IMG/VR virus record: IMGVR_UViG_3300037466_003648
Span: 1 to 64,000 of that record
Origin: a virus
Lineage: Duplodnaviria; Caudoviricetes
Direction: 5' to 3' (one strand)
DNA length: 64,000 nucleotides
Part shown: positions 1 through 64,000 of the stretch, piece by piece
Position numbering within the stretch: position 1 is the first letter of the stretch
Layout: each line of letters begins with the position of its first letter
Program-made: the position numbers and the translations under genes
The notes under the pieces: model-generated
Told to the model about the DNA's origin: nothing
Database searches by the model: none
The model's input: only the letters and a program-made list of their open reading frames with translations

Positions 1-561
1 GACCGCGCGGAGAACAACTGGACCGAGAACGACTCCGTCGGCCTGTCCTACCAAGTGGAGGGTGACCTGGACGCCCAGCTCGATCGCGACGCCAAGGCGT
101 TCGCTGGCTGGTACGTCGAGCAGCACACCGCGCGGTTCGCCTCGCTGGGCAGCGCCAAGCGCTTCGCCCGGAGCGTGACCCGCGACGAGTCGCCCGCCCG
201 CATCCAGCGCAAGCGCGTCGACTACACGGTCGGCTTCGCGCCCTGCGCCACCTGGTCGCAGGGGCGCAGCTGGCGGCTGCACCGCTACGAGTTCGTGGTC
301 ACCTACACGACCCGCGTGTGCTACGCGGTCGAGGGCGACTACGACTTCGTGCCCGAAGAGCGCGTCGTCGAGTACGACTGCAGCGGTCCCGCGTACGTGG
401 AGGCGCCGCACTGGGACGTCGACTTCAGCTCCTACCCGGAGTGGGAGCCGATCGCCCACGCGCCTGCCGACTGGTCGGCCAGCTACCTGGCTGCGGGTCG
501 CGCGCACGTCAAGTGCGCCGCGCAGCACACCACGGGCGCCTGCACGGTGTGCGGGCGCTAA
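1..561 (+). CDS. hypothetical protein, 5'-truncated by the window edge
   Basis: Frame is open from base 1 to TAA at 559-561; high-GC3 codon usage like neighbouring genes. Confidence 0.7.
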   Translation, partial: DRAENNWTENDSVGLSYQVEGDLDAQLDRDAKAFAGWYVEQHTARFASLGSAKRFARSVTRDESPARIQRKRVDYTVGFAPCATWSQGRSWRLHRYEFVVTYTTRVCYAVEGDYDFVPEERVVEYDCSGPAYVEAPHWDVDFSSYPEWEPIAHAPADWSASYLAAGRAHVKCAAQHTTGACTVCGR

Positions 562-570
562 TTCAACCCC

Positions 571-600
571 AGGGCGATCGCCGCGGATGGCGATCGCCCT
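571..600. terminator. perfect 12-bp inverted repeat (AGGGCGATCGCC-N6-GGCGATCGCCCT), no U-tract
   Basis: Directly visible just after the first stop codon; each arm contains GCGATCGC. Confidence 0.45.
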
Positions 601-787
601 AAAGCCCATGGGTGCGTGGGTGCCCTGTTCGTGCTGCAGCACGAAGACGCCCACCCACGCACCCCGAACTCAGCCAGCGTCACTCTGCCACGCTGGTGCG
701 AACTGCTGCCCGCACTCGCGCCAAGCCCTGGAGCTTCGCCAACGAGTTCACTTGTTAGACACCTTGTTAGTTGAGAGGAGCCACACC

Positions 788-1171
788 ATGTCCATCACCG
801 TCATCATCAACGGCCAGCGCGTCCAAGCCCGTGACCTCGCCCACGCGCGCGAGCTGTCCGGCGTCAAGCCCGCTGCTGCACCCACCAACGGCCAGCGCAC
901 CAACCCGTGGGGCGACGAGTCCGATGGCCGCTGCAACCGCTGCCACGGCACGGGCTTCTGGGGCACCCGCGAGAAGGGTGGCGCGTGCTTCCGCTGCGAC
1001 GGCAGTGGCATCGCGCCCGGCTACAAGAAGAGCACGGTCGCCGAGGTGCAGGCGGCGCGCGAGGCGGAGCTGGGTCCGTCCGGTCCTGGCTACACCAAGC
1101 TGGTGACGCCGCGTCGTGAGGCCAAGAAGGCGCACAAGGCCATCGTGCGCGGCGGTCGCAAGCGTGCCTAG
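788..1171 (+). CDS. small protein with two DnaJ-like CxxCxGxG zinc-knuckle motifs
   Basis: SD GAGAGGAG before ATG 788; CNRCHGTG and CFRCDGSG. Confidence 0.75.
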   Translation: MSITVIINGQRVQARDLAHARELSGVKPAAAPTNGQRTNPWGDESDGRCNRCHGTGFWGTREKGGACFRCDGSGIAPGYKKSTVAEVQAAREAELGPSGPGYTKLVTPRREAKKAHKAIVRGGRKRA

Positions 1172-1181
1172 CGTCGGCTGC

Positions 1182-1310
1182 ATGATGTTCTGCCCCGCGT
1201 GCAAGCGGGGCACCTGGCACACCATCCACACCGAGAGTGGGTGGACGTTCTACACCTGCCGTGGTCGGAAGCCCAACTGCGGCAGGACTCACCGCGTCAA
1301 GTACCACTAG
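1182..1310 (+). CDS. small Cys/His-rich zinc-ribbon-like protein
   Basis: CPAC...H...C...C...H pattern; fills the gap between genes. Confidence 0.5.
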   Translation: MMFCPACKRGTWHTIHTESGWTFYTCRGRKPNCGRTHRVKYH

Positions 1311-1330
1311 CCGAGAGGAGACAGCATACC

Positions 1331-1597
1331 ATGCTCAACGCCTATCGTAAGCTCCACCCCAAGTCGCGCCGCGATCTGCTCCTCGCGATCGCCGTCGGCA
1401 TCGCGCCGATGATCGGCTGGCTCACCGGCTTCGTGATCGGCGACCCCATCGCCGAGCGCGCCGCGCGCCAGCACAACCTCACCGTGATCGCGACGGTCGA
1501 GTGCGCCGCCAAGAACTACTCGCGGGTCGGCGCTCCGCGTGACCACGGTCCCGGCTCGCTCATCCCGATGAGCGACCTCGACGACTACTACCGCTAG
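1331..1597 (+). CDS. hypothetical membrane protein
   Basis: SD GAGAGGAG; one hydrophobic stretch (LLLAIAVGIAPMIGWLTGFVIG). Confidence 0.7.
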   Translation: MLNAYRKLHPKSRRDLLLAIAVGIAPMIGWLTGFVIGDPIAERAARQHNLTVIATVECAAKNYSRVGAPRDHGPGSLIPMSDLDDYYR

Positions 1598-1606
1598 GAG
1601 GCGCCC

Positions 1607-1747
1607 GTGATCAAGGTCCAGTTCATCAACGTGCTCACCGGCTGGTCGGCCAGCAACGGTGAGCACCGCTTCTACGGTGACACCGCCACAGAAGCACGGC
1701 GTCGGTTGCGCGCCTTCCTCCGCAACCAGTTCAAACCCAAGCACTAG
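1607..1747 (+). CDS. hypothetical protein (46 aa, below the ORF-track cutoff)
   Basis: SD AGGAGG, GTG start, TAG stop, typical codon usage. Confidence 0.55.
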   Translation: MIKVQFINVLTGWSASNGEHRFYGDTATEARRRLRAFLRNQFKPKH

Positions 1748-1763
1748 CCAAAAGGAGCAACCG

Positions 1764-2117
1764 ATGCACACCACCAAGCGCACCATCCAAGTCCTGACCG
1801 AGGTCGAGTCCAAGGTCATCTACGCCGCCTTGATGGCGGTCATACCCAAGCTGCCCGAGTTCTACCACGCGACCTGCATCCACACCGTGATGTGCGACGT
1901 CAGCCGCACGGTCAGCCTGGACTTCCAGCACTGCTGCCCGTACAGCGTCAGCCTGGCGATCTCCCAGCTGGAGCTGGTCAGCATCGCGATCGACGATCCC
2001 ACGCGCCAGGATCGGCCCAAGCCGGTCGAGGCGCAACTGCTGGAGGTCTTGGACCTCTGTCTTCCCATCCTGCGTAAGGCCAACACCGAGTACCAAGAGC
2101 AGCGCGATCGCCGCTAG
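1764..2117 (+). CDS. hypothetical protein
   Basis: SD AAAGGAG then CCG-ATG. Confidence 0.7.
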   Translation: MHTTKRTIQVLTEVESKVIYAALMAVIPKLPEFYHATCIHTVMCDVSRTVSLDFQHCCPYSVSLAISQLELVSIAIDDPTRQDRPKPVEAQLLEVLDLCLPILRKANTEYQEQRDRR

Positions 2118-2132
2118 AAGGAGACCACACCG

Positions 2133-2462
2133 ATGTCCCACCAGTCGTTCAACCCGTCCATGCACACCACGATCGAGTGCACCACCTGCAAGTCGCTCCA
2201 GAGCGGGCGCGAGGTGCTGTTGGCGATCGTCACGCGCCTGGGCGTCTCGTTCACCCTGGACACCGTCTGCCTCACCTGCGGCACGACCGAAGCCAACGGC
2301 AAGCTGCCGCCGGAGGCCAGCGAGACGTTCTTGCTGCCCAGCGCCGCGGGCTACCAGCACGGCTTCGAGTGCGTGCCTCACAAGACGCGCACACACGATG
2401 CGGCGTACCTGCGCGATCGCCAGCAGCACCGCGGTCCCGACCTGCCCTTCGGGTCGCGCTAG
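2133..2462 (+). CDS. hypothetical Cys-containing protein
   Basis: SD AAGGAG; CTTC and CLTC pairs. Confidence 0.7.
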   Translation: MSHQSFNPSMHTTIECTTCKSLQSGREVLLAIVTRLGVSFTLDTVCLTCGTTEANGKLPPEASETFLLPSAAGYQHGFECVPHKTRTHDAAYLRDRQQHRGPDLPFGSR

Positions 2463-2549
2463 CACTGCCGTCTGGAAGTTGTCCCGTTGGGATCTGATGG
2501 TCTTCGATTGACCGGTTGGGTTCCGTTACTTGAGAGGAGCTAAACACCC

Positions 2550-2711
2550 ATGGAAGAGCAAGTCTGCACCTACCCTTTGTGCCCGGATCACCACCCGGAC
2601 GAGAACGAGATCGCGTACCACGAGAGCGGGGCGATGTACGACAGCACCTTGGAAGACTACCAAGAGAGTCACCGCACGCGTTGCACCGCCCCCGAAACCG
2701 TCACCCACTAG
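2550..2711 (+). CDS. hypothetical protein (53 aa)
   Basis: SD GAGAGGAG, ATG 2550, TAG 2709-2711. Confidence 0.55.
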   Translation: MEEQVCTYPLCPDHHPDENEIAYHESGAMYDSTLEDYQESHRTRCTAPETVTH

Positions 2712-2732
2712 CCGAGAGGAGCCTACACACCG

Positions 2733-3530
2733 ATGTTCAAGAACGCTGACAACCTGTCCAAGCTCGCCGCGCCGCCGATCGCGCCCGTGGTCGAGCCCTT
2801 CAAGCCCACGGTTGTGCCCGCTGGGTTCGCGGGTGTCCACACGTTGGCGATCCAGATCGCCATCACCCAGTGGCGCGGCAAGCTCACGGGTGCCTTCCCC
2901 AACACGATGAACGGCAAGGCGCACCGCCTCGACGTCTCGCGGATGGTGGCCTTCGATGACTGCACCGAAGACGCCTTCGCCTGGCTCAAGACGCGCCTGG
3001 GGCCGAAGCACGAAGACCGCACGCTGCGGCCGGACGATCGCCACTCGCTGGTGATGTACCGCGGCGGTCCGCACGGGCTCAAGGATCTCAAGCCCTGGTT
3101 CCTGATGTACAAGGAGGTCAGCGAAGCGATCGCCTGGTGCCAGGAGCAAGTGGTCATCAGCCGCGGGCAGGATCACTTCGCGCTGGTGATGCTGGTCAGC
3201 ACCAGTGATTGGGACCTCAAGAAGCCGGGCAACCCCAACTTCGACCCCTTCTACGAGGCGGTGCTTCGTGGAATCTCCGACTTGGAGGTGGTGAAGTTGT
3301 CCCCGGAACCCAGCATCGAGCTGCCGGATGGCTTCCCCGAGAAGGAGCTGGTGCAACCGGTAGAGACGCCCAAGCCGCGCATCATCGTGAGCGCGGCGGA
3401 GCAGGTGCGCCGCAAGATCGACACCAGCCACGAACAGCCGGTCGCACCCGGCGCCAAGCCCGAGTACGTCGACAGCAAGGAACGTCCTGGCGTGGTCGAC
3501 GAGCTGATCGCCGACTTCGTCGAGCGCTAG
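2733..3530 (+). CDS. hypothetical protein immediately upstream of the RNAP genes
   Basis: SD GAGAGGAG; 265-aa ORF, 15 nt before the beta-like gene. Confidence 0.8.
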   Translation: MFKNADNLSKLAAPPIAPVVEPFKPTVVPAGFAGVHTLAIQIAITQWRGKLTGAFPNTMNGKAHRLDVSRMVAFDDCTEDAFAWLKTRLGPKHEDRTLRPDDRHSLVMYRGGPHGLKDLKPWFLMYKEVSEAIAWCQEQVVISRGQDHFALVMLVSTSDWDLKKPGNPNFDPFYEAVLRGISDLEVVKLSPEPSIELPDGFPEKELVQPVETPKPRIIVSAAEQVRRKIDTSHEQPVAPGAKPEYVDSKERPGVVDELIADFVER

Positions 3531-3545
3531 AGGAGAACACAACCG

Positions 3546-5510
3546 ATGTCCAACGAATCCAACATCAAGCACGTCCTGGTGATCGGCCAGCCGACCCAGA
3601 TGGTGGAGGACTTGTTCCCTCACCTGGACCCCAACGAGCCCAAGGCGCCCGACGAGGTGTTCAAGCGCTTCGGTGGCTTCACCTACGTGGATGCGCCCAG
3701 CGAGTTGGTCGACCCTAACAACTGGACGATGATGGGTGGGCAAGGCGACGTGGACGTGCTCACGGACACGCTGCTCTGCTTCGTCAAGAAGGGTGGCGTG
3801 ATCTACCTGGGCAGCGCCCTGGAGCGCACCAGCGATGACCACAAGGCGCTCGTCCAGCTCGACGAGGTCTGCCCCAACGCCATCCTCGACGAGGCCATCG
3901 AGCTGCTCAAGTTGCAGCTGGGCAAGGCGATCGCCGACCCGCTCGACTTCGAGACCGCGGTCATCGAGGCGATGGACGTCCACAACGTCGCGGGTGAGAA
4001 GGTGATCTTCGCCGGTGCCGAAGAGGACAACGTGGCCGCCTTCCACGCGCCGCTGCGTGCCAGCAAGACGCACACGCTCAAGTGGTGCCCGGACGGCACG
4101 ATCGAGCTGGACGGGGCGATTCTCCGGCGCACGGCGCTGATGGGGATCGGCCACCTCAAGACCGAGGTGCTGGGCGGTCGCGTGCTGGAGCCCGGCGAGG
4201 TCGTTGGCTTCATCGCCAACCGGATGGCGCTCAACGGCGTCGACGACCTGGTGGGCTACGGTCGCGCCTTCGGTCCCGGCAAGGAGGACCACACCAACGC
4301 CACCCTCACGGACGAGGGGCGGCAGTTCCGTGCGCACGGGATCGTGGGCGTGGTGAGCGTGCACGGCAACTTCGTGTCGAAGGCCAAGCCCGCGATGGTG
4401 GAGCTGGTGGCGCAAGCGCTGCACCAGCTGGACCCCAAGCAGCCCTTGTTCCTGCACCAGCAGGTCAAGGAGATCTACGAGGGTGAGGAGGCGATGAAAG
4501 CCTTCCGCGCCCAGATGGAGAAGGACGGCCGCGTCACGCTTTTCGGCAAGAGCACCAAGCACACGCGCGTGGACGCGGGCGCTTACTGCCTCTACACCGA
4601 GGATGGGACGGGCACGCTCACCCGCAAGGCGGTGATCGGTAACTTCGAGGTGGGCAACGATGGGTCTATCTACGCTCCCAAGAGCCTGATGGACGGCATC
4701 GCGGGCTACCTCAAGGAGTCGGTGGTTGCCAAGCGTGACTTCGGCACGATGAGCGAGGACTTGCTGTCCCGCTACTACAACGCCGAGGTCGTGGTCAAGG
4801 AGGGCGATCGCCTGCTGCCGGGCGACGTGGTCTTCACCATCGACGGCATTCCGCACACCTGGGAGTCCAAGGCGGACTACGGGATCGTGACGGGTGTGAC
4901 CGACACGATCAGCACCAAGCTGGTGCACTGCGAGGTGCGCATCGACGCCTGGTTCGAGGGCGACTGCAAGATGCGTGGCTTCGGCAAGGGCTTGATCGCC
5001 CCGATGGAAGCCTGCGGCATCACCTGCAACGTCAAGGACGCCATCATCATCGGTGCCGCGGGCATCATCAAGGACAGCGCGGCTGCGAAGTCCAAGATGA
5101 GCAACGAGCGCCGCGAGCGTGTGGTGGTCACCATCGAGTACTGCGAGCGTGACTTCGAGCTGGCGATCGCCAAGCACAACCCCGAGTGGGACGAAGACAC
5201 GCACCAGACGGGTTGTATGACCAAGGTCTACCCGGATCTGTGCGTGATGAGCTTCGACTGCGGCAACCGCACGGTCACCATCATCGACGAGAACGCGCTG
5301 GTGGCCGATGTGACCTTCATGATCGAAGCGTCACCGGTGGGACAGGCGGTCGGGTCGTCTTCGATGACCTTGCCGCAGATGGGCTTCCTGTCCAGCTTGC
5401 CCACCGGCAACGCCTGGCTCAACCAGGAGGCACTGCCCGGCGTCGTGCGCCGCGTGGATGCGCTCACCTACCTGCACGCCGTCAGCAACGGCATCCCTGT
5501 CGAGTTGTAA
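3546..5510 (+). CDS. divergent RNA polymerase beta-like subunit (double-psi beta-barrel carrying the two catalytic-centre lysines)
   Basis: GNDGSIYAPKSL aligns by eye to RpoB YNFEDSILVSER; VKEGDRLLPGDVV to the VxGGDILV region; GDCKMRGFGKGLIAPME (nt ~4959-5006) to GDKMAGRHGNKGVISKI; DAIIIGAAGI to DIVLNPLGV. Confidence 0.8.
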   Translation: MSNESNIKHVLVIGQPTQMVEDLFPHLDPNEPKAPDEVFKRFGGFTYVDAPSELVDPNNWTMMGGQGDVDVLTDTLLCFVKKGGVIYLGSALERTSDDHKALVQLDEVCPNAILDEAIELLKLQLGKAIADPLDFETAVIEAMDVHNVAGEKVIFAGAEEDNVAAFHAPLRASKTHTLKWCPDGTIELDGAILRRTALMGIGHLKTEVLGGRVLEPGEVVGFIANRMALNGVDDLVGYGRAFGPGKEDHTNATLTDEGRQFRAHGIVGVVSVHGNFVSKAKPAMVELVAQALHQLDPKQPLFLHQQVKEIYEGEEAMKAFRAQMEKDGRVTLFGKSTKHTRVDAGAYCLYTEDGTGTLTRKAVIGNFEVGNDGSIYAPKSLMDGIAGYLKESVVAKRDFGTMSEDLLSRYYNAEVVVKEGDRLLPGDVVFTIDGIPHTWESKADYGIVTGVTDTISTKLVHCEVRIDAWFEGDCKMRGFGKGLIAPMEACGITCNVKDAIIIGAAGIIKDSAAAKSKMSNERRERVVVTIEYCERDFELAIAKHNPEWDEDTHQTGCMTKVYPDLCVMSFDCGNRTVTIIDENALVADVTFMIEASPVGQAVGSSSMTLPQMGFLSSLPTGNAWLNQEALPGVVRRVDALTYLHAVSNGIPVEL

Positions 5511-5524
5511 GGAGAGTATCACCG

Positions 5525-7039
5525 ATGTCCAACACCAGCCTGCTGACCGAGTCCACGGTCACCATCCACTACATCGGCCACGAGGCCCTCAACCTGCCCA
5601 CGGTCGGGCTCACCGACCACGAGCTGCTCAAGGAAGCGGCCAAGGAGTTCCCCAAGGGGCTGAACCTGATGGGCAGCAACCTGGGTCCGGTGTGGGTGCA
5701 CCCCACGATGCTGCTCAACCTGGCGCAGCCCGACGGCTTCGGCCTGGAGCTGCAAGGGCTGGCCCACAGCGCGGCGGAGCTGCTGCGCTTGGCGGCCGAC
5801 CCGGAGAAGGCCGACGAGCTGACCGGCAAGGGGATCGACCGCATGATCGCCCTGTTCGCGGCGCAAGCCCACGGGCAGGCGATCGCCAAGCGTCCCAACC
5901 AGCTGCACGCGCACCGCTGGGGTGCCGCGGCCAAGGTGGCCGGTGCCGACCGCGTCACGCCCGGTATGCTGGAGATTCACCCCGAGGGCAACGTGGCCGC
6001 ACGCCTCGCCCAGCTCTTCGGCTGCGTGCCTGGTGCCACGGGCGGTTGGGCCGACCTGGAGGGCCGCCAGCTGATGCTGCTGCGTCACCCGTTCATCCTG
6101 GGCTACGTGGTCACGATCGGGTTCAACGAGAACCTGACCAAGAACCTCACCCTGGTCAACCGCCTGGATGGCCGCCGCGCCACCGGCATGGACTTCGACG
6201 GTGATCAGGTGTTCCTGTTCGCCATCAAGAGCCGCATCATGGCGGCGATGATCGACGCCGAGATCAAGGCAGTCGTGCCGGACAACGACGCCACCAAGCT
6301 CGTGTTGGGCAAGCCCTGCGAGGAGCCCGGCGGCGAGTGGTGGGGCGAGTTGTTGGAGAAGTCCACCGAGCAGAAGCTCGACCAGCACTTCACCAAGACC
6401 ATCGGCGAGTGGATCAACTCCCACATCACAATGGGCGACTACGCCAACAAGTTCACGCCCTTCGCGTATCGGATCTCCGACATTGGTGGCGCCATGGCTG
6501 CCGTGGGCATCCCTGGTGCGCGCGAGATGTCGCTGATCGGCGCCACGATCGAGGAGACCTTCTACCTGGGGCTGTCTGGCGGTCCCAAGGAGCTGGACGA
6601 GGCCATGGAGACCTGGTTCCGCAAGAAGATGAGCGCTGCCAACCAGCGCATCCTCTTCGCGGGGCTGCGCACCGTGGTCAACCCGGACCTGCTCGCCAAC
6701 GCGGATGTCCGCACGGCAATCGCCCGCGGGTCGGCCATCAACGGCGGTCGCTTCGACGACTGCAACCCGCAAGAGCTGCTGGTCCATACCGCCTTCCTGG
6801 TCGGCAAGGGCAAGCTCACCCTGGGCAGCGGCGTGCTGCTCGACCAGCTGGCCCTGATCGCCAGCGAGCCGACGCTGTCGGCCGAGCTGCGCGAGTCGTT
6901 CGTCGCGCGGATGCTCTTCCACGCGGCGCGCAAGCTGCACCAGGTGGTGGGCAAGGGCAATCCCATCGTGGGCGAGACCCCGAGCGACGACTACGAGGCC
7001 GATGGCTTCGAGGAGTACACCTCCGACTTCGAGGAGTAA
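5525..7039 (+). CDS. divergent RNA polymerase beta-prime-like subunit (catalytic DFDGD)
   Basis: SD AAGGAG, ATG 5525; MLLRHP equivalent to RpoC LLNRAP; GMDFDGDQV (DFDGD at nt 6191-6205) equivalent to NADFDGDQM; adjacent to the beta-like gene. Confidence 0.88.
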   Translation: MSNTSLLTESTVTIHYIGHEALNLPTVGLTDHELLKEAAKEFPKGLNLMGSNLGPVWVHPTMLLNLAQPDGFGLELQGLAHSAAELLRLAADPEKADELTGKGIDRMIALFAAQAHGQAIAKRPNQLHAHRWGAAAKVAGADRVTPGMLEIHPEGNVAARLAQLFGCVPGATGGWADLEGRQLMLLRHPFILGYVVTIGFNENLTKNLTLVNRLDGRRATGMDFDGDQVFLFAIKSRIMAAMIDAEIKAVVPDNDATKLVLGKPCEEPGGEWWGELLEKSTEQKLDQHFTKTIGEWINSHITMGDYANKFTPFAYRISDIGGAMAAVGIPGAREMSLIGATIEETFYLGLSGGPKELDEAMETWFRKKMSAANQRILFAGLRTVVNPDLLANADVRTAIARGSAINGGRFDDCNPQELLVHTAFLVGKGKLTLGSGVLLDQLALIASEPTLSAELRESFVARMLFHAARKLHQVVGKGNPIVGETPSDDYEADGFEEYTSDFEE

Positions 7040-7050
7040 GCCGGTCGATG

Positions 7051-7074
7051 CCCCAACTGGTCCGCCGGTTGGGG
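7051..7074 (+). terminator. 10-bp hairpin with UCCG (UNCG-type) loop after the beta-prime-like gene
   Basis: CCCCAACTGG-TCCG-CCGGTTGGGG; no U-tract. Confidence 0.45.
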
Positions 7075-7370
7075 CGCCTGCGGCGCCGGTTGCCCCACCC
7101 GCCTTCCCCCGTTTGATCTTCTTTTGGTTGGCCCACCCTCTGACCCCCGTTTGGCGGTGGTGGGGTTGGGCTGGATGGACATCGGTTGGTCCACCTGGGC
7201 GGTTGTCCGGGTGGGCCAGTCGGACATCGGTTGCGCTGGCCGGGTGGCCGGGGCGGTTGCCAGTTGGCGATCGCCCCGGTTGGCCGGTTGGGGCGGTAGG
7301 ACATTGGTTGTCCCCGTTGGCCCGTTGGGTCCGTTGGGACAGGGTTGACCAGAGCGGTTGACCCCGGCTG
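7075..7370 (+). repeat. non-coding, strand-biased (C/G)GTTG(G) simple-repeat tract
   Basis: Roughly 15 GGTTG/CGTTG units counted by eye in a ~300-bp intergenic region. Confidence 0.6.
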
Positions 7371-7441
7371 TCGCTTGCACTCCTACGCTGGAGTGAGCGG
7401 CACCACAGACAGGCACGACCCGTGCCAAGGAGACCATTCCC

Positions 7442-7963
7442 ATGACCACTCGTGTGACGAACGTCAAGCGCGACGAAGAGCAGCCCACCGAGGGCGCGAC
7501 CCCGGAGACCACGGCCGAAGCCAAGACCGAAGTGGTCGCTTCCGACGAGTTCCCGGTCCAGGGCCGCATCGCGGTGCGCGGCGACGGTGGCCCGCAGGCC
7601 AGCTACAACCTCCTGGTGCTCAGCACCGAGTCGGTCTTCGCGCTGGAAGCGCTCAAGGCCGAGTACCCCGACATGGAGTTCACCGACAACCAGGGCCAGC
7701 CCTGGATGCAGGTGACCATCGACCCGGCCGGTAAGGCCAAGCTGCGTCAGGCTGCCCGCCAGGGCGCCACCAAGCTCGTGGTCGAGGGCATCGTGACGGT
7801 GGTCGACCTCGTCAACGGCAAGCCGCAGGGCTTCATGCGCGTCACCAGCGCGCGTGCGGCGACGCTCAAGGACGGCGGCCGGGTCATCCAGCGCGAGAGC
7901 CGCGAAGCGGCGCCCGTGGCTTCGATGCCCGCGTTGAGCCTGCGTCGCCAGGCTCGCGCCTAA
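7442..7963 (+). CDS. hypothetical protein, possibly OB-fold/SSB-like
   Basis: SD AAGGAG; acidic N-terminal extension and beta-strand-rich core; fold is a guess. Confidence 0.75.
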   Translation: MTTRVTNVKRDEEQPTEGATPETTAEAKTEVVASDEFPVQGRIAVRGDGGPQASYNLLVLSTESVFALEALKAEYPDMEFTDNQGQPWMQVTIDPAGKAKLRQAARQGATKLVVEGIVTVVDLVNGKPQGFMRVTSARAATLKDGGRVIQRESREAAPVASMPALSLRRQARA

Positions 7964-7980
7964 CCCGTTGACGACCTGCT

Positions 7981-8004
7981 GGGAGCTAGCGTAAGCTAGC
8001 TCCC
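7981..8004 (+). terminator. perfect 10-bp hairpin with GUAA (GNRA) loop
   Basis: GGGAGCTAGC-GTAA-GCTAGCTCCC, 17 nt after the stop; no U-tract. Confidence 0.55.
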
Positions 8005-8040
8005 GGTTCTGCCGAAAGGAGCCGATCGGTGCCTAACACC

Positions 8041-8196
8041 GTGACCAACAACGCGCCGCACCCCGTGAAGTCCAACGACGACGTGTTCACGCAGAGTGCG
8101 CAAATCGACAGCCTGTGCCAGTCCCAGATCTTCCAGGTCTGCATGGCCCAGGTCAACTGCACCACCTGCCCCGGCAAGATGGTGTGCCCGCTGTGA
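8041..8196 (+). CDS. small Cys-rich protein (51 aa)
   Basis: GTG start downstream of GAAAGGAG; CQ..C..CTTC..C; GTGA overlap with the next gene. Confidence 0.45.
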   Translation: MTNNAPHPVKSNDDVFTQSAQIDSLCQSQIFQVCMAQVNCTTCPGKMVCPL

Positions 8197-8792
8197 GGCA
8201 CGCGGGCTGGGCCGTGGTGGGATTGGCCTTCTTCGGACTCACGTTCGCCGTGGGTCACCAACCCGTTGCCCAGCCCACCCACTGGGTCCAGGGCAACGAC
8301 CTGCTCGACGAGCACAGCACCCACGGCGAGGGCAACCTCCAAGCCGTGCGCGGTACCGTGGACCGGGTGGGCACCAAGGTGACGGGCAGCCGCACCATCC
8401 ACCTGATTGCCGATGATGGTGCGCCCATCCTGATCAGCGTACCACCCACCGTAAGCGTGCGGATGCCCAAGAGCGGCGATCGCATCGGTGTGGTGGGCAG
8501 CGTCATCACGCCCGGCACGCTCACCCTCAACGGTCGCGATCAGCTGCAGTTCCTGCCGCCCGCCACCAACAGCTCGCGCCGCCGCGAGTACTTCGCCCAG
8601 CTGGAGAACATCGAACGTCTCCCGTCGGGTGCGCACCGCGCCACGGTGGTAGGCGTGCACGGCGAGTTCGTGACGACCGCCCTGATCCAGGCTGGCATCG
8701 CGATTCCCCACAAGAAGTGGGCCGACTCCGGCTACATGATGAAGGGCTACGTCGGCAGCGACGGCACCTACGTGGTGGAGTCGCTGGAATGA
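8193..8792 (+). CDS. membrane-anchored protein with N-terminal hydrophobic segment and possible OB-fold-like domains
   Basis: GWAVVGLAFFGLTFAV at the N-terminus; ATGA overlap with the next gene. Confidence 0.65.
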   Translation: MRHAGWAVVGLAFFGLTFAVGHQPVAQPTHWVQGNDLLDEHSTHGEGNLQAVRGTVDRVGTKVTGSRTIHLIADDGAPILISVPPTVSVRMPKSGDRIGVVGSVITPGTLTLNGRDQLQFLPPATNSSRRREYFAQLENIERLPSGAHRATVVGVHGEFVTTALIQAGIAIPHKKWADSGYMMKGYVGSDGTYVVESLE

Positions 8793-10027
8793 TCGCCCTC
8801 GTCCTGGCCGCGGCCTTCGGTACGCTCGCAGGACTGCTGTCCGCGCTGCCGGGGCTGCACATCTCCATCCTGCTCATCGGGGCGTTGCCCCTGCTGGGTG
8901 TCAACGGGCCAGTGGGTGCCGTGGTGTTGGTCACGGCCATCGGATCGGGTCTGATCGCGAGCAACCTCGCCAAGACCTTTCACCCGGCCACGGCCGACAC
9001 CATCCGCTCGGCCACACCCGAGCAAATTCTTGCATATCGGGGGGACGGTCTCAAAGCGGTGGGCATCCAGCATCAGGCGGTGTGGGCAGGCGTCCTCACC
9101 GTTCTGATGCTGGCCGCTGTTTTGCTGCCGTTGCGCACCCTGATCGGGACCGGCTTCGCTGCCGTGATCACCATGGTCACCGGCTGGTTGGTCCTGCCCC
9201 TGCTGCTCCTGTTCACGGGGCTGGTCGTGCGCCAGGCGAAGCACAAACTTCCCACGGTGGCGGTCATCATCCTGGCAACAGGGCTGGGGTTCTACACCCT
9301 CAACTGTGCTGCCCTCACGGGCAACCACAACGCGCTCGCCCCTCTTTTGGGTGGCGGCTTCGCGCTTCCCGCGCTTGCGATGGTCGTGCTCCATCGCGGA
9401 AGGGTCCAACCCTTCCCCAAACAGCGTGTGGTCAACAGCGCTGCGAAGCCTGCCCCCGAACAAGTGTGGGGCGCGCTCGGTGGGATCGCGACGGCGCTGA
9501 CCGCGGGCTTGGGCTCCGGCGGCGCCGTCTCGGTCTTCGCCGACCAGGTCAACCACGAAGAGTACCTGGGCATGCACACCGCATCGGAAGCCGCGAACCA
9601 TGTGTTCGCCGTGCTCCTCTTCATCCTGGTTGGGACGACCCACTCGGGTACCGGCGTTGCCTTGCGGCAACAACTGGTGAGTCCCGGCCTCGCCATGAGC
9701 TTGCTGCTCCTCGTCGCGCTGGCGTTGAGCACGTTCGTGGCGCACTACGTTGCACAACAAGTAGTAGGGAGGTACGTATCATGCATTGGTAGGATTCCCC
9801 AACGGTCGGCCGCGATGGTCATCACCGTTGTGACCTTGGCACTGCTCTTCACCGAGACCGGCCTGGCAGGGATCGCTGTTGCGATCGCCGCTGCCGCGTT
9901 GGGCTGGTGTGCCAAGACAAACTTCGTTCCGAACCAGGCGATGACTTTCACCCTCACGGGTCCGGTCCTCGTCTACCATCTGGGTCTCTCCGGGTGGCTG
10001 GCATCGGTTCTCCACGTCCTCCATTGA
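8789..10027 (+). CDS. TctA-family (tripartite tricarboxylate transporter large subunit, COG1784-like) polytopic membrane protein
   Basis: About 10-12 hydrophobic helices; PGLH near the N-terminus; TIRSATPEQILAYRGDGLKAV, LAPLLGGGFAL and EEY...AANHVFAVLLFILVGTTHSG resemble TctA conserved blocks. Confidence 0.72.
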   Translation: MIALVLAAAFGTLAGLLSALPGLHISILLIGALPLLGVNGPVGAVVLVTAIGSGLIASNLAKTFHPATADTIRSATPEQILAYRGDGLKAVGIQHQAVWAGVLTVLMLAAVLLPLRTLIGTGFAAVITMVTGWLVLPLLLLFTGLVVRQAKHKLPTVAVIILATGLGFYTLNCAALTGNHNALAPLLGGGFALPALAMVVLHRGRVQPFPKQRVVNSAAKPAPEQVWGALGGIATALTAGLGSGGAVSVFADQVNHEEYLGMHTASEAANHVFAVLLFILVGTTHSGTGVALRQQLVSPGLAMSLLLLVALALSTFVAHYVAQQVVGRYVSCIGRIPQRSAAMVITVVTLALLFTETGLAGIAVAIAAAALGWCAKTNFVPNQAMTFTLTGPVLVYHLGLSGWLASVLHVLH

Positions 10028-10146
10028 GCGACAAGCGAGTATTAAACCGATCCGCACCAACGCGTCCAAGACGTGAGACCAGGAGCACGTAACAACAGGT
10101 GCTCTCCAAATGGCTGTGCAAGCGCGGTGAGATGCCGTGCAACCTT

Positions 10147-10180
10147 GGTTGGGTGGTTGGGTAGGTTGGGCCGTGGTTGG
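10147..10180 (+). repeat. four GGTTGG units (G-quadruplex-like or promoter-like tract)
   Basis: GGTTGGGTGGTTGGGTAGGTTGGGCCGTGGTTGG in an intergenic region. Confidence 0.6.
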
Positions 10181-10245
10181 CCTCTTGTAGGGCGATCCCA
10201 TCGGAGGGGTCGGCCACGCGGCGAGATGCCGTTACGGGAGACACC

Positions 10246-10635
10246 ATGACCAACCAGCAACCCTTCATCCCGGCGGTGTTGGTAAACACTGCCAAGCTGC
10301 GCGAGTTAGCTCTTGAGCGAGCTGGCACAGTTGCCGATCAGCCGGTGACCCTGCTCGAACGAGTGGTGGTTGCGATCTTGGTGAACCGAGAAGTCAAGAG
10401 CCCGACGCATCCCTTGATGGATACCATGCGCGAGGACTTGCAGACCTGGAACATCCCCAAGTACACGGCCCTGGTGGGTTGGTTGGCTCCCTACTCGCTG
10501 GTCTCCCAGTACCCGTCTGCGGTCAGCCGCGTTGCCCAGTACCTGCTGGGCACGACACGGGATCTGGAGCACGCCAGCATCGACTGGGAAGCCGTCCGGT
10601 ACCACTACCCTCAACTCAAGCCGCCCATCTGGTAG
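10246..10635 (+). CDS. hypothetical protein
   Basis: SD GGGAG, ATG 10246. Confidence 0.65.
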   Translation: MTNQQPFIPAVLVNTAKLRELALERAGTVADQPVTLLERVVVAILVNREVKSPTHPLMDTMREDLQTWNIPKYTALVGWLAPYSLVSQYPSAVSRVAQYLLGTTRDLEHASIDWEAVRYHYPQLKPPIW

Positions 10636-10691
10636 GTGGGCGCACTTGTCACGTCGGTTACATCCCTCCGATGCTCGAAAGGAGCTACCCC

Positions 10692-11252
10692 ATGACCACG
10701 CGTTCCACCCGCACCGCCAACACCGGCACCGAGATCGTCAAGGAGTCGGCCGAGAACATCGAGGCTGCCCCTGCCACCGACGGCCAGGTTGCCGCCACCG
10801 AGAAGGACGCCGAGAAGAAGGCGCCCGGCCCCAACGCCTACGTGGGCAACATCATGCACCTCAAGCGCGAGACCAAGTCCACCGGCAAGGCGTACGCCTT
10901 GGTGATGGTGCGCTTCGTCAACGGCCAGGAGATCGCGCAGAAGGCCGTGCAGGTCTTCCCGCGCACCGAAGGCTTCACCAGCCAGGTCGGCGACATGTTC
11001 GGCTTCGAGGCCAAGCGCCTCGTGGAAGCCTACGACAACGACGACAAGCCGATGAAGCTGGAGGACGGCACGCCCGTCTACCGCGCGTCCGGCGTGGGTC
11101 CCGAGCTGAAGCACTTCACGGTGCGGGCGACCGGCAAGGCCGCCAGCGTGGAGCCGACCGGCGAGATCAAGTCCAACGGCTTGCGCGAGCGCCTGGCGAA
11201 GGCGTCCCCGCTCATGGCCAAGTTCTTGGGTGTCAAGTTCGAGAACTCGTAA
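10692..11252 (+). CDS. hypothetical protein, possibly SSB/OB-fold-like
   Basis: SD GAAAGGAG; very strong codon bias; fold is a guess. Confidence 0.75.
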   Translation: MTTRSTRTANTGTEIVKESAENIEAAPATDGQVAATEKDAEKKAPGPNAYVGNIMHLKRETKSTGKAYALVMVRFVNGQEIAQKAVQVFPRTEGFTSQVGDMFGFEAKRLVEAYDNDDKPMKLEDGTPVYRASGVGPELKHFTVRATGKAASVEPTGEIKSNGLRERLAKASPLMAKFLGVKFENS

Positions 11253-11262
11253 GCTCCACCTT

Positions 11263-11292
11263 GAGTAGGGTCGTGGTAACATGACCCTACTC
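11263..11292 (+). terminator. 13-bp hairpin with GUAA tetraloop before the tRNA array
   Basis: GAGTAGGGTCGTG-GTAA-CATGACCCTACTC. Confidence 0.55.
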
Positions 11293-11302
11293 TCCTCTTC
11301 AA

Positions 11303-11374
11303 GCCTGGCGAGTCAGTGAGGAACGACATGCGGTTGAAACCCGCAGGGACCACGTTCGAGTCGTGGGCCAGGCA
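11303..11374 (+). tRNA. trnF: tRNA-Phe(GAA), CCA not encoded
   Basis: Acceptor GCCTGGC/GCCAGGC, D-stem GTC/GAC, anticodon arm TGCGG-TTGAAAC-CCGCA, T-arm CCACG-TTCGAGT-CGTGG; G instead of U at position 8. Confidence 0.8.
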
Positions 11375-11380
11375 CTAGAT

Positions 11381-11433
11381 CACTCTGTACCAACTAATCT
11401 CCTTCGGGAGGGCAGGTGGGCTCCTACAGAGTG
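11381..11433 (+). ncRNA. 53-nt long hairpin with cUUCGg apex between tRNAs
   Basis: CACTCTGTA/TACAGAGTG basal stem; TCTCC-TTCG-GGAGG apex. Confidence 0.45.
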
Positions 11434-11445
11434 GTCGACCTTCAT

Positions 11446-11521
11446 GGGTAGGTGGTCCAGTAAGCAGGACGCGAGTGTGAAAAGCTCGGGGCACCGTGTG
11501 CAATTCCGGTCCTACCCACCA
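11446..11521 (+). tRNA. atypical tRNA, anticodon GAA (Phe), with encoded CCA
   Basis: Acceptor GGGTAGG/CCTACCC-A-CCA, D-stem GTCC/GGAC, CGAGT-GTGAAAA-GCTCG; G32 and a non-canonical T-arm (ACCGTGTGCAATTCCGGT). Confidence 0.6.
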
Positions 11522-11524
11522 TTT

Positions 11525-11598
11525 CCTCGGGACGCCGAAGGTCGGCAGGCGCTACCAGAACATGCGCCCTCTAGGTGGTTCGATTCCATCCCCGAGGA
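11525..11598 (+). ncRNA. tRNA-like RNA with an expanded 11-nt anticodon loop
   Basis: Acceptor CCTCGGG/CCCGAGG-A, D-arm GCCG-AAGGT-CGGC, stem GGCGC/GCGCC around TACCAGAACAT, T-arm GGTGG-TTCGATT-CCATC. Confidence 0.65.
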
Positions 11599-11612
11599 CT
11601 TACACAACTCAC

Positions 11613-11783
11613 GGGCGTGTCAGCACCCTATCCGGCGGGTGCACCCGTGTCGTGACCCTAGCAGGATGACACCCTGCGAAGGTCTAAGCTACACTGTCCC
11701 AGGCGGTGTGAAAGCCGTGTTCTGGGGTGTTAACAGCGTAGTGATGGCACGGGAGGTGGCGGGTTCAAATCCCGTCGCGCCCA
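11613..11783 (+). ncRNA. tRNA-like RNA whose anticodon loop is replaced by a ~90-nt two-hairpin domain
   Basis: Acceptor GGGCGTG/CGCGCCC-A, 6-bp D-stem GCACCC/GGGTGC, 10-bp stem CCCGTGTCGT/ATGGCACGGG, variable AGGTG, T-arm GCGGG-TTCAAAT-CCCGT. Confidence 0.7.
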
Positions 11784-11792
11784 CCCCTTTCT

Positions 11793-11941
11793 CTGGAAGT
11801 AGCTCAGCGGTAGAGCACGCGCATTTCGCCCATAGCTCAGTGGTAGAGCGCACCCCAGTTAAGGGTGAGGTCCCCGGTTCGAATCCGGGTGGGCGAGCCA
11901 ACGGCGCGCGGGGCGGTGGTTCAAGTCCATCCTTCCAGACC
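11793..11941 (+). ncRNA. split (outer) tRNA body enclosing tRNA-Asn in its anticodon loop
   Basis: 5' half CTGGAAG-TA-GCTC-AGCGGTA-GAGC-A-CGCGC (11793-11822); 3' half GCGCG-GGGC-GGTGG-TTCAAGT-CCATC-CTTCCAG-A (11906-11939); all stems pair across the insert. Confidence 0.7.
11826..11900 (+). tRNA. trnN: tRNA-Asn(GTT) with encoded CCA; A instead of U at position 33
   Basis: Acceptor TCGCCCA/TGGGCGA-G-CCA, D-arm GCTC-AGTGGTA-GAGC, CACCC-CAGTTAA-GGGTG, T-arm CCCGG-TTCGAAT-CCGGG. Confidence 0.9.
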
Positions 11942-12051
11942 TTTTGAACCTTGGGGGTTGAGAGCCCCGAGCGTGCGGCTGCAGCGTCACGAAGCGGCAA
12001 GTCCGCTGGTCACCGAGATCTCTAGGTGGACCAGCACCAGGACGGCAACGG

Positions 12052-12093
12052 GGTGGGGAGTGCCCAGACGTGGGTCCCCACCGCTTTGTTTTT
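12052..12093 (+). terminator. intrinsic terminator ending the tRNA transcript
   Basis: GGTGGGGA...CCCA-GACG-TGGG-TCCCCACC followed by GCTTTGTTTTT. Confidence 0.55.
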
Positions 12094-12247
12094 CGGGCGG
12101 CGCGCCATCGATACAGTCACGACCTGTGCCAGTGTCACCGGTGCAGCGATGGGCTTCTTTTGTGTGGCTTCGAGCCTTTAATGTGCTTCTAGCGTGCATC
12201 TACAGGCTCGATCCGTGTCAGAAGAGCCTTGTTGCTGCAGGGGTGGG

Positions 12248-12267
12248 CTAGTGTCATTTGACACTAG
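12248..12267. promoter_or_regulatory. operator/iteron-like inverted repeat CTAGTGTCA-TT-TGACACTAG
   Basis: Perfect 9-bp arms; same TGACA core as the neighbouring repeats. Confidence 0.55.
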
Positions 12268-12296
12268 CTTTGGCACTGCCAAGTATGGTAGACTCG

Positions 12297-12332
12297 AAAA
12301 AGAAGAGCGATCCCGTTGCCGCGGGATCGCTC
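12297..12332 (-). terminator. intrinsic terminator oriented for minus-strand transcription
   Basis: GAGCGATCCCG-N6-CGGGATCGCTC preceded on + by AAAAAGAA, which is the U-tract on the minus strand. Confidence 0.5.
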
Positions 12333-12370
12333 GGTGACAGAACCTACCTCGGACGAACAAGGTGACCTTG

Positions 12371-12934
12371 ATGCTACCACAGAACAACAGGGGTGACAAG
12401 CCCTATGACGTTCCACGGAACCTGCAGTCCAACTACACCAACATCCACTGGGACAAGTTGCCTCCGGGAGCTGTGGCGGTGTTGTCACTGGGTAGTGACA
12501 CTGCTAACTTCGAGACGTTGTACTACTTGGCAGCGTGTATGGCACGTCTACCAGGTCGACACCGACCCCGTGTCGAAGCTGCATTGGATCTTTGGGTAGC
12601 GGGCAACAAACGCCTCGAACCCCTAGTGACACCTGCAGTACGTCGTGCGTTCGAGACGGTCTTCGCCAACAGCAAAGGAGCACCCCCTGTGTCCAAGAAT
12701 CTCACCGCTAATGAGAAACGTATCTTCGCGGCCCTGACTAATCTTCAGCCATCGCCCCACGAGATCTTCGAGGTTAGCTATAAGCAAATCGCGGAAGAAT
12801 CTGGTGTTCCCATAAGGAGCGTGATTAGGTCCGTCAAGAAGATGGCAGAGGTGCGGGGTGCCATCGAGATGGCTCCACCAGAACCCGGTAATCCGCACGC
12901 CAGCAACGCTTACAGGATTCCCGAGGAAAAGTAG
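12371..12934 (+). CDS. winged-HTH DNA-binding protein, replication-initiator-like
   Basis: C-terminal SYKQIAEESGVPIRSVIRSVKKMAEVRGAIE followed by a wing ending SNAYRI; lower GC than flanking genes; start could be GTG 12362. Confidence 0.65.
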   Translation: MLPQNNRGDKPYDVPRNLQSNYTNIHWDKLPPGAVAVLSLGSDTANFETLYYLAACMARLPGRHRPRVEAALDLWVAGNKRLEPLVTPAVRRAFETVFANSKGAPPVSKNLTANEKRIFAALTNLQPSPHEIFEVSYKQIAEESGVPIRSVIRSVKKMAEVRGAIEMAPPEPGNPHASNAYRIPEEK

Positions 12935-13009
12935 CAGTGACAAAGCCAGTGTCATTTGACAGAGGGGGTTTGTGAAGACCCCTTAACTTTGACACTGGCT
13001 TTGTCACTG
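12935..13009. repeat. cruciform: perfect 20-bp inverted repeat with 35-nt spacer
   Basis: CAGTGACAAAGCCAGTGTCA (12935-12954) is the exact reverse complement of TGACACTGGCTTTGTCACTG (12990-13009). Confidence 0.8.
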
Positions 13010-13178
13010 GGTAGCAGTCCTGGAGATCCTGTGTGGGTGCGGGCCTACAGGCTTAACTTGACAGAAATATGGGGTTGCATACAAGATCCCATTGGTAGCC
13101 GGAGGCGGTCTGTGGGAGAGGCAATGCTGTAACCCTGACCTAGGGATCGAACCTCCGGCACCCACCTGCCAACTTCTT

Positions 13179-13214
13179 AGAGCCCCTGACACTGCTGCTA
13201 GTGTCAGGGGCTCT
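13179..13214. repeat. perfect 15-bp inverted repeat with 6-nt loop
   Basis: AGAGCCCCTGACACT-GCTGCT-AGTGTCAGGGGCTCT. Confidence 0.8.
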
Positions 13215-13378
13215 CACTGTCTGTCACTACCCAACCACCGCCTCAATCTTGTAGATCCCGGCCAGATACCACTCACTTCCGTCCAACCCACGCCTACTGA
13301 CAGCATGTGCAAGTTCATGCGATCATGTGTCACATGTCGACGTTACCCCACTGCCAACCACCCAGAAAGGAATTGCTC

Positions 13379-13714
13379 GTGCTGACCGACCCCGAACGTG
13401 AAGCCATGGTCTACACGCTCGTCGCCGAGCACAAGTTCACCTTCAAGAAGGTAGCGAACCTCATGGGCTGCTCACCGCCTACTGCCAGCAGGCGCTACTT
13501 CGCTCACGTCACACGGCTAGCCGAACAGGAAGCACGAGAGAAGCGGGCAGAAGCCAGGCGCCTCCGCGAGCAACGCTTGGCAGACGCGCCGCTGACACCT
13601 GCCGAACTTCAGGAGCACATCCTCAAAGCCGACCTGGCCTTCGCACAGACCACGCTCAGGCAGGCAGCGTACATTCACCACTTCCTCACGGCAGCTACTG
13701 CCAAGTCAGACTGA
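13379..13714 (+). CDS. HTH protein (sigma-70 region-4-like)
   Basis: SD GAAAGGA; LTDPEREAMV...FTFKKVANLMGCSPPTASRRY. Confidence 0.6.
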   Translation: MLTDPEREAMVYTLVAEHKFTFKKVANLMGCSPPTASRRYFAHVTRLAEQEAREKRAEARRLREQRLADAPLTPAELQEHILKADLAFAQTTLRQAAYIHHFLTAATAKSD

Positions 13715-13823
13715 CTGTCACTGGTGCGCTCGCGGTCTATCAGGCTGGACCTAGACCTTGCTCACGGCGCGGCGGCAATCACGCCGTGCACCTGTTCGCG
13801 CAGGTGGAGCGCACCACTGACAG
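13715..13823. other. four-way cloverleaf inverted-repeat structure
   Basis: 16/17-bp closing stem CTGTCACTGGTGCGCTC/GAGCGCACCACTGACAG enclosing GGTCTA/TAGACC, CACGGCG/CGCCGTG and CACCTG/CAGGTG hairpins. Confidence 0.7.
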
Positions 13824-13861
13824 CCACTACCCAACTACCACCCCGCCGAAAGGAGCCACCG

Positions 13862-14113
13862 ATGTCCGACGCCTACAACTACCTGTTGCGGTTCCGTGAC
13901 CCCATCAACGGCGAACGTCTGGAGTTCAAGATTGGATCTGACCGCCAGGTCTGCACGAGTGAAGCCGTGCGCTTGAAGCTGGACCACGGTCATCCCTACA
14001 ACGATTCGTTGGTGTTCATCGGTGCCATCGGCGGTCCCGGCAGCACTGAGAAGCACATTGTCCTCCACGGGACCCTCATCGCCGACTCGACCCCAGTATG
14101 GTTGAACGAATAG
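13862..14113 (+). CDS. hypothetical protein
   Basis: GCCGAAAGGAGCC RBS, ATG 13862. Confidence 0.7.
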   Translation: MSDAYNYLLRFRDPINGERLEFKIGSDRQVCTSEAVRLKLDHGHPYNDSLVFIGAIGGPGSTEKHIVLHGTLIADSTPVWLNE

Positions 14114-14190
14114 GAGCCACCCATGCCTCGCCCCACGAGCCGTATGACCCGCGAGCAGTTCATCGAGAACCTGCACCAAAGGAGCAACCC

Positions 14191-14388
14191 GTGATCATCC
14201 ACCTCAAGACCCTCATCGATGTCGCCTGCGTCATAGCCGCCCTTGCTGGGCTTAGTTGGCTCACAGTAGGTCTCACCAGTGTAGGCGAGTATGGCTACAA
14301 GACGGCCATCTTCATCGGGATTGTCCTGTTGGGTGGGGCGTTCTTCGTGACGGCCTTAACGATGGGGATCATCACCTTCGTCTGGTAA
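14191..14388 (+). CDS. small two-TM membrane protein
   Basis: SD AAAGGAG, GTG start, two hydrophobic segments. Confidence 0.6.
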   Translation: MIIHLKTLIDVACVIAALAGLSWLTVGLTSVGEYGYKTAIFIGIVLLGGAFFVTALTMGIITFVW

Positions 14389-14421
14389 CCATCAGCATCC
14401 ACCGAAAGGAGCCCACCCACT

Positions 14422-14781
14422 GTGCCCACTCCCACCATTCCCCAACACAACCCCGAAGCTGTTCGCACCTGGCTGAAGGCCATCAAGACCGGCCTCTACA
14501 CCAAGCGCGACACCGAGCTGGTGGCCGACATCGACCCCACCGACCTGCGCTGCTGCAGCTTGGGCGTTGTCTACAAGGCGGGCTTGATGCCTACCACGCC
14601 TTTCAAGAACACCGCAGACCTGAACACGGACGGCTACACCAACATCCGGTACTACCTGGACATCACCAGCGACACGCTTTGCAGCATCATGCTCTACAGC
14701 GACAATACGGCCCGAACGTTCGAGGACGTGGTCGCCTTCTGTCGCAAGTTGTTCAATGTCCAACAAGGAGACTTGGTATGA
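14422..14781 (+). CDS. hypothetical protein
   Basis: CCGAAAGGAG RBS, GTG start. Confidence 0.7.
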   Translation: MPTPTIPQHNPEAVRTWLKAIKTGLYTKRDTELVADIDPTDLRCCSLGVVYKAGLMPTTPFKNTADLNTDGYTNIRYYLDITSDTLCSIMLYSDNTARTFEDVVAFCRKLFNVQQGDLV

Positions 14782-15035
14782 GCTTCCTGCGTGAGCAGTA
14801 CGACGCCCTTGCCAAAGAGCGAGCCAGCGTCATCCAGTTGCTGGAGCAGTCCGGTTGGAACCTAGAGGTCGTCACCCGCGGCAAACTGCGGGTCGAAGTC
14901 CATCTCTACTTCGGGCAGATGGGCATCGTCTGCGAGACGCTGGACGAGCTGCGCGTGTTCCTCTTCGCGTACGCCAACGGCCAGGATGACGGTCAGCGCG
15001 CAGTGCGCAAGCAAGCCCTGTTCGCAGGCACCTAG
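14778..15035 (+). CDS. hypothetical protein
   Basis: SD AAGGAG; ATGA overlap. Confidence 0.7.
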   Translation: MSFLREQYDALAKERASVIQLLEQSGWNLEVVTRGKLRVEVHLYFGQMGIVCETLDELRVFLFAYANGQDDGQRAVRKQALFAGT

Positions 15036-15056
15036 CCCACCAGGAGAACCCATCCA

Positions 15057-15143
15057 ATGCTACTCAAGAGCGGCAAGCAGTTCCCCAAGGAGATCTGGCG
15101 CTGGAATGGCAGCATGTGGGTCTTCTTCATGCGGCTGCCCTAG
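15057..15143 (+). CDS. 28-aa peptide
   Basis: SD AGGAG, ATG, TAG; fills the gap. Confidence 0.35.
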   Translation: MLLKSGKQFPKEIWRWNGSMWVFFMRLP

Positions 15144-15164
15144 TCAGGAAGGAGCCACACCACC

Positions 15165-15356
15165 GTGACTGTAGCCCAACTCATTGCGCTGCTTCAGCAA
15201 GCGCCGAACCAAGACCGCGAAGTGTGGGCCGACTTCACGACGGTCACCGACGATCCCAACAAAGCGTTGGGGGCCATCTTGGGTCTGCACATCGACGCGC
15301 GTGACACCGACGTCGTGCTCGTCACCAACGAGATGGCTGTCATCCACATCAATTAG
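15165..15356 (+). CDS. hypothetical protein
   Basis: SD AAGGAG, GTG start; MTVAQLIALLQQAP. Confidence 0.65.
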   Translation: MTVAQLIALLQQAPNQDREVWADFTTVTDDPNKALGAILGLHIDARDTDVVLVTNEMAVIHIN

Positions 15357-15372
15357 CCGAAAGGAGCCACCC

Positions 15373-16221
15373 ATGTCCATCAGCTACACCATCCAGACCG
15401 AAGGTCGTGCGGCCGAGTACCCCACCACCCATCCTCTGAGCGCCAGCCAGCGTGCCGCTTACGATGAGAGCAACCAAGAACTGGCCCGTGCCCAGTGCGC
15501 GTTCCACAGCCTCCGCCACACGCGCTGGAGCTGGTTGTACTGGAAGGACTTGAAGTCCTCCTACGAGAAGGTGATGGCGCTGCGCCAGATGCCCCATTAC
15601 ACCGACCCCGATCTGATCGACACGCTGTTGATCGCCGCCGAAGACATCCGCCAAGCCTGGATGAAGTACCGCCTCTTCGGCAAGCAGCTGGTCCCGTTCG
15701 ATGGCACCTACCGCATGGGTCAGGTCAACGCGGACGGGGCGCACATCGCGATGACCCAGCTGCGCGACACGGCCCACGCCAACGCGTTGCTCGCCTACCA
15801 AGAGCAGTTCAAGGGCGAACGCGCCCTGGACCTGTTCGCGGAGCCCAACCACAACCTGTCCTACAGCCCCAACCACGCCAAGTCCGATGGCAACGGGATC
15901 GAGCTGCAGGATGTCTTCATGGGTCGCCTCATCGGCATCCTGCTCCTCCCCATCTTGGTGCCTATGCAGTTGATCCTGCAGTCGCTGCCGGGGGTCATCA
16001 AGCGTACCGAAGACACGTTGGCGAAGGTCAACACGCGCTTGGAGGTCTACGACAGCCCGTTGATCTTCTTGCTGCACCTGCGCAACGAGTTCGGCACGCC
16101 CGAAGAGAAGACCAGCATCTCCAAGCAGGAAGAAGCCTGGCTGCGCACTATTCAGCCGCAGATGGTGCAGACCATCGAGAAGCTGAAGTGGCGTAAAGCC
16201 CACGGCATGTTCTGGTTGTAG
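15373..16221 (+). CDS. hypothetical protein with one late TM segment
   Basis: GCCGAAAGGAGCC RBS, ATG 15373. Confidence 0.75.
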   Translation: MSISYTIQTEGRAAEYPTTHPLSASQRAAYDESNQELARAQCAFHSLRHTRWSWLYWKDLKSSYEKVMALRQMPHYTDPDLIDTLLIAAEDIRQAWMKYRLFGKQLVPFDGTYRMGQVNADGAHIAMTQLRDTAHANALLAYQEQFKGERALDLFAEPNHNLSYSPNHAKSDGNGIELQDVFMGRLIGILLLPILVPMQLILQSLPGVIKRTEDTLAKVNTRLEVYDSPLIFLLHLRNEFGTPEEKTSISKQEEAWLRTIQPQMVQTIEKLKWRKAHGMFWL

Positions 16222-16223
16222 TC

Positions 16224-16637
16224 ATGACGACCACCAACCGTCTTATCGACCTTCGTACCAAGCTCTGGCCGCTCAGCAACGACCAGAGCAATCGTATCAT
16301 CCAGCGGCAAGTAGAGCTGATCCTTGCTCGGGTCGAGGACAATCTCCACTACCAGGAGAAGTTGGAGCAGCTGATCGAGAAGCACGGGCGACCATCACAG
16401 CTCAGGCACATCTACGTCATCCGTGCTAAGTTGGAAGCATGGATTATCAACCCCAAAACCACGACGCCCTATCCACAGATCAGCAAGATCGGTGAGTACG
16501 AGAGCCTGGATCGCGAGAGCACCCGCACCAAGCTCAATGAGATCGTGGACGTTGTGAACGGCCTGCTTCAGCGCGAATACGAACGCGATCTTGCTACCCA
16601 GCGTGGTTTGTCCCCGACCATCAACGGTAAGGACTAG
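16224..16637 (+). CDS. hypothetical protein
   Basis: ORF abuts the upstream stop. Confidence 0.65.
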   Translation: MTTTNRLIDLRTKLWPLSNDQSNRIIQRQVELILARVEDNLHYQEKLEQLIEKHGRPSQLRHIYVIRAKLEAWIINPKTTTPYPQISKIGEYESLDRESTRTKLNEIVDVVNGLLQREYERDLATQRGLSPTINGKD

Positions 16638-16668
16638 ATCCACACCGAGCCGAAAGGAGCCTAACTCC

Positions 16669-16914
16669 ATGCTGAATAAGCGTTACACCAACACCATCAC
16701 AGGTTACACCTCGGCTGTCAGCATCTTGCAGCTGGTGGCCGAGATCGTGATGGTCCTCGCTGCCTGGCACCACCAAGCCATCTGGTTGGTGATCGTCCTG
16801 CACTTCGTTCGCACCTCGTTCGAGGAGTGGGAGTGCCGCACGCGACTCACCAAGCTGGACCAGATGCACGCCGACGAGATGAATGAGCTGGACGAACAGC
16901 TCGCGCGGGGTTAG
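16669..16914 (+). CDS. hypothetical membrane protein
   Basis: GCCGAAAGGAGCC RBS; hydrophobic N-terminal half. Confidence 0.65.
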   Translation: MLNKRYTNTITGYTSAVSILQLVAEIVMVLAAWHHQAIWLVIVLHFVRTSFEEWECRTRLTKLDQMHADEMNELDEQLARG

Positions 16915-16917
16915 CCC

Positions 16918-17283
16918 ATGATGTACAGCTTCCAACAGTTCGACAAGACGTGGGACTTCGACATCGAGTTCGTCGGCCCCATCAAGCTGCCACGCTTCCG
17001 CGAGCGCATGATCGGCAACTACTACGCCACGCGTGGTCAGCCTATCCTCAGTCTCAAGGACCCGTTCGCCACCTACACCACTCGCAAGGTGCCACCGGCC
17101 AACCGCATCAACGTTCGGGGTCTCCCCGAGGTACTGGACCTCAAGGTGATGTTGGAGCGGACTTTCAGCGGTCAGCCCATCTACATCAAGGGCATGTGCA
17201 GCAAGCCGATGCGCTGGCGCCGCAAGGCACGCGCCCTTCTGGATGGGTTCGACAGCGACGGTACGATCTTCGTGTTGACCTAG
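16918..17283 (+). CDS. hypothetical protein
   Basis: ORF, codon usage. Confidence 0.65.
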   Translation: MMYSFQQFDKTWDFDIEFVGPIKLPRFRERMIGNYYATRGQPILSLKDPFATYTTRKVPPANRINVRGLPEVLDLKVMLERTFSGQPIYIKGMCSKPMRWRRKARALLDGFDSDGTIFVLT

Positions 17284-17365
17284 ACCCATGCTGGACAAGA
17301 ACCGCGAGACGCTGCTTCGCAACCTCGACATCGTTCGCCAGTTCAACAGCCGAAAGGAGTCTCCA

Positions 17366-17716
17366 ATGGAGCAAGTCCCCACCCCTAACACGGTGCCCAG
17401 CTACGATCGGGGCATTCTCCTGCGCGACGACGAGCTGACCCATAGCCGCAACCGTGTACCCAAGCTCTTCAAGTTGTTCATGCGCAGCTACCCCGGTGGT
17501 CCCGAGATCCAGCCCACGATCGTGATGGCGCTGAACATCACCCAGGCTCTCGCTCGCTACACCAAAGAGTACGATCTGGGCCATGTCTACAAGATCGAAG
17601 AGATGGAGGACGTGCAGGTGATGCTCTACCCAGACCCTGCGCTCATCGCCTGGGCCAGCAATGGTCGTCCCAAGAGCCTTCACACCTTGACTGATGAGCC
17701 GACCGACGAGGTGTGA
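17366..17716 (+). CDS. hypothetical protein
   Basis: GCCGAAAGGAG RBS before ATG 17366; in-frame upstream ATG 17288 also possible. Confidence 0.65.
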   Translation: MEQVPTPNTVPSYDRGILLRDDELTHSRNRVPKLFKLFMRSYPGGPEIQPTIVMALNITQALARYTKEYDLGHVYKIEEMEDVQVMLYPDPALIAWASNGRPKSLHTLTDEPTDEV

Positions 17717-17766
17717 CCAATTCCTCGTGTCCCTCCAAACCGTCTAGCCGAAAGGAATTTAACCCC

Positions 17767-18006
17767 ATGAACCATATGCGTATGTCTCTTGCTGCCGCCG
17801 CCCTGGTTGGCACCTCGATCGCCAGCGGCCCCGCTCCGCACTATGTGGAGCCGAAGAAGCCCCAACCCGAACCCAAGGTTGACTCCACGTACGAGCGAGC
17901 TTGGCGCAAGTCGTCTCTGCAGGCACGTAAGCCGGACTACACGCCGGGCAACGTGGGCAGCTTGCCCAAGAAGAAGCAGGCGAAGTACAAGCGCAAGAAG
18001 CGCTAG
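17767..18006 (+). CDS. small basic protein
   Basis: GCCGAAAGGA RBS; Lys/Arg-rich C-terminus. Confidence 0.6.
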   Translation: MNHMRMSLAAAALVGTSIASGPAPHYVEPKKPQPEPKVDSTYERAWRKSSLQARKPDYTPGNVGSLPKKKQAKYKRKKR

Positions 18007-18021
18007 GAGGAGCCACCCACC

Positions 18022-18402
18022 ATGAACCCCGAACTCCAGAAGCTCATCGATGTGGTGACCCAGCAACTGGGCATCGCCCGTGACCACTTCTATCCCATCT
18101 TCGTGCGACAGATCTACAACGAGGGTCTGTACTTCTTCATCATCACCTTGGTGGAGCTGTTCGCCTTCCTCACGTTGGCTGTGTGGGCATCCGGTAACGC
18201 CCGCCGCCTGTGGGCGAAGGCCAACGCGACCACGCACAAGGGCGATCCCTTCTACTTCCTGTCCGCGGGGTGTGCCGTGCTCACCCTTGCCGGGATCTTC
18301 GGCGTCTGGACCGAGATGATCGACCTCGTGCGCAATGCGCTGCTCATCGCCAACCCGGAGTACTACGCCGTCGAGCGTGTGCTGTCCCTCATCAAGCACT
18401 AA
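18022..18402 (+). CDS. two-TM membrane protein
   Basis: SD AGGAGGAG; two hydrophobic helices; ends NPEYYAVERVL. Confidence 0.75.
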   Translation: MNPELQKLIDVVTQQLGIARDHFYPIFVRQIYNEGLYFFIITLVELFAFLTLAVWASGNARRLWAKANATTHKGDPFYFLSAGCAVLTLAGIFGVWTEMIDLVRNALLIANPEYYAVERVLSLIKH

Positions 18403-18412
18403 GGAGCCATCC

Positions 18413-18820
18413 GTGCCCAGCTTGACCTTCCGCATTCACTATTCTCCCCTGCTGCCCAATGTGCAGCCCAACACCACCGAAGCGCAGTTGGCGCAGACCT
18501 TCGAGCACATCCAGAACCTCATTCGTGGGATCGCTGCGCTCGACAGCAACATCACCTGCGTTCAGCTCGAACGCTATGACGTGCACGAGCAGTTCATCAA
18601 CGACGAGCCGGCGATCACGGACTTCAGCGCGATGCTGAACGACGTGATGCTCTTGGGTCTCGTCCAGACCCACAACATCAAGCAGTTCATGACCGACCTG
18701 GGCGACGCCCTGCGTTGGCTCATCGAGGATGAGAACAACCCATTCGACGCCCTCCCCTTCAACGAGGAGGAGATCCAGCAGATCGTCGGCGCTTACCGGG
18801 AGCTGTACGGTGAAGGCTAA
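18413..18820 (+). CDS. hypothetical protein
   Basis: SD AAGGAG, GTG start. Confidence 0.7.
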   Translation: MPSLTFRIHYSPLLPNVQPNTTEAQLAQTFEHIQNLIRGIAALDSNITCVQLERYDVHEQFINDEPAITDFSAMLNDVMLLGLVQTHNIKQFMTDLGDALRWLIEDENNPFDALPFNEEEIQQIVGAYRELYGEG

Positions 18821-19163
18821 GTTCAAGGGGTGCACGCCACCCACCCGCCAACAACTGCTGGACGCGGGCTTCGATCCCAAGCGCCCCATCCAGTCCAGCA
18901 TCCAACGCTGGAACGACGAGAAGCACTGCACCTGGGTCTTCACCCAGGACGAGAAGCCCAAGTTCGACTACGACTACCGTCGTGCCGTGCGCAAGGTCTA
19001 CCCCAAAGCCGACGCCTACGACTACGGCGGGCGCGATGGTTGGTTGGTGCTGGTGCCCAGCGAGGACGACGACAAGCCCTCCGAAGCCATAGGGCAAGGC
19101 AACACCGCCGCGCTCGCGTGGCTCGACGCGTTCAACCAGTTGCCGAAGGAGAAGAAGTCATGA
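18810..19163 (+). CDS. hypothetical protein
   Basis: GTG start overlapping the upstream stop. Confidence 0.6.
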   Translation: MKAKFKGCTPPTRQQLLDAGFDPKRPIQSSIQRWNDEKHCTWVFTQDEKPKFDYDYRRAVRKVYPKADAYDYGGRDGWLVLVPSEDDDKPSEAIGQGNTAALAWLDAFNQLPKEKKS

Positions 19164-19519
19164 CCTTGGAGTGTAACCCCGCCCAACCCACGGAGCAGCT
19201 CTACACCATCTACTGCCGCGCTCAGCGGAGCCTGCAGGATGGTCACGGCCCCAGCTTCGCGGTCCAGATGGATCTGGCCGAGCATCGTGCCCCGAAGATG
19301 GGAGACCACCTCTTCCTGGACGGCAAGCTCCACCAGATCGAGAGCATCAAGGGCGCATTGCCTTCCACGGTTCCGTGGAGAAACGTGGAAGTGATCTACA
19401 GCTTCGACCCGCCCAAGTGGGGTCCAGACCCCAACCATTGGTTCGTGGACCTGCCTGACGTCATCCTGGTCTGCGTGCCCGTACGTGTGCCCAACGCCAC
19501 GAGCAAGTTCAACCGCTGA
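19160..19519 (+). CDS. hypothetical protein
   Basis: SD AAGGAG; ATGA overlap. Confidence 0.65.
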   Translation: MTLECNPAQPTEQLYTIYCRAQRSLQDGHGPSFAVQMDLAEHRAPKMGDHLFLDGKLHQIESIKGALPSTVPWRNVEVIYSFDPPKWGPDPNHWFVDLPDVILVCVPVRVPNATSKFNR

Positions 19520-19532
19520 AAGGAGCCAATCT

Positions 19533-19691
19533 ATGTTCGCTGCCTACCTCCGTGCGGAGGGATCGAGTCTCGGCCAGGAGTGGCTGTGGGTGGTGACCGC
19601 CCTGACCCTCTTCGGACACTGGATGGGTTACACCTGGGGCTCGTCCTTCCTGACCGCCCAGACCGTCGCCTACTTCATCACGCCGCGGTAG
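19533..19691 (+). CDS. small hydrophobic protein
   Basis: SD GAAAGGAG. Confidence 0.55.
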   Translation: MFAAYLRAEGSSLGQEWLWVVTALTLFGHWMGYTWGSSFLTAQTVAYFITPR

Positions 19692-19693
19692 CT

Positions 19694-19891
19694 GTGCGCG
19701 AGAAGTGCCCGCGCTGCTCGCGCCGCAACGAGCACAACGCCACCAAGTGCGTCGAGAACCTGCTGCAAGACTTCCGCAGTGCCCAGAAGACGATGGAGCG
19801 CGCCAAGCGTCAGCTCCAATCGTTCGGCGCTCAGGGTCTGTTTAGTGTTCAAGTTAAGGTCGCCCTCCAAGAGATGGGCGTGAGGGGGTAA
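19694..19891 (+). CDS. small zinc-ribbon-like protein
   Basis: CPRC...C; start uncertain. Confidence 0.45.
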   Translation: MREKCPRCSRRNEHNATKCVENLLQDFRSAQKTMERAKRQLQSFGAQGLFSVQVKVALQEMGVRG

Positions 19892-19894
19892 ACC

Positions 19895-20236
19895 ATGGAA
19901 GTTGTCATCGCGAGCCTGTCCCAACAGGACTACGACGGCGAGACGCTCGCCAACATGCGCATCGTCTTCGAGGGCGAGCCCACACCCATCGCGGTGCGTG
20001 AAGCCTTCCGGCAAGAAGCCGAAGACCAGCTCAAAGCGATCCCGTTTACGGACCCCCAGCGCGATGACTACATGCGGGGCTACGCGTTGTTGATGGATCG
20101 GTTGGGTGGGTTGTCGCCTGCGGCCGGTGAGATGTTCGCCGAGCACGATGACTGGTACCACAAGCAGCTGGACAGGTTCATCCTCTCGTTCACCAGGTGT
20201 CACACGTACCCCGCCAAGTTCAGAGACCACACATAG
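19895..20236 (+). CDS. hypothetical protein
   Basis: ORF, codon usage. Confidence 0.65.
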   Translation: MEVVIASLSQQDYDGETLANMRIVFEGEPTPIAVREAFRQEAEDQLKAIPFTDPQRDDYMRGYALLMDRLGGLSPAAGEMFAEHDDWYHKQLDRFILSFTRCHTYPAKFRDHT

Positions 20237-20247
20237 GAGCTACGCGT

Positions 20248-20982
20248 ATGTTCGACTACGGCGACGATCCTTGGGATGACCTGTTGGACTTCGCCGCCTA
20301 CGAGCGCGACCAACAGCTCTACCTCGACCTGGAGAACAGCCCCATCGACATGGAAGTTGATGTCGAAGACCGCATCTTCGACCAGTGGTTGGACGAGTGG
20401 TGGGGCGACTTTGACGAGAGCGACTACACCTACCGCGAGCCGCAGATGGACGATCCGTACCATCCGGCCGACGCGTTGGTCTACGTCGGTGGACCGATGA
20501 TCTTGCCTCGCCAGTTCATCAACCAACGAGATGTCAAAGGTCATCGACACCCCACACGCAGCAAGCGCAACCACCGGCGCCAGAACGGCCATTGGTTGTG
20601 GGTGTTCAACTACGAAGCTACGGTCGTCTTGCCGCACAGCCCTCGACGCCGCTGCTGGCAGCGGCGGCAAGACCAGCGCTTCAAGCACCGGAACGTCAAG
20701 TTCTACGCCGACGCGCCGGACTTCACGCCCGACCCGTACCAGGTGTGCTCGTTGTTCGGGTACAACACGCCGTCGCCTGAACACCGTGCGGACCTCAACC
20801 GTACCACCAGCTACGATCCCAGCGACTACGACGAGTACGCCTACGAGAACTACGACGGTTACTCGTACTACTACGACGAAGCCGAGGACTGGGCGGCGTT
20901 TCTGGGTCCCGAAGACGACCCGTACGAACGCGATCGTCAGTTCGACATCCTCTACGATCGCCTCATCTACGGCGAAGCCTAG
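20248..20982 (+). CDS. Asp/Tyr-rich acidic protein with a basic central segment
   Basis: SD AGGAG, ATG 20248. Confidence 0.7.
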   Translation: MFDYGDDPWDDLLDFAAYERDQQLYLDLENSPIDMEVDVEDRIFDQWLDEWWGDFDESDYTYREPQMDDPYHPADALVYVGGPMILPRQFINQRDVKGHRHPTRSKRNHRRQNGHWLWVFNYEATVVLPHSPRRRCWQRRQDQRFKHRNVKFYADAPDFTPDPYQVCSLFGYNTPSPEHRADLNRTTSYDPSDYDEYAYENYDGYSYYYDEAEDWAAFLGPEDDPYERDRQFDILYDRLIYGEA

Positions 20983-20999
20983 CCGAAAGGAGCCACACC

Positions 21000-21638
21000 A
21001 TGACCATCGGATCGTGGGAACCCAACGAAGAGCAGTTCCAGCTGGACCTGCGCAACATCATGGTCCGAGCCACGGACAACCCCGCACCCGATGCCAAGGA
21101 CGGCACCGCAATCGCCTACATGACACGTACGCGTGGTGACAAGGAAGTCGGCTTCACGATGTACTTCGAGGGTACGCCCACCCCCGACGAGATCAAGGAG
21201 ACCGCTCATCGTCTGATGAAGAGCGGCGCGTGGGGTGTCGACTACCATGCCATCAAGGTGCTGGTCCAGGCATTGAAGTTCAGTGCCAAGCAGTATGCCG
21301 AGTGGGACCGCAAGAAGTGGTTGCAGATGTGGGTCGACGACGGCTTCCAGGGCTACCACGTCGAGCCCATCAAGCTCGTCCCCACCGCCCAGGTGCAAGG
21401 GCAGTCGGAGAAGCCACCGTCCGAGGATGCGAAGTGCTACGCCTGTCGTCTCACCGGTCCGCTGTGTCCCGCGTGTGGCTTGCCCATCTTGCAGCACACC
21501 AGCCCCTACGAGAACTTCGCGACCTGTGCGGACACCATCAACTACCGCCTCAAGCGCGCGGCGGCGTACTGGGAAGAGAAGCGCGTCAACGACCTGGTGG
21601 AGATCTTCGAGAAGGCAGAGGAGAAGAAGGATGTCTGA
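21000..21638 (+). CDS. hypothetical protein with CxxC motifs
   Basis: GCCGAAAGGAGCC RBS; CYAC and CPAC. Confidence 0.75.
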   Translation: MTIGSWEPNEEQFQLDLRNIMVRATDNPAPDAKDGTAIAYMTRTRGDKEVGFTMYFEGTPTPDEIKETAHRLMKSGAWGVDYHAIKVLVQALKFSAKQYAEWDRKKWLQMWVDDGFQGYHVEPIKLVPTAQVQGQSEKPPSEDAKCYACRLTGPLCPACGLPILQHTSPYENFATCADTINYRLKRAAAYWEEKRVNDLVEIFEKAEEKKDV

Positions 21639-21873
21639 GGGCACGCCCTACACCCCGCGCAAGAGCGATCCCAAGCCCTGCAGCTACTGCGGCAAGGCAT
21701 TCCACCCGACGCTCGCCGCGGGGTGGGGCACCAACCTCGGTCCTGGCAAGCTGGACGACAGCCATTGCCCCGACCCCGAGTGCCGCGACAAGTCGCACGC
21801 GGCGTGGGATGCAGCGCTCAAGGAGTCCCGCACGGCGCACATGCGATCCCTCTTCCCGGAGTTCAAAGGCTGA
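21631..21873 (+). CDS. small Cys-rich protein
   Basis: SD GGAG; CSYC...CPDPEC. Confidence 0.65.
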   Translation: MSEGTPYTPRKSDPKPCSYCGKAFHPTLAAGWGTNLGPGKLDDSHCPDPECRDKSHAAWDAALKESRTAHMRSLFPEFKG

Positions 21874-22217
21874 TGGAGTATACCTACAGCGAACACGAGC
21901 ATGCCGACGAAGTGGAAGCCGTAGAGCAGTGTAGCACTTGTGGTTGTGGCGTTTACAGCTGCATCCATTGTGGTACACTCTACTGCCCCGCGCAGAGCGA
22001 GCGGTGCCCCGATCGGTGGAAGGCCAAAGCCAAGCGCTACGAGTCGGTGGTCTTCCACTACTCGCAGCCTGACGGTGTGCTACACCGCGAGGACTTCACA
22101 CCGGAAGAGCAAGTCGAGGTGGAAACCTTGGAGCGGGAGCTGGGCGAAGCCGTCTGTAAGCTCGTTCAGCAATTCGCGTCGTGGGACGACATCGAGGCAG
22201 CACGCAATGTACGGTAA
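21873..22217 (+). CDS. Cys-rich hypothetical protein
   Basis: TGATG overlap; CSTC, CIHC. Confidence 0.6.
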   Translation: MEYTYSEHEHADEVEAVEQCSTCGCGVYSCIHCGTLYCPAQSERCPDRWKAKAKRYESVVFHYSQPDGVLHREDFTPEEQVEVETLERELGEAVCKLVQQFASWDDIEAARNVR

Positions 22218-22354
22218 AGCTCTGGTCCCCATCTACAACGCGCTTGGACCCTTCTGGTACTTCGCGATGGTGGTTGTCCTGTTGGGTGGGGTTGCTTACC
22301 TCATACACAGGTATGACCGCTAAGTCTCATACCAGCCGAAAGGAGCCCATCCTC

Positions 22355-22594
22355 ATGAGCACAAAAGACATCGATGTCAGCACAACTTCGCAGCGTGCCG
22401 TACACATGAACCAAGTCGGCGATACCCTTGTGGTAAAAGAGACGTTGTATAACTGGCGAGGTCCCGATGTGACACAAACCGTCAATGTCACACCCCAGGA
22501 GTTGGCCTACATCGTGCTCTGCGCCTCCGGCCAGTTCGTCGAGGCGTTTGACGCCGAGATGGAACGGTTGATCAAGAACCACGGGAAGCGTTAG
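22355..22594 (+). CDS. hypothetical protein
   Basis: GCCGAAAGGAGCC RBS. Confidence 0.65.
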   Translation: MSTKDIDVSTTSQRAVHMNQVGDTLVVKETLYNWRGPDVTQTVNVTPQELAYIVLCASGQFVEAFDAEMERLIKNHGKR

Positions 22595-22927
22595 ATGTCG
22601 CCGCGCTACTACCAGTTCGAGGACGAAGACGAGACCCGCAGGAACGAAGAGAAGCAAGCACTTGCCGAACAGCGCTTCGCGGCAGCAGTCGATGCCTGCA
22701 AGCTCATGGCGCTTCAGAACGGCGAGGGCTCGACCCTACACATCGGGGTCGAGCAAGAGCGCTACTACGCGCGCGAAGGCACGCCGCCCACGCACATGGT
22801 GGCGATGTGCAACATGATCAGCGTCCTGCGTGATCCCAATGATCACGAGATGCGGTACCCCACCTGCAAGCTGTGCAACAGCAAGCACCGCAAAGCTCTG
22901 GAAGAGCGAGGAGATTCGTCGTGGTAG
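22595..22927 (+). CDS. hypothetical protein
   Basis: ATG directly after the upstream stop. Confidence 0.65.
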   Translation: MSPRYYQFEDEDETRRNEEKQALAEQRFAAAVDACKLMALQNGEGSTLHIGVEQERYYAREGTPPTHMVAMCNMISVLRDPNDHEMRYPTCKLCNSKHRKALEERGDSSW

Positions 22928-23379
22928 CCATTTCTTTCGTCGCCTACTGGATCGGCTTCATGGCCATCATCGCTGTCACGTTGATGGCGATCGTCGTGGG
23001 TGTGGGCTTCGTCACCTCCTTCCTCTCGAAGGCAGCCCTTGATGCCAGCGAGCGCGCCAACAACGTGGTGATCTTCGTGCACTTCCTGGCCTGGCGTGCC
23101 TGGCACCGCAAGGACTACCTGGAGCTGGAGAACGTCAACAACTTCATCGCCAAGGCGCGCAAGTTCGATGTTGTCGTCGCCAACCTCCAGAGCGCCTTGG
23201 AGTCCCTGATCGACGTCAACAACCAACCGCCCGGCTCGCTGCCCTACACCTGGGAGCAAGCCGAAGGCTGGGCGCGTCAGGCGCTGGCAGAGACCCGTGA
23301 CTTCTCCAAGTTCGCGCGTGCCCCGCGTCCCCGTCCGGCCAAGCTGTTGAAGGGTGCTCCCAAGAGCACGGAGGTGTAA
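22921..23379 (+). CDS. membrane-anchored hypothetical protein
   Basis: SD GAGGAG, GTG start, N-terminal TM. Confidence 0.6.
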   Translation: MVAISFVAYWIGFMAIIAVTLMAIVVGVGFVTSFLSKAALDASERANNVVIFVHFLAWRAWHRKDYLELENVNNFIAKARKFDVVVANLQSALESLIDVNNQPPGSLPYTWEQAEGWARQALAETRDFSKFARAPRPRPAKLLKGAPKSTEV

Positions 23380-23381
23380 CC

Positions 23382-23966
23382 ATGCGCGGCTTCCATTACA
23401 CCAGCTACCCGCACATCATCGCGGAGAACCGCAACCCCGGTCGTGAAGACGAGTCCCTCGTCATCCGGTACGACCCGGACGTTCACAACCGGCATCTACC
23501 CCACAGCGGAATGCGCGCCGACCCGATGAAGTTGGAGTCGCCTGCAGAGATCCGTTGGTTCATCAAGTCCCTGCAGGAGCTGCGCACGTATCTCCAGAGC
23601 GCCTCGCCGCGCAAGAAGAAGTTCGAGTTCAGTCGGGAGTGGATCAGTCCAGCCGGTCGCTACCCGAGCAAGGTTTACATCGGCTCCTCGCGCCACGGCT
23701 ACGCTGACGTTGCAGATCCGAACCGCATCTTCCTCGATTGGCACTGGGACCACATGTTGATCGACCAAGGGTGTCTGGACGTCATTCTCGATCAGCTCCT
23801 GCCGACGATCATCGTGCGGATGGAAGCCTGGGAGCGAGCAGAAGCCCAGCGTGTCTCCGAGGCTGCGGAGCAGTTGAAGAACGCACCGCCTGTCGAGACG
23901 GACCCTGAAGAAGACGTCCTGACCATCACCAAGAAACCCACCCGCCGCCGCAAGGTGGCTAGCTAG
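23382..23966 (+). CDS. hypothetical protein
   Basis: SD GGAGG. Confidence 0.75.
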   Translation: MRGFHYTSYPHIIAENRNPGREDESLVIRYDPDVHNRHLPHSGMRADPMKLESPAEIRWFIKSLQELRTYLQSASPRKKKFEFSREWISPAGRYPSKVYIGSSRHGYADVADPNRIFLDWHWDHMLIDQGCLDVILDQLLPTIIVRMEAWERAEAQRVSEAAEQLKNAPPVETDPEEDVLTITKKPTRRRKVAS

Positions 23967-23976
23967 GAGAGCCCAC

Positions 23977-24369
23977 ATGGCTGCCACAACCCCCGTGTAC
24001 AAAGTCGGCGACAAAGCCAAAGTCGTCAACGGTCTCTCGTACCACAACCAGGTCGGTGTCGTTCTCGACGTGACGGTTGGAGGCATTCTGCTAAAGCTTG
24101 CAGACAACTCGCTCTACTTCCCGTTCTCGGACGTGGAGCCGGTTGCTGCGACACAGCGAGTTGTGATCGTGCGTACTGATTGCCCCAGGACCAGCATTGA
24201 CTGGCCCGAAGGCAACTACAAGCCGTACGTCGGCATGATCCTGCTGAGCAAAACCAAGTCGAAGATCATCAAGGTCTACGAGGTCAAGGACATCCACTTC
24301 GATCCCGATTGGACGCCGGTCTTGCACCTGACCGAGCGCAGCAATTCCCCTGTGGAGGTGACCCTGTGA
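23977..24369 (+). CDS. KOW/SH3-like beta-barrel protein
   Basis: YKVGDKAKVVNG...GVVLDV. Confidence 0.6.
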   Translation: MAATTPVYKVGDKAKVVNGLSYHNQVGVVLDVTVGGILLKLADNSLYFPFSDVEPVAATQRVVIVRTDCPRTSIDWPEGNYKPYVGMILLSKTKSKIIKVYEVKDIHFDPDWTPVLHLTERSNSPVEVTL

Positions 24370-24593
24370 GCGCCGACATCCTCATCAACTACGATGACCA
24401 GTTCATCGCTCTCTACAACAACGTGCGGGGTAAGAACGACCCCGGCAGTCAGATGATCCTGGCTGCACTGCTGCAGGCGGATGCCAACCACCGCCTGGCG
24501 CAAGCGGTCAACGACCTGGTCACCAAGATCGCCGGGACGATTCCGGTCGAGATCGTGAACGCGCTCCGCATGGAGGTTCCCGATGGCAAGTGA
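24366..24593 (+). CDS. hypothetical protein
   Basis: SD GGAGG; GTGA overlap. Confidence 0.6.
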   Translation: MSADILINYDDQFIALYNNVRGKNDPGSQMILAALLQADANHRLAQAVNDLVTKIAGTIPVEIVNALRMEVPDGK

Positions 24594-24849
24594 AGGTGAT
24601 GTGTTCGCTTCGGGGATCTTGATCACCGTCCTCGCCGTGATGGTGGTAGGCGGCATCTTCCTCTTCGGGAATAGCCTAGGCGCTGGCCCCAATGCTGCCA
24701 TTCCCGGAGAGCTGCGTTGGTTGCAGACCTCTCAAGGTCACGCCTTTCTGGTAGAGAACGCCCACCACCAGCAGAAGATCGTGGTCGACTTCACCAACCA
24801 GCATGTCATCGTGGATGTGCCCGCCAGCACACCCGTCAGCCGACCTTGA
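24583..24849 (+). CDS. single-TM protein
   Basis: SD GGAGG; N-terminal hydrophobic helix. Confidence 0.65.
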   Translation: MASEGDVFASGILITVLAVMVVGGIFLFGNSLGAGPNAAIPGELRWLQTSQGHAFLVENAHHQQKIVVDFTNQHVIVDVPASTPVSRP

Positions 24850-24861
24850 AGGAGTACTGCC

Positions 24862-25221
24862 GTGTCCGACTTGACCCCCGAACAGGTAGCCCAACGCGAG
24901 CTGCGCCAAGACCGTCGGCTTGACGCGCTGAAGGTTGCAGGTTACATCGACCAGGACGACACCGATCCGGTCAACACACGGCGGTACATCATCGTCTACC
25001 ACGCCAGCATCATCGTGACGTGCTTCGGCGCGATCGATGCCGATACGCTCGAAGAGGTGGGCAAGGTCATCGAGCAGATCGACATCCAGCAAGGCAGCAT
25101 CAAGAAGGTGATCGACCTGGACACCAACCAGCCGGTCAAGTTCGTGATCAAGCGCAATGTCTGGGTTGAGTTCCCCGACGAAAAGTCCGATTCCTTGTCG
25201 GACACGGGGGTAGGCCAGTGA
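24862..25221 (+). CDS. hypothetical protein
   Basis: SD AAGGAG, GTG start. Confidence 0.7.
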   Translation: MSDLTPEQVAQRELRQDRRLDALKVAGYIDQDDTDPVNTRRYIIVYHASIIVTCFGAIDADTLEEVGKVIEQIDIQQGSIKKVIDLDTNQPVKFVIKRNVWVEFPDEKSDSLSDTGVGQ

Positions 25222-25445
25222 GCATCCCAGCCCATAAGGTAGGACGCCAATCCGATCCGTGCCGGGACTGCAGCAAGCCCATCGGCAATCAGGGACAGTG
25301 GTACCCCCACCCCTTCCACGGCCACAAGCCCTACGGCCGTTGTCCGTCCTGCGTGCAGGCGGTTTGGGAGAAGATGCTGGCCCAGGTGCCGCCAGCACCC
25401 CCGGAATCCTCACGGAACCAGCTGCAGGAAGGAGGCGAGGCGTGA
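25218..25445 (+). CDS. small Cys/His protein
   Basis: GTGA overlap; CRDC...CPSC. Confidence 0.55.
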   Translation: MSIPAHKVGRQSDPCRDCSKPIGNQGQWYPHPFHGHKPYGRCPSCVQAVWEKMLAQVPPAPPESSRNQLQEGGEA

Positions 25446-25831
25446 CCTCGACGGAAATCAATGAAGGTATAGAGAAGCTGGCGGATGGCCTCGACATGGG
25501 CGAGCCGGTAGCCATCAAGGGCTTGGAGATGACCGGCAAGGTCATCCCATACATTGGCTGGTACTGGCGCGAGGTGAACTTCGACAGTCCCATCACGCTG
25601 GGTCACTGTGGCCGCTTCGCCGGCTTCATGGAAAACAACAAGTGGGGGTACGACGAGCGGACGCTAACAGCCGAACAAAGCGCTGAGGTGCGCCGGCAGG
25701 CCGAGAACCTCGTGCGCCTGGCTGGTCTGGGCAATCCTATCGAGACGGAGTTACAGACCTTCTGCGATACCATCCAGGCGTCCTGGTCGGCATCCCAGCG
25801 GAAGCCGGAAGGAGAGAACGATGCCACGTAA
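25442..25831 (+). CDS. hypothetical protein
   Basis: SD AAGGAGG; GTGA overlap. Confidence 0.65.
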   Translation: MTSTEINEGIEKLADGLDMGEPVAIKGLEMTGKVIPYIGWYWREVNFDSPITLGHCGRFAGFMENNKWGYDERTLTAEQSAEVRRQAENLVRLAGLGNPIETELQTFCDTIQASWSASQRKPEGENDAT

Positions 25832-26030
25832 GCAGGCACAGAAGATGATCTGCGTCGGGTGCCACAAGCCCCTCCTGTGCGACCCGGACGACAATCCGAT
25901 CTGCTGGGACTGCGCTTCGACCGTGCTGGAAACCACGGACGCGGCGATGCCCCTGGACGTGATGCGCGAGGCCATCCGGCTTGGCGAGGCGAAGCGGGCG
26001 CAAGGCAGCGAGGTCCAGCCCAATGAGTGA
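25821..26030 (+). CDS. small zinc-binding protein
   Basis: SD AAGGAG; CVGC...CWDC. Confidence 0.6.
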   Translation: MPRKQAQKMICVGCHKPLLCDPDDNPICWDCASTVLETTDAAMPLDVMREAIRLGEAKRAQGSEVQPNE

Positions 26031-26376
26031 GCGTTTGCACGAGATCGCAAACCGGCTGAGCGCGGCAACTCCAGCCCCGTGGGAGGTGCGAGACATGCAC
26101 AGCACCTTCCATAGCGCCGTCGTGTTCCACGGTCGCCACGAGAAGAACCAGACCATCATCCAATGGCTCAATGGCTACAACCGGCCTGCCGACCTGGCCC
26201 TTGTTGTCAACGCGCCTGCCGACCTGGCGGATCTCGTCCGGGTAGCCAAGGCCGCCAAGGATGTTTGCTCCCAGGTGGCGGAGTTCGGCCAGGTCGTGGA
26301 CAGCGAGACGATGGATGCTCTGTTCAACGCGCTGGCCGCGCTGGACACCCCGGTAGCCAACAAGGACCGGCCCTGA
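26023..26376 (+). CDS. Ead/Ea22-like phage protein
   Basis: RLSAATPAPWEV...ADLALVVNAPADL pattern. Confidence 0.6.
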   Translation: MSERLHEIANRLSAATPAPWEVRDMHSTFHSAVVFHGRHEKNQTIIQWLNGYNRPADLALVVNAPADLADLVRVAKAAKDVCSQVAEFGQVVDSETMDALFNALAALDTPVANKDRP

Positions 26377-26591
26377 TGCCCCAAGCCTGCTACAAGTGCT
26401 ACCGATGCGGCAAGGACCTAGAGCCCGGCTATACGGGCTATTGCGGGATGCGCTGCTACAAGAAAGGACCTGTATTCATGGCCCCGTGGAACGCTGCGGT
26501 GATCGGCAAGGTGATGGACGACGAGCGACGGGCGGCCAATCCGTTCTGGGACCAGCACGGCCCGGTATCCACGCAGGACATGACCAAGTAA
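26376..26591 (+). CDS. small Cys-rich protein
   Basis: TGATG overlap; CYRC...CGMRC. Confidence 0.55.
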   Translation: MPQACYKCYRCGKDLEPGYTGYCGMRCYKKGPVFMAPWNAAVIGKVMDDERRAANPFWDQHGPVSTQDMTK

Positions 26592-26614
26592 CCACAGCCG
26601 AAAGGAGCCCTTTC

Positions 26615-27280
26615 ATGACCCATCTCCAGGAAGTCACCCACCCGCTCTGGTTCCATCACGGTAACACGACAGGTACCGAGTTGTTGACCATCCGGTACCC
26701 CGCTCTCGACAAGTGCCCAGCCTTCGCCCGGTCGTTCCAAGCAGTGACGTTCACGGGTGAAGAGCACATTCTGCGGCTGTTGACCGCCGTGGATGCGTTG
26801 TTCTCCTACGCGACGAAGTACCCGAACGCGCAGGCTACGCACGAAGGTACCTGGGGATCGGTCACCAGCAAGAACGATGGCCTCTTCTACCTCCAGGACA
26901 ACCAGAAGAATGTGTTCCCGGTCAACCTGTTCGGGCTGTACCACATCGTGGACAGCTTCTGTACGGGTGAACACTCAACAATGCAGCGGCTTACCAGGGT
27001 GGTCAACGCCCGTCAGGAGCGCGCGCTGTACCCACCTACCCAGCAGTTAATCGACCAACTCGTGAAGGTGACCGAGGATGTGGGTGCTCGTCTGAACGGC
27101 GTGAGGTTGCGCGCCGACTTCGCTGATACCACGGCGCGTTTGATCGAACGCGCGGGTCAGCTCGACTCGCTCAATCGTGGGTTGCTGGACCTGATCGAGG
27201 CTTACGGGCTCAAGCCTTCACCCAAGTACAACAACTACGATGCCTGGCGCATCTCCAAGATCATCGCGGAGGCCAAATGA
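26615..27280 (+). CDS. hypothetical protein
   Basis: GCCGAAAGGAGCC RBS, ATG 26615. Confidence 0.7.
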   Translation: MTHLQEVTHPLWFHHGNTTGTELLTIRYPALDKCPAFARSFQAVTFTGEEHILRLLTAVDALFSYATKYPNAQATHEGTWGSVTSKNDGLFYLQDNQKNVFPVNLFGLYHIVDSFCTGEHSTMQRLTRVVNARQERALYPPTQQLIDQLVKVTEDVGARLNGVRLRADFADTTARLIERAGQLDSLNRGLLDLIEAYGLKPSPKYNNYDAWRISKIIAEAK

Positions 27281-27738
27281 GTGTTCACCTGATCGCGGAG
27301 TTCAAAGGGAAGTACCACTTCCTGAGCAACTTCTACATCGCGCCGGTTACCCTCTGGCACCCGCTGTTCGGCGAACAGCGTTACCCCACGACCGAGCACG
27401 CCTACCAGGCAGCGAAGTGCGAGAACCGCGAAGGCCACGATCTGATCCAAGTGGCGGGCACACCGGGCAATGCCAAGCGCATGGGTGCCATTGCCAAGCT
27501 GCGACCGGACTGGGAGCAGATCAAGGACAACGTCATGACGGCGGTCGTCGGGGCCAAGTTCGCCCAGCACGATGCGCTGCACGCGCAGCTACTCGCAACC
27601 GGTGATGCCTACCTGATGGAAGGCAACGAGCACGGCGATAAGATCTGGGGCTGCGTGGAGCACGTCAGCGGCGAATGGATAGGCGAGAACCGACTGGGTC
27701 GGATTCTCATGAAGCTGCGGAAGGAGCTGCGCGGATGA
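27277..27738 (+). CDS. NADAR (YbiA-like) family ADP-ribose/N-glycosidase
   Basis: FLSNFY, YPTTEHAYQAAK, KFAQH..L..QLLATG, DKIWG, GENRLGRILM. Confidence 0.9.
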   Translation: MSVHLIAEFKGKYHFLSNFYIAPVTLWHPLFGEQRYPTTEHAYQAAKCENREGHDLIQVAGTPGNAKRMGAIAKLRPDWEQIKDNVMTAVVGAKFAQHDALHAQLLATGDAYLMEGNEHGDKIWGCVEHVSGEWIGENRLGRILMKLRKELRG

Positions 27739-28064
27739 ACGATCAAGTGGTCCTCCTGGGGTGTTACCATCCCTCTTGTCGGGGTGTCACCCCGGTCGCC
27801 ATCCACAACACGGACCACGCCGAATGGACCTGCGTGGCGTGCGGTTGGTACAACTACCACGACACCGCCTTCAATCGGTTCTACGCCCTCGACCCCAACG
27901 AGGACGCGAAGAAGGACTTCCCTAACGCCACCTGGTCCAGCGAAGCCGTCGTGGCGCAGGTCGAGTCCCACCCGGCCAAGACCCGAAGGGTTGTCCATGG
28001 GGTAGGACTGGTCTTGCTGATCGCAATGTTCCTGCTACTATGGAGGAATGGTTGGGTTAAGTAG
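27735..28064 (+). CDS. Cys-rich protein with C-terminal TM
   Basis: SD AAGGAG; ATGA overlap. Confidence 0.6.
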   Translation: MNDQVVLLGCYHPSCRGVTPVAIHNTDHAEWTCVACGWYNYHDTAFNRFYALDPNEDAKKDFPNATWSSEAVVAQVESHPAKTRRVVHGVGLVLLIAMFLLLWRNGWVK

Positions 28065-28083
28065 GAACGACGCAGGAGGTTTC

Positions 28084-28410
28084 ATGTCACTACCGGCACC
28101 TCGCTTGGAAAAGCGGGACGAGGTTCAGGTCATCGCGGGTGACCAAATCGGCCTCACGGGCAAGGTCATCAACATTCTCCAAGGTGCTGGTAGCAGGATC
28201 GTCGTACAGTTCGGTCCTGCCGTGTTTGGTACTTTCACCAGCAACGAACTCAAACGCGTGTCGAAAGGAGCCGTCGTTGTCCAACCTCAAGTTGTTGAAA
28301 CTGCACAAGTCGAAGAATGCTCTGTTGGAGGATCTTCGGCGCTTGGTGCAGGCGGGAATCACGCCGAAGTCCGGCCCCTGGAACTCCGAAACCTTAGGCT
28401 GGACCCGTGA
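28084..28410 (+). CDS. KOW-motif protein
   Basis: RDEVQVIAGDQIGLTGKVINI; tail overlaps the next gene. Confidence 0.55.
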   Translation: MSLPAPRLEKRDEVQVIAGDQIGLTGKVINILQGAGSRIVVQFGPAVFGTFTSNELKRVSKGAVVVQPQVVETAQVEECSVGGSSALGAGGNHAEVRPLELRNLRLDP

Positions 28411-29386
28411 CACCTGGAATCGCGCCCAAGAACTGGACATCCAGCTCCTCTCGCGCAATCTCTACTCCGAGCGGTTGGGTCCGCTGCGCGAGGTTGTGAA
28501 GCAGCTGCATCTCGAAGAAGGGGTGCCTCACGCGGGCTTCGCCAAGGTCAGCTTGGGCGGCGATGCCCAGGACATGATCAAAGACCTCGCGATCTTCTAC
28601 CTCGTGTACCGGTATTTCCCGGAGCGCGACAAGGCGAACCAAGGTCGAGGTGGGTGGAGTCTGTCTACCATCCGCTGTGCCAAGAACAGCGGCATCTCGC
28701 TTGCGAGCGTGACCAAGTACAAGTACTGGTTCGGCAGCGTCGACGAAGCCGAGCAGCTGGCACTGCAGCTCATCCGCCACGGCTACAACGGTAACCAACC
28801 CGTGACGGGCATCATGTCGCAGCTGAACTTCGTTCCGCCGCACGTCAACAAGCGCAGCTTCATCAACTTCATCCAGCAACACCCACGTTGGAACCTCAAA
28901 CCCAATCAACCTCTACCCATCCCCGTGCTCGCCGCCCCCGAGGAGGAGCCCACCGTGGACCCGACCCCAACCAGCCCCTTCGCTGGCTTGACCAAGCTGT
29001 TCGACCAACCCAAGGAGACCTCACCCGTGGACTACTCGACCGCGAGCAGCCCTGCGCCCGCACCAACTCCCCAACCCACCGAGATGCCTGCTCAGTTGAC
29101 GCCGAAGTACCTGCCTGGCACGATCGTGTTGGTCAGCTACAATCCGGGACAGTGGACGCTTGCTCAGGTGGATGAAGTGGTCGTGCGCTGGACGCGCACC
29201 GGGACTTCCGAGTTCGCCTACAAGGTGACCGACTCGAACGGTACGCAGGAGACCATGACCAAGCGCTCCAGCATCATCAGCCCTGACGAGTTTGTCGACC
29301 AGCTCGCGAGTCTTGCCCAGTTGGCAGAGAAGCGCGAACTGCCGCTCAACGAGTGGCGCGACGAGCACCCTCTTACCAGTACCTAG
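28277..29386 (+). CDS. hypothetical multidomain protein with Pro/Thr-rich linker
   Basis: SD GAAAGGAG, TTG start 28277. Confidence 0.7.
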   Translation: MSNLKLLKLHKSKNALLEDLRRLVQAGITPKSGPWNSETLGWTRDTWNRAQELDIQLLSRNLYSERLGPLREVVKQLHLEEGVPHAGFAKVSLGGDAQDMIKDLAIFYLVYRYFPERDKANQGRGGWSLSTIRCAKNSGISLASVTKYKYWFGSVDEAEQLALQLIRHGYNGNQPVTGIMSQLNFVPPHVNKRSFINFIQQHPRWNLKPNQPLPIPVLAAPEEEPTVDPTPTSPFAGLTKLFDQPKETSPVDYSTASSPAPAPTPQPTEMPAQLTPKYLPGTIVLVSYNPGQWTLAQVDEVVVRWTRTGTSEFAYKVTDSNGTQETMTKRSSIISPDEFVDQLASLAQLAEKRELPLNEWRDEHPLTST

Positions 29387-29416
29387 GCGGGTCTCCGCCT
29401 CGAAAGGACGTGACCC

Positions 29417-29803
29417 TTGACCAGCAACGTGACCAACATCATCGCCTTCAGCCACCGTCTCCACATCGAGGCGGAGAGCCGCTTGGCGAAGTTGTACCCC
29501 GGCGCCGTCTTCCACGAGATGCTGTACCACTGCGAGGACCGCAACGCGCTGGAGACCGACATCGACCGCATCATGGGCGAACTCAAGGCCAAGGGCGCGC
29601 TCGATGGCCGGGTCGTCATCACACCGCCCAGCCTTTCCGCCGCGGCGTCGCTGTTGATCATCGCGATCTTCCGCGAGACCGGCCACTTCCCCGACATCGT
29701 CAACCTCATGCAGACCGGCGCGGTGTACGTGCCTGGCTACAAGACGCCAGTGTTCCGGGGTCAGGCGTTCGGCGATCGTAGGCGCCGCGCACGCGCATCC
29801 TAG
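29417..29803 (+). CDS. Csx15-like protein (CARF-like, type III CRISPR-associated family), stand-alone
   Basis: IIAFSHRL resembles Csx15 ILNFSHPL; VVITPPSLSAAASLLIIAIFRETGHFPDIVNL resembles ILVNPPSL...LLAELHGRMGYFPxILRL; size (128 aa) is also typical. Confidence 0.62.
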   Translation: MTSNVTNIIAFSHRLHIEAESRLAKLYPGAVFHEMLYHCEDRNALETDIDRIMGELKAKGALDGRVVITPPSLSAAASLLIIAIFRETGHFPDIVNLMQTGAVYVPGYKTPVFRGQAFGDRRRRARAS

Positions 29804-29818
29804 CGAGGATCGGCCACG

Positions 29819-30193
29819 ATGACCGACAACGACCTAGACGGCCTAATCCTACTGGCCGAAGCTGGTGTACTGTTTCTCCGTGAGGAAGGTCCGTACACCC
29901 TCTACCTGGATGGCAACGAACCATGGATGTATCTCTGGCTCGACAAGCCCAGCTTCGTCCTCAATTGGTATCGTTGGAAGCTCAGACCGGGCGGTAAGGA
30001 CAAGGGCTATCCCGGCCTGAGCCAAAAGAAACTCCGCAAGTTTGCCAAGGTGCTGCGTGCCGTTGCCAAGGACGCCCGCATGCACAGCCCGCTAAGCAAG
30101 TCGATTGCTGCGGCCGTTGAGCGCCACCAGCGCACCCAGATGGAACGTCTGTACGCTACGACCAAGGACGGTTCCAAGCAGGACGCGGTTTAA
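29819..30193 (+). CDS. hypothetical protein
   Basis: ORF, SD GAGG. Confidence 0.6.
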   Translation: MTDNDLDGLILLAEAGVLFLREEGPYTLYLDGNEPWMYLWLDKPSFVLNWYRWKLRPGGKDKGYPGLSQKKLRKFAKVLRAVAKDARMHSPLSKSIAAAVERHQRTQMERLYATTKDGSKQDAV

Positions 30194-30206
30194 CAAGGAG
30201 TTTTAG

Positions 30207-30503
30207 ATGCCTGGCTGTCCCAAGTTCGTTCAACTCAAGCACCTCCAACTCATCGACGTCCTGCGGGGTGCCGATGAGTTCCACCGCCTGCGCAACAAGG
30301 TCTCGATCGACGAGTACCTGCGCAAGCACTACCCTACGGTCCCGTGGAAGCTGATCAACCTCAAGATCGAGCGCGCCCACGATGAGGGCTACCTGGAATG
30401 CGGCGTCAGCGAACGCACCGGCTGGCTCACCTCCAAGGGGAAGGCCAAACTCCAGGAACTCGAAGAAGCCCAACTGCTGAAAGGAGCCCCCGATGCCGTG
30501 TAA
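30207..30503 (+). CDS. hypothetical protein, possible winged helix
   Basis: SD AAGGAG; KIERAHDEGYLECGVSERTGWLTSKG. Confidence 0.65.
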   Translation: MPGCPKFVQLKHLQLIDVLRGADEFHRLRNKVSIDEYLRKHYPTVPWKLINLKIERAHDEGYLECGVSERTGWLTSKGKAKLQELEEAQLLKGAPDAV

Positions 30504-30972
30504 CATCGTTCTCGCGATGTACGATGCCGATCATCCCGTTGCCAAGGATGCCCAGAAGTGCACGGGCGTCACGGACACCTGCCCCGATCAAGAGTGCCTG
30601 GCGTGCAGCGTGCGGGAGTGTCCCAGCTGCGAACCGCTGCACTTCCACCACGATGGCTGTCCTGCCTGTATTCGCCAGCACGAGATGGCGATGAAGAAGC
30701 TGGACGCCGAGGTCAACCAAGCCGTGTTCCCCGGTGCGGTGAGCCTGGGTAAGTACACGTCGCCGTCCACCGACATCGAGGCGGCGATGCTCGTCCTGTG
30801 CAAGGTTCGTGGCAACCTGGACTTCCTGATCGGCAACACGCCGGAGGGGCAGTACTATTGCTACATCGCCCTCACCAGCAACTACGGCAAGAAGGGCATC
30901 GGCGACACCATCTCCGAAGCCATCTGCCGCTGCGCGCTGCTGGTGATGGAGTCTGGCTTGGTGAAGCTGTGA
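30493..30972 (+). CDS. Cys-rich N-terminus plus phage ABA-sandwich-like domain
   Basis: SD GAAAGGAG; STDIEAAMLVL...TISEAICRCALLV. Confidence 0.6.
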   Translation: MPCNIVLAMYDADHPVAKDAQKCTGVTDTCPDQECLACSVRECPSCEPLHFHHDGCPACIRQHEMAMKKLDAEVNQAVFPGAVSLGKYTSPSTDIEAAMLVLCKVRGNLDFLIGNTPEGQYYCYIALTSNYGKKGIGDTISEAICRCALLVMESGLVKL

Positions 30973-31358
30973 TCCGCGACGACATCAAGATCGAGCTGGA
31001 GGACATTGGCGAAGGTCAGTGCGGTGATTACGATCCCGAAGACCCTGACGATACGCCTCTTCTCCGCTTCTCCTGCTACGTCAAGGGCAAGCTGCGTCAG
31101 CAGATCTTGAAGGATCGTTCGTTCGATCTGGAAGACCTTACCGAGTCGAGCACGATCACCTGGGTGGCGGTCAACAACGCCTCGTTCTGCACGCAGCTGC
31201 CTGCTACCATGGACGCAGCCGATCAAGCCCGAGCCGAAGAGTTGCTGATGAACAAGCTCTACGAGCCCATCACCTCCGGTACCGACTTGAAGCGCACTCT
31301 CGAAGAGGCCAGTTGGATCGATCCAACGTGGCTGTCACCCAGAACAAACCCACTCTAA
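30969..31358 (+). CDS. hypothetical protein
   Basis: GTGA overlap; LEDIGEGQCGDYDPEDPDDTPLLRF. Confidence 0.7.
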   Translation: MIRDDIKIELEDIGEGQCGDYDPEDPDDTPLLRFSCYVKGKLRQQILKDRSFDLEDLTESSTITWVAVNNASFCTQLPATMDAADQARAEELLMNKLYEPITSGTDLKRTLEEASWIDPTWLSPRTNPL

Positions 31359-31374
31359 GCAAGGAGTCTGCACG

Positions 31375-31677
31375 ATGAAGAGCGATCTGCTTCCCCTCAC
31401 CAGCTTGGAGTTGGGAGACATCTTCGAGTTCGAGACCGAACCGACCACGCTCGACGACCACAACGAACTGCACTTCGCCTGGCATCGGCTCGACTACATC
31501 GACCTCAAGCACTCCACGATGGAGTACACCACCCTGGCGCAAGCCGGTGATGGGGTGACCCTGCGCAAGCGCAACACACTCAACAGCACGTTCTTGGCGG
31601 AGTACCAGGTCGTCCGGCGTAGTCTGGACGACAACCCGCTACAGATCGCGCTGGAAAGCCGAAAGGAGCCTTCATGA
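31375..31677 (+). CDS. hypothetical protein
   Basis: SD AAGGAG. Confidence 0.65.
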   Translation: MKSDLLPLTSLELGDIFEFETEPTTLDDHNELHFAWHRLDYIDLKHSTMEYTTLAQAGDGVTLRKRNTLNSTFLAEYQVVRRSLDDNPLQIALESRKEPS

Positions 31678-32327
31678 ACCCTTTGGAAGAGATCCAGCTG
31701 ACCGCCCAAACGATCTACCAGCGTGAGCGGGCTCTGGAGAGCGAGTACTATACTGCCCTGCTGCAGCTCACGCTGGCGGGGCTGAAGCGCTTCAAGTTCA
31801 AGCTGCCCGTGGCCGAAGAGTTGCCTCACCAGGGCGATTGGTCGAGCAAGAACAAGGACACCATTACCCTGGTCGAAGACGAGCAGGGCGTCATACAAGC
31901 CACCTGGTTCGTCTACGACCACAGTGGCGCGACCGAAGGCAGGCGCTACAAAGGTCCGCTGTTCGACATGCCACCCGAGGTGCAGGCGCGCACGTTCAAG
32001 TTGCTCTACTACAAGCACATGGCGCTCATGAGCGAGATACTGGGTCGCATCCGCCATGAGGTTAGCAGCGCCTCGCGCGCCGTCGAGACCGCTCGGGAAG
32101 CTCGGCAACGCGACAAGAACCTGGAGGAGCCAAAGCCGTGCACATCAACCTCATCGTCAACGCCTACTACACCTGCAACCTCGGCCGACAAACCGACATC
32201 CAGGTCGAGAACGACAACGGCCAAGTCCGCCCGCTCTGGAGCGGCTACACCCAAGAGCGCAACGCCGTCGCCGCGGCGCAAGGCTGGGCAGACTTCTTCG
32301 GCGTCGAAGTTAGGCGCCAGTCGCTGA
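31674..32327 (+). CDS. hypothetical protein (low-complexity tail overlaps the next gene)
   Basis: GCCGAAAGGAGCC RBS; ATGA overlap. Confidence 0.65.
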   Translation: MNPLEEIQLTAQTIYQRERALESEYYTALLQLTLAGLKRFKFKLPVAEELPHQGDWSSKNKDTITLVEDEQGVIQATWFVYDHSGATEGRRYKGPLFDMPPEVQARTFKLLYYKHMALMSEILGRIRHEVSSASRAVETAREARQRDKNLEEPKPCTSTSSSTPTTPATSADKPTSRSRTTTAKSARSGAATPKSATPSPRRKAGQTSSASKLGASR

Positions 32328-32368
32328 ACGCACCCTACCCGCCCGTAGCCGAAGGAGCGTCGTACTGA
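32138..32368 (+). CDS. hypothetical protein
   Basis: SD GGAGGAG, GTG start. Confidence 0.6.
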   Translation: MHINLIVNAYYTCNLGRQTDIQVENDNGQVRPLWSGYTQERNAVAAAQGWADFFGVEVRRQSLNAPYPPVAEGASY

Positions 32369-32583
32369 TGCCGCTGCCATGTAAGCGCTGCGGCGGTGAG
32401 ACGTTCAACCACTACCACCAAGTGCTCTGCCGGAAGTGCACGCAGTGTCAGAGCTGTGAGTGCTGTCCGTGCGAGCAGATTGGTTGCCCCGATTGTCCAG
32501 CGGGTGGTCGCCGTGAAGGCGAAGACTCGCTGGACTACTTTGCACGTCGTATGTTCGGCGAGGAGACACAAGATGGCAAGTAA
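32368..32583 (+). CDS. small Cys-rich protein
   Basis: SD AAGGAG; ten Cys residues. Confidence 0.6.
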   Translation: MPLPCKRCGGETFNHYHQVLCRKCTQCQSCECCPCEQIGCPDCPAGGRREGEDSLDYFARRMFGEETQDGK

Positions 32584-32797
32584 ACGGTGTCTCCGGCGTA
32601 AGTCCTGCGAGAGCAAGAAGCGCTTCGAGACGATGGAGATCGCCATCCAAATGAGCGGGCAGCGCATGCGGCAAACACAAGGTAAGTCCGGCACCCTGCA
32701 CGCTTACAAGTGTCAGTTCTGCAGTGGCTACCACATGGGCCACCCACCGGGTTCGGCTAGCACCAAACCCAAACCCAAGATTTGGAGAACACGATGA
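32573..32797 (+). CDS. small zinc-finger protein (AYKCQFCSGYHMGH)
   Basis: SD GAGGAG; C...CxxC...H pattern common in phages. Confidence 0.65.
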   Translation: MASKRCLRRKSCESKKRFETMEIAIQMSGQRMRQTQGKSGTLHAYKCQFCSGYHMGHPPGSASTKPKPKIWRTR

Positions 32798-33006
32798 ACC
32801 TGTGGATTCGCGTCTCACGCCTCTACAAGGAGCAGAATGACCTGGTCATGTTCGGACCTGGCGGCATCACCGCGTTGGAAAAGACCGACGACGGCGAGTT
32901 GACCATCCTGCGTGGTAAGGACAGTCCTGCAGATGGGTGGGAAGTCGAGGATTCGATCAACACCCTGGAGGCCCATATCACCATCGCGATGAGGGGGAAG
33001 TCATGA
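32794..33006 (+). CDS. hypothetical protein
   Basis: SD GGAG; ATGA overlap. Confidence 0.6.
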   Translation: MNLWIRVSRLYKEQNDLVMFGPGGITALEKTDDGELTILRGKDSPADGWEVEDSINTLEAHITIAMRGKS

Positions 33007-33479
33007 GCACCGGGTTGCCCTGCCTCTATTGTCACGCCGACCCCTGCCGCGGCGCTCCCAACTGGTGTTGCCAGGCGCTCAAGGACGTCGTCGAAGCGAA
33101 CGAAGAGACCAACCGTCTCAAGAACACCGGCATCCCGACGATCCTGTTCTGCCCGGAGTGCAAGTACCAGCACGTCGACCGCGGCGAGTGGGCCACCAAG
33201 CCCCACCGTACACACCTGTGTGAGATCTGCGGTCATCTCTGGCGTCCCTTCGAGGTCGCCACCTACGGCACCACAACCCAAGACATCTTCGTGCCCGAGG
33301 TACTCGCCTCCGTCAAGAACACACCACCCTACAAGACTCTTGGCAAGTTCATGGCCGAGGGCTACTGCCCGCACAAGCTGTTCGGCGAGGCTTGGTGGAA
33401 GACCCGTACGGCCGAATACGTCAACACCCACGGCTGCGACATCTGCCGTGTGGCTTCACGGAGGGAGCGGCCCTTCTAG
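33003..33479 (+). CDS. Cys/His-rich hypothetical protein
   Basis: IPTILFCPEC..QHVD...PHRTHLC..CGHLW. Confidence 0.7.
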   Translation: MSTGLPCLYCHADPCRGAPNWCCQALKDVVEANEETNRLKNTGIPTILFCPECKYQHVDRGEWATKPHRTHLCEICGHLWRPFEVATYGTTTQDIFVPEVLASVKNTPPYKTLGKFMAEGYCPHKLFGEAWWKTRTAEYVNTHGCDICRVASRRERPF

Positions 33480-33487
33480 GAGATCCC

Positions 33488-33700
33488 ATGAGCACCGTTC
33501 TCAGTCCCACCCACCAGTGCGCCTACGTGGTCATGCAAGAGCCCGTGACCTCGTGCAACGCACCCTGCTTCTCGTGGAGCTTCACCGGCCCCAACGGTCC
33601 GTGGGTCTCCCTCTGCCTGGATCACATCCCGTTCTGGCCGTTCAAGGGATCGGGCGAGTTCGCGCCGCTGATTCGCCTCCCGGAGGACACCAAGTCATGA
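33488..33700 (+). CDS. hypothetical protein
   Basis: SD AGGAG. Confidence 0.6.
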   Translation: MSTVLSPTHQCAYVVMQEPVTSCNAPCFSWSFTGPNGPWVSLCLDHIPFWPFKGSGEFAPLIRLPEDTKS

Positions 33701-34071
33701 CCGGCACGCACACCCATCTCTACTGCCTGAACTGCAAGGCAGTCACACAACACGACGACGCGGGCGACTTCCAGTGGTCCTGTGTGGGCTGTCAGCGTCT
33801 CATCCACGCACCGGACGGCGCCCATCTGCAGGAGGTCTTCAGCGAGGTCAAGATCGCATTGATGATCGCTTGCGAGTTGCCGATCGCACGTCGCTACGAG
33901 CGCTGCCGTCTTCAGCAGCTGAATGACCCTGACGGGATCATCGCAGTCTGGAACGACATCATGCAGCCTGTCGTGTATGTCAACCGCCTGCGAGCAGAGT
34001 TGCTGCCCGATCGTGTCCTGCACACCCTCTTCACCAACGCGTTGATCGACATGGTCAACACCCGTCCGTGA
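33697..34071 (+). CDS. zinc-ribbon hypothetical protein
   Basis: SD GGAGG; CLNC...CVGC. Confidence 0.6.
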   Translation: MTGTHTHLYCLNCKAVTQHDDAGDFQWSCVGCQRLIHAPDGAHLQEVFSEVKIALMIACELPIARRYERCRLQQLNDPDGIIAVWNDIMQPVVYVNRLRAELLPDRVLHTLFTNALIDMVNTRP

Positions 34072-34269
34072 GCGCGGAGCAGGCACGCCGCGTCGGCGTT
34101 GGTTTGGTGGGCATCGTTGACACGCTCTTGGCGCTTGACGATGCCCGTTTTCTTGCCGCTCTCCAGGAACTGCCGGAGACCGCCCTAAACGGGCTGTTGA
34201 CTGGTTGGAGGGGCGGTGCATTCACCCGCCGTTACACCGATCTGGTTCTCGAAAGGAGCCCTTCCGCCC

Positions 34270-35421
34270 ATGAGCACCCCCACCATCGTTGACAACAAGG
34301 TCGAGGTCCGCGTCTGCTTCGACACGACGGGATCTATGTCCCCGTGCATCATGCAAGTGCGGCGCGTGGCCCGCGAGATGCTGACCCGCCTTGCCAAGGA
34401 CGTCCCCGGCATCCGCATGGGCATCACCGCGCACGGCGACTACTGCGACGATCCGGCGAGCGCCAGCGGTTACTACAGCCGTGGCAGCTACGTCACCAAG
34501 CACTCCGCCATGACCAGCGACATCAACTCGATCGTCAGCTTCATCGACAACGTGGGCAACACCGGCGGCGGCGACTCCGACGAGTGCTACGAGCTGGTGC
34601 TGAAGGAAGTCCAGGACCCCGCGATGGGCTGGACGCCTGGCTACAAGCACATCCTCGTCATGATCGGCGACGCCGAGCCGCACGAGCCGGGTTACCGCTA
34701 CGGCGGCAAGACCTACGACATCAACTGGCGCCACGAGGCCAAGAAGCTGGCCGACCAGGGCGTCAAGATCTACTCCGTCCAGGCGATGAGCTACAGCCGC
34801 TCGCGCAACTTCTGGTCGGAGATCGCGAAGATCGGTGGCGGCCACCACATCACGCTGGACCAGTTCGCCTACATCACGGACATGTTGCTCGCGATCTGCT
34901 ACCAGCAGCAAGGCCCCGAGGCGCTCTCCAAGTTCGAGACCGAGCTGCGTACGGCGGGTCGCTTGGGTCGCAACATGGCCACCGCGATCGGCACGCTCGC
35001 CGGGCGGTCGGTCGAGGCCATCAAGGAAGCCACCACCAAGACCTTCGGCGATCCCGGTAAGCTGCGTGCTTGCGACCCCAGCCGCTTCCAGGCGTTGGAG
35101 ATCGACGCGGATGTCCGCATCGACCAGTTCGTCGAGGGCAACGGCATCCCGTTCATCAAGGGCCGCGGCTTCTACGAGTTCATGAAGCGCGAGGAGATCC
35201 AGTCCTACAAGGAAGTCATCCTGATGGACAAGGCGTCCGGCGACCTCTTCGAGGGCGACGTGGCGCGCGAGATGCTGGGCCTCCCCAAGGACAAGACCGT
35301 CAAGCTCAGCCCGAAGGAAGTGGACCTGGGCAAGTACACGGCCTACATCCAGTCGACCAGCTACAACCGCAAGCTGATTGGCGGGACAAAGTTCCTGTAC
35401 GAGGTTGACCGCACGCGCTAA
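34270..35421 (+). CDS. von Willebrand factor A (vWA) domain protein
   Basis: SD GAAAGGAG; MIDAS-type FDTTGSM, GDYCD, GGGDSDECY, MIGDAEPH. Confidence 0.85.
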   Translation: MSTPTIVDNKVEVRVCFDTTGSMSPCIMQVRRVAREMLTRLAKDVPGIRMGITAHGDYCDDPASASGYYSRGSYVTKHSAMTSDINSIVSFIDNVGNTGGGDSDECYELVLKEVQDPAMGWTPGYKHILVMIGDAEPHEPGYRYGGKTYDINWRHEAKKLADQGVKIYSVQAMSYSRSRNFWSEIAKIGGGHHITLDQFAYITDMLLAICYQQQGPEALSKFETELRTAGRLGRNMATAIGTLAGRSVEAIKEATTKTFGDPGKLRACDPSRFQALEIDADVRIDQFVEGNGIPFIKGRGFYEFMKREEIQSYKEVILMDKASGDLFEGDVAREMLGLPKDKTVKLSPKEVDLGKYTAYIQSTSYNRKLIGGTKFLYEVDRTR

Positions 35422-35508
35422 GCGTCACCAACGTGTCGGCGGAGAGGCTTCTCCGTCGACACGTCCACACATCTTGTCGATCCCATCGACACGCCGAAAG
35501 GAGCCACC

Positions 35509-35802
35509 ATGCGATTAGGAGATACGACGGGTTCCAAGCCTGTCTACGTACACGATTGCAAACGTTGCGTCTACTTGGGTACCACACTGGTCCCACCCAA
35601 CAAAAGCGGCAAGGAAGGCTACACACCTGCCGACTGGTATGGCTGCAACAACCACGACAACGCGATCATCATCACGCGCCACAGCAGCGAGCCCAGCGAC
35701 AACCGGACGATCGATGCCCGTGACATCGGCCCCGCCTACGACTCGTTCAGCATGCTGCGGGCAGGTTTCGCGGCGCTGTACGCCGAACTGCGGGCATCCT
35801 AG
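35509..35802 (+). CDS. hypothetical protein
   Basis: GCCGAAAGGAGCC RBS. Confidence 0.65.
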   Translation: MRLGDTTGSKPVYVHDCKRCVYLGTTLVPPNKSGKEGYTPADWYGCNNHDNAIIITRHSSEPSDNRTIDARDIGPAYDSFSMLRAGFAALYAELRAS

Positions 35803-35914
35803 ATGCCCGGCCGCAGTCTGGAAGACATGGAAGAGCGCGCTCATGATGGGTACGCCGATCCCGAGGATGTTCTGACCCTGGTGGGCTGGATTCGCCAGCT
35901 CACGAAGCCGAAGG

Positions 35915-36403
35915 ATGATGCCCATGCAAGCGACGATTAACAAGCGCACGCCCTTGGTTCGGGTTCACATGGTACGCGAAACCATGGTAGAGTACCCCAT
36001 CGGCGAGCTGATGTCCGGTCCTCGCTACATCGGTCACGCTGCAAAGGTCATCCTCGACACCTACGACCGAGAAGCCTTCTTGGTTGCACACCTCAACGCC
36101 AAGCACAAGCTCATCTCGATGGAGGTGGTCGCGGTCGGCACCATCAATGCCACCCTGGTCCATCCTCGCGAGGTGTTCAAGGGAGCCGTGCTCGCCAATG
36201 CGGTCTCGGTCTGCCTGGTGCACAATCACCCCTCCGGTGATCCCACACCCAGCGCTGACGACATCGCACTCACAAAACAGCTCCTGGAAGCCGGGGAGAT
36301 CCTGGGTATCCGGGTCCTCGATCACCTCGTGTTGGGGTACGACCGTTCGGTCAGCCTCCGCGAAAACACCTCGCTGTGGCGAGAGCAATCCTTCCACCGC
36401 TAG
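35915..36403 (+). CDS. radC: RadC/JAB-domain protein
   Basis: REAF...GTINATLVHPREVF...HNHPSGDPTPS.DD...VLDH. Confidence 0.9.
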   Translation: MMPMQATINKRTPLVRVHMVRETMVEYPIGELMSGPRYIGHAAKVILDTYDREAFLVAHLNAKHKLISMEVVAVGTINATLVHPREVFKGAVLANAVSVCLVHNHPSGDPTPSADDIALTKQLLEAGEILGIRVLDHLVLGYDRSVSLRENTSLWREQSFHR

Positions 36404-36413
36404 GAGGTAGCCC

Positions 36414-36854
36414 ATGCAACTCGAACGCGTGAACATGTGGGACAGGCACCAGTGGGCGGGCGTCTACGTTGCCACCACGACCAACAGCATGATCAAGGCC
36501 AATGGTCGGGCGGCCATGGGCAAGGGCAACGCACTCGAAGCTTCCCAGCGCTTCCCCAAACTCGCCACCGGGCTGGCCGAATTGCTCAAGCTGCGGGGCA
36601 ACCACGTCTTCTACTTCCCGGACTACAAGCTCTTCACCTTCCCCACGAAGCACAACAACCCGTGGGCCAATTCGGACCTCGCGCTCATCGAGCAGTCCGC
36701 TCAAGAGCTGCGTATGTTCCTGGATGCCTACTCCCAGGTCAAGACCGTCTACCTACCCCAGCCGGGGTGTGGCAACGGTCGCCTCGACTGGAAGGACGTC
36801 GAACCCGTCCTGGATCGCCACCTCGATGACCGCGTGATCGTGGTCTACCAGTAA
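36414..36854 (+). CDS. macrodomain (DarG/Appr-1-p-like ADP-ribose processing) protein
   Basis: TTNSMIKANGRAAMGKGNA, FPTK, YLPQPGCGNGRLDW. Confidence 0.8.
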   Translation: MQLERVNMWDRHQWAGVYVATTTNSMIKANGRAAMGKGNALEASQRFPKLATGLAELLKLRGNHVFYFPDYKLFTFPTKHNNPWANSDLALIEQSAQELRMFLDAYSQVKTVYLPQPGCGNGRLDWKDVEPVLDRHLDDRVIVVYQ

Positions 36855-36882
36855 CCCTCCCTCTGCTGAAAGGAGCCTCATC

Positions 36883-38937
36883 ATGGCCTCGATCTCCACG
36901 TCCCTGGACTTCCTGCCCTTCAAGCTCGCGGTCGCCGCCCAGTTCAAGAAGATGCAGGCGCACCCGATGCTCCGCATGACCGCCACCAAGGATGGCATGT
37001 GGGAGACCTACCTGGGCAGCTTCCCCGTGGGCACCGACCCGATCTTCCGCGAGCGCACGGAGCACAACTGCAACTGCTGCCGCTCGTTCATCCGCCACAT
37101 CGGCAACACCGTCGCCATCGTCGACGGTCAGCTCGTCTCGATCTGGGACAACCTCCAGAGCATCGACCCCGCCTACGCGACGGTCGCCGCCGCGATGTCG
37201 GCGTACGTGAAGGCCCAGGCGATCGACAACCTGTTCCTGCACAACGAGCACCGCATCGGCACGGACAAGAACTTCGAGCAGATCATGAACTCCGCGAAGG
37301 AGTGGCAGCACTTCTACGTGGACCTGCCGAAGGAGCTGGTCGTGGAGAAGGGCAAGACTGTCGAGGCGGCGCTGTCCGACCCGCGTGCCACCCACGACGT
37401 CATGCTGCGCGGCTTGAAGGAGCTGACCATGGACGCCGTGGACACGGTCCTGCAGCTGATGGCGCAGGGCTCGCTGTACCGTGGCGACGAGTTCAAGTGG
37501 GCGGTCGCCGAGTTCAAGAAGCTCAAGACCGACTTCGACAAGCTCACCACGGACCTGGATCGCGAGATCTTCGTCTGGTCGCGCGTCAAGAGCGTCAACC
37601 AGGCGGTCTCGCGCATCCGTAACTCCGCGATCGGCACCTTGCTCGTGGACCTGTCGGAGAACCCCGGTCTCCTGGAAGAGGCGGTGGGCTGCTACGAAGC
37701 CAAGGTTGCCCCGGTGAACTACAAGCGCACCACCGCGCTCGTGACGCCCAAGATGCTGGAGTTGGCGAAGCAGGAGATCGAGAAGTTGGGCCTCATGTCC
37801 GCTTTGGATCGCCGCTTCGCGCACTTGGAGGACATCACGATCAACAACGTGCTGTTCGCCGACCGCTCCAGCAAGGCCAAGATGGCGGGCAACATCTTCG
37901 ACGAGCTGGCCGCCAAGGCGAACACCACGCCGAAGAACCTCGACAAGGTCGAGGAGGTCACGATCGAGAAGTTCATGACCGACATCCTGCCCACGGCGCA
38001 GTCCCTGGAGATCATGGTGGAGAACCGCCATGTGCCCAACCTGATGACGCTGATCACCGCCGCCAACCCGACGGCCGGTCAGCTCTTCAAGTGGGGCAAC
38101 AACTTCTCCTGGGACTACAACGGTGGCGTCACCGACGCCATCAAGGAGCGCGTCAAGAAGGCGGGCGGCAACGTCGAGGGCGAGCTGTCCTGCCGCCTGG
38201 CGTGGAGCAACACGGACGACCTGGACTTCCACATGATCGAGCCGGGCGGCTACGAGATCGCGTTCCCCAACAAGGGTCGCAAGTCCCCTAACGGGGGCAT
38301 GCTCGACGTCGACATGAACGTGTCCGGCGAGAGCACGACCCCGGTGGAGAACATCTTCTACACCAACCGGAACCAGATGCGCGAAGGCGTCTACACGCTC
38401 AACGTGCACCAGTACACCCTCCGCAACCCGAACAAGAACGTCGGCTTCCAGGTGGACATCGACTTCTTGGGGACGGTCCACAGCTTCGTGTACCCCAAGA
38501 CGGTACGCCAAGGCGAGACCATCACCGTGGCGCGGATCGAGTACAGCAAGAAGGACGGCGTGAAGTTCCTGCCGGGTGGTCTGGACTCCAGCCAGGCGAC
38601 CAAGACGGTCTGGAACGTGCCGACCCAGACCTTCCAGAAGGTCAACGTCGTGTCGCTCTCGCCCAACCACTGGGACGGCGAGGGCATCGGGGCCAAGCAC
38701 TACTTCTTCTTCATCGATGGTTGCCTCCACGAGGGCGACGCGCGGGGCGTCTACAACGAGTTCTTGAAGAACGAGTTCACGCCGCACCGCAAGGCGTTCG
38801 ACCTGGTGGGCTCGAAGATGGTGACCGGCCAGTCCGATCGCCAGCTCTCCGGCCTGGGCTTCTCCAGCACCGTGCGCAACGACGTGCTCGTGCGCGTCGG
38901 CGGCGTGTTCACCCGGACCCTCAAGGTCACCTTCTAG
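36883..38937 (+). CDS. conserved large phage protein with C-terminal DUF2135/YfaP-like region
   Basis: HNCNCCRSFIR near the N-terminus; LAWSNTDDLDFHMIEPGG...GGMLDVDMN; very strong codon bias. Confidence 0.8.
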   Translation: MASISTSLDFLPFKLAVAAQFKKMQAHPMLRMTATKDGMWETYLGSFPVGTDPIFRERTEHNCNCCRSFIRHIGNTVAIVDGQLVSIWDNLQSIDPAYATVAAAMSAYVKAQAIDNLFLHNEHRIGTDKNFEQIMNSAKEWQHFYVDLPKELVVEKGKTVEAALSDPRATHDVMLRGLKELTMDAVDTVLQLMAQGSLYRGDEFKWAVAEFKKLKTDFDKLTTDLDREIFVWSRVKSVNQAVSRIRNSAIGTLLVDLSENPGLLEEAVGCYEAKVAPVNYKRTTALVTPKMLELAKQEIEKLGLMSALDRRFAHLEDITINNVLFADRSSKAKMAGNIFDELAAKANTTPKNLDKVEEVTIEKFMTDILPTAQSLEIMVENRHVPNLMTLITAANPTAGQLFKWGNNFSWDYNGGVTDAIKERVKKAGGNVEGELSCRLAWSNTDDLDFHMIEPGGYEIAFPNKGRKSPNGGMLDVDMNVSGESTTPVENIFYTNRNQMREGVYTLNVHQYTLRNPNKNVGFQVDIDFLGTVHSFVYPKTVRQGETITVARIEYSKKDGVKFLPGGLDSSQATKTVWNVPTQTFQKVNVVSLSPNHWDGEGIGAKHYFFFIDGCLHEGDARGVYNEFLKNEFTPHRKAFDLVGSKMVTGQSDRQLSGLGFSSTVRNDVLVRVGGVFTRTLKVTF

Positions 38938-38946
38938 GAGAATGTC

Positions 38947-39126
38947 ATGAGTGAGATCAACTTCCTGCTCACGGCGCACATCGAAGGTGACGTCGAGGAC
39001 ATTCCTACCTTGAAGGAGAACATCTTGGCAGCGTTGGAGCGGACCCGCTCCAACGATGGCATCTCCTCCGATAAGGAAGCCCATGGCTACGTCATGGGCT
39101 TCAGCGCCCGACACATCGACACGTAG
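38947..39126 (+). CDS. hypothetical protein (59 aa)
   Basis: SD AGGAG, ATG, TAG. Confidence 0.55.
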   Translation: MSEINFLLTAHIEGDVEDIPTLKENILAALERTRSNDGISSDKEAHGYVMGFSARHIDT

Positions 39127-39134
39127 GAGAATCC

Positions 39135-39542
39135 ATGGCTCAGACCATCATCCCGGCGGGGTACCGCATCCACGTCACGTCGTGGGAGAACGACGCTGAC
39201 AACTACCAAACCAAGACGCTCGAAGGGGTTGTGAAGGAGCACATCCCCTTCATCTTGGCTGCTTGTGATCTGCTGGACGACTCCTGCAACAACAGCAGCA
39301 AGTTTGGCAACATCTACGAGGGCAGCCTCGACGGGTTGCGCGAAGCTCTCGACGACCTCCTCAAGGAGTACCCCGACCGCCCAGCGGGGTGCGACTCTGG
39401 TGAAGCCATTGTCGAGGGTCTGTTGAGCAGCCTGGGACTCACCTACACAGGTGAGTTCACGACCCGTGTCTTCGATAACGTCAAGATCGAGTACGTTCCC
39501 CAGGAGATCCTCCTGGAAGACGTCACCTCCCAGTTCATCTAA
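39135..39542 (+). CDS. hypothetical protein
   Basis: SD AGGAG; IPAGYRIHVTSWENDADNY. Confidence 0.75.
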   Translation: MAQTIIPAGYRIHVTSWENDADNYQTKTLEGVVKEHIPFILAACDLLDDSCNNSSKFGNIYEGSLDGLREALDDLLKEYPDRPAGCDSGEAIVEGLLSSLGLTYTGEFTTRVFDNVKIEYVPQEILLEDVTSQFI

Positions 39543-39579
39543 TCCCCACCCCACGATCAGAAAGGATCGGTTCAACACC

Positions 39580-40002
39580 ATGGCCAACGAGAACATCTTC
39601 GAGCAGGCGTCCCGCATCAAGCTGCGTTTCGCCACGTCCAGCGCCAAGGGCTCTGGCGTCGTCTCCGTCGAGGACTTGTGGGATCTGCCCCTCAAGTCCG
39701 AGGCGGGTCGCCCCAACCTCTACGACATCGCCACCGCGCTGAACAAGCAGGTGCAGTCGGTGGGCGACGTGCCCGCCTTCCTGCAGGACGAAGCCAAGCC
39801 CGCCGACACCCAGGCGGCGCTGGCGCTGGACATCATCAAGCGCGTCATCGAGGTCCGCAAGGCCGAGGCGCTGGAGCGCAGCCAGGCTGCCGACAAGGCG
39901 GCCCAGAAGCAGAAGATCCTGGCGCTCATCAACGAGAAGGACGACGAGTCCCTCAAGACGAAGAGCAAGGAAGAGCTGATGCTGGAGCTGGCGAAGCTCT
40001 AG
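39580..40002 (+). CDS. conserved phage helical protein
   Basis: SD GAAAGGA; IFEQASRIKLRF...SVEDLWDLPL; strong codon bias. Confidence 0.8.
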   Translation: MANENIFEQASRIKLRFATSSAKGSGVVSVEDLWDLPLKSEAGRPNLYDIATALNKQVQSVGDVPAFLQDEAKPADTQAALALDIIKRVIEVRKAEALERSQAADKAAQKQKILALINEKDDESLKTKSKEELMLELAKL

Positions 40003-40009
40003 TCCGGTT

Positions 40010-40037
40010 GGGGCGGATGGCTTCGGCTGTCCGCCCC
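40010..40037 (+). terminator. 12-bp hairpin with cUUCGg loop
   Basis: GGGGCGGATGGC-TTCG-GCTGTCCGCCCC; no U-tract. Confidence 0.55.
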
Positions 40038-40062
40038 GCTTCATGTAGAAAGGAGCCGCCCC

Positions 40063-40284
40063 GTGGACGTCGCCAAAGACTTTGCTCGTGCCAAGAGGCA
40101 CTTGCAGGAAGCTTACAAACAAGTCATCCAGGACTGCCAGGCCAACTTGGAACGGCTGGAGTCTGCGCCTAAAGGTGACAAGCGTCCGTGGGATCTGATC
40201 CCGTTGGAGGGTAAGATCGGCAACGTGATCGTCTGTCAAGCCAAGTACCAGATTCTGGCAGAGGTCTCTACTACCAAGAACTAG
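40063..40284 (+). CDS. hypothetical protein
   Basis: SD GAAAGGAG, GTG start. Confidence 0.65.
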   Translation: MDVAKDFARAKRHLQEAYKQVIQDCQANLERLESAPKGDKRPWDLIPLEGKIGNVIVCQAKYQILAEVSTTKN

Positions 40285-40301
40285 CCGAAAGGAGCCGCCC
40301 C

Positions 40302-40505
40302 GTGGGTCTTTATCAATCCTTGTTCTTCAAGTCGTGGTCTGTGGTCGTGAAAGACGTCCGCGAGGCCAGCCAACCCCACATGCCGACCCACACGTTGCGG
40401 CGGATCGTTACCGCCAACACAGCCGAGGCGGCCATCGACAAAATGAAGCAGTACCTCACCAACGAGGGCTTCATGTTCGGTGTTGTCACGGCAGAGCTGG
40501 GCTAA
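40302..40505 (+). CDS. hypothetical protein
   Basis: GCCGAAAGGAGCC RBS, GTG start. Confidence 0.6.
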   Translation: MGLYQSLFFKSWSVVVKDVREASQPHMPTHTLRRIVTANTAEAAIDKMKQYLTNEGFMFGVVTAELG

Positions 40506-40507
40506 CC

Positions 40508-40678
40508 ATGCGTCCCAGCGAACTAAGAGACATGCAGGACTACCTGCAGATCGCGGTCGATGTACCGCTACCCGCTCGTGACGCCATGTACCGCCTCATC
40601 GATGAGGTGAAGCGTTTGGCGAACCGCCTGGCAAAAGTCCAAGGACTGCCAGAGCTACCCTATCCACCCAACAGCTGA
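40508..40678 (+). CDS. small hypothetical protein
   Basis: ATG after the upstream stop. Confidence 0.5.
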   Translation: MRPSELRDMQDYLQIAVDVPLPARDAMYRLIDEVKRLANRLAKVQGLPELPYPPNS

Positions 40679-40689
40679 AGGAGACTCCC

Positions 40690-41418
40690 GTGAGCAAGCC
40701 CATGATCAACCTCAAGAAGACCGAGGTTGAAGACCTTCGCAAGTTCTCCGTCGAACCTGTTCTCACCAACATGAAGGTGCTGGACGTAGTGTGCAACGTC
40801 GTGTTGGTGTTGGACGACTCCGGCTCGATGGAGCACGAGTACGAAGAGGGCCACGTCCAGCTCGTCGCCGAGCGTGCGCTCGCCCTGGCCATGGTCTGGG
40901 ACGCCGACCAGAAGGTCGACATCTTCACCCTCAACCGCGGCTTCATCGGCACGATGTCCCCCGACTCGTTCAAGGGCTGGGTCGGTCGCAATATCCGTGC
41001 ATTCGGCGGGACCCCGTACTCGACCGTCATCCGCCAGATCGTGGAGCGCTACGGTCAAGTCTTCCTAAAGGGCTTCTTCGCCAAGTTGCGCACCCTCTTC
41101 GGCGCCAAGGAAGCTCCCGTACTCCCCACCTACGTCCTCTTCGTGACGGACGGTGACTGTACCGACCAACCCGAAACGACCTCGATGATCGCCCAGCTCA
41201 TTGGCGGTCCCATCTTCATCCAGTTCGTGGGCTTGGGTGAAACCACCTTCTCGTACCTCAAGACCATGGACCGCCGCAACACCAGCTTCTTCATCCTCCC
41301 CTGCGAGGAAGAAGACGCGGTCGTGGACGATGGCTGGCTCTACCAGAACCTCGCCCGCGGCTTCAGCAACTGGCTGAAGAACCGTCAGGGCACGGGCAGT
41401 GTGGTCGGGAAGGACTAA
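40690..41418 (+). CDS. vWA domain protein (TerF/ter-cluster-associated type)
   Basis: VLVLDDSGSM, GGTPY, LFVTDGD, IFIQFVGLG. Confidence 0.8.
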   Translation: MSKPMINLKKTEVEDLRKFSVEPVLTNMKVLDVVCNVVLVLDDSGSMEHEYEEGHVQLVAERALALAMVWDADQKVDIFTLNRGFIGTMSPDSFKGWVGRNIRAFGGTPYSTVIRQIVERYGQVFLKGFFAKLRTLFGAKEAPVLPTYVLFVTDGDCTDQPETTSMIAQLIGGPIFIQFVGLGETTFSYLKTMDRRNTSFFILPCEEEDAVVDDGWLYQNLARGFSNWLKNRQGTGSVVGKD

Positions 41419-41421
41419 CCG

Positions 41422-41874
41422 ATGTCCGACCTGTCCCCCTCCTTGAACAACGTTCCTGCGGGTGGTGACGCACCCGCGCTGGGTTTCCGTCCGACCGATC
41501 TGCCCAAGCTGTGGGCGGAGGGTGACGAGCTACCGCACCGCGACGTCAAGCGGAGTCATCGTGACCCCGAACCCGAACCGAAGGTTGGCATGGGTGTCAC
41601 AATGGGCTACGGTTCCGACTGTTATCCCGGCACGATCGTCAAGGTGTCGCCGTCCGGCCACGCCGTCTGGGTGGTGGACGACCGGCACACCTATACGGGT
41701 CCGCCGCGGCCCTACGGCGATCCCGGCAAGGACGAGGACTGGCACTACTTCCGCACCGCCGACAACGAGGGCAAGAAGGCCACCCGTCGCCAGAATGGAC
41801 GCTACGCGTTCGTGGGCAGTCACCAAGCTCTCAACTTGGGTGCCCGCCGCTACTACCAAGATCCCCACTTCTAG
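41422..41874 (+). CDS. hypothetical protein
   Basis: PKVGMGVT...GSDCYPGTIVKV. Confidence 0.75.
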   Translation: MSDLSPSLNNVPAGGDAPALGFRPTDLPKLWAEGDELPHRDVKRSHRDPEPEPKVGMGVTMGYGSDCYPGTIVKVSPSGHAVWVVDDRHTYTGPPRPYGDPGKDEDWHYFRTADNEGKKATRRQNGRYAFVGSHQALNLGARRYYQDPHF

Positions 41875-41888
41875 CCGAAGGAGCTACC

Positions 41889-42290
41889 ATGTCCACCAAG
41901 ACCGTTACCGTCAGGGAAACTTACGTTGCCCGCTTCTTTACGGAGACCACTCGCACCGAGGTCGAGGGCCGCGACGTAGCTGCTGCCGTAGCTGCCTTGC
42001 AGCCCTACGAGATGGGCTTCTCGTTCTTCGACCAGCAGGTGGAGACCCACAAGACCACCTGGGGCGAAGAGAAGACGGACTATGGTCCCAGGCTCGATGA
42101 AACCGGCATCTACTACCCTGGCGGCACCCTCTACATGCGAGATCAAGTGCTCGATCCCACCGGTGAATTTGCTGGTGAGAGCTTCGACATCTTGCGTAGC
42201 AACGTCGAAAACAACAACGTCCAGGCACTCGTCAAGACGCGCTCTGGCAACCTCATCCAGTTCCACCCCGATCGCGACCACATCATCTAG
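41889..42290 (+). CDS. hypothetical protein
   Basis: GCCGAAGGAG RBS. Confidence 0.75.
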   Translation: MSTKTVTVRETYVARFFTETTRTEVEGRDVAAAVAALQPYEMGFSFFDQQVETHKTTWGEEKTDYGPRLDETGIYYPGGTLYMRDQVLDPTGEFAGESFDILRSNVENNNVQALVKTRSGNLIQFHPDRDHII

Positions 42291-42304
42291 CCGAAGGAGC
42301 AACT

Positions 42305-42583
42305 ATGTCCTACCAACCGCCCCACAAGCGAGGTACCCACAGGTTCGACCGTCCCCGCTGCGTCGCGTGCAACGGTTCCGGTTATGCCGAGTTCCCACGC
42401 GCCGTCGAGCGGGTCGAGGTGATGTTGGGTGACAGTGGTCTCTCCGTCACGCGCACCGTCTACGAGGGCGTGCGTCAGATCGGCACGGGCGCCTACATCA
42501 AGTTCAGCGGCAAGCACGTCGCCGTGAAGAAGGTGGACGGCAAGTGGGTTACCGAAAACCCGGAAGAGGCGGTGGTCAGGTGA
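42305..42583 (+). CDS. hypothetical protein with CVACNGSG motif
   Basis: GCCGAAGGAG RBS. Confidence 0.65.
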
Positions 42584-43206
42584 GTCGCGCGTTCCTGAAC
42601 AACGAGATCTACATCAGCGTCGATGTCGAGACCGACGGCCCCATCCCCGGCCCCAACTCGATGTTGTCGCTGGGCGCCGCCGCGTATCGGATCGAGATCG
42701 TCAATGGCAAACTCGTGCCCGTGCTGCTGGACACCTTCAGCATGAACATCGAGCAGCTGTGGGATGCCAAGCCCGATCCCGAGACCGAAGCCTGGTGGAA
42801 GACCCAACCTGCTGCTTGGGAAGCTTGTCGCAAGGACCCACAGAAGCCTGGTGTCGTCATGAAGCTGTTCAGCCAGTGGGTCGAAGAGACCTCGAAGGAA
42901 GCTAATGCGAAGCCCGTCTTCGTGGGCTACCCTGCGGGCTTCGACTTCCTCTTCGTCTACTGGTACCTGATCCGCTTCGTGGGTAAGAGCCCCTTCTCGT
43001 TCTCCGCGCTGGACGTCAAGACGTTCGCCATGGCCGTGTTGGGCACCGAGTACCGCAACTCGACGAAGCGCAACATGCCCAAGGGATGGTTCCCCAAGGT
43101 CCGCCACAACCACATCGCGGTCGATGATGCCGTGGAGCAGGGCGAGTTGTTCTGCAACATGTTCATCGACAACTACCGCCGCCGTAAGCCCAACACGACC
43201 CTTTAG
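42580..43206 (+). CDS. DEDDh 3'-5' exo(ribo)nuclease (Rv2179c/RNase AS-like)
   Basis: SVDVETDGP (ExoI), AGFDF (ExoII), HIAVDDA (ExoIII). Confidence 0.85.
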
Positions 43207-43215
43207 GAGGTCTCC

Positions 43216-44025
43216 ATGCTACTTGGTTGTCCCTACTGTCGGACCGTGCTCACCAAGCACTGGTTGTTCCGCACGCTGAAGTGCCCCACGCACGGCAAGA
43301 TCGAGCCGTACCGCGCGATCAACCTCGCGACCACGCCACCGCCCAAGCCGCCCGCGGCTCCGATCAGCAAGACGGCGCCTGTACCCACCCCGCGCCCGCC
43401 GCAGCCCTCGCGGACCCACCACAACCCGCCGCCCCCGGCTAGCCGCCCGGCTCCTCCTCGTGGTGTCCAGCATGTCCACCACGAGCACGAACACCACGAG
43501 CATCACCACCACACCTACATCCAGCCTTCGCCGCCACCCGTGGTCATCGAAGACCTCGGTGTTACGGCCAGCGGCAACTGGGGCACGGACACCCTGGCCC
43601 CTGCTGACAGCGGCGTGACCGCCAGTGATAGCTGGGGCACGACGGGTGCGGCAGGTGGTAACGGTGGTACGCCGGACAACTCTGGTTCTGGTGTGGACGC
43701 CAGCGGCAGCTGGGACACGGGCAACACGTACAGCCCGCCTCCCCCGCCTCCGCCGCCGTCCTACGAACCCAGCTACAGCCCGCCTACGCCGCCTCCTCCG
43801 GCTTCGGATTACAGCTACAGCCCGCCGCCTCCTCCCCCGCCTCCGCCGTCGTCGGACTACGGTTCGTCTTCGTCTTCCTACGACTCCGGCAGCTCCAGCA
43901 GCTCGTACGACTCCGGCAGCTCCAGCAGCTCGTACGACTCCGGCAGCTCCAGCAGCTCGTACGACTCCGGCAGCTCCAGCAGCTCGTACGACTCCGGCGG
44001 ATCGTCGGGCGGCGGGGACTGGTAA
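43216..44025 (+). CDS. zinc-ribbon plus Pro/Ser-rich intrinsically disordered protein
   Basis: SD AGGAGG; CPYC...CPTH; SPPPPPPP and YDSGSSSSS repeats. Confidence 0.75.
   Translation: MLLGCPYCRTVLTKHWLFRTLKCPTHGKIEPYRAINLATTPPPKPPAAPISKTAPVPTPRPPQPSRTHHNPPPPASRPAPPRGVQHVHHEHEHHEHHHHTYIQPSPPPVVIEDLGVTASGNWGTDTLAPADSGVTASDSWGTTGAAGGNGGTPDNSGSGVDASGSWDTGNTYSPPPPPPPPSYEPSYSPPTPPPPASDYSYSPPPPPPPPPSSDYGSSSSSYDSGSSSSSYDSGSSSSSYDSGSSSSSYDSGSSSSSYDSGGSSGGGDW
43879..43998 (+). repeat. 27-bp in-frame tandem repeat x4.4 (TACGACTCCGGCAGCTCCAGCAGCTCG)
   Basis: Four exact copies plus a 12-nt partial copy; no spacers. Confidence 0.95.
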
Positions 44026-44026
44026 G

Positions 44027-44353
44027 ATGCCGACCATCGTCAAGCAGCCTTGGGCTGAGTACGACGCGTGGTCGGGCTGCAAGCCGGATGGCTACTCGGT
44101 TCACCTCAGTGAGTCGGATCGAGTAGCCTTCGTTGATGGGTTCGACAAGACCTTCAACAACGAGGCGCAGGTCCCAGACAACTATGACAAGGCAGTTGGC
44201 AACCCCACGGTGATCGACGTTCCCGATCACGTACATCAGGCGCTGGTCGCGGTCCGGGAGGACAAGACGCACGACTACCCTTGGCGTGCATTTGGGATCT
44301 TCGTCCCCAACGACGCCGCGATCATGAAGTTGGGCATCAACCCCAACCCATAA
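44027..44353 (+). CDS. hypothetical protein
   Basis: ATG 1 nt after the upstream stop. Confidence 0.7.
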   Translation: MPTIVKQPWAEYDAWSGCKPDGYSVHLSESDRVAFVDGFDKTFNNEAQVPDNYDKAVGNPTVIDVPDHVHQALVAVREDKTHDYPWRAFGIFVPNDAAIMKLGINPNP

Positions 44354-44363
44354 GGAGTCCGCC

Positions 44364-44615
44364 ATGGACGCCGAATCCGCCTGGGCGATGGATCGTCACT
44401 GGGACGCGCCACCGCCCGAACCTCACTACAACTTGGGGATGTTGATCCTGTTCGTGGGTAGTTCGGTCCATCAAGCAGAGTCGCGATTGGCCGAAGCGAT
44501 TGCCAAGGCACCTGAAGGCGACATCAAGAACCGCCTTGCTGCTTGGGGCGAGCAGTTGAAGATCCTGGCTCAAGATCTTGACACCATACAATCCCTAGAA
44601 TCCCCCTTTAAATAA
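44364..44615 (+). CDS. hypothetical protein
   Basis: SD AAGGAG. Confidence 0.6.
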   Translation: MDAESAWAMDRHWDAPPPEPHYNLGMLILFVGSSVHQAESRLAEAIAKAPEGDIKNRLAAWGEQLKILAQDLDTIQSLESPFK

Positions 44616-44626
44616 GGAGCACCGCC

Positions 44627-45748
44627 ATGAGCACCGTCCGCACCACCATCGAGCGTCTGGTCAACGTCCGGCCGCACACCAACTCTGACAACCTGAACCT
44701 CGCCATCGTGCGTGGCTGGCAAATGGTCATGAACGACCGCAACGCGGAGAACCCGCGTAAGACCGGCGACCTGGTCGTTTACTTCGAGGCGGGCACCGTG
44801 CTTCCGTTGAAGTGGGCCGAGAAGTTCGAGGTCGTCAACTACCTCTCCAACAAGACGGACATCGAGGGCAACAAGGTCTTGGTGGTCGGCAAGGTCCGCT
44901 TGCGGGGCGAGCCCAGCTTCGGTCTCACGGTTCCCGTCGCCGAGGCGCTGGCCCTGATGGACGAGCCGGACACCGCGGTTCTGTTCGAGGGCGACGACGT
45001 GTCGCACCTCTTCGGCACCAGCAAGTACCGGCCGCCGGTCAAGGCGAGCGCGGGTGACGCCGAGGAGGATCACCCGCACTTCCAGCCCTACACCGACATC
45101 GAGAACCTGCGCAACTTCCCCAACATCATCGAGGAAGGCGAAGAGGTCACCTACCGCGAGAAGCTGCACGGCACGAACTGTCGCGTGGGCTTCGTGCGCT
45201 GTGACGAAGATCCCAACTGCATCGTCCGCATGGCGGGCTCGCGCGAACTGCGGCGCAAGGCGCCCAAGACCGACGACGAGATGGCCGCCAACACCTACTG
45301 GTTCCCGTGGACGCTGGAGTCGGTCAGCTTGATGCTCAGCCACCTGGGTATTCAAGGTAACCAGAGCGCGACGCTGTACGGTGAGGTCTACGGTGGTGGC
45401 GTCCAGAAGGGCTTCGACTACGGCCACAAGCGTCCGCAGTTCCGCGCCTTTGACCTGTCGGTCAACGGCAAGTACCTGGACGATCCCGAGTTCGAGGCGC
45501 TGTGCCAGGAGTTCGGTATCGAGGTGGCGCCGCTCGCGTACCGCGGTCCCCACAACATGGCCAAGCTCAAGGAGCTGGCTGAAGGCAAGACGGCCATCGA
45601 GGGTGCCACGCATATCAGCGAGGGCATCGTCGTAACCCCCACCAAGGAGCGTGTCCACCCGCAGGTGGGTCGCGTGATCCTCAAGTACGTGTCGGATGCC
45701 TACCTCTTCCGCAAGGGCGGGGATGACGACGACACGACCGACGTGTAA
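44627..45748 (+). CDS. ATP-dependent RNA ligase, DRB0094/Rnl2-type
   Basis: N-terminal HTNSDNLNLAIVRGWQ and GDLVVYFE; ligase motifs EKLHGTN (I), YGEVYG (III), FRAFDL (IIIa), EGIVV (IV), ILKYVS (V). Confidence 0.88.
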   Translation: MSTVRTTIERLVNVRPHTNSDNLNLAIVRGWQMVMNDRNAENPRKTGDLVVYFEAGTVLPLKWAEKFEVVNYLSNKTDIEGNKVLVVGKVRLRGEPSFGLTVPVAEALALMDEPDTAVLFEGDDVSHLFGTSKYRPPVKASAGDAEEDHPHFQPYTDIENLRNFPNIIEEGEEVTYREKLHGTNCRVGFVRCDEDPNCIVRMAGSRELRRKAPKTDDEMAANTYWFPWTLESVSLMLSHLGIQGNQSATLYGEVYGGGVQKGFDYGHKRPQFRAFDLSVNGKYLDDPEFEALCQEFGIEVAPLAYRGPHNMAKLKELAEGKTAIEGATHISEGIVVTPTKERVHPQVGRVILKYVSDAYLFRKGGDDDDTTDV

Positions 45749-45755
45749 TCACCAA

Positions 45756-45779
45756 GGGGCCAGCCTTCGGGTTGGCCCC
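45756..45779 (+). terminator. 10-bp hairpin with cUUCGg loop
   Basis: GGGGCCAGCC-TTCG-GGTTGGCCCC; no U-tract. Confidence 0.55.
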
Positions 45780-45797
45780 TCGCCGAAAGGAGCCACT

Positions 45798-46259
45798 ATG
45801 CCCCGCCCCAGCCGACGTACCCCGGAACGGGTCGTGGGTCGCGCCCACAAGGAACAATGCTTTGAACTGGCTCGGCAGCTGGCCACCGAGTTCAAGTTCA
45901 CGATGCCCTACTACAACGAGAAACAGTCTCTCTACCCGGAGACGTACTACGCCCAGCGGTTCATCGTGGTCAAGCGTCACACCATCTACAACAACGATGA
46001 CGACGGCCACGGCGCATCGGTCAAGGACGAGAACGCTTACGGCGAGTGGGCGGCTACTCCTGAAGACGCTGTCGAGAAGGTCCGTGAGGAGCTGAAGCAC
46101 TACGGCTACCGCCACGTCGAGGTCTACGATGTCGAGCGCCAAGAACAGTGCGACATCGACTTTGCCATCGTGTTGAAGTACAACGCGGTGGTGACCCAGG
46201 TGGCAGTGGCAGGCGGTGAGTACCTGGGCAACGCGCCCACAGTGAAAGGCAAAGACTAA
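45798..46259 (+). CDS. hypothetical protein
   Basis: GCCGAAAGGAGCC RBS. Confidence 0.7.
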   Translation: MPRPSRRTPERVVGRAHKEQCFELARQLATEFKFTMPYYNEKQSLYPETYYAQRFIVVKRHTIYNNDDDGHGASVKDENAYGEWAATPEDAVEKVREELKHYGYRHVEVYDVERQEQCDIDFAIVLKYNAVVTQVAVAGGEYLGNAPTVKGKD

Positions 46260-46732
46260 TGGGCATGTTCGATTCGTTCTTCGCACCGATCACCTGCCCG
46301 CGCTGCAAGCAGCATTTCCCGAACGGCGAACTGCAGACCAAGCACGGTGTCTGCCACCTGGAGAAAGTGCGCATCGGCGAGTCCTCTCGCAAGATCGACA
46401 GCGGATTGCAGACCGGTGTGATCGACGACATTCTCTGGTTCTGTCCCAACGACGCGTGCCGCAAGGCCACCGCCTGGAAAGACACCCCGCGTGTCAAGGT
46501 CTTCATCCGCGACTTCGTGTTCATGGGAGCCAAGGTCGAGGACCAGACCAACCCCGACGACGACTTCGCAGACTCGCCGGTACCGTTCCGCGTAGAAGTT
46601 GCCCCGAAGGACAACTACGTGGAGCAGCTGGAGCAGGTCATCGCGCGCGTCAAGGACGCCTTCGAGAATGGCGACTACAGCAAGGTCTACGACGAGTTGA
46701 AGGACTACGGACACCTGTCCGTGAAGGAGTAA
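46259..46732 (+). CDS. hypothetical protein with N-terminal zinc ribbon
   Basis: MGMFD...CPRC...QTK..VC pattern; TAATG overlap. Confidence 0.75.
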   Translation: MGMFDSFFAPITCPRCKQHFPNGELQTKHGVCHLEKVRIGESSRKIDSGLQTGVIDDILWFCPNDACRKATAWKDTPRVKVFIRDFVFMGAKVEDQTNPDDDFADSPVPFRVEVAPKDNYVEQLEQVIARVKDAFENGDYSKVYDELKDYGHLSVKE

Positions 46733-46734
46733 CG

Positions 46735-47193
46735 ATGCACACTCAGATCCGCGAACTGGCCGAAGCTCTGCTGAACCGCCGGAATGGTGGTGGCGGTGAA
46801 CTAGATGGCCCCGTGCGTAATCTGCTAGCAGCAATCGCCGAAGAGCACACGGAGTTCGCTGACATCATCTACGAGTACCTGCCGGACATTGTCACCGGTA
46901 CCTACGATCGTCGCTTCGAGCTGGTTGAGATCAAGGAGGGCGACTTGCCGCGGCTAACGGTCGCCACCAACCGCATTTCGCTCAAGATGCCCAAGGGGTC
47001 GTCTCAAGCGATGATCGACCATTACACCAGCTTGGCACATACCATTGCTGATCAGGTCGACAACCCGCACACGGTGCGCGGCACGTTCATCGGAACAGGT
47101 ATCCGCCTACGCGACGTTAAGAACAAGACGTACGGCCGCTTCGATGAGAACGGTCAGCGCAAGGTGCCCGATGTTCAACCCGACGAGGCGTGA
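46735..47193 (+). CDS. hypothetical protein
   Basis: SD AAGGAG. Confidence 0.65.
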   Translation: MHTQIRELAEALLNRRNGGGGELDGPVRNLLAAIAEEHTEFADIIYEYLPDIVTGTYDRRFELVEIKEGDLPRLTVATNRISLKMPKGSSQAMIDHYTSLAHTIADQVDNPHTVRGTFIGTGIRLRDVKNKTYGRFDENGQRKVPDVQPDEA

Positions 47194-47197
47194 CACG

Positions 47198-47842
47198 ATG
47201 CCGGACCGCATGCAAGACCTGGGGGACCTGCGAGACGCCTGCATGGGTTGTCGCAACTGCGATCTAGCAATTGCTAGAACCAACGTGGTCTTCGCTCGCG
47301 GCAACCCCTACGCACACGCGATGATCGTGGGCGAGGCGCCCGGCGCCGACGAAGACGCCACGGGCAAGCCCTTCGTCGGGCGCGCCGGTCAGCTCCTCGA
47401 CCGGATGTTCAAGTCCGTGGGGCTGGACACCGAGGAGCACTTCTACCTCACTAACACCGTGCGCTGCCGTCCGCCGGGGAACGCCAAGCCCACGCCCGAC
47501 CAAACTGCCGCCTGCAAGTACTGGCTCATCGACCAGATCCATCTGCTGCAGCCGCGCTTCATCGTGGCCGTCGGCGGCGTCGCCACAAGCTGGTTCAAGG
47601 GCGAGGAGGCCAAGATCACGCACCTCCGCGGACGCTGGTTCACCTGGAGCCCGCCGGACAGTTCGCTGGTCATCCCGGTCTTCCCCATCCTGCACCCCGC
47701 GTATCTGCTGCGCCAGAACGACCCACGTTGGGAAGACCCGACATCGCCGCACAGCTTGACCTTCCGGGACATGAAAGCCATCCGTCGTGCCTACCAGAAT
47801 CGCGGGCTCATCAACACCGCCGACCTTCCCGCAGAGGAGTGA
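47198..47842 (+). CDS. uracil-DNA glycosylase, family 4 (Fe-S)
   Basis: CMGCRNC, GEAPG, FVGRAGQLL, CRPPGN, HPAY. Confidence 0.93.
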   Translation: MPDRMQDLGDLRDACMGCRNCDLAIARTNVVFARGNPYAHAMIVGEAPGADEDATGKPFVGRAGQLLDRMFKSVGLDTEEHFYLTNTVRCRPPGNAKPTPDQTAACKYWLIDQIHLLQPRFIVAVGGVATSWFKGEEAKITHLRGRWFTWSPPDSSLVIPVFPILHPAYLLRQNDPRWEDPTSPHSLTFRDMKAIRRAYQNRGLINTADLPAEE

Positions 47843-47845
47843 TCC

Positions 47846-48037
47846 ATGCAGAAACCCAACTACGACAACCTGACACCTAATGAGAAAGCAGCATTTCTCG
47901 CGGGCATGCAGTACGGCGCCGATCGCGTTGGTAGCGAGATCAGTGACAACGCTCTGCACTACTTCGATGCTGCCTACAAGCTCGTGGAGAACGAGATCGA
48001 GGAAAGTCAAGCCGAGCTGAACAAGGAGCAGAGGTAG
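47846..48037 (+). CDS. hypothetical protein
   Basis: SD GAGGAG. Confidence 0.6.
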   Translation: MQKPNYDNLTPNEKAAFLAGMQYGADRVGSEISDNALHYFDAAYKLVENEIEESQAELNKEQR

Positions 48038-48039
48038 TC

Positions 48040-48498
48040 ATGGGTCAGAAACTGCAAGAGCACTGGATCGAGCCGCCCATCCAGATCGCCTCCGAGATGG
48101 CGTCCAGCGTCCACTGGTTCCAGGTGGGCATCGCCAAGGATAACCGCGACGAGAAGCCGTACCTCCGCATCAGCATCTGGCAGAAGGTCTTCCGCCTCGA
48201 CAACCACGAAGCGATCGCCGCCGTCGCCAAGGTCGCCTTGCGGTGGGTGGAACTGTACACCCCGAAGAAGGAAACGATCGGCGTCGACCTCTGGCGGGAA
48301 GGTTTCTCCATGACGGGGGAGTCCGGTACGGCCGAGTTTCTGGGGCACTACCCGGAAGCCAAGACCGTGCGGGAAGCAGCGGACGCTCACGCAGCGGCGA
48401 ACCCCCAATTCGCCAAGCTGTACAAGCCCGAGCACCTTACCTACTGGGGTTGCCGCTTGTACGACAACGAGGCCGATGCACGCAAGAGCTTCGGTTAG
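48040..48498 (+). CDS. hypothetical protein
   Basis: ORF; ends YWGCRLYDNEADARKSFG. Confidence 0.7.
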   Translation: MGQKLQEHWIEPPIQIASEMASSVHWFQVGIAKDNRDEKPYLRISIWQKVFRLDNHEAIAAVAKVALRWVELYTPKKETIGVDLWREGFSMTGESGTAEFLGHYPEAKTVREAADAHAAANPQFAKLYKPEHLTYWGCRLYDNEADARKSFG

Positions 48499-48559
48499 TT
48501 GACGACGTCCCGGTCTTTTGACCAGTTGGGTTGGTTGTCCACTGCTGAAAGGAGCCCCC

Positions 48560-49009
48560 ATGCACACGCTTACGGCTGCCCCGCTTACCATCACCTTCGG
48601 GAAGCATGCTGGCATCCCGATCACCCGCGTCCCGCCGGACTTCCTCGTCTGGCTTGCCAGCAAGAGCGAGTTCGTCATGGACGGCATCGAGTGGGTCGCG
48701 ATCGCCGAAGCCGAGTTAAAGCGCCGCGGCACCCGGCGGGAGGGTATCCTACCCAGCCACCACGCCATCGACCGCTTCAGCCAGCGACACCTGGACAAGT
48801 TCCTCCAGCGGGAGAACCCCGACGAGGGCTTGTCCAGCTTCGTCGGCCGCTTGGCAACCACCGCGTGGGAGCTGGGCGAGGTCATCAACTACGAGGAGAT
48901 CGGTGACATGATGACCGTCGTCAAGGCGCTGGGCAACATGGGCTTCGTGTTCGCCTGCACCTCCGAACCGCGACCGCTCACGGTCAAGACCGTCTTGGTT
49001 CTGGAGTAG
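48560..49009 (+). CDS. DUF3820-like N-terminal domain protein
   Basis: SD GAAAGGAG; ITFGKHAGIPITRVPPDFLVWL. Confidence 0.65.
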   Translation: MHTLTAAPLTITFGKHAGIPITRVPPDFLVWLASKSEFVMDGIEWVAIAEAELKRRGTRREGILPSHHAIDRFSQRHLDKFLQRENPDEGLSSFVGRLATTAWELGEVINYEEIGDMMTVVKALGNMGFVFACTSEPRPLTVKTVLVLE

Positions 49010-49018
49010 GTGGCGTAG

Positions 49019-49231
49019 ATGGAAGTTTATGTCTACGCGGGCAATGCTCCGCTGGGTCAGGAGCCCTTGGGCACTGAAGGACGGCACATTTGGCGGGATC
49101 TCACCACCCTTAAGGGAGCCATTCAACGCGCCCGTGCGTTGTACCCCAGCGATGGGTTCATGGTCTACACCTTCACCAACTTCTTCAACGACGCGACGTT
49201 CAAGCTCCAGCACAGGGAGCCGGGCTTGTAG
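49019..49231 (+). CDS. hypothetical protein
   Basis: ORF; EPLGTEGRHIW. Confidence 0.6.
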   Translation: MEVYVYAGNAPLGQEPLGTEGRHIWRDLTTLKGAIQRARALYPSDGFMVYTFTNFFNDATFKLQHREPGL

Positions 49232-49254
49232 GATCGTTACATGCGTGGTAAGGT
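49226..49254 (+). promoter_or_regulatory. sigma-70-type promoter with extended -10
   Basis: TTGTAG-17 nt (ending TGG)-TAAGGT. Confidence 0.5.
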
Positions 49255-49278
49255 ACATGTACTTCCAAGGAGGTACAT

Positions 49279-49572
49279 ATGGCTCCCCGTTGTCATCACT
49301 GCCTGTTGCTCGCCCAGGCAGTCATTGCGATCCCAGGTCAGAAGATCTACACCTGCCCACGGCACGGTAGGATCACAACCATCGTCGAGATGGACGCTCC
49401 CGAACCGGTCCCGGTAGAGGACGAAGGTGATGACGAGGAGCTGGGCGCCTACCGTCGTGTGGTTGCCCAAGCTTACCCGAACGCGCAGCCTGTCGCGAGC
49501 GACGAGCCCGAAGGTTACGAGACCTTCTCCCACATCCCTGGATACACCCGCTTTACGAGGAACAGTGCCTAA
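49279..49572 (+). CDS. small Cys/His protein
   Basis: SD AAGGAGG. Confidence 0.6.
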   Translation: MAPRCHHCLLLAQAVIAIPGQKIYTCPRHGRITTIVEMDAPEPVPVEDEGDDEELGAYRRVVAQAYPNAQPVASDEPEGYETFSHIPGYTRFTRNSA

Positions 49573-50201
49573 TGGCTGGCAAGAAGCACACCGGGTTCGC
49601 CCACGAAGATCGCCGTGCCAAGAAGCACGAGTGGGGAACCCCTGCCACGATCTTCGAGTTGCTGAACATCATGTTCGATCTGGACCCGTGCCATCCCCAG
49701 ATCGCCTACTCCATTCCCATCGACAACTGGTGCCACGCCTGGTACACCAAGGAGGATGATGGGCTCAAGTCGCCGTGGTTCGGGCGGGTCTTCATGAACC
49801 CGCCCTACGGTGACGGCATCATCCACTGGATGGCGAAGATGCACGAGCACGCGAACGGCATCGCGCTCGTGTTCGCCCGCACAGACGTCAAGTGGTACCG
49901 ACAGTACGCGCTCCAGGCTGACGCGATCCTGTACCTCAAGACCCGCTTGAAGTTCATCGACATGAACGACGACAAGGACGAAGAGAAGGCGAAGAACGGC
50001 GCGGGCGCCGGGTCGATGCTCGTTGCCTGGGGCGACGACAACGTGGCTGCCCTTGCCAACCTCGCCCATTTGGGCGACTTTAGGGATCTCCGCATCGAGC
50101 GTCTGTTCAAGTCCTACGCCGGTAAGCCCCTCAACGCGCTCACGACCGCTGCTGCCAAGCTGTTGATCGGGGCGGCAGTCGAGAACTGCGTAGCCGCCTG
50201 A
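49572..50201 (+). CDS. phage DNA N6-adenine methyltransferase (Dam-like)
   Basis: EWGTP, FDLDPC, DDGL..PW.GRVFMNPPYG, ARTD..W. Confidence 0.88.
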   Translation: MAGKKHTGFAHEDRRAKKHEWGTPATIFELLNIMFDLDPCHPQIAYSIPIDNWCHAWYTKEDDGLKSPWFGRVFMNPPYGDGIIHWMAKMHEHANGIALVFARTDVKWYRQYALQADAILYLKTRLKFIDMNDDKDEEKAKNGAGAGSMLVAWGDDNVAALANLAHLGDFRDLRIERLFKSYAGKPLNALTTAAAKLLIGAAVENCVAA

Positions 50202-50217
50202 CAGAAAGGAGCACCCC

Positions 50218-52431
50218 TTGTCCTGCGAGATTCGCCTTCGCACCGACATCTATGACGAGCCCATGGCCGCCTTCTTTAGGATGGTCCCGGCCGTTCACAA
50301 ACAGAACCTGCCAGATGGTCGGCTCATGTACACGTTCTACGGCGACGAGGGTTACCGGGTCTTCGTAGATACCGCCAACTGCCAGATCCAGGTCTGGGAG
50401 CAGTCACAAGAGTTCGATGATGACGACTTCGGCGCCCACATGAGGCGCAAAGACCCTTGGAGCTTCTCGTTCACCAGTATCTCGGCCGACGAGATCGTGA
50501 AGCGTCTGCGCAAGACGGCGCACGAGCTGATCTCCGACACCATCAAGAGCGAGCTGAACCTCGATCCCAAGTTGGGCACCGTCCAGATCACCATGGACAT
50601 CCCCTATGAAGTGGGGACCTGGCTCAAGCGCGGTATGGCGCCTTCCCTCGCAGGTCGCATGACGGGTGATGCTCGCAACGAGGACATCTACAGGTATCTG
50701 GTACCCAAGTGGGTGGCCGAAGGTGCCGTCAACTTCGCCCAGGAGATGCGACACTCGCGTTACAGCTACAGCCTGGCGGTCCTGAACTTCTACTGGGCGC
50801 ATCACGAGGTCATCAAGGAGATCAAGACCAAGTACCCTCGGCTCTACAAGTACCTGCCCGAGTACCTGTCCAACGGGCACGAACGCGCGGGTGTGACGCA
50901 GGCAGAGAAAGACGCTGCCCGCCAGAACTGGGACCGCAAGCGCAAGTCTCTGATCACGGAGCTGCGCAACTACGTGATGTGGAAGTGCAAGCTCACCAAG
51001 AGCGAGTTGGCCGAGTGGTTGGAGCTGGACGAGCAGAAGTTCGTCTGGATGACCAAGTACGGCGCCGACATGGGTTACGGCGTGGCGCTGGACGTGATCC
51101 GGGCAACCGGTCGCACTCCTGCCATGACGGGTCTCGATACCCTCAACCGCTTCTGGCGTGACGTGCACCACCGCTACACCATCGTGGACTCCGCTTTCTT
51201 GCGGCAGCTCTTCGTCGAGGCGCTGAAGCAGTCCATCAAGCGGCGCCACCGCATGGGCATCGCCCAGTGGCTGGAGCTGGAGTGGGGCCAGGTCGCCGAC
51301 TGGTACCGCGCGGCGGGACGGGCATTCCGTCCCGACAAGAACCAGAAGGGCGCCAAGTGGAGCTGGTTCGTCCGTCACTCCGAAGAGTGGCACGACCAGC
51401 AAGCCATCGCCAAGATGGACGCCAGCACGCCCACCGACGAGTGGACGTCGCTGATTCCCCAGCACGTCGCGGGCGACTTCCTGTTCGTGCCGATGCTCTC
51501 CAACAAGGATCTCCACATCGAGGGCGAATCGCAGGCGCACTGCGTCGGCGGATCGACCTACGTGGAAGGCTCCAAGCGAGGCGACATGTTGATCTGGTCG
51601 ATCCGCACGCGCGAGAACAACCGCGTCGCGACACTCCAGCTCAACAAGCGCGTCGACAAGGTCAAGGTGAAGGACGAGAACGGTCAGGACAAGGAGGTCG
51701 ACAAGATCGTCTGGCTCCGCGGCCAGTGCCTCGGTAAGCGCAACTCCCAGATCGAACCGGCTACCAGTGCGGCAGCCGACGACCTGATCAAGCGCTACAA
51801 CCAGCACCAGAGCATCGACTGGGAAGCCGAGCGCGAGCGCGATCAGCTTGCCTACGAAGCCAAGAAGAAGGCAGCCGTCGAGAAGGCACGCAAGGCGGCG
51901 AAGCACACCAAGCGCGTCGAGAAGCTGCTGAAAGAAAACCCGCTGATGCCGCTGGACCAGGCACGTCAGCTCGCAGCCGAGCAGATTGCCACGGAAGAGC
52001 GCGAGAAGGCGGAGAAGGAGCGCAAGAAGGTGGACGATCAGGGCCGTGTGCTCTCGATCGTGGACAGCGAGACCGACGAGGTTCCGCCGCCCATCACCGA
52101 CGCCGAGCCCGGTTGGGTTTGTCCCGGTGTCGAGCCTCCCGAACAGCTCACGCAAGCCGCCCAGGAGTTCCAGGAAGCCGTCGTGGCGCTCGAAGCTCCT
52201 CCGGCACCCCCGGAGGTCGAGGACACCCCGGACGACGTTCCTGACGGCTTTCAACGGCTAGTAGAACAGGCGTTGGGGGACGAGCCCGAACTCGAACTGC
52301 CGCCCGCGCCTGAACGGACCATGGACGAGATGATCGCCCGACACAACGAACAACTCGCCGAAGCGCTGGATGCGCCTACAGCATTGGTTAACCATCCCCA
52401 AGATCCCCAACCGGTTGATGCCGCGGCCTAG
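50218..52431 (+). CDS. PcfJ-domain protein with acidic C-terminal tail
   Basis: SD GAAAGGAG, TTG start; LHIEGESQAHCVGG...IWSIR...VATLQL...QCLGKRN. Confidence 0.75.
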   Translation: MSCEIRLRTDIYDEPMAAFFRMVPAVHKQNLPDGRLMYTFYGDEGYRVFVDTANCQIQVWEQSQEFDDDDFGAHMRRKDPWSFSFTSISADEIVKRLRKTAHELISDTIKSELNLDPKLGTVQITMDIPYEVGTWLKRGMAPSLAGRMTGDARNEDIYRYLVPKWVAEGAVNFAQEMRHSRYSYSLAVLNFYWAHHEVIKEIKTKYPRLYKYLPEYLSNGHERAGVTQAEKDAARQNWDRKRKSLITELRNYVMWKCKLTKSELAEWLELDEQKFVWMTKYGADMGYGVALDVIRATGRTPAMTGLDTLNRFWRDVHHRYTIVDSAFLRQLFVEALKQSIKRRHRMGIAQWLELEWGQVADWYRAAGRAFRPDKNQKGAKWSWFVRHSEEWHDQQAIAKMDASTPTDEWTSLIPQHVAGDFLFVPMLSNKDLHIEGESQAHCVGGSTYVEGSKRGDMLIWSIRTRENNRVATLQLNKRVDKVKVKDENGQDKEVDKIVWLRGQCLGKRNSQIEPATSAAADDLIKRYNQHQSIDWEAERERDQLAYEAKKKAAVEKARKAAKHTKRVEKLLKENPLMPLDQARQLAAEQIATEEREKAEKERKKVDDQGRVLSIVDSETDEVPPPITDAEPGWVCPGVEPPEQLTQAAQEFQEAVVALEAPPAPPEVEDTPDDVPDGFQRLVEQALGDEPELELPPAPERTMDEMIARHNEQLAEALDAPTALVNHPQDPQPVDAAA

Positions 52432-52449
52432 CGGCGAGGAGGACCCACC

Positions 52450-53946
52450 ATGGCAAATGCCACGGACGAGAAGTACAAGCGAGCGCGTGACATCGTTGCC
52501 GCGTACCAGAAGGGCGGCATCTACCGCGCCAAGGACGCGATGACGCAGCAGAACCGTGACACGGAGCTGATGTTCGAGTACACCGCGCACCTGCAGTCCG
52601 AGCTGGACCAGCTGGAGCTGCAGGACGGCGACAGCGGCGGCAAGATCGTCGCCTTCACCGGCATCGCGCCTTCGGACAACAGCCCCGAGATCGCCGAGCT
52701 GCAGACCAAGCTCGACGAGGCGCAGGAGACCATCATGCAGCTTCAGCTGAAGCTGCAGGGTGAAGGCAACAGCGCCGAGACCGACGAGCTGAAGCAGAGG
52801 CTGGCCGATGCCGAGGCGGCGGCGGGCACCAGCGAGAACGCGGACATCTACGACATCCTCAAGACCACCCGTGTCTCGCTCAACAGCACCAAGATCGAGC
52901 TGGCTGGCGCCACGACGAACATCAAGGCGCTGCACGAGCAGCTGGAGACGGCTCGCCAGGAGCTGGACAAGACCATGACCGAGCTGTCGTCCACCAAGGG
53001 CGCCCTCGCGGCCAAGGAGACCCAGCTGACCGAAGCGCTCGACTCGGCCAACAAGTCGATCGGGGACCGCAACACCCAGATCGAGACGCTCACGGACACG
53101 ATCACGAAGCTGGAGTTCCAGCTGAACGAGGCCAAGTCCGCGGTGCCCACGGCTCCTGCGCCCCTCGCGACGCCGCATTCTCACGAGGTGTACCCGCGCG
53201 AAGTCTCGCCGACGCAGCTGCGCGAGATCTTGGCGCTGGTCAATCAGGGCCGCAAGATCGACGCGTTGAAGCTGCACCGCGAGATCACCGGTCTCGGTCT
53301 CAAGGAGGCGAAGGACTTCATCGACAAGCTGGTCTCGTCCAGCGAGATGCAGAACGCGGCCACCTTGGGCGTCGTTTCGCCAGACTCGATCCGGTTCATG
53401 CACGGCGGGACGGAGATGACCCTGACCGCCTGGATGAACGACGTCGACAACAAGCTCAACGGCTTGGGCAAGTACGGCGTGTCCGAGATCCAGGCGATCG
53501 TTCCTCCCAAGGAGGTTACGGGCATCGTCATCGCCGATGGGACCCTCGACTCGATGACGCTGGGTGTCGATCCCGCCGTTGAGAGCGGTGACACCACCAG
53601 CATCTCGATCGTGGACCGCATGCCCGAGGCGGTCTCCCAGCACTTGCCGGAAGCGGTGGAGTCCGTGGACGAAGACGAGGACGAGGTCGATGAAGCGCCC
53701 GAGCTGGCGGTGAAGGCGACCGAGCCCGAAGACAAGAAGCCGAAGACCGGCGACTGGCTCTTCACGTCGGACCTCTTCAAGGCGCTGGGCGGCGACCCCA
53801 AGGACACCTCGTCCAAGGTCACGTTCGGTGGCAAGACCCTGACGTACAAGGCGTTCCGCCAGCAGGAGAACTCCTTCTTCACGAAGGCTGGCCTGAAGGT
53901 GGACACCAAGCGTCAGAGCAAGAAGGAGCCCTGGCTGCAGCGCTAG
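52450..53946 (+). CDS. long coiled-coil protein with an embedded ribosomal bL12 C-terminal-domain-like module
   Basis: Heptad-rich residues ~75-230; KIDALKLHREITGLGLKEAKDFID resembles bL12 KIxVIKxVRxITGLGLKEAKxLV. Confidence 0.75.
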   Translation: MANATDEKYKRARDIVAAYQKGGIYRAKDAMTQQNRDTELMFEYTAHLQSELDQLELQDGDSGGKIVAFTGIAPSDNSPEIAELQTKLDEAQETIMQLQLKLQGEGNSAETDELKQRLADAEAAAGTSENADIYDILKTTRVSLNSTKIELAGATTNIKALHEQLETARQELDKTMTELSSTKGALAAKETQLTEALDSANKSIGDRNTQIETLTDTITKLEFQLNEAKSAVPTAPAPLATPHSHEVYPREVSPTQLREILALVNQGRKIDALKLHREITGLGLKEAKDFIDKLVSSSEMQNAATLGVVSPDSIRFMHGGTEMTLTAWMNDVDNKLNGLGKYGVSEIQAIVPPKEVTGIVIADGTLDSMTLGVDPAVESGDTTSISIVDRMPEAVSQHLPEAVESVDEDEDEVDEAPELAVKATEPEDKKPKTGDWLFTSDLFKALGGDPKDTSSKVTFGGKTLTYKAFRQQENSFFTKAGLKVDTKRQSKKEPWLQR

Positions 53947-53963
53947 GGTAGTACACCCAACAC

Positions 53964-53989
53964 AGGGGCGGGGCTTCGGCTCCGCCCTT
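53964..53989 (+). terminator. 11-bp hairpin with cUUCGg loop
   Basis: AGGGGCGGGGC-TTCG-GCTCCGCCCTT. Confidence 0.55.
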
Positions 53990-54011
53990 GCTTCAGCCGA
54001 AAGGAGCCAAC

Positions 54012-54416
54012 ATGACCGTCGAGTACAACGACGACCTCTCCCATGAGGACCAGGTCGACGCGGAAGAGGGCATTGCCCACATCATCCACGCGTTCGAGTA
54101 CGGCGAGAATGCCGAGATGCGTCCCTCCGAAGAGGACTGCGCCGAGTTGGGTCGCCAGATCCTCCTGTTCGTGCTGGAGAAGTTCCGGCCGGACTTGGTG
54201 GACGGTGGTGAAGAGCCCGTCGCCGAAGAATCCGAGGGCGGAAGCTTCGAGTGCAAGCGGTGCGAGACCGAGTTCCACTTCCCCGCGGAGGAGTACACGC
54301 CAGAAGAGGTTGATGACCAGCTTGCGCAGCATCTGTGCGATGCTCATGACATCAACCTCTCGACAAGCGCGTTCGAGTCGGAGCGGTCGCACTACTTTAA
54401 GCGGATCAACTCGTAG
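54012..54416 (+). CDS. acidic protein with C2H2-like motif
   Basis: GCCGAAAGGAGCC RBS; CKRC...HLCDAH. Confidence 0.7.
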   Translation: MTVEYNDDLSHEDQVDAEEGIAHIIHAFEYGENAEMRPSEEDCAELGRQILLFVLEKFRPDLVDGGEEPVAEESEGGSFECKRCETEFHFPAEEYTPEEVDDQLAQHLCDAHDINLSTSAFESERSHYFKRINS

Positions 54417-54418
54417 GG

Positions 54419-54447
54419 TTGCGATCCTGTACCACATCTGGTACACT
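54419..54447 (+). promoter_or_regulatory. sigma-70-type promoter with extended -10
   Basis: TTGCGA-17 nt (ending TGG)-TACACT. Confidence 0.6.
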
Positions 54448-54490
54448 CCTACCTGCTAAGGAACAACTACGCCGGGGCAAGAGGAGCACC

Positions 54491-55084
54491 ATGACCCAAC
54501 CCATCGAGTCCGAGCTGTACCTGCTCGTCGGCCCCAGTGGTGCCGGTAAGACGTCCGTGATGGACGAGTTGTACCGCGAGGGCACCCTGATCAAGGCGAC
54601 CTCTCACGCCACGCGCCCCATGCGGGAAGGCGAGTCCCAGGGCAACCCGTACCACTTCATCTCGGTGAACGAGTACAAGGGGTTGGATCTCGAAGGCCAG
54701 TTCATCGAGAAGATCGAGTACAACGGCAACCACTACGGCTTCACCCGCGGCGAAGTGCTGAACGCGTTGGAGCGGGGTGACGTTGGTCTGATCGTCGAGG
54801 GTCACGGTGCGGCGCAAATTCGCAAGCTCTTCCCCGGCCGGGTCACCACCATCTTCCTGGACCCGCCACCCCGCGAAGAGCTGGTGCGTCGGATGCGTCA
54901 GCGCAAGAACACCCAGGCGGAGATCGAAGAGCGTCTAGCGCTCATGGTGGACGAGATGAAGTTCGGTCCCGAGGCCGACTACCACGTCGACACCAACGAC
55001 TCGTTCGACCACGTTCTTACCAAGGTGCGCACGATCATCAAGATCACCCGTGCTCGCCGTCAGAACAAGGCGGAGGGTCTGTAA
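54491..55084 (+). CDS. gmk: guanylate kinase
   Basis: GPSGAGKTS P-loop; SHATRPMREGESQGNPYHFIS; YNGNHYG. Confidence 0.9.
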   Translation: MTQPIESELYLLVGPSGAGKTSVMDELYREGTLIKATSHATRPMREGESQGNPYHFISVNEYKGLDLEGQFIEKIEYNGNHYGFTRGEVLNALERGDVGLIVEGHGAAQIRKLFPGRVTTIFLDPPPREELVRRMRQRKNTQAEIEERLALMVDEMKFGPEADYHVDTNDSFDHVLTKVRTIIKITRARRQNKAEGL

Positions 55085-55085
55085 G

Positions 55086-55526
55086 ATGACGTCGCCCAAG
55101 CTCATCTTCGTCGCCTCGCCCCTGCGCCCCTTCATCCCGCCACACGTCCTGCAGATGTTCCCCGACCCGGATTGTTGGCAGCGTCAACAGTACTACCACG
55201 AGGTGTTGCAGAAGAACCTGCAGCACGCACGGGAGTGCTGTCAGAAGGTGCTGGCCGAGGGCCACACACCCATCGCGCCGCACCTGATCCTGCCGCAGCT
55301 TCTGGACGACGCCGACCCCGCCCAGCGCGAGCAAGGCATCAACGGTGGTTTGGTCTACCTGACCCGTGCCGACGAGCTGTGGTACTGGGACGACCCCACG
55401 GAAGGGATGATCAAGGAGATCCAGACGGCGTACCGCTTGGGCATTCCGGTGGTCTATATGGGCAACGTCCCCCTCACCCGCGTCATCCCCCAGGCCACTT
55501 CTACCGGCCAACTCAAGGAGTCCTAG
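55086..55526 (+). CDS. nucleoside-deoxyribosyltransferase-like (DUF4406-type) protein
   Basis: IFVASPL...PIAPHL...LDD...R..G....L.RADELW...TEGM..EI..A..LGIPV. Confidence 0.65.
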   Translation: MTSPKLIFVASPLRPFIPPHVLQMFPDPDCWQRQQYYHEVLQKNLQHARECCQKVLAEGHTPIAPHLILPQLLDDADPAQREQGINGGLVYLTRADELWYWDDPTEGMIKEIQTAYRLGIPVVYMGNVPLTRVIPQATSTGQLKES

Positions 55527-56468
55527 ATGTTCGAGCGGTACACCGAGAACGCCATTAAGGCGATCATGCTCGCCCAGGAAGAGGCTCGCCGTCTCGGCCA
55601 CAACTACGTCAGCACGGAGTTTGTCCTGTTGGGATTGATCGGTTTGGGTGAGAACAGCCCGGTCTACCGCGCCTTGGTGAAGTTGGGCGTCAGCTCGCCT
55701 CTCAAGACTGCGCGTCTTTTGGTCGAGCAGAGGGTCGGCAAGGGCTCCGGCTTCGTTGGGGTCGAGCTGCCCTTCACGCCACGCATGAAGCGCTCGATCG
55801 AAGTCTCGTGGAACACCGCCCGCGAGCTGGGCCACAACTACATCGCGCCGTTCCACGTCCTGTTCGCCATCATCGCGGAGGAAGAGAGTACAGCGCGTGC
55901 CGTGCTGTTCGATATGGGCATCATCGACCTGGAGACGTTCAAGTCGCTGGTCGTGGACGAGGCTTCGCGTGCTGCAGTTGCCAAGACCGACAGCATCTTG
56001 CAGGCGGTCAACGAGAAGCGTACCGCCGACGAGCGTCGGAACGAGAAGCAGCGTGCGTGGGACAAGAGCTACATGGCGATGGCCCATATCATCGCTGGTC
56101 ACTCTCACGACCCCAAGTTCAAGGTCGGTGCCATCGTCGTCAACGACCTCAACGGCGCCATCGTCGGTCTCGGCTACAACGGTCGCGGCAAGGGTCGTCC
56201 CAACGACCGTCTCTCGATGGAAACGGGCCAGAGCGGCTTCGTCCATGCCGAGATGAATGCCATTGCCCGTGTCTCGTGGGAGATGACGTGTACCTACACG
56301 CTCTACACCACCCTGGCGCCCTGCATGGTCTGCGCGGGTCTGGTTCTGAACAACCCCATCAAGCGGGTCGTCTACGGCCAGATCTACAACGATGACAAGA
56401 CCGGCGTCGAAGAGCTGATTGGCGGCTTGGGGGCGCATCTCGTCCACCATTGTCCGCACCATTCCTAA
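55527..56468 (+). CDS. fusion of a ClpC-type N-terminal (Clp repeat) domain and a dCMP deaminase
   Basis: [26 protein letters not shown]...[14 protein letters not shown]...ARELGHNYI; then [26 protein letters not shown]. Confidence 0.88.
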   Translation: [313 protein letters not shown]

Positions 56469-56480
56469 AGGAGCACTCCC

Positions 56481-56591
56481 ATGAAAGTTTGGCATGTTCT
56501 CGCTGGTATGGCGGGTTTGTTTACCGCCGGTCTCGCTGTTTGGGATGGTATCGGCTATGTGGCCTGGCACTTCATTCACAAGCTGTGGTAG
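56481..56591 (+). CDS. 36-aa membrane peptide
   Basis: SD AAAGGAG; hydrophobic. Confidence 0.5.
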   Translation: MKVWHVLAGMAGLFTAGLAVWDGIGYVAWHFIHKLW

Positions 56592-56627
56592 TCAGCTGAA
56601 GCACACGCTGCTTCATTTCTTCCACCG

Positions 56628-57263
56628 TTGGCAGTGGGCGCTGGCCGCCCTCTTGGATGCGCTGTGCTAGAACCGATCATCATCGACCATGACGCGAGCA
56701 TCTCGTTCACCGGCTACTGGCAGGCGGACGAGATGTACCGGCTCGTGATCGCGCGTAAGCCGGTCACCGGACCGGTCCTTGCGAGCTTGTTGATGGGATC
56801 GACTGGCACGCGCCGTTCCAACTTCCAGGTGCTCAAGACCCCACCAGGCACCAGCCCGGTAGTTCAAGCGATGGGGCTCAACCGGATGTTTGCGATGCCC
56901 CTGGAAGCGCCTGGTGAGCGCAAACCCACCAAGGCGTTCTCGGTGTACGTGTTCGACGGGAACGACACCGAGGGTAGGGGCCGCTTTTCGTGGCTGACGA
57001 GTCTGAACGTCTACCGCTGTGATTGGATGCTAGATGTCCAAAAACAGCGGATGCTCGATCAGATGGATGAAGCCTACGATCGCTGGTTCGTCATGATCGA
57101 CCACCAACTGCACAAGTTGCCGTTTGGGCGCGAAGAGGTCGGATTGTCCAAAGCGTGCGAAAACTGCCCACACCAGTTTTCGTGCATGGCGGGCAATACG
57201 CCCGGTTACCTCATTGGCGACGATCTGCCCGAAAGTGCCCGTCCGCCCCAAAAGCAGGTTTAG
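56628..57263 (+). CDS. hypothetical protein with C-terminal CX2CX5C motif
   Basis: CENCPHQFSCMAG; start uncertain. Confidence 0.6.
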   Translation: MAVGAGRPLGCAVLEPIIIDHDASISFTGYWQADEMYRLVIARKPVTGPVLASLLMGSTGTRRSNFQVLKTPPGTSPVVQAMGLNRMFAMPLEAPGERKPTKAFSVYVFDGNDTEGRGRFSWLTSLNVYRCDWMLDVQKQRMLDQMDEAYDRWFVMIDHQLHKLPFGREEVGLSKACENCPHQFSCMAGNTPGYLIGDDLPESARPPQKQV

Positions 57264-57268
57264 CCAAC

Positions 57269-57958
57269 ATGGACTTTGACGCCCTTTTTGACGCCCAAGC
57301 CAAAGGCACCGTGAACGTCAATGTGAACACCACGCGCCCCGAGGGCTTCTGGTTCGAGCCAGACCCCGAGTGGGACGGTGAGTGGTTGTTGTGGTTCAAG
57401 TGCGGCACCGATGTCGCCTTCCAGCTCATGAGCGACGCGAAGGGCAACCAGCTCGACTACACGGTCACGCTCAAGATGCGCACCAAGACAGGCAAAGACG
57501 CTCCTCGCCGAGCGGTCGTCCGTACGATCGAGAAGACCAACGACAGGGGTGAAACGCAGCAAGTGGCCTACCCCACAATCGTCAACTACTTCGATGTTTC
57601 GTTGATGGAGTCGATTCGGGAGGTCATCGTACGCCAACCCGGTCTGGGCGGCGCCATTCTGTCTCGTGGAAGCGACTACGAGATCGAAGGTACGACGCTG
57701 GTCACGCTCCAGGAGCTGAACGACGAAGCGTACCTGGAGATCGAAGGCAAGGGTTGGGGCTTCGAGCGGGCCATGACGCACAACGGCAAGATGCCGTCTA
57801 ACTTCTCATTCCCCACCACCGAGGTCAAGCGCGGCACCAAGGCCATCTGCGATGTCTGCCCGAACCAGTTCGCCTGCCTCGCCGGACAGCAGAAGATGTT
57901 CGGCATGGAGGAGTACAAGGTGGCGAAATTGATGAAGGGTGGCGATCCCTTCAAGTAG
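57269..57958 (+). CDS. hypothetical protein with C-terminal CX2CX5C motif
   Basis: CDVCPNQFACLAG. Confidence 0.7.
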   Translation: MDFDALFDAQAKGTVNVNVNTTRPEGFWFEPDPEWDGEWLLWFKCGTDVAFQLMSDAKGNQLDYTVTLKMRTKTGKDAPRRAVVRTIEKTNDRGETQQVAYPTIVNYFDVSLMESIREVIVRQPGLGGAILSRGSDYEIEGTTLVTLQELNDEAYLEIEGKGWGFERAMTHNGKMPSNFSFPTTEVKRGTKAICDVCPNQFACLAGQQKMFGMEEYKVAKLMKGGDPFK

Positions 57959-58044
57959 GTGCAAGTACACCTACTTTGGATCTCAGTTTTTCGTCGTCGT
58001 AATTTTTCAAATTCGAGATCCGTGTTTCACAAGGGGCAAGGCCA

Positions 58045-58380
58045 ATGACAACCGACGACGAGACCACACCCGACCCGCTGACCTTGTGGCAGCCGGTCGT
58101 CGAGAACCCCAACGTCCTTCCGTCCAAAGTCAACTACAAGGCGAAGGGCCGTGTCCAGGAATGGCCGTGCTACAAGTACGCCAACTGGGCGCTCGGCAAC
58201 GACGCGGCCTACGTCCGCATCCGTCAGGGTTACAGCCGTGACAGCTTCGTCAAGGTCCCCACAAAAGCCGATCAGATCGGTACTTCGGAGGTCTGCAACC
58301 ACTGCTCTCAGCAGTTCGCGTGCCTGGCAGGCAATGTCACGTCGTTGACGTCTCGCACCCTCCTCTTACCTCCCCCTTAG
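58045..58380 (+). CDS. small protein with C-terminal CX2CX5C motif
   Basis: CNHCSQQFACLAG. Confidence 0.65.
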   Translation: MTTDDETTPDPLTLWQPVVENPNVLPSKVNYKAKGRVQEWPCYKYANWALGNDAAYVRIRQGYSRDSFVKVPTKADQIGTSEVCNHCSQQFACLAGNVTSLTSRTLLLPPP

Positions 58381-58381
58381 C

Positions 58382-58410
58382 TTGTCCACGGACGAGGTTC
58401 GTGGTATAAC
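58382..58410 (+). promoter_or_regulatory. sigma-70-type promoter with extended -10
   Basis: TTGTCC-17 nt (ending TGG)-TATAAC. Confidence 0.55.
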
Positions 58411-58426
58411 CCATAAGGATCAAACC

Positions 58427-58840
58427 ATGAGCAAGCGTTCAGTAGATCCCGTGAAGCCGATTGACGGGTACCAGACCCTTCCGGCGGACCCCGGACCCGG
58501 CACCTACGAGGTGGACATCGAGGTCACACACCGTATTGATGATGTCGTGACTCCCCTGCACAAGGAGACCGTCACCGTCGAGACTGCCTACGGGCGACCC
58601 CAAGCCAGCGCCAGCGCCCAGCTCCAGCTGTGTAAGACGCACCCCGAATTTGCCCGTGAACACGTCTACACCCAAGTAATGGAGGCTCGTCATGTCGCTG
58701 GACCCGCTCAACCCGTCCCCGCTGCAGCCGTCGAGCCAGGCAGTGCTGGAGAACCTGTGGTCGATCCTGAACGCCTCGAAGACGGAGACGAGCACCCCGA
58801 CTACGACTACAACTTCGACAAGCCCTTCGACATCTACTGA
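58427..58840 (+). CDS. hypothetical protein
   Basis: SD AAGGA, ATG 58427. Confidence 0.65.
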   Translation: MSKRSVDPVKPIDGYQTLPADPGPGTYEVDIEVTHRIDDVVTPLHKETVTVETAYGRPQASASAQLQLCKTHPEFAREHVYTQVMEARHVAGPAQPVPAAAVEPGSAGEPVVDPERLEDGDEHPDYDYNFDKPFDIY

Positions 58841-59354
58841 CGAAGGGTCGGTTAGCTACGCGATCACTGTCGGCCCGCCACCTACGGTCGAGGGTTTCAG
58901 GAACGAGATCCTGATGCGCCAGGCGGAGGTGCTGGGCACGGTCGAGGTGTTGACGTCGCAGGTTCATAACCTGCTCGAATCCGTCAGCCGTGAAGTCAGC
59001 TTCCGCACCCAGATGCCCAAGACACTCGCGTTCGGCGACCCTTTGGACCTGCCCGTCACACCGCCTTCGCGGGTACCGGCAGAGTTCATGCGTCCCACCT
59101 CCGCGGCGCACTTCCTGGCGGCACACACGGGCCACAAGTGGACCAACCCCAAGCTGCACGACCTCGCCAAGCGTCTGGGATGGCGGCCCGCCGATGTCAA
59201 GTACGACATGGAGCGCTCCGACCATCGCTACTTCACTGTGGTCACAACGCGTGAAGGGTTCGACTTCGGTGTCTATACCCCCAACGCGCTCGACTACGTC
59301 CTGGATCGGCCTGACGAGTGCTGGCAGATCGCAACCAGCAAGGAGACTCGATGA
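58692..59354 (+). CDS. hypothetical protein (true start probably downstream of 58840)
   Basis: C-terminal two thirds show coding bias; N-terminus overlaps the upstream gene. Confidence 0.55.
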   Translation: MSLDPLNPSPLQPSSQAVLENLWSILNASKTETSTPTTTTTSTSPSTSTDEGSVSYAITVGPPPTVEGFRNEILMRQAEVLGTVEVLTSQVHNLLESVSREVSFRTQMPKTLAFGDPLDLPVTPPSRVPAEFMRPTSAAHFLAAHTGHKWTNPKLHDLAKRLGWRPADVKYDMERSDHRYFTVVTTREGFDFGVYTPNALDYVLDRPDECWQIATSKETR

Positions 59355-60427
59355 GCATGTCTACCACCCCCAACACCACGGCGCTGACCACCCGCTCGGC
59401 CGTCGGCTGGACGGGTGAGCATGCTCGCGTGCGTGTCAAGCAGTACTACGAGGCGACCGGTTTCTTCCCGGAGACGGCCGGTAAGCCCTGGTGGAACGAC
59501 TACACCCGTGCGATGGCCGACCGCCATGGCATCGTGCTTCCGCCCTACCAGGTCGTGCTCACGACCGGCGGGTTGCTGCAACTCAAGAACACCATCCTCG
59601 CAGAAGTGGCCGCGATGCCCCGTGTCGAAGACGAAGTGCTCGCGACCACGACGGCACCGCTCGTGACCGATGCCAGCGTGCCGATTGCCCCGTGCGGGAT
59701 GGTTCACCGACAGAAGGCTATCGAGGCGTACGCGCACATCTCCGAGCGCATCCTGCGGGCGGTCGACCAGGAGCATCGCACGCTGTCAAGTGTGGCGGTC
59801 GAATTGAACGGAGAGGGCATGACAACCCGCACGGGCAGCAAGTTCACCTCCAAAACGATCGGCAACATCTACCGGCGCGCCAAGGGTCTGCCCTCCTATG
59901 AGCAGCTGTTGCTTGCCCGTGTTGGTACACCCCTGCCTACGCTCCCCGACGCCGTGCGCGAGCCGCAGGCGGTCGAGGCGGAGCTGGTCACGGACGACGA
60001 CACGCCGACGAGCATCTTGACCCAGGCGCCCGACTACTCGCACAGCCCACCGCAGATGATCGAAGACGAGCCCCCTGCGTCCCCAGCACCAGTGCTTTCT
60101 GGTCGTCTCGTCGAGGTGCCCGCCGACCAGTTGCAACAGGCGTTGGAACTGGCCTCTCAGGCAGCCGCGGCTCAGGCGAAGGTCGCCCAGTACGAAGCGG
60201 TGATCGCCCAGTACGACGAGAAGTCCAAGGCACTGCTCACCCAGGTCGAGCGCGCTCAGACCATCGTGCAGGAGAACGTCAACCTGCGTGTTCAGGTCCA
60301 GGATCTGAAAGATCAGCTCCAGCAGCTGGAGTTCCGTAACGCGCACTGGCTCAACACCAAGGAGTTGATCCAGGAAGCGTTGAAGAGTGCCCCTTACCCC
60401 CTCCCCCTCCAGAAGAAGGAGTCCTAG
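59351..60427 (+). CDS. protein with serine-recombinase DNA-binding (Recombinase-domain-like) helix and C-terminal coiled coil
   Basis: SD AAGGAG; TLSSVAVELNGEGMTTRTGSKFTSKTIGNI; no resolvase catalytic domain seen. Confidence 0.65.
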   Translation: MSMSTTPNTTALTTRSAVGWTGEHARVRVKQYYEATGFFPETAGKPWWNDYTRAMADRHGIVLPPYQVVLTTGGLLQLKNTILAEVAAMPRVEDEVLATTTAPLVTDASVPIAPCGMVHRQKAIEAYAHISERILRAVDQEHRTLSSVAVELNGEGMTTRTGSKFTSKTIGNIYRRAKGLPSYEQLLLARVGTPLPTLPDAVREPQAVEAELVTDDDTPTSILTQAPDYSHSPPQMIEDEPPASPAPVLSGRLVEVPADQLQQALELASQAAAAQAKVAQYEAVIAQYDEKSKALLTQVERAQTIVQENVNLRVQVQDLKDQLQQLEFRNAHWLNTKELIQEALKSAPYPLPLQKKES

Positions 60428-60429
60428 TC

Positions 60430-61299
60430 TTGCCCGAGTCTGCTATCGTTCTTGCCGACAGCATCAGCCCCAACGGTGTGCGTTTGACCACCTTGCAGGT
60501 CACCTTCGCGCGCATCGTGTTGGCGGAGGTCAACACGCACCGCCAGTTCACCCGCAGCTCGGCCAGCTCGCGAGCTATCCCCGTCGAGAAGATGATCCAG
60601 CGCTGCATCGACGACCCCTTCATCCCCGATGCGTTCGGTAAGAACCGGGCGGGCATGCAAGCCAGCGAGAACCTGAACGACCGGGACGCGCAGGTGGCCC
60701 AGCAGATCTGGCTTGAAGCGCGCGACCAAGCCGTGCGTTCGGCGAGGGCGCTGCTCAACACCGGTGTGCATAAACAGATCACCAACCGTCTGTTGGAGCC
60801 CTTCATGTGGCACACCGCGATCATCACCGCCACGGAGTTCTCCAACTTCTTCGCGCTGCGCTGTCACCCCGACGCCCAGCCCCAGATCCGGGCAGCAGCG
60901 GAGTTGATGCGTGAGGCGATGGCGAACTCGACACCCGTGCACGTCAACCATGGCGAGTGGCACTTGCCTTTGGTTAGTGGTGTCGATCTGCACGAGCTGT
61001 TGGCGGAGGGCTACGCGATGGAGCAGATCGTGCGCATCAGCGCCGGTCGCTGCGCGCGGGTCAGCTACCTCACCCACGACGGCAAGCGCGAGCCCGTCAA
61101 GGACATCGAGCTGTGCGACCGCCTGGTTACGAGCGGTCACATGTCTCCGTTGGAGCATGTCGCCACGCCGGGTGTCTTCCACAACAACGGGGAGACGAAC
61201 GAGCAGGTGCCTTTCATCGGCAACTTCAAGGGCTGGCTCCAGTTGCGCAAGACCATCCCCAACGAGCACGACTTCAGCCTGATCAAGTCGGCTGTGTAG
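60430..61299 (+). CDS. thyX: FAD-dependent thymidylate synthase
   Basis: THRQFTRSSASSRAIP, HKQITNRLLEPF, LRCHPDAQPQI, SAGRCARVSY, HMSPLEH. Confidence 0.9.
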   Translation: MPESAIVLADSISPNGVRLTTLQVTFARIVLAEVNTHRQFTRSSASSRAIPVEKMIQRCIDDPFIPDAFGKNRAGMQASENLNDRDAQVAQQIWLEARDQAVRSARALLNTGVHKQITNRLLEPFMWHTAIITATEFSNFFALRCHPDAQPQIRAAAELMREAMANSTPVHVNHGEWHLPLVSGVDLHELLAEGYAMEQIVRISAGRCARVSYLTHDGKREPVKDIELCDRLVTSGHMSPLEHVATPGVFHNNGETNEQVPFIGNFKGWLQLRKTIPNEHDFSLIKSAV

Positions 61300-61327
61300 T
61301 AGGAGGCGCGGCTTCCGAGGAGTTCTT

Positions 61328-62353
61328 ATGGCCGCACACCTCTCGCGCACGGCGATCGCACTGACCCAGGTACCCACCCCCGACCAGCGTAGTCACATCA
61401 TGGCGACGCTGGACGTGGTGTTCCGTCAGGAGCTGGGCATCTACGTCAGCACGGAGATCAGCCGGATGGCGTGCCACCCCAACATCAACGTCGCGCTGAC
61501 CAAGGCGGGACGGGTGCCCTGGTCCTACGAGTTCACCATTTACAAGATGGGCTTGGAGATCAAGGGCATCTTCAGCCCGTTGTGGGAGCCCACCCAGGTA
61601 ACGGGTAAGCGCGGTGGTGTAAAGGTCGAGCACTTCCTGGTTGATTGGCTCGTCACGGTCTACACGGTCAGCTCCAGCTGGACGGACTTCACCCCGTCCG
61701 ACATGGCCTGGGCCAGCGGTTCGCTGCTGCGCCACATCGAATCCGATCGGCTCAAAGGCTTCGAGTTCGAGTTGACCACCGAGAAGGAGCGGGACGCGCA
61801 AGGTCGAGAGATCAGTGTCCCCCGCTACCGGATCAAGAAGGTGTTCCAGTTCCAGCTGGGGCACCTGCTGAAGGCCGACAGCGAAGAGCCGGACCCCGAC
61901 CTCCAGAACATCGACCACTGGATCTGGTCGCTGGGGTCGCGTGCTGACTCGTTCGTCGTGGACGACCTGATCGATGTCTCGCCCGAGGTGCAGCTCTTGC
62001 TGCCCAGCAAGTTCATGCTTCAGCATCGCACCCAGCGCGTGACCTACAAGGACACGAACGGCAAGGATGCCGAGGAGAACGTGGACTTCACCTTGGTCTG
62101 GATGAAAGACAACTTGACCACTTGGCGCAACAAGCTGTCCACCCCTTGTCCTTACGCTCACCAAGGGGGCTTCCACGACATGAACACCACGCTTACCGAG
62201 GCGATCCTGTTCTGGAATAACAAAGTGTTGGGCAACCGCGAGCTGTGTGCGGGTTGTACCAACGAGTTCACCTGTATGGCACGGGAGTACCGTGGCGGTG
62301 GTAGCAAGTTGGAGTACCCATTGCAACTTCTGGAGCCACCCTTGGCACAGTAG
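61328..62353 (+). CDS. hypothetical protein with C-terminal CX2CX5C motif
   Basis: SD GAGGAG; CAGCTNEFTCMA. Confidence 0.75.
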   Translation: MAAHLSRTAIALTQVPTPDQRSHIMATLDVVFRQELGIYVSTEISRMACHPNINVALTKAGRVPWSYEFTIYKMGLEIKGIFSPLWEPTQVTGKRGGVKVEHFLVDWLVTVYTVSSSWTDFTPSDMAWASGSLLRHIESDRLKGFEFELTTEKERDAQGREISVPRYRIKKVFQFQLGHLLKADSEEPDPDLQNIDHWIWSLGSRADSFVVDDLIDVSPEVQLLLPSKFMLQHRTQRVTYKDTNGKDAEENVDFTLVWMKDNLTTWRNKLSTPCPYAHQGGFHDMNTTLTEAILFWNNKVLGNRELCAGCTNEFTCMAREYRGGGSKLEYPLQLLEPPLAQ

Positions 62354-62370
62354 GTCCCTTGTGGTAATGT
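62342..62370 (+). promoter_or_regulatory. sigma-70-type promoter with extended -10
   Basis: TTGGCA-17 nt (ending TGG)-TAATGT. Confidence 0.55.
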
Positions 62371-62406
62371 AGGATCGTCACCCACCTCAGAGGGAGAAGC
62401 GATCCA

Positions 62407-62775
62407 ATGAGCCAGAAGAACAACAAGAAGACCTACAGCCCCGGCGATCCGAACTTCGACGCCTTCAAGTTCGGGCCGACGGCCCAGCCCCTGACTCCCA
62501 TGGTGTTCCACGGTGACTGCGTCTGCGGCCAGCGCATCTTCACCGTCAGCGGCTTCGGCATGGCCATCGACGTGCCCATCGGCATGGATCTGGTCTGTCG
62601 CTGCAAGTGCGGTCGCGAGTACTCTGCCAACCTGCAGAGCGCCGCGGCGCTGGAGAAGCTGAAGGCCCAGCAGGCCGGTCAGGCGCCTGCCGAAGGACAG
62701 CCCCCGGTGGACAGTGCGCCTGCTGCACCGGCCGAGGCTCCCGTCGACCCGCAGGCTGCGAACAAGACGATGTAG
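62407..62775 (+). CDS. zinc-ribbon protein
   Basis: SD GGGGAG; CVCG...CRCKCG. Confidence 0.7.
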   Translation: MSQKNNKKTYSPGDPNFDAFKFGPTAQPLTPMVFHGDCVCGQRIFTVSGFGMAIDVPIGMDLVCRCKCGREYSANLQSAAALEKLKAQQAGQAPAEGQPPVDSAPAAPAEAPVDPQAANKTM

Positions 62776-62777
62776 CC

Positions 62778-63200
62778 ATGGCAGAGGGGCGGTGCCAAGC
62801 CTGCCCTCACGAAGGTAAACTGACCAAGCACCACATCATCCCCCGTAAGGTGGGTGGACCGGATCGGCGGTGGAACATCGCCTACCTGTGCATGGACTGT
62901 CACGCCCTCGTCGAGCGCTACTACTGGCGTCAGCTCTCTCGCCGTCAACCGCTGGCAGCACGCACGATCAAGGAGATCGCCAACGCCTTCAAGGCCAAGC
63001 GCATTCCCATCGAGTGTGTTGCCGAAGCGCAGAACCGGCAGCAGCGAGCCTGGCGCAAGATCCTGGAACGACCGGCCCCTTGGGTCGACTGGTACAAGGA
63101 AGCTTGCGCTTGGATCACAACGGTCGAGATCACCGAACACAAGCACGTCGCGGACGCCATCACGAGCAAGCCGTGGTGGCATGACAAGAAAGAGGCATAG
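62778..63200 (+). CDS. HNH endonuclease
   Basis: CQAC...HHIIPRKVGGPD..WN...LCMDCH. Confidence 0.8.
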   Translation: MAEGRCQACPHEGKLTKHHIIPRKVGGPDRRWNIAYLCMDCHALVERYYWRQLSRRQPLAARTIKEIANAFKAKRIPIECVAEAQNRQQRAWRKILERPAPWVDWYKEACAWITTVEITEHKHVADAITSKPWWHDKKEA

Positions 63201-63201
63201 C

Positions 63202-64000
63202 GTGGGACTCCTGGTACAAGCCGTCATCTTTGATCTGGATGACACCTTGATCGAGACGGCGGTCGTCTACCAGGCCACGCTGCGCGAGGCCATCGCCTTG
63301 TGCGCCTCGGCGGGGTTGGACATCAGCACCGCCCACGATGTGTTCCGGGACATCGAGATCGAGATGATCGACCAGTTGGGCTTCGCCAAGGAGCGCTACC
63401 CGCTCTCCTTGGCGCGGCTCGGCACGACGCTGGCCGAGCAACAGAACAAGACCCTCGACCCCGCGCTGGTCAAGCGCCTGGGGCAGCTGGGTTGGGACCT
63501 TTACGAGTTTGACCACGAGGTGAAGGTAGGTGCCGAGCGAGTGCTGCGTGTGCTGCGCTTCGCCGACTACCGGCTTATCCTGGTGACCAAGGGAGACGAA
63601 GAGATCCAGCGTGCCAAGCTGATCCGCAGTGGCCTGGCCGAACTCTTCCACGAAGTCTACGTGCTGGCCGACAAGACGCCCGAGACCTGGGCGGAGGTCG
63701 CCCGCGTCGCCGAACTGCGACCCCACGAGTGCTTCGTGATTGGCGACTCCGTGCGCAGCGACATCAACGCCTCGATCGCCGCGGGCTTCAACGCCATCCA
63801 TATTCCACCGCCCAGCGAGTGGTTCTTCGAGAAGGCCGAACCGCACGCCGCTGCAGTCGTGAAGACCCACCTCGACGATCTGTTGGACGTGTTCCGCGTG
63901 CAGCACCTGGTCCGTGCCGAATGGACCTATCGCAACCAGCCCGAGCGCGATCTCATGCGCGCCACCAACGACGACCGCATGACGATGGTGCAGCATCATC
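63202..64000 (+). CDS. HAD-superfamily hydrolase (nucleotidase-like), 3'-truncated by the window edge; absent from the ORF track
   Basis: GTG 63202 frame reads VIFDLDDTL (I), LVTKGD (II), K (III), IGDSVRSDI (IV); open to the end of the window. Confidence 0.85.
   Translation, partial: MGLLVQAVIFDLDDTLIETAVVYQATLREAIALCASAGLDISTAHDVFRDIEIEMIDQLGFAKERYPLSLARLGTTLAEQQNKTLDPALVKRLGQLGWDLYEFDHEVKVGAERVLRVLRFADYRLILVTKGDEEIQRAKLIRSGLAELFHEVYVLADKTPETWAEVARVAELRPHECFVIGDSVRSDINASIAAGFNAIHIPPPSEWFFEKAEPHAAAVVKTHLDDLLDVFRVQHLVRAEWTYRNQPERDLMRATNDDRMTMVQHH

Follow-up and report, generated by a model that had tools for sequence, protein, structure and literature searches.

In this study, we found that a 205-kb soil phage carries a ClpC-type N-terminal domain fused 5' of its own dCMP deaminase. 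The window, that is, the whole 64,000-nucleotide stretch of phage DNA analyzed here, contains the fusion gene (protein P0001) on its plus strand. The first-pass annotation had described a Clp N-domain followed in frame by a complete deaminase, which proved accurate: the fusion is real, and the open reading frame runs exactly from 55527 to 56468, with Clp_N and deaminase in one frame. The features of the gene and its surroundings, with the basis of each assignment, are:

54491-55084, plus strand: guanylate-kinase-like nucleotide kinase (Pfam Guanylate_kin 1.3e-23; gene call in L001)
55086-55526, plus strand: DUF7768 protein, nucleoside 2-deoxyribosyltransferase-like (Pfam 9.3e-26; phrog_355 1.9e-17)
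55515-55520, plus strand: Shine-Dalgarno-like AAGGAG, 6 nt before the fusion ATG (read from the sequence)
55527-56468, plus strand: whole fusion gene P0001, 313 amino acids plus stop (ORF list, translation, Pfam, PHROGs, AlphaFold2)
55527-55931, plus strand: ClpC N-terminal domain with two Clp_N repeats, residues 1-135, eight helices (Pfam, PDB phmmer, Foldseek, column comparison)
55932-56042, plus strand: linker, residues 136-172 (DSSP on the model, alignment, pattern analysis)
56043-56465, plus strand: dCMP deaminase core, residues 173-313 (PF00383, phrog_174, PDB, Foldseek)
56172-56183, 56244-56252 and 56319-56333, plus strand: deaminase motifs GYNG, HAE and PCMVC, respectively (published motif definitions, PMC12088426)
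56481-56591, plus strand: small hydrophobic 36-aa ORF directly 3' of the fusion (translations, gene calls)
60430-61299, plus strand: ThyX, flavin-dependent thymidylate synthase (Pfam Thy1 3.4e-14; syntenic in L005 and L108)

Pfam placed Clp_N at residues ~1-135 in two stretches (E 1.2e-17; score 64 bits, cut-off 20.7) and dCMP_cyt_deam_1 (PF00383) at residues 177-284 (E 1.1e-19), in the same frame and without an intervening stop. PHROGs gave phrog_35667 at residues 1-144 (E 3.4e-25 with the whole protein, 1.3e-25 with residues 1-150 as query) and phrog_174, dCMP deaminase, at residues 156-295 (E 8.8e-34). No AAA family was detected in the fusion protein by Pfam or NCBIfam, and both the AAA+ modules and the middle domain of ClpC are absent; at 313 aa and without AAA+ modules, the protein is not a ClpC. 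In the AlphaFold2 model (mean pLDDT 89.4), the linker lies within one continuous helix spanning residues 135-190 (DSSP; pLDDT 88-97 in the linker). Its C-terminal part is rich in E, K and R, and the linker aligns with the N-terminal extension of the closest stand-alone deaminases, which is variable and ~36 aa long. A three-copy complex prediction with the full-length protein, for which controls were not run, had a median score of 0.00. Structure search in the ESM Atlas aligned the whole fusion to full-length ClpC (query-normalised TM-score 0.58); we attribute this alignment to the N-domain combined with some generic alpha/beta domain, and not to homology between the deaminase half and a ClpC AAA module. 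The ESM Atlas feature search with the fusion returned no usable match.

The N-terminal half belongs to the cyanobacterial/plastid ClpC type, as had been proposed at first pass. Its best match among solved structures was the N-domain of Arabidopsis chloroplast ClpC1 (5gui; 137 bits, E 4.4e-39, PDB phmmer), with weaker matches to Mycobacterium tuberculosis ClpC1 (102 bits) and Bacillus subtilis ClpC (90 bits), and the cyanobacterial/plastid inter-repeat loop GxGSGFVxVExPFTPR is kept. The letters previously quoted for this domain were those of canonical ClpC and not the actual ones, although the substance was correct. Foldseek comparison gave a target-normalised TM-score (TMt) of 0.88 and an rmsd of 1.9 against 5gui, and TMt of 0.86-0.91 against the M. 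tuberculosis ClpC1 N-domain. The AlphaFold2 model has seven helices within residues 7-129 and an eighth that starts at 135 and continues into the linker, with pLDDT mostly >94. Thus, the domain resembles that of ClpC (5gui) in its two-repeat, eight-helix fold, its inter-repeat loop and its Met-Phe-Glu-Arg start, the fusion protein beginning at ClpC's own Met-Phe; it differs in the lack of AAA+ modules, in a much faster evolution and in having A-P-F-H for G-T-E-H.

This last difference was defined by column comparison with 58 ClpC N-domains, in which G-T-E-H is conserved in both repeats in >95%. Repeat 1 of the window copy keeps S-T-E-F (T30 and E31 retained), and repeat 2 has A-P-F-H at residues 107-110, with T replaced by P108 and E by F109. 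An orthologous fusion found on another contig (P0002 on L004, 56% identical over the protein) retains both repeat motifs. In B. subtilis ClpC, the Glu of G-T-E-H corresponds to E32 and E106, which belong to the phospho-arginine pocket. Identity to genuine Cyanobacteriota ClpC N-domains is ~58% for the window copy and 78% for the P0002 copy. The former departs from the ClpC consensus, most columns of which are >95% invariant, at 62 of ~145 positions, and it has small insertions in the repeat-1 loops. In the Clp_N tree, its branch has 2.25 changes per column, compared with 0.46 for P0002 and a median near 0 for host ClpCs. Residues F2, F83 and E92 are retained; they align with ClpC1 F2, F80 and E89, which have been named critical for ligand binding (PMC10030653).

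For the C-terminal half, the claim of a complete zinc deaminase with HAE and PCxxC was borne out, and GYNG is present in addition. H240-A-E242 and P265-C266-M-V-C269 were invariant among 8 relatives in the alignment, as was the allosteric motif G216-Y-N-G219 among the relatives. dCMP deaminases are defined by the catalytic motifs HxE and PCxxC and by the allosteric motif G(Y/W)N(A/G), the last being responsible for dCTP activation and dTTP inhibition (PMC12088426). The PDB matches were human DCTD (2w4l, E 7e-14), the T4 enzyme (1vq2) and that of cyanophage S-TIM5 (4p9c), with a Foldseek TMt of 0.74-0.79 against S-TIM5, and the closest named families were phage dCMP deaminases. Thus, the window protein shares with known dCMP deaminases (T4 Cd, S-TIM5 4p9c, human DCTD 2w4l) the CDA fold, the HxE and PCxxC zinc site and GYNG, and with those of phages also the location in a nucleotide module with a thymidylate synthase; it differs from all of them by an additional 135-residue foreign domain and a roughly 40-residue helical linker at the N-terminus. 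The genomic context, namely ThyX and a nucleotide kinase in the same module, together with the closest families, speaks for a dCMP to dUMP activity. Reported DCTDs have single-domain protomers of about 20 kDa, and every reported dCMP deaminase is a ring-shaped homohexamer (PMC12088426); by this family rule, the fusion would form a homohexamer as well.

The fusion gene appears to lie inside a long co-directional operon. The TAG stop of the upstream DUF7768 gene (55524-55526) directly abuts the fusion ATG, and the same TAG-ATG abutment was observed in L004. The nucleotide kinase further upstream also matched NCBIfam TIGR03263 (4.5e-37, under the family cut-off). Downstream, the small hydrophobic ORF is conserved (GYVxWHFIxKxW) in L005, a relative with a stand-alone deaminase, and L004 has a small hydrophobic ORF at the equivalent place. 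Between 49 and 64 kb, no promoter-like site was found, and terminator-like sites occurred at chance rate. No ClpS, NblA or ClpP gene and no second copy of Clp_N or of the deaminase was found in the window phage.

That the fusion might be an assembly chimera or a gene-calling artefact, joining the 5' end of a bacterial clpC to a phage gene, is conceivable in principle, since clpC reads of other organisms map onto the conserved first 100 bases (loose ends at 55569-55619) and could give rise to misjoins. Such an explanation is practically impossible here and for practical purposes refuted. The junction, checked specifically for a chimera, is intact: an identical protein occurs on three other contigs, assembled from two Logan runs and one JGI metagenome; 55390-56018 is spanned by a 629-bp contig of yet another run; and a 43,470-bp contig of another study represents a strain variant that covers 55000-57000 ungapped with 13 single-base differences. 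In total, at least five assemblies carry the fusion without a stop or frameshift. The divergent orthologue P0002 has the same layout, the Shine-Dalgarno site is at the correct distance, and the GC3 of the fusion gene resembles that of the rest of the phage, which also marks the fusion as old and kept. In the strain variant, six of the seven differences within the gene are synonymous, compared with 35% of possible transitions, and so are all four differences in the Clp_N half (chance about 0.015). Thus, in this natural variant, purifying selection acts on the fusion gene.

Fusions of this architecture are extremely rare. The database check suggested at first pass showed that it is not common: P0002 was the sole other Clp_N-deaminase fusion in two very large protein collections, and the combination was absent from 50,697 phage records. 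None of the 984 matching phage records covered ≥80% of the fusion query, and among 254 retrieved proteins P0002 alone contained a deaminase. A single-protein pattern search of IMG/VR for relatives found none, and alignment search of the same database yielded only distant stand-alone deaminases. The 12-kb neighborhood had no megablast match among phage records.

The closest relatives (L005 and L107) have a stand-alone deaminase of 181 aa, 74-76% identical to that of the window, at the syntenic position (guanylate kinase, DUF7768, deaminase, small hydrophobic ORF and, further on, ThyX). Therefore, a phage gene acquired the Clp_N part at its 5' end. Whether this happened once or twice was addressed by phylogenetic comparison of the two fusions, whose deaminase halves are 71% identical and whose phages have GC contents of 62% (window) and 47.5% (P0002), about 14 points apart. 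The deaminase tree gave an unresolved polytomy of P0001, P0002, P0007 and P0009, in which forcing both fusions together costs 5.7 lnL (AU test p = 0.11); the Clp_N tree, in which both fusions sit on very long branches, was unresolved too (AU test p = 0.51). The two fusions share three derived residues, whereas 44 changes are confined to P0001, 18 to P0002, and 15 differ in both; on this alignment, sharing is not above chance. The two fusions may even be independent captures onto the same enzyme, which would be convergent evolution.

The N-domain had also been proposed as a clue to the host lineage, and this holds at the level of the phylum Cyanobacteriota in a wide sense, non-photosynthetic branches included, and not for anything finer. 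ClpC N-domains of Oscillatoriaceae, Synechococcus, Melainabacteria/Vampirovibrionia and Sericytochromatia are about equally close, so no finer host assignment follows. The best 80 genomic ClpC N-domains, which came from Oscillatoriaceae, Synechococcus, Prochlorococcus, Gastranaerophilales, Obscuribacterales and Sericytochromatia, were 75-80% identical to P0002 irrespective of class.

The Clp system was also found in related phages in another form. Two more distant relatives with the same module carry a ClpS gene (Pfam ClpS, E 3.3e-20) located 2.5-3 kb upstream of the deaminase in both. These relatives are fairly distant (deaminase 70-73% identical, GC 48.6%), and the module common to them comprises UDG, kinase, deaminase and ThyX, with seven collinear shared genes. 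An IMG/VR search with the phage ClpS (P0255) found none. ClpS docks on the N-domain of ClpA/ClpC, and cyanobacterial ClpS1 and ClpS2 interact with ClpC (PMC7966870; bioRxiv 10.1101/2024.06.12.598358). The earlier premise that ClpC N-domains dock adaptors is thus sound, the known cyanobacterial ones being ClpS1, ClpS2 and NblA (review PMC7966870). In the literature searched, contact residues are given on the ClpS side, and no report was found that defines ClpS-binding residues on cyanobacterial ClpC. Since the relatives carry ClpS and the window phage a ClpC N-domain, two branches of these phages hold both sides of one interaction.

What could such a fusion do? Our preferred reading, held tentatively and short of an even chance, is that the deaminase works, is probably a hexamer and presents ClpC N-domains that act as a sink for adaptors or ligands of the host ClpC. 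The deaminase half would supply dUMP to the phage ThyX. A 5' fragment of clpC would have been grafted in front of the short N-terminal extension of the deaminase, so that the last helix of the N-domain, the extension and the first deaminase helix form, in the model, one long helical stalk. Because every studied dCMP deaminase is homohexameric, the fusion would display about six ATPase-less N-domains, which may act as a multivalent competitor for the docking partners of the host ClpC N-domain. ClpS-type N-degron adaptors would be the first candidate ligands, with NblA, other adaptors or directly bound substrates as alternatives. Host ClpC-ClpP proteolysis might then be shifted during infection, and the enzyme half would keep its metabolic role. 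We infer hexamer formation, binding and the effect on proteolysis alike. The roles suggested at first pass, namely titration of host ClpC adaptors, protection or localization of the deaminase, or coupling of dTMP supply to proteostasis, have the same standing. The presence of ClpS in relatives of the window phage is in favor of a decoy. A broader version, in which soil phages, probably of Cyanobacteriota, attack the docking of ClpS on the ClpC N-domain from both sides, by ClpS or by a high-avidity, six-fold N-domain trap for host adaptors on a rigid stalk, seems rather doubtful to us.

A simple decoy has difficulties of its own. A decoy for partners that co-evolved with a near-invariant host surface should stay close to that surface; therefore, the divergence of the window copy (58% identical to ClpC, compared with 78% for P0002, with G-T-E-H of repeat 2 lost) counts against it. 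The considerable distance of the ClpS-bearing relatives is a further weakness. Nor does the decoy idea account for the attachment to a deaminase of a domain that other phages keep free; a gain in avidity from the hexamer is our own conjecture. The same divergence, in a domain that is nevertheless folded and under purifying selection (58% identity, long branch, lost repeat-2 motif), is the pattern of a new function, and it would suit an N-domain that serves the deaminase itself as an interaction head on a rigid stalk, its ClpC-related specificity partly or wholly rewired. Through this head, the enzyme could be linked with other nucleotide enzymes of the phage in a dNTP-synthesis assembly; alternatively, the head could tune hexamer assembly or allostery, or couple enzyme lifetime to host ClpC adaptors. 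We regard this as fairly unlikely. It is consistent with the tight cluster of nucleotide metabolism genes (kinase, deoxyribosyltransferase-like protein, deaminase and ThyX), with the replacement or lengthening of the N-terminal extension that is already present in the closest relatives with a stand-alone deaminase, and with the promiscuity of Clp_N in Cyanobacteriota, where it has many unrelated fusion partners. However, the P0002 copy, 78% identical to genuine ClpC, suggests that, in its own lineage at least, ClpC-like specificity was retained; none of the results points to a phage partner, the relatives function with a stand-alone deaminase, and ClpS in related phages points to the host Clp axis and not to nucleotide metabolism.

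The N-domain might also be a passenger, a captured host fragment that happened to supply an open frame and a good start site and is tolerated as a soluble N-terminal cap or spacer without a specific ligand, slowly decaying in the window lineage. The accelerated divergence and the loss of the conserved repeat-2 motif would agree with decay, as would its presence in only two lineages and its absence from the closest relatives. On the other hand, the fold is intact (pLDDT >94 over most of the domain), the composition is fully phage-like and the fusion hence old, neither stop nor frameshift appears in the assemblies, the natural differences in the Clp_N half are all synonymous, and the domain has been kept in two phages as far apart in deaminase identity and GC content as those of P0001 and P0002. 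Thus, we consider a mere passenger unlikely.

A precedent for the sink that we prefer is the ATPase-less mycobacterial ClpC2, a molecular sponge for ClpC1 ligands (PMC10030653), so the general statement at first pass that isolated Clp-repeat proteins can be decoys was correct. Like ClpC2, the window protein contains a motorless copy of the ClpC N-domain, with equivalents of F2, F80 and E89. However, ClpC2 is cellular, self-regulating and DNA-binding and soaks up a cyclic peptide antibiotic (PMC10030653), whereas the window domain is phage-borne, of cyanobacterial type and fused to an enzyme.

If true, a two-sided attack with independent captures would represent a novel kind of device against proteolysis. 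How phages interfere with AAA+ proteases of their hosts is known largely from small inhibitors of model phages, and to our knowledge almost nothing is known about such interference with cyanobacterial ClpC. This protein is essential, and little of its adaptor repertoire has been charted so far (review PMC7966870). With its ClpC N-domain, made by a phage, soluble by nature and carried on an enzyme, the fusion may serve as a ready-made bait for ClpC adaptors and substrates; baits based on P0001 and the more ClpC-like P0002 could reveal ClpC-docking partners and which of them matter in infection, and the ClpS genes of related phages offer a second, independent handle on the Clp axis. The fusion is also a clean natural example of a host gene fragment that was grafted, from the host start codon, onto a phage enzyme and then kept.

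Finally, Clp_N modules were compared in other phages and in cells. Stand-alone phage ClpC-type N-domains without ATPase are already known (phrog_35667, Myrna gp251, Phabba and the viral contigs L093-L102), and the N half of the window protein is 40-42% identical to those of the Mycobacterium phages Myrna (gp251) and Phabba. Unlike the window protein, these stand on their own at 170-275 aa, belong to actinobacterial or other types, and in no case carry a deaminase. Judged from these matches, phage capture of the Clp_N domain is recurrent. ClpN fusions have also been mentioned in conflict systems (PMC7159879). Cellular Cyanobacteriota proteins use the same N-domain type (45-56% identical) as a module on unrelated domains, although they are cellular rather than viral and none of those among the 254 retrieved proteins includes a deaminase; their Clp_N partners include EAD1, DnaJ, Roadblock/LC7 and SHOCT, and tandem arrays of 4-9 repeats occur as well.

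The fusion of a ClpC-type N-domain to a dCMP deaminase, reported in the first-pass annotation, was borne out: a single open frame encodes both domains, which were recognized by Pfam, PHROGs, solved structures and Foldseek, and the interpretation offered there as a whole was supported in part.

window:55527-56468, + strand, fusion gene (protein P0001), single open frame of 313 codons

AAGGAG lies 6 bases upstream of this frame, whose ATG directly follows the stop codon of the preceding gene. Pfam assigned residues ~1-135 to two Clp_N repeats (E 1.2e-17) and residues 177-284 to the dCMP/cytidine deaminase zinc-binding domain (E 1.1e-19), and PHROGs matched the protein to phrog_35667 (stand-alone phage Clp_N proteins of unknown function; E 3.4e-25) and phrog_174 (phage dCMP deaminase; E 8.8e-34). 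Among solved structures, the N half was closest to the N-domain of Arabidopsis chloroplast ClpC1 (5gui, 137 bits), with lower scores for Mycobacterium tuberculosis ClpC1 (102 bits) and Bacillus subtilis ClpC (90 bits), and the C half matched the dCMP deaminases of human, T4 and cyanophage S-TIM5. The AlphaFold2 model (mean pLDDT 89.4) comprised an eight-helix N-domain, an unbroken helix at 135-190 and the deaminase alpha/beta core; Foldseek gave target-normalized TM-scores of 0.88 for the N-domain against 5gui and 0.74-0.79 for the C half against the S-TIM5 deaminase. The HxE, PCxxC and GYNG-type motifs that define dCMP deaminases, catalytic and allosteric (PMC12088426), are present as H240-A-E242, P265-C266-x-x-C269 and G216-Y-N-G219, all three invariant among relatives. 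The sole low-confidence stretch of the model (pLDDT <50) was the loop directly after GYNG, residues 221-238; its sequence is nearly invariant among relatives, and oligomerization or effector binding may be needed for it to become ordered.

Neither an assembly chimera nor a common architecture, two possibilities that could have undermined the observation, was borne out. The record (205,180 bp, the window being its first 64 kb) is complete with direct terminal repeats, and the phage was found in soil and rhizosphere metagenomes, at least about half of its sampled words being present in seven listed runs (shares 0.49-1.00) from seven different studies, two of these runs possibly being the record's own source. 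An identical protein occurred on three other contigs (two Logan runs and one JGI metagenome), a 43,470-bp contig from a further study spanned 55000-57000 gap-free with 13 single-base differences, and a 629-bp contig from another run bridged the upstream gene, N-domain and junction. Seven of the 13 differences fell within the gene. Six of them, among which are all four of the Clp_N half, were synonymous, whereas only about 35% of possible transitions would be. GC content and GC3 of the Clp_N part (0.61 and 0.86) equalled those of the deaminase part and neighboring genes. Thus, the fusion is old, compositionally fully phage-adapted and under purifying selection. With regard to rarity, none of 984 phage records matching either half covered at least 80% of the fusion protein, and one other full-length match emerged when 5.8 billion clustered proteins were searched from word seeds: P0002, a protein of 306 aa with 56% identity, encoded on a contig of 1,060 bp. 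Exhaustive HMMER scanning of 1.84 billion cluster representatives gave at least 150 matches, listed down to 140 bits; since a fusion with recognizable halves should score >200 bits, the architecture is essentially confined to one small cluster. When the deaminase half was compared by BLAST with all 254 retrieved proteins, the only proteins with a deaminase, apart from P0001 and P0002, were seven stand-alone enzymes. The domain architecture is new; its components, a dCMP deaminase of phage type and a ClpC N-domain carried by a phage, are each of a known kind, and we consider the fusion moderately surprising and experimentally very tractable.

The fusion gene lies in a nucleotide module comprising UDG, Dam, a guanylate-kinase-like kinase, a DUF7768 protein (phrog_355) resembling nucleoside 2-deoxyribosyltransferase, the fusion, ThyX and a HAD hydrolase. 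In the form of UDG, kinase, deaminase and ThyX, this module is common to two more distant relatives, the 83-kb ENA contig of P0029 and contig L108 of P0025 (the latter with seven genes collinear with the window's phage), whose stand-alone deaminases are 70-73% identical to that of the window. In both, a gene of the ClpS family precedes the deaminase by 2.5-3 kb. Features in and around the module are as follows:

window:52450-53946, + strand, 498-aa coiled-coil protein between PcfJ and the kinase, matching the C-terminal domain of ribosomal L7/L12 over a short stretch (E 1.3e-07)
window:56481-56591, + strand, small hydrophobic ORF of 36 aa directly after the deaminase
window:56628-58380 and 61328-62353, + strand, ORF translations of several otherwise dissimilar small proteins ending in a similar Cys motif, CxxCxxQF[SA]C[ML]AG
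L108:6963-7382, + strand, ClpS-family gene (Pfam ClpS, E 3.3e-20)

The ClpS-family proteins are 139 and 101 aa long, the former with a ~60-residue N-terminal extension. Phage ClpS genes seem to be little described, PHROGs holding only phrog_27368, labelled 'ATP-dependent protease'. No NblA, ClpP, ClpS or second Clp_N was found in the window's phage, and ClpS and Clp_N did not co-occur in any phage DNA sequence examined.

Comparison with relatives suggested how the fusion arose. The closest deaminases, P0007 (75-76% identical over the core) and P0009 (74%), are stand-alone proteins of 181 aa, each extended at the N-terminus by a variable stretch of about 36 residues. Their loci, on contigs L005 and L107, are syntenic with the window: L005 has the order Dam, PcfJ, guanylate-kinase-like, DUF7768, deaminase, small hydrophobic ORF and, further on, ThyX, and in L107 DUF7768 abuts the deaminase as in the window. 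Thus, the N-domain was added to the 5' end of a pre-existing phage gene, the linker being the counterpart of the old deaminase extension. As the fusion opens with ClpC's own Met-Phe-Glu-Arg, the captured fragment included the clpC start codon. The contig of P0002 resembles the window in its upstream TAG-ATG abutment and downstream small hydrophobic ORF, whereas its phage GC is 47.5% compared with 62%. The two N-domains are only 51% identical; P0002's copy is 78% and the window's 58% identical to genuine Cyanobacteriota ClpC N-domains. Relative to the consensus of 58 ClpC N-domains, 44 changes were found in P0001 alone, 18 in P0002 alone, 15 in both but different, and three were shared and derived. 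AU tests neither rejected nor supported a common origin (p = 0.11 for the deaminase tree and 0.51 for the Clp_N tree), and the two fusions go back either to a single old capture with later losses or to the same enzyme having acquired the domain twice. The C-terminal motif of the 36-aa ORF, GYVxWHFIxKxW, is conserved in L005 (54 aa). Four more distant stand-alone deaminases (P0025, P0029, P0030 and P0033) lack the N-terminal extension; they are instead prolonged by a C-terminal tail in which the motif CC...GPxCGxY is conserved and may provide an additional metal site.

The first-pass annotation also took the N-domain as a pointer to host lineage. Its type points to Cyanobacteriota as the putative host phylum; the N-domain comparison and tree did not separate photosynthetic from non-photosynthetic classes. 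Two independent, weak hints agree with Cyanobacteriota: the best-scoring named phage matches of the DNA polymerase are Microcoleus and Pseudanabaena phages (only 26-27% identity), and the HIP1 octamer occurs 32 times compared with about 7 expected.

The fusion joins a complete deaminase with all defining motifs to a complete, selected ClpC-type N-domain through a confidently predicted helix. ClpC N-domains are docking platforms for adaptors. Without a motor of its own, the N-domain homologue ClpC2 can serve as a sponge (PMC10030653), and dCMP deaminases are ring hexamers (PMC12088426). As the likeliest of the readings considered, though a possible rather than a probable one, we tentatively suggest that the fusion would form a hexamer displaying about six N-domains, which would compete with host ClpC for its N-domain ligands, while the deaminase half would go on supplying dUMP to ThyX. 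The leading candidate ligand would be ClpS, an N-degron adaptor that docks on the ClpA/ClpC N-domain; cyanobacterial ClpS1 and ClpS2 work with ClpC (PMC7966870).

The strongest counter-argument to such competition is the heavy divergence of the window's copy from an almost invariant host surface: its branch is 2.25 changes per column, compared with a median near 0 for host ClpC terminal branches, host ClpC N-domains being almost invariant. Its changes are concentrated in two regions, the short third helix of repeat 1 and, in repeat 2, helices 6-7. At the position of the conserved G-T-E-H, repeat 2 has A-P-F-H and thereby lacks the glutamate corresponding to E106 in the second phospho-arginine pocket of Bacillus subtilis ClpC; T30 and E31 of repeat 1 are retained. 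Conservation is good in helices 1, 2 and 5 and in the inter-repeat loop of cyanobacterial type. Also retained are F2, F83 and E92, the counterparts of the mycobacterial ClpC1 residues that make up the ligand groove (F2, F80 and E89; PMC10030653). This divergence would fit at least as well with an interaction domain rewired to serve the enzyme, which we regard as rather unlikely, or with a tolerated passenger, which appears a little more doubtful still; the conservative copy in P0002, on the other hand, fits competition for ClpC ligands better than either.

Free Clp_N proteins were also found in phages of other hosts (Myrna gp251, Phabba and viral contigs L093-L102). The stand-alone Clp_N proteins of the ten IMG/VR contigs are 169-275 aa long and of non-cyanobacterial types; one is apparently actinobacterial and several have a MFERYTEKARRVIF-type N-terminus, indicating that phage capture of this domain recurs across host phyla. 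Database matches outside the window included numerous proteins, most of them cyanobacterial, that are built from ClpC-type N-domains and lack an ATPase (P0003, P0010, P0011, P0054, P0057, P0121-P0125 and P0131). Some contain 4-9 Clp_N repeats arrayed in tandem, reaching 1,762 aa and 8 matched stretches; in others the domain is joined to EAD1, DnaJ, Roadblock/LC7 or SHOCT. Identity of these N-domains to that of the window is 45-56%.

Follow-up and report, generated by a model that had tools for sequence, protein, structure and literature searches.

The window analysed here (the whole stretch of 64,000 nucleotides, positions 1–64,000 of IMG/VR record IMGVR_UViG_3300037466_003648) is part of the complete 205,180-bp genome of an uncultured soil jumbo phage with its own RNA polymerase. 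Four of its genes, A–D, located between those for dCMP deaminase, ThyX and HAD, encode proteins that carry the same Cys-rich module near their C-termini. A six-frame scan of the whole window for the pattern C..C...F.C[ML]A returned exactly four matches, all on the + strand and 28–36 residues from the stop (analytic chance expectation, ~0.0006; 0 matches in 200 triplet shuffles). This agrees with the initial annotation, which had placed the first Cys codons of the motif at 57156, 57848, 58294 and 62246, in ORFs of 211, 229, 111 and 341 aa, each with an upstream Cys; this upstream Cys is present in all four proteins and is also kept in their orthologues.

Gene A (56628..57263, + strand) encodes 211 aa as the longest ORF; its true start may be the GTG at 56664, as the orthologues P0008 and P0009 start around ‘IDHDASISF’. 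Its module occupies 57108..57194 (+; LHKLPFGREEVGLSKA-CENCPHQFSCMAG; 48 bits with the module HMM), and a conserved fourth Cys codon is positioned at 57018..57020 (+; ‘YRCDW’), 46 residues ahead of the motif. Gene B (57269..57958, +; 229 aa) encodes exactly four Cys, with its module at 57800..57886 (+; NFSFPTTEVKRGTKAI-CDVCPNQFACLAG; 44 bits) and the conserved fourth Cys codon, 149 residues upstream, at 57401..57403 (+; ‘WFKCGT’). The product of gene C (58045..58380, +; 111 aa) likewise has exactly four Cys; the module lies at 58246..58332 (+; FVKVPTKADQIGTSEV-CNHCSQQFACLAG; 44.5 bits) and the conserved fourth Cys codon at 58168..58170 (+; ‘EWPCY’, W-x-C in the family), a distance of 42 residues. 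Gene D (61328..62353, +; 341 aa), directly 3′ of thyX, encodes its module (62198..62284, +; EAILFWNNKVLGNREL-CAGCTNEFTCMAR; 33 bits) and a conserved fourth Cys (codon 62147..62149, +; ‘STPCPY’) 33 residues before the motif.

Scanning the 205-kb genome with a 44-sequence module HMM, a check that the initial annotation had proposed, returned seven members scoring 33–48 bits, with the next match at 10 bits. The four proteins originally picked out are thus genuine, but the set is larger than four: three members lie outside the window, namely the small proteins E and F, encoded upstream of uracil-DNA glycosylase, and a UvrD-like helicase (G), encoded between RNase HII and ribonucleotide reductase. 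All seven carriers are located in phage clusters for DNA replication, repair and nucleotide metabolism. The consensus of the module spans ~30 residues (h-x-L-P-x6-G-x4-C-x2-C-[PT]-[NH]-Q-[FL]-x-C-[LM]-A-G) and, as far as sequence can tell, the suggested paralogous module family built on CX2CX5C and one distant conserved Cys is real. The tail of the HAD hydrolase (CKKCSNRDEC) was considered as an eighth member and rejected, as it was missed by both module HMMs and gave an hhalign probability of 3 %.

The carriers had been described as otherwise dissimilar. This holds for B and D but fails for A and C, which have a whole domain of ~85 residues in common. C is the prototype of a family of small proteins (82–136 aa) and the C-terminal ~95 aa of A are a full copy of the domain of this family; hhalign of the C-type small family against the C-terminal half of A covered 85 columns (probability 97.9 %). 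Only 39 columns are in common with the small family in B and only 23 in D, and B, D, E, F and the helicase have only 23–39 residues in common. Two architectures can be distinguished. A, B, C, D and the small proteins (type I) have the fourth Cys 31–149 residues upstream, usually after a Trp. E, F and the UvrD-like helicase (type II) have it 14–15 residues upstream, which gives a self-contained pattern of ~45 residues, C-X9-G-X4(5)-C-X2-C-X5-C. The only invariant columns in a 17-member alignment of the small family are M1, P72, C84, C87, Q90 and C93, and the smallest family members possess exactly four Cys. Beyond the module, every orthologous group continues into a conserved tail of its own.

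A 31-column profile searched against 1.84 billion representative proteins returned 18 matches at E≤1e-3, comprising seven self proteins, three eukaryotic C2H2 zinc-finger false positives and eight relatives (P0008, P0009, P0011–P0014 and P0016–P0018); the self match for A in the protein search was a near-identical 130-aa variant call (P0003). A homologue search with the small-family profile added six further proteins, and a word-based search with B found nothing beyond B itself. No relative was detected in IMG/VR, where two degenerate DNA patterns yielded one chance match and none, respectively, and the helicase query none; a pattern scan of JGI metagenomes gave three matches, all to short ORFs outside the family, and tblastn of B against INPHARED gave no match.

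Two syntenic, diverged metagenomic relatives (L005 and L006; GC 0.56–0.57 vs 0.62 in this phage) keep A, B, C and D together with the motif and the fourth Cys. Between orthologues, the module is 41–69 % identical and the remainder of each protein 21–38 %, except for a distant D-like pair (21 vs 18 %). A more distant relative (L010, L011 and L012) encodes ~15 carriers in 15 kb, 12 of which fall in one run of 14 genes. Helicase orthologues at 38–65 % identity keep ‘PYG..FC..G.L....G.Q..C..C..Q..CL’, and others at 42–45 % identity are without the Cys tail and have a different C-terminus instead. An intein-bearing relative of the helicase had INPHARED matches only to SPO1-like Bacillus phages, at ~30 % identity.

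The module fits no described protein family in the libraries searched (Pfam, PHROGs, NCBIfam, PDB sequences and fold libraries). Pfam, PHROGs and NCBIfam scans of A–G and of 17 small members returned only sub-threshold or spurious matches, and no relevant PDB sequence was returned at E≤10 by profiles A2, A3 and A4. The only sub-threshold HMM matches located at or near the Cys motif of the seven proteins are to WhiB and SPASM, both of which are families that bind Fe-S. An AF2 model of C, built from a 17-sequence alignment (pLDDT 65, pTM 0.52), consists of four strands in a small sheet, with CxxC and QFxCL each in a short helical turn; strands 56–59 and 67–70 lie between Cys42 and Cys84. None of the fold searches with this model was significant (PDB Foldseek, best E 1.3; VIA-align wide, best Z 3.2; BFVD, best E 0.5; ESM Atlas, TM below 0.5), and C and D retrieved chance-level rows in ESM Atlas feature searches. 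For the helicase C-terminus, the AF2 model has pLDDT below 50 across the module and is therefore uninformative on a fold common to the motif carriers.

On balance, we favour the view that these proteins carry a lineage-specific, portable C-terminal Cys4 metal module that would dock or regulate DNA-metabolism proteins, and that its metal is more likely [4Fe-4S] than zinc, a reading to which, taken as a whole, we give slightly better than even weight. The module and the one further conserved Cys would together provide a four-cysteine metal site, which probably holds either an iron-sulfur cluster or zinc. As the fourth Cys of type I members lies 31–149 residues upstream, the metal would pin the C-terminal end to the rest of the protein; type II would be a self-contained mini-domain. 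The preference for [4Fe-4S] comes from the spacing, which is that of sites in WhiB, Cas4/AddB, endonuclease III and SPASM/Twitch proteins. Two points count against it: the hydrophobic residue of the module is at +4 after the second Cys, and at +2 in WhiB, EndoIII and Cas4, and every match to an Fe-S family stays below its cut-off. The location of the carriers in DNA-metabolism clusters, and of the helicase module at the position of the PcrA/UvrD partner domain, leads us to propose a role in docking or regulation: the module would be a metal-stabilized end-piece, not a catalytic domain, acting on its carriers at a common site such as DNA or a component of the replisome or RNA polymerase.

A structural zinc site is a credible but clearly less probable alternative. 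Here, a knuckle-type Cys4 site would stabilize small or terminal domains with no Fe-S cluster involved. Four conserved Cys including a CxxC knuckle suit such a site, the profile also draws eukaryotic C2H2 zinc fingers as false positives, one small member weakly matches the rubredoxin-like FdhE_C (E 0.0036) and aerobic organisms of soil or freshwater are the probable hosts. However, zinc sites are normally built from two CxxC or CxxH knuckles, whereas the module has a lone Cys five residues past the CxxC and one remote Cys, which is the classical spacing of a [4Fe-4S] site, and the weak WhiB and SPASM matches fall over or around this Cys motif.

We consider it about as probable as the zinc reading that the module is primarily a docking tag, the surface PNQ[FL]xC[LM]AG being read by a common partner (RNA polymerase of the phage or the host, part of the replisome, a chaperone or a protease) and the tandem small proteins serving as adaptors or competitors for that site; this would be compatible with metal binding. 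Non-ligand residues (P, N/H, Q, F/L, L/M, A and G) are strongly conserved across paralogues that otherwise have nothing in common. Such conservation exceeds the usual need of a purely structural metal site and so suggests that something further, such as a partner, constrains the sequence. A relative shows tandem expansion of the small carriers, and the exchange of the tail for a different C-terminus in related helicases is modular behaviour. A shared docking tag was already among the ideas of the initial annotation, and the helicase adds the one new argument for it: here the module replaces the C-terminal Tudor domain, which in PcrA/UvrD binds RNA polymerase (PMC5397179, PMC3797733). Cellular homologues of the phage helicase terminate in a Tudor-type ‘HxxFGxG’, and in both cases a short domain is appended directly after helicase motif VI of a UvrD-family protein (PMC5397179, PMC3797733, PMC8318588), but the phage tail is unrelated in sequence, Cys-rich and probably metal-bound, making this an analogy of position alone. 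The group-specific conserved tails past the module weigh against a docking tag, as they could carry specific contacts instead. A β-clamp-binding motif (QLxLx[LF]-like ‘QLSCLAG’) was also considered but not adopted, since invariant cysteines together with the fourth Cys speak for a metal site that is folded rather than for a peptide in extended form.

In layout, the module resembles the SPASM/Twitch extensions, which are auxiliary Fe-S domains of radical-SAM enzymes. The SPASM motif is CX9-15GX4C-gap-CX2CX5CX3C-gap-C, with a ligand placed ahead of a β-hairpin (PMC6231123). The phage module is likewise a C-terminal extension in which, in type II, a Cys, about nine residues, a Gly, four residues and a Cys lead into CX2CX5C. 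SPASM/Twitch domains wrap a β-hairpin and a following helix around the cluster, and in the predicted model of C a probable β-hairpin lies between the first Cys and the Cys-rich end. TIGR04085 (SPASM) has its only match in the genome at residues 127–189 of A, spanning the fourth Cys to the motif, with a score of 15.6 bits vs a cut-off of 27; neither PF13186 nor the radical-SAM core PF04055 has a match in the genome. The phage module differs in that GX4C runs into CX2C with neither gap nor helix, a single Cys being used in both, and in lacking CX3C and the seventh Cys, and it is free-standing or attached to a helicase, its carriers being a UvrD helicase and orphan proteins. The type II pattern could be read as a collapsed SPASM motif. 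A bolder version of this idea, which we hold to be rather unlikely, is that a minimal portable [4Fe-4S] ‘mini-Twitch’ (C-X9-G-X4-C-X2-C-X5-C), freed from radical-SAM enzymes, acts as a cluster-dependent address label of this clade. Such a label would gather the UvrD-like helicase, together with a varying complement of small accessory proteins, at one site of the replication or transcription machinery, recruitment would be coupled to iron or redox state, and the tandem small carriers would act as adaptors, either competing or aimed at the host, that diversify in an arms race.

That we are dealing with highly diverged [4Fe-4S] transcription factors of the WhiB-like (Wbl) type seems to us very improbable. 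Like Wbl proteins, the family includes several small paralogues with four Cys, with a Pro after the second Cys and a Leu after the last, the type II spacing (C-X14/15-C-X2-C-X5-C) is within the WhiB range, and the best PF02467 match in the genome overlies the motif of B. This match scores 12.9 bits against a cut-off of 23.6, however, and no member has the G[VI]WGG turn or a basic tail. E, F and the helicase alone fit C-X14-22-C-X2-C-X5-C, the type I spacing of 31–149 (30–148 intervening residues) being far longer; Wbl proteins are helical, in contrast to the four β strands of the moderate-confidence AF2 model of C, and the module also terminates a helicase.

The register of the conserved hydrophobic residue also separates the module from the Cas4/AddB/Dna2 iron-staple nucleases, and a reading of the proteins as such PD-(D/E)xK enzymes, diverged past recognition, is if anything slightly less plausible. 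The Cys layout, an early Cys and a C-terminal CX2CX5C that would hold the end of the chain against the rest of the protein, is the same in all members and orthologues, the genes are in a DNA-metabolism context and both groups are tied to DNA metabolism and SF1 helicases. Yet the initial impression that no PD-(D/E)xK motif is obvious holds up, with no nuclease model matching any of the seven. In a six-frame search of the whole genome, PF01930 gave no match at E≤10 and PF12705 a sole match at 128029–128292, in an unrelated 449-aa gene at 127.9–129.2 kb; Pfam scans of A–G returned no nuclease family. The alignment of 17 small members has no conserved D, E or K column, and the candidate ‘EGK’ of B is ‘TGT’ in orthologue P0016. 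The phage domains are also much smaller: members of 82–111 aa are too small for the nuclease fold, and the helicase tail has only ~45 residues.

Finally, origin of the motif by chance or as a DNA-level feature (a repeat element, an in-frame regulatory site or recent gene conversion) can be dismissed with near certainty, nothing having been found in its favour: the four matches far exceed the expected number, identity between module copies is 0.57/0.82/0.47 at first, second and third codon positions with varying synonymous codons, which places the conservation at the protein level rather than in a DNA repeat, and the motif is kept in orthologues from genomes of other GC content.

If the module is only a structural zinc site, it would be a routine new DUF. 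As the portable metal module that we favour, it would add an undescribed metal-binding domain family and possibly the smallest self-contained module of the CX2CX5C cluster type. The helicase is a UvrD-family enzyme whose partner-binding C-terminal domain has been exchanged for a Cys module, and in a jumbo phage encoding its own RNA polymerase this tail offers a direct handle on its recruitment target. The ~15 neighbouring copies in a relative mark a fast-evolving phage gene family in which a fixed ‘handle’ is combined with variable ‘heads’, a layout often seen in proteins for host takeover or anti-defence.

Six-frame translation of the window yields four matches to C..C...F.C[ML]A (nt 57156, 57848, 58294 and 62246), all of them + strand and within ORFs of 211, 229, 111 and 341 aa (proteins A, B, C and D), with the stop codon 28–36 residues downstream; the initial annotation's placement of four motifs near the C-termini of these proteins is borne out at every coordinate. 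The residue frequencies of the window itself give an analytic expectation of 0.0006 matches, against four observed, and no match arose in 200 triplet shuffles of the window. Pairwise identity between the motif copies is 47 % at third codon positions versus 82 % at second positions, and the synonymous codons used for Cys, Leu and Ala differ between copies, showing that the motif is conserved as protein rather than as a DNA repeat or through recent gene conversion.

The window comprises the initial 64 kb of a single virus record (205,180 bp, GC 0.63) that has direct terminal repeats and is rated complete. Searching this whole genome revealed a fifth strict match at 123345, 16 residues from the C-terminal end of a UvrD-like SF1 helicase (PF00580, PF13361 and PF13538 matches) in which ~50 residues remain after helicase motif VI, while relaxed matches at 100690 and 101176 fall in the adjacent genes E (147 aa) and F (159 aa). 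Two HMMs of the C-terminal cysteine module, the first built from 7 sequences and the later one from 44, were run on the six-frame ORF set of the genome, and both set apart exactly seven ORFs at 33–48 bits, the next match scoring 10 bits; this genome-wide scan, which the initial annotation had proposed, recovers all four of its proteins among the seven carriers. The HAD-family hydrolase at 63181–64000, whose gene continues to genome position 64326 (L001:1182–2327), was considered as a further member and rejected: its tail (CKKCSNRDEC, conserved in one relative) is detected by neither HMM and gave an hhalign probability of 3 %. This hydrolase has a C-terminal extension of ~150 aa with one upstream Cys, ending in a different CX2CX5C, 'LPTALCKKCSNRDEC'; the extension is kept in the metagenomic relative L005 ('LPTQLCRACRFRSEC') and missing from the 237-aa HAD protein of L010 and L012. 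Elsewhere in the window, a short ORF at 32428–32500 (+; 89 aa stop-to-stop) contains a very cysteine-rich stretch, 'CRKCTQCQSCECCPCEQIGCPDCPA', and the 9-residue unit SCWSCRSRT is repeated at least three times in a minus-frame translation at ~43900–44000, implying that the + strand gene 43216–44025 contains a tandem repeat of 27 nt.

BLASTP alignments between paralogues are confined to 12–56 residues around the motif. Using hhalign against a profile of the small family, built from C and 16 relatives, the orthologues of B aligned over 39 columns (probability 97.2 %), those of E and F over 23 columns (94.7 %) and those of D over 23 columns (71.8 %), consistent, for B and D, with the earlier description of the proteins as otherwise dissimilar. 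That description does not extend to A, whose orthologues share 85 columns (97.9 %) corresponding to the C-terminal half of the protein, indicating that A is an N-terminal extension joined to a complete C-type domain. The module consensus is h-x-L-P-x6-G-x4-C-x2-C-[PT]-[NH]-Q-[FL]-x-C-[LM]-A-G. Each member has at least four cysteines, the smallest exactly four, and one upstream Cys is conserved in each orthologous group. In type I members (A, B, C, D and the small proteins) this fourth Cys lies 31–149 residues upstream, often as W-x-C, and in type II members (E, F and the helicase) 15–16 positions upstream, giving C-X9-G-X4(5)-C-X2-C-X5-C. After the module, each orthologous group also ends in a conserved tail of its own (A, 57195–57263, 'GYLIGDDLPE'; B, 57887–57958, 'FGMxEYKV...G.DPFK'; D, 62285–62353, 'GG.KL.YP.QL'), the acidic, proline and phenylalanine tips of which bear a loose likeness to SSB-type C-terminal tails.

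All seven carriers are located in DNA-metabolism clusters: A–C downstream of a Clp_N–dCMP deaminase fusion, D after ThyX, E and F upstream of UDG, and the helicase between RNase HII and ribonucleotide reductase. The fusion (55527–56468, 313 aa) carries an N-terminal Clp_N repeat domain that its 181-aa orthologues in L005 and L006 do not have. At 58382–59354, two long + strand ORFs in different frames (58382–58840 and 58692–59354) overlap by ~150 nt and their gene starts are uncertain; a single 196-aa gene is called at the matching position in relatives.

A 31-column profile searched against 1.84 billion representative proteins (E≤1e-3) returned 18 matches, comprising seven self matches (that of A being P0003, a 130-aa near-identical variant call), three eukaryotic C2H2 zinc-finger false positives and eight relatives, which are orthologues of A, B and F together with small C-like proteins. 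The relatives' contigs are syntenic with the phage (L005: guanylate kinase, DUF7768, dCMP deaminase, A, B, C, two unknowns, ThyX, D, unknown, HNH, HAD; L007: E, F, UDG), and all syntenic relatives retain the motif and the fourth Cys. The module is the best-conserved part of these proteins, with 41–69 % identity between orthologues versus 21–38 % for the remainder, the sole exception being a distant D-like pair (21 % versus 18 %). A more distant relative (L010, L011 and L012; GC 0.60) has ~15 module carriers within 15 kb, including 12 small module genes (82–188 aa) in one 14-gene run (L011:4249–9079, also in L010 and L012). The module lies near the C-terminus in 11 of these 12 and ~60 residues from the end in the other (188 aa); two 68-aa genes without the module interrupt the run, and the N-terminal halves of the carriers are highly divergent. 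The IMG/VR collection searched, INPHARED and a JGI pattern scan yielded no relative, and the family is rare and without a cultured representative. We are confident that the module represents a real lineage-specific family.

No member gave a significant match to any Pfam, PHROGs or NCBIfam family, and PDB sequence profile searches gave no match. Catalysis by the module appears unlikely, as the family alignment has no conserved acidic or lysine column. The initial annotation's observation that no PD-(D/E)xK motif is obvious in the four proteins agrees with our searches, in which the Cas4 model had no match in the genome and PDDEXK_1 matched only an unrelated gene. The latter is a bona fide RecB-like nuclease gene (127876–129225, L014; 449 aa), kept downstream of ribonucleotide reductase in L019 and L020.

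The conserved cysteines are likely to form a four-cysteine metal site. Two weak matches on or around the motif are both to Fe-S-binding family models: Whib, whose best whole-genome match covers B's motif at 12.9 bits (cut-off 23.6), and TIGR04085 (SPASM), whose single match spans A residues 127–189, from the fourth Cys to the motif (15.6 bits, cut-off 27). Both are below cut-off. Of the earlier proposal of a paralogous Fe-S or Zn module family, the paralogy is supported by the HMM and hhalign results, and we lean slightly towards [4Fe-4S] over Zn. The SPASM motif reads CX9-15GX4C-gap-CX2CX5CX3C-gap-C and places one ligand ahead of a beta-hairpin (PMC6231123), and the type II module resembles a collapsed form of it in which the Cys after GX4 doubles as the first Cys of CX2CX5C. 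We regard this as resemblance and not membership; PF13186 had no match in the genome, nor was a radical-SAM domain present. An AlphaFold2 model of C, computed from the 17-sequence family alignment, was of moderate quality (pLDDT 65, pTM 0.52), with four strands, a hairpin (56–59/67–70) lying between Cys42 and Cys84, and CxxC and QFxCL each in a short helical turn. Fold searches with this model gave no significant match in the libraries covered.

The model of the helicase C-terminus is confident only through the 'WPYG..MFC' helix, the module itself having pLDDT <50. Helicase orthologues at 38–65 % identity retain the cysteine tail, others at 42–45 % identity end in unrelated sequence, and the more remote cellular PcrA/UvrD homologues carry a Tudor-type sequence at the C-terminus. 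Two orthologues contain inteins (P0028 and P0030; L019:10001–13033; PF14890 in both, PF01079 also in P0028); P0030, a helicase without the cysteine tail, is on a 208,343-bp NCBI record (CACUYI010000001.1) syntenic with the phage around the helicase.

The module has a cysteine spacing of a known kind. No library or paper searched describes the domain family itself, the type II 'mini' form, the UvrD-like helicase fusion or the tandem expansion. The short C-terminal domain of cellular PcrA/UvrD adopts a Tudor fold and binds RNA polymerase (PMC5397179, PMC3797733, PMC8318588). The phage helicase differs in having the cysteine module at the position of the Tudor domain, exchanged for another tail in relatives, and this analogy makes the module a possible docking or regulatory end-piece. 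Across the family, strong conservation of non-ligand residues in otherwise unrelated paralogues also points this way, and we tentatively suggest that the module could have a docking or regulatory role.
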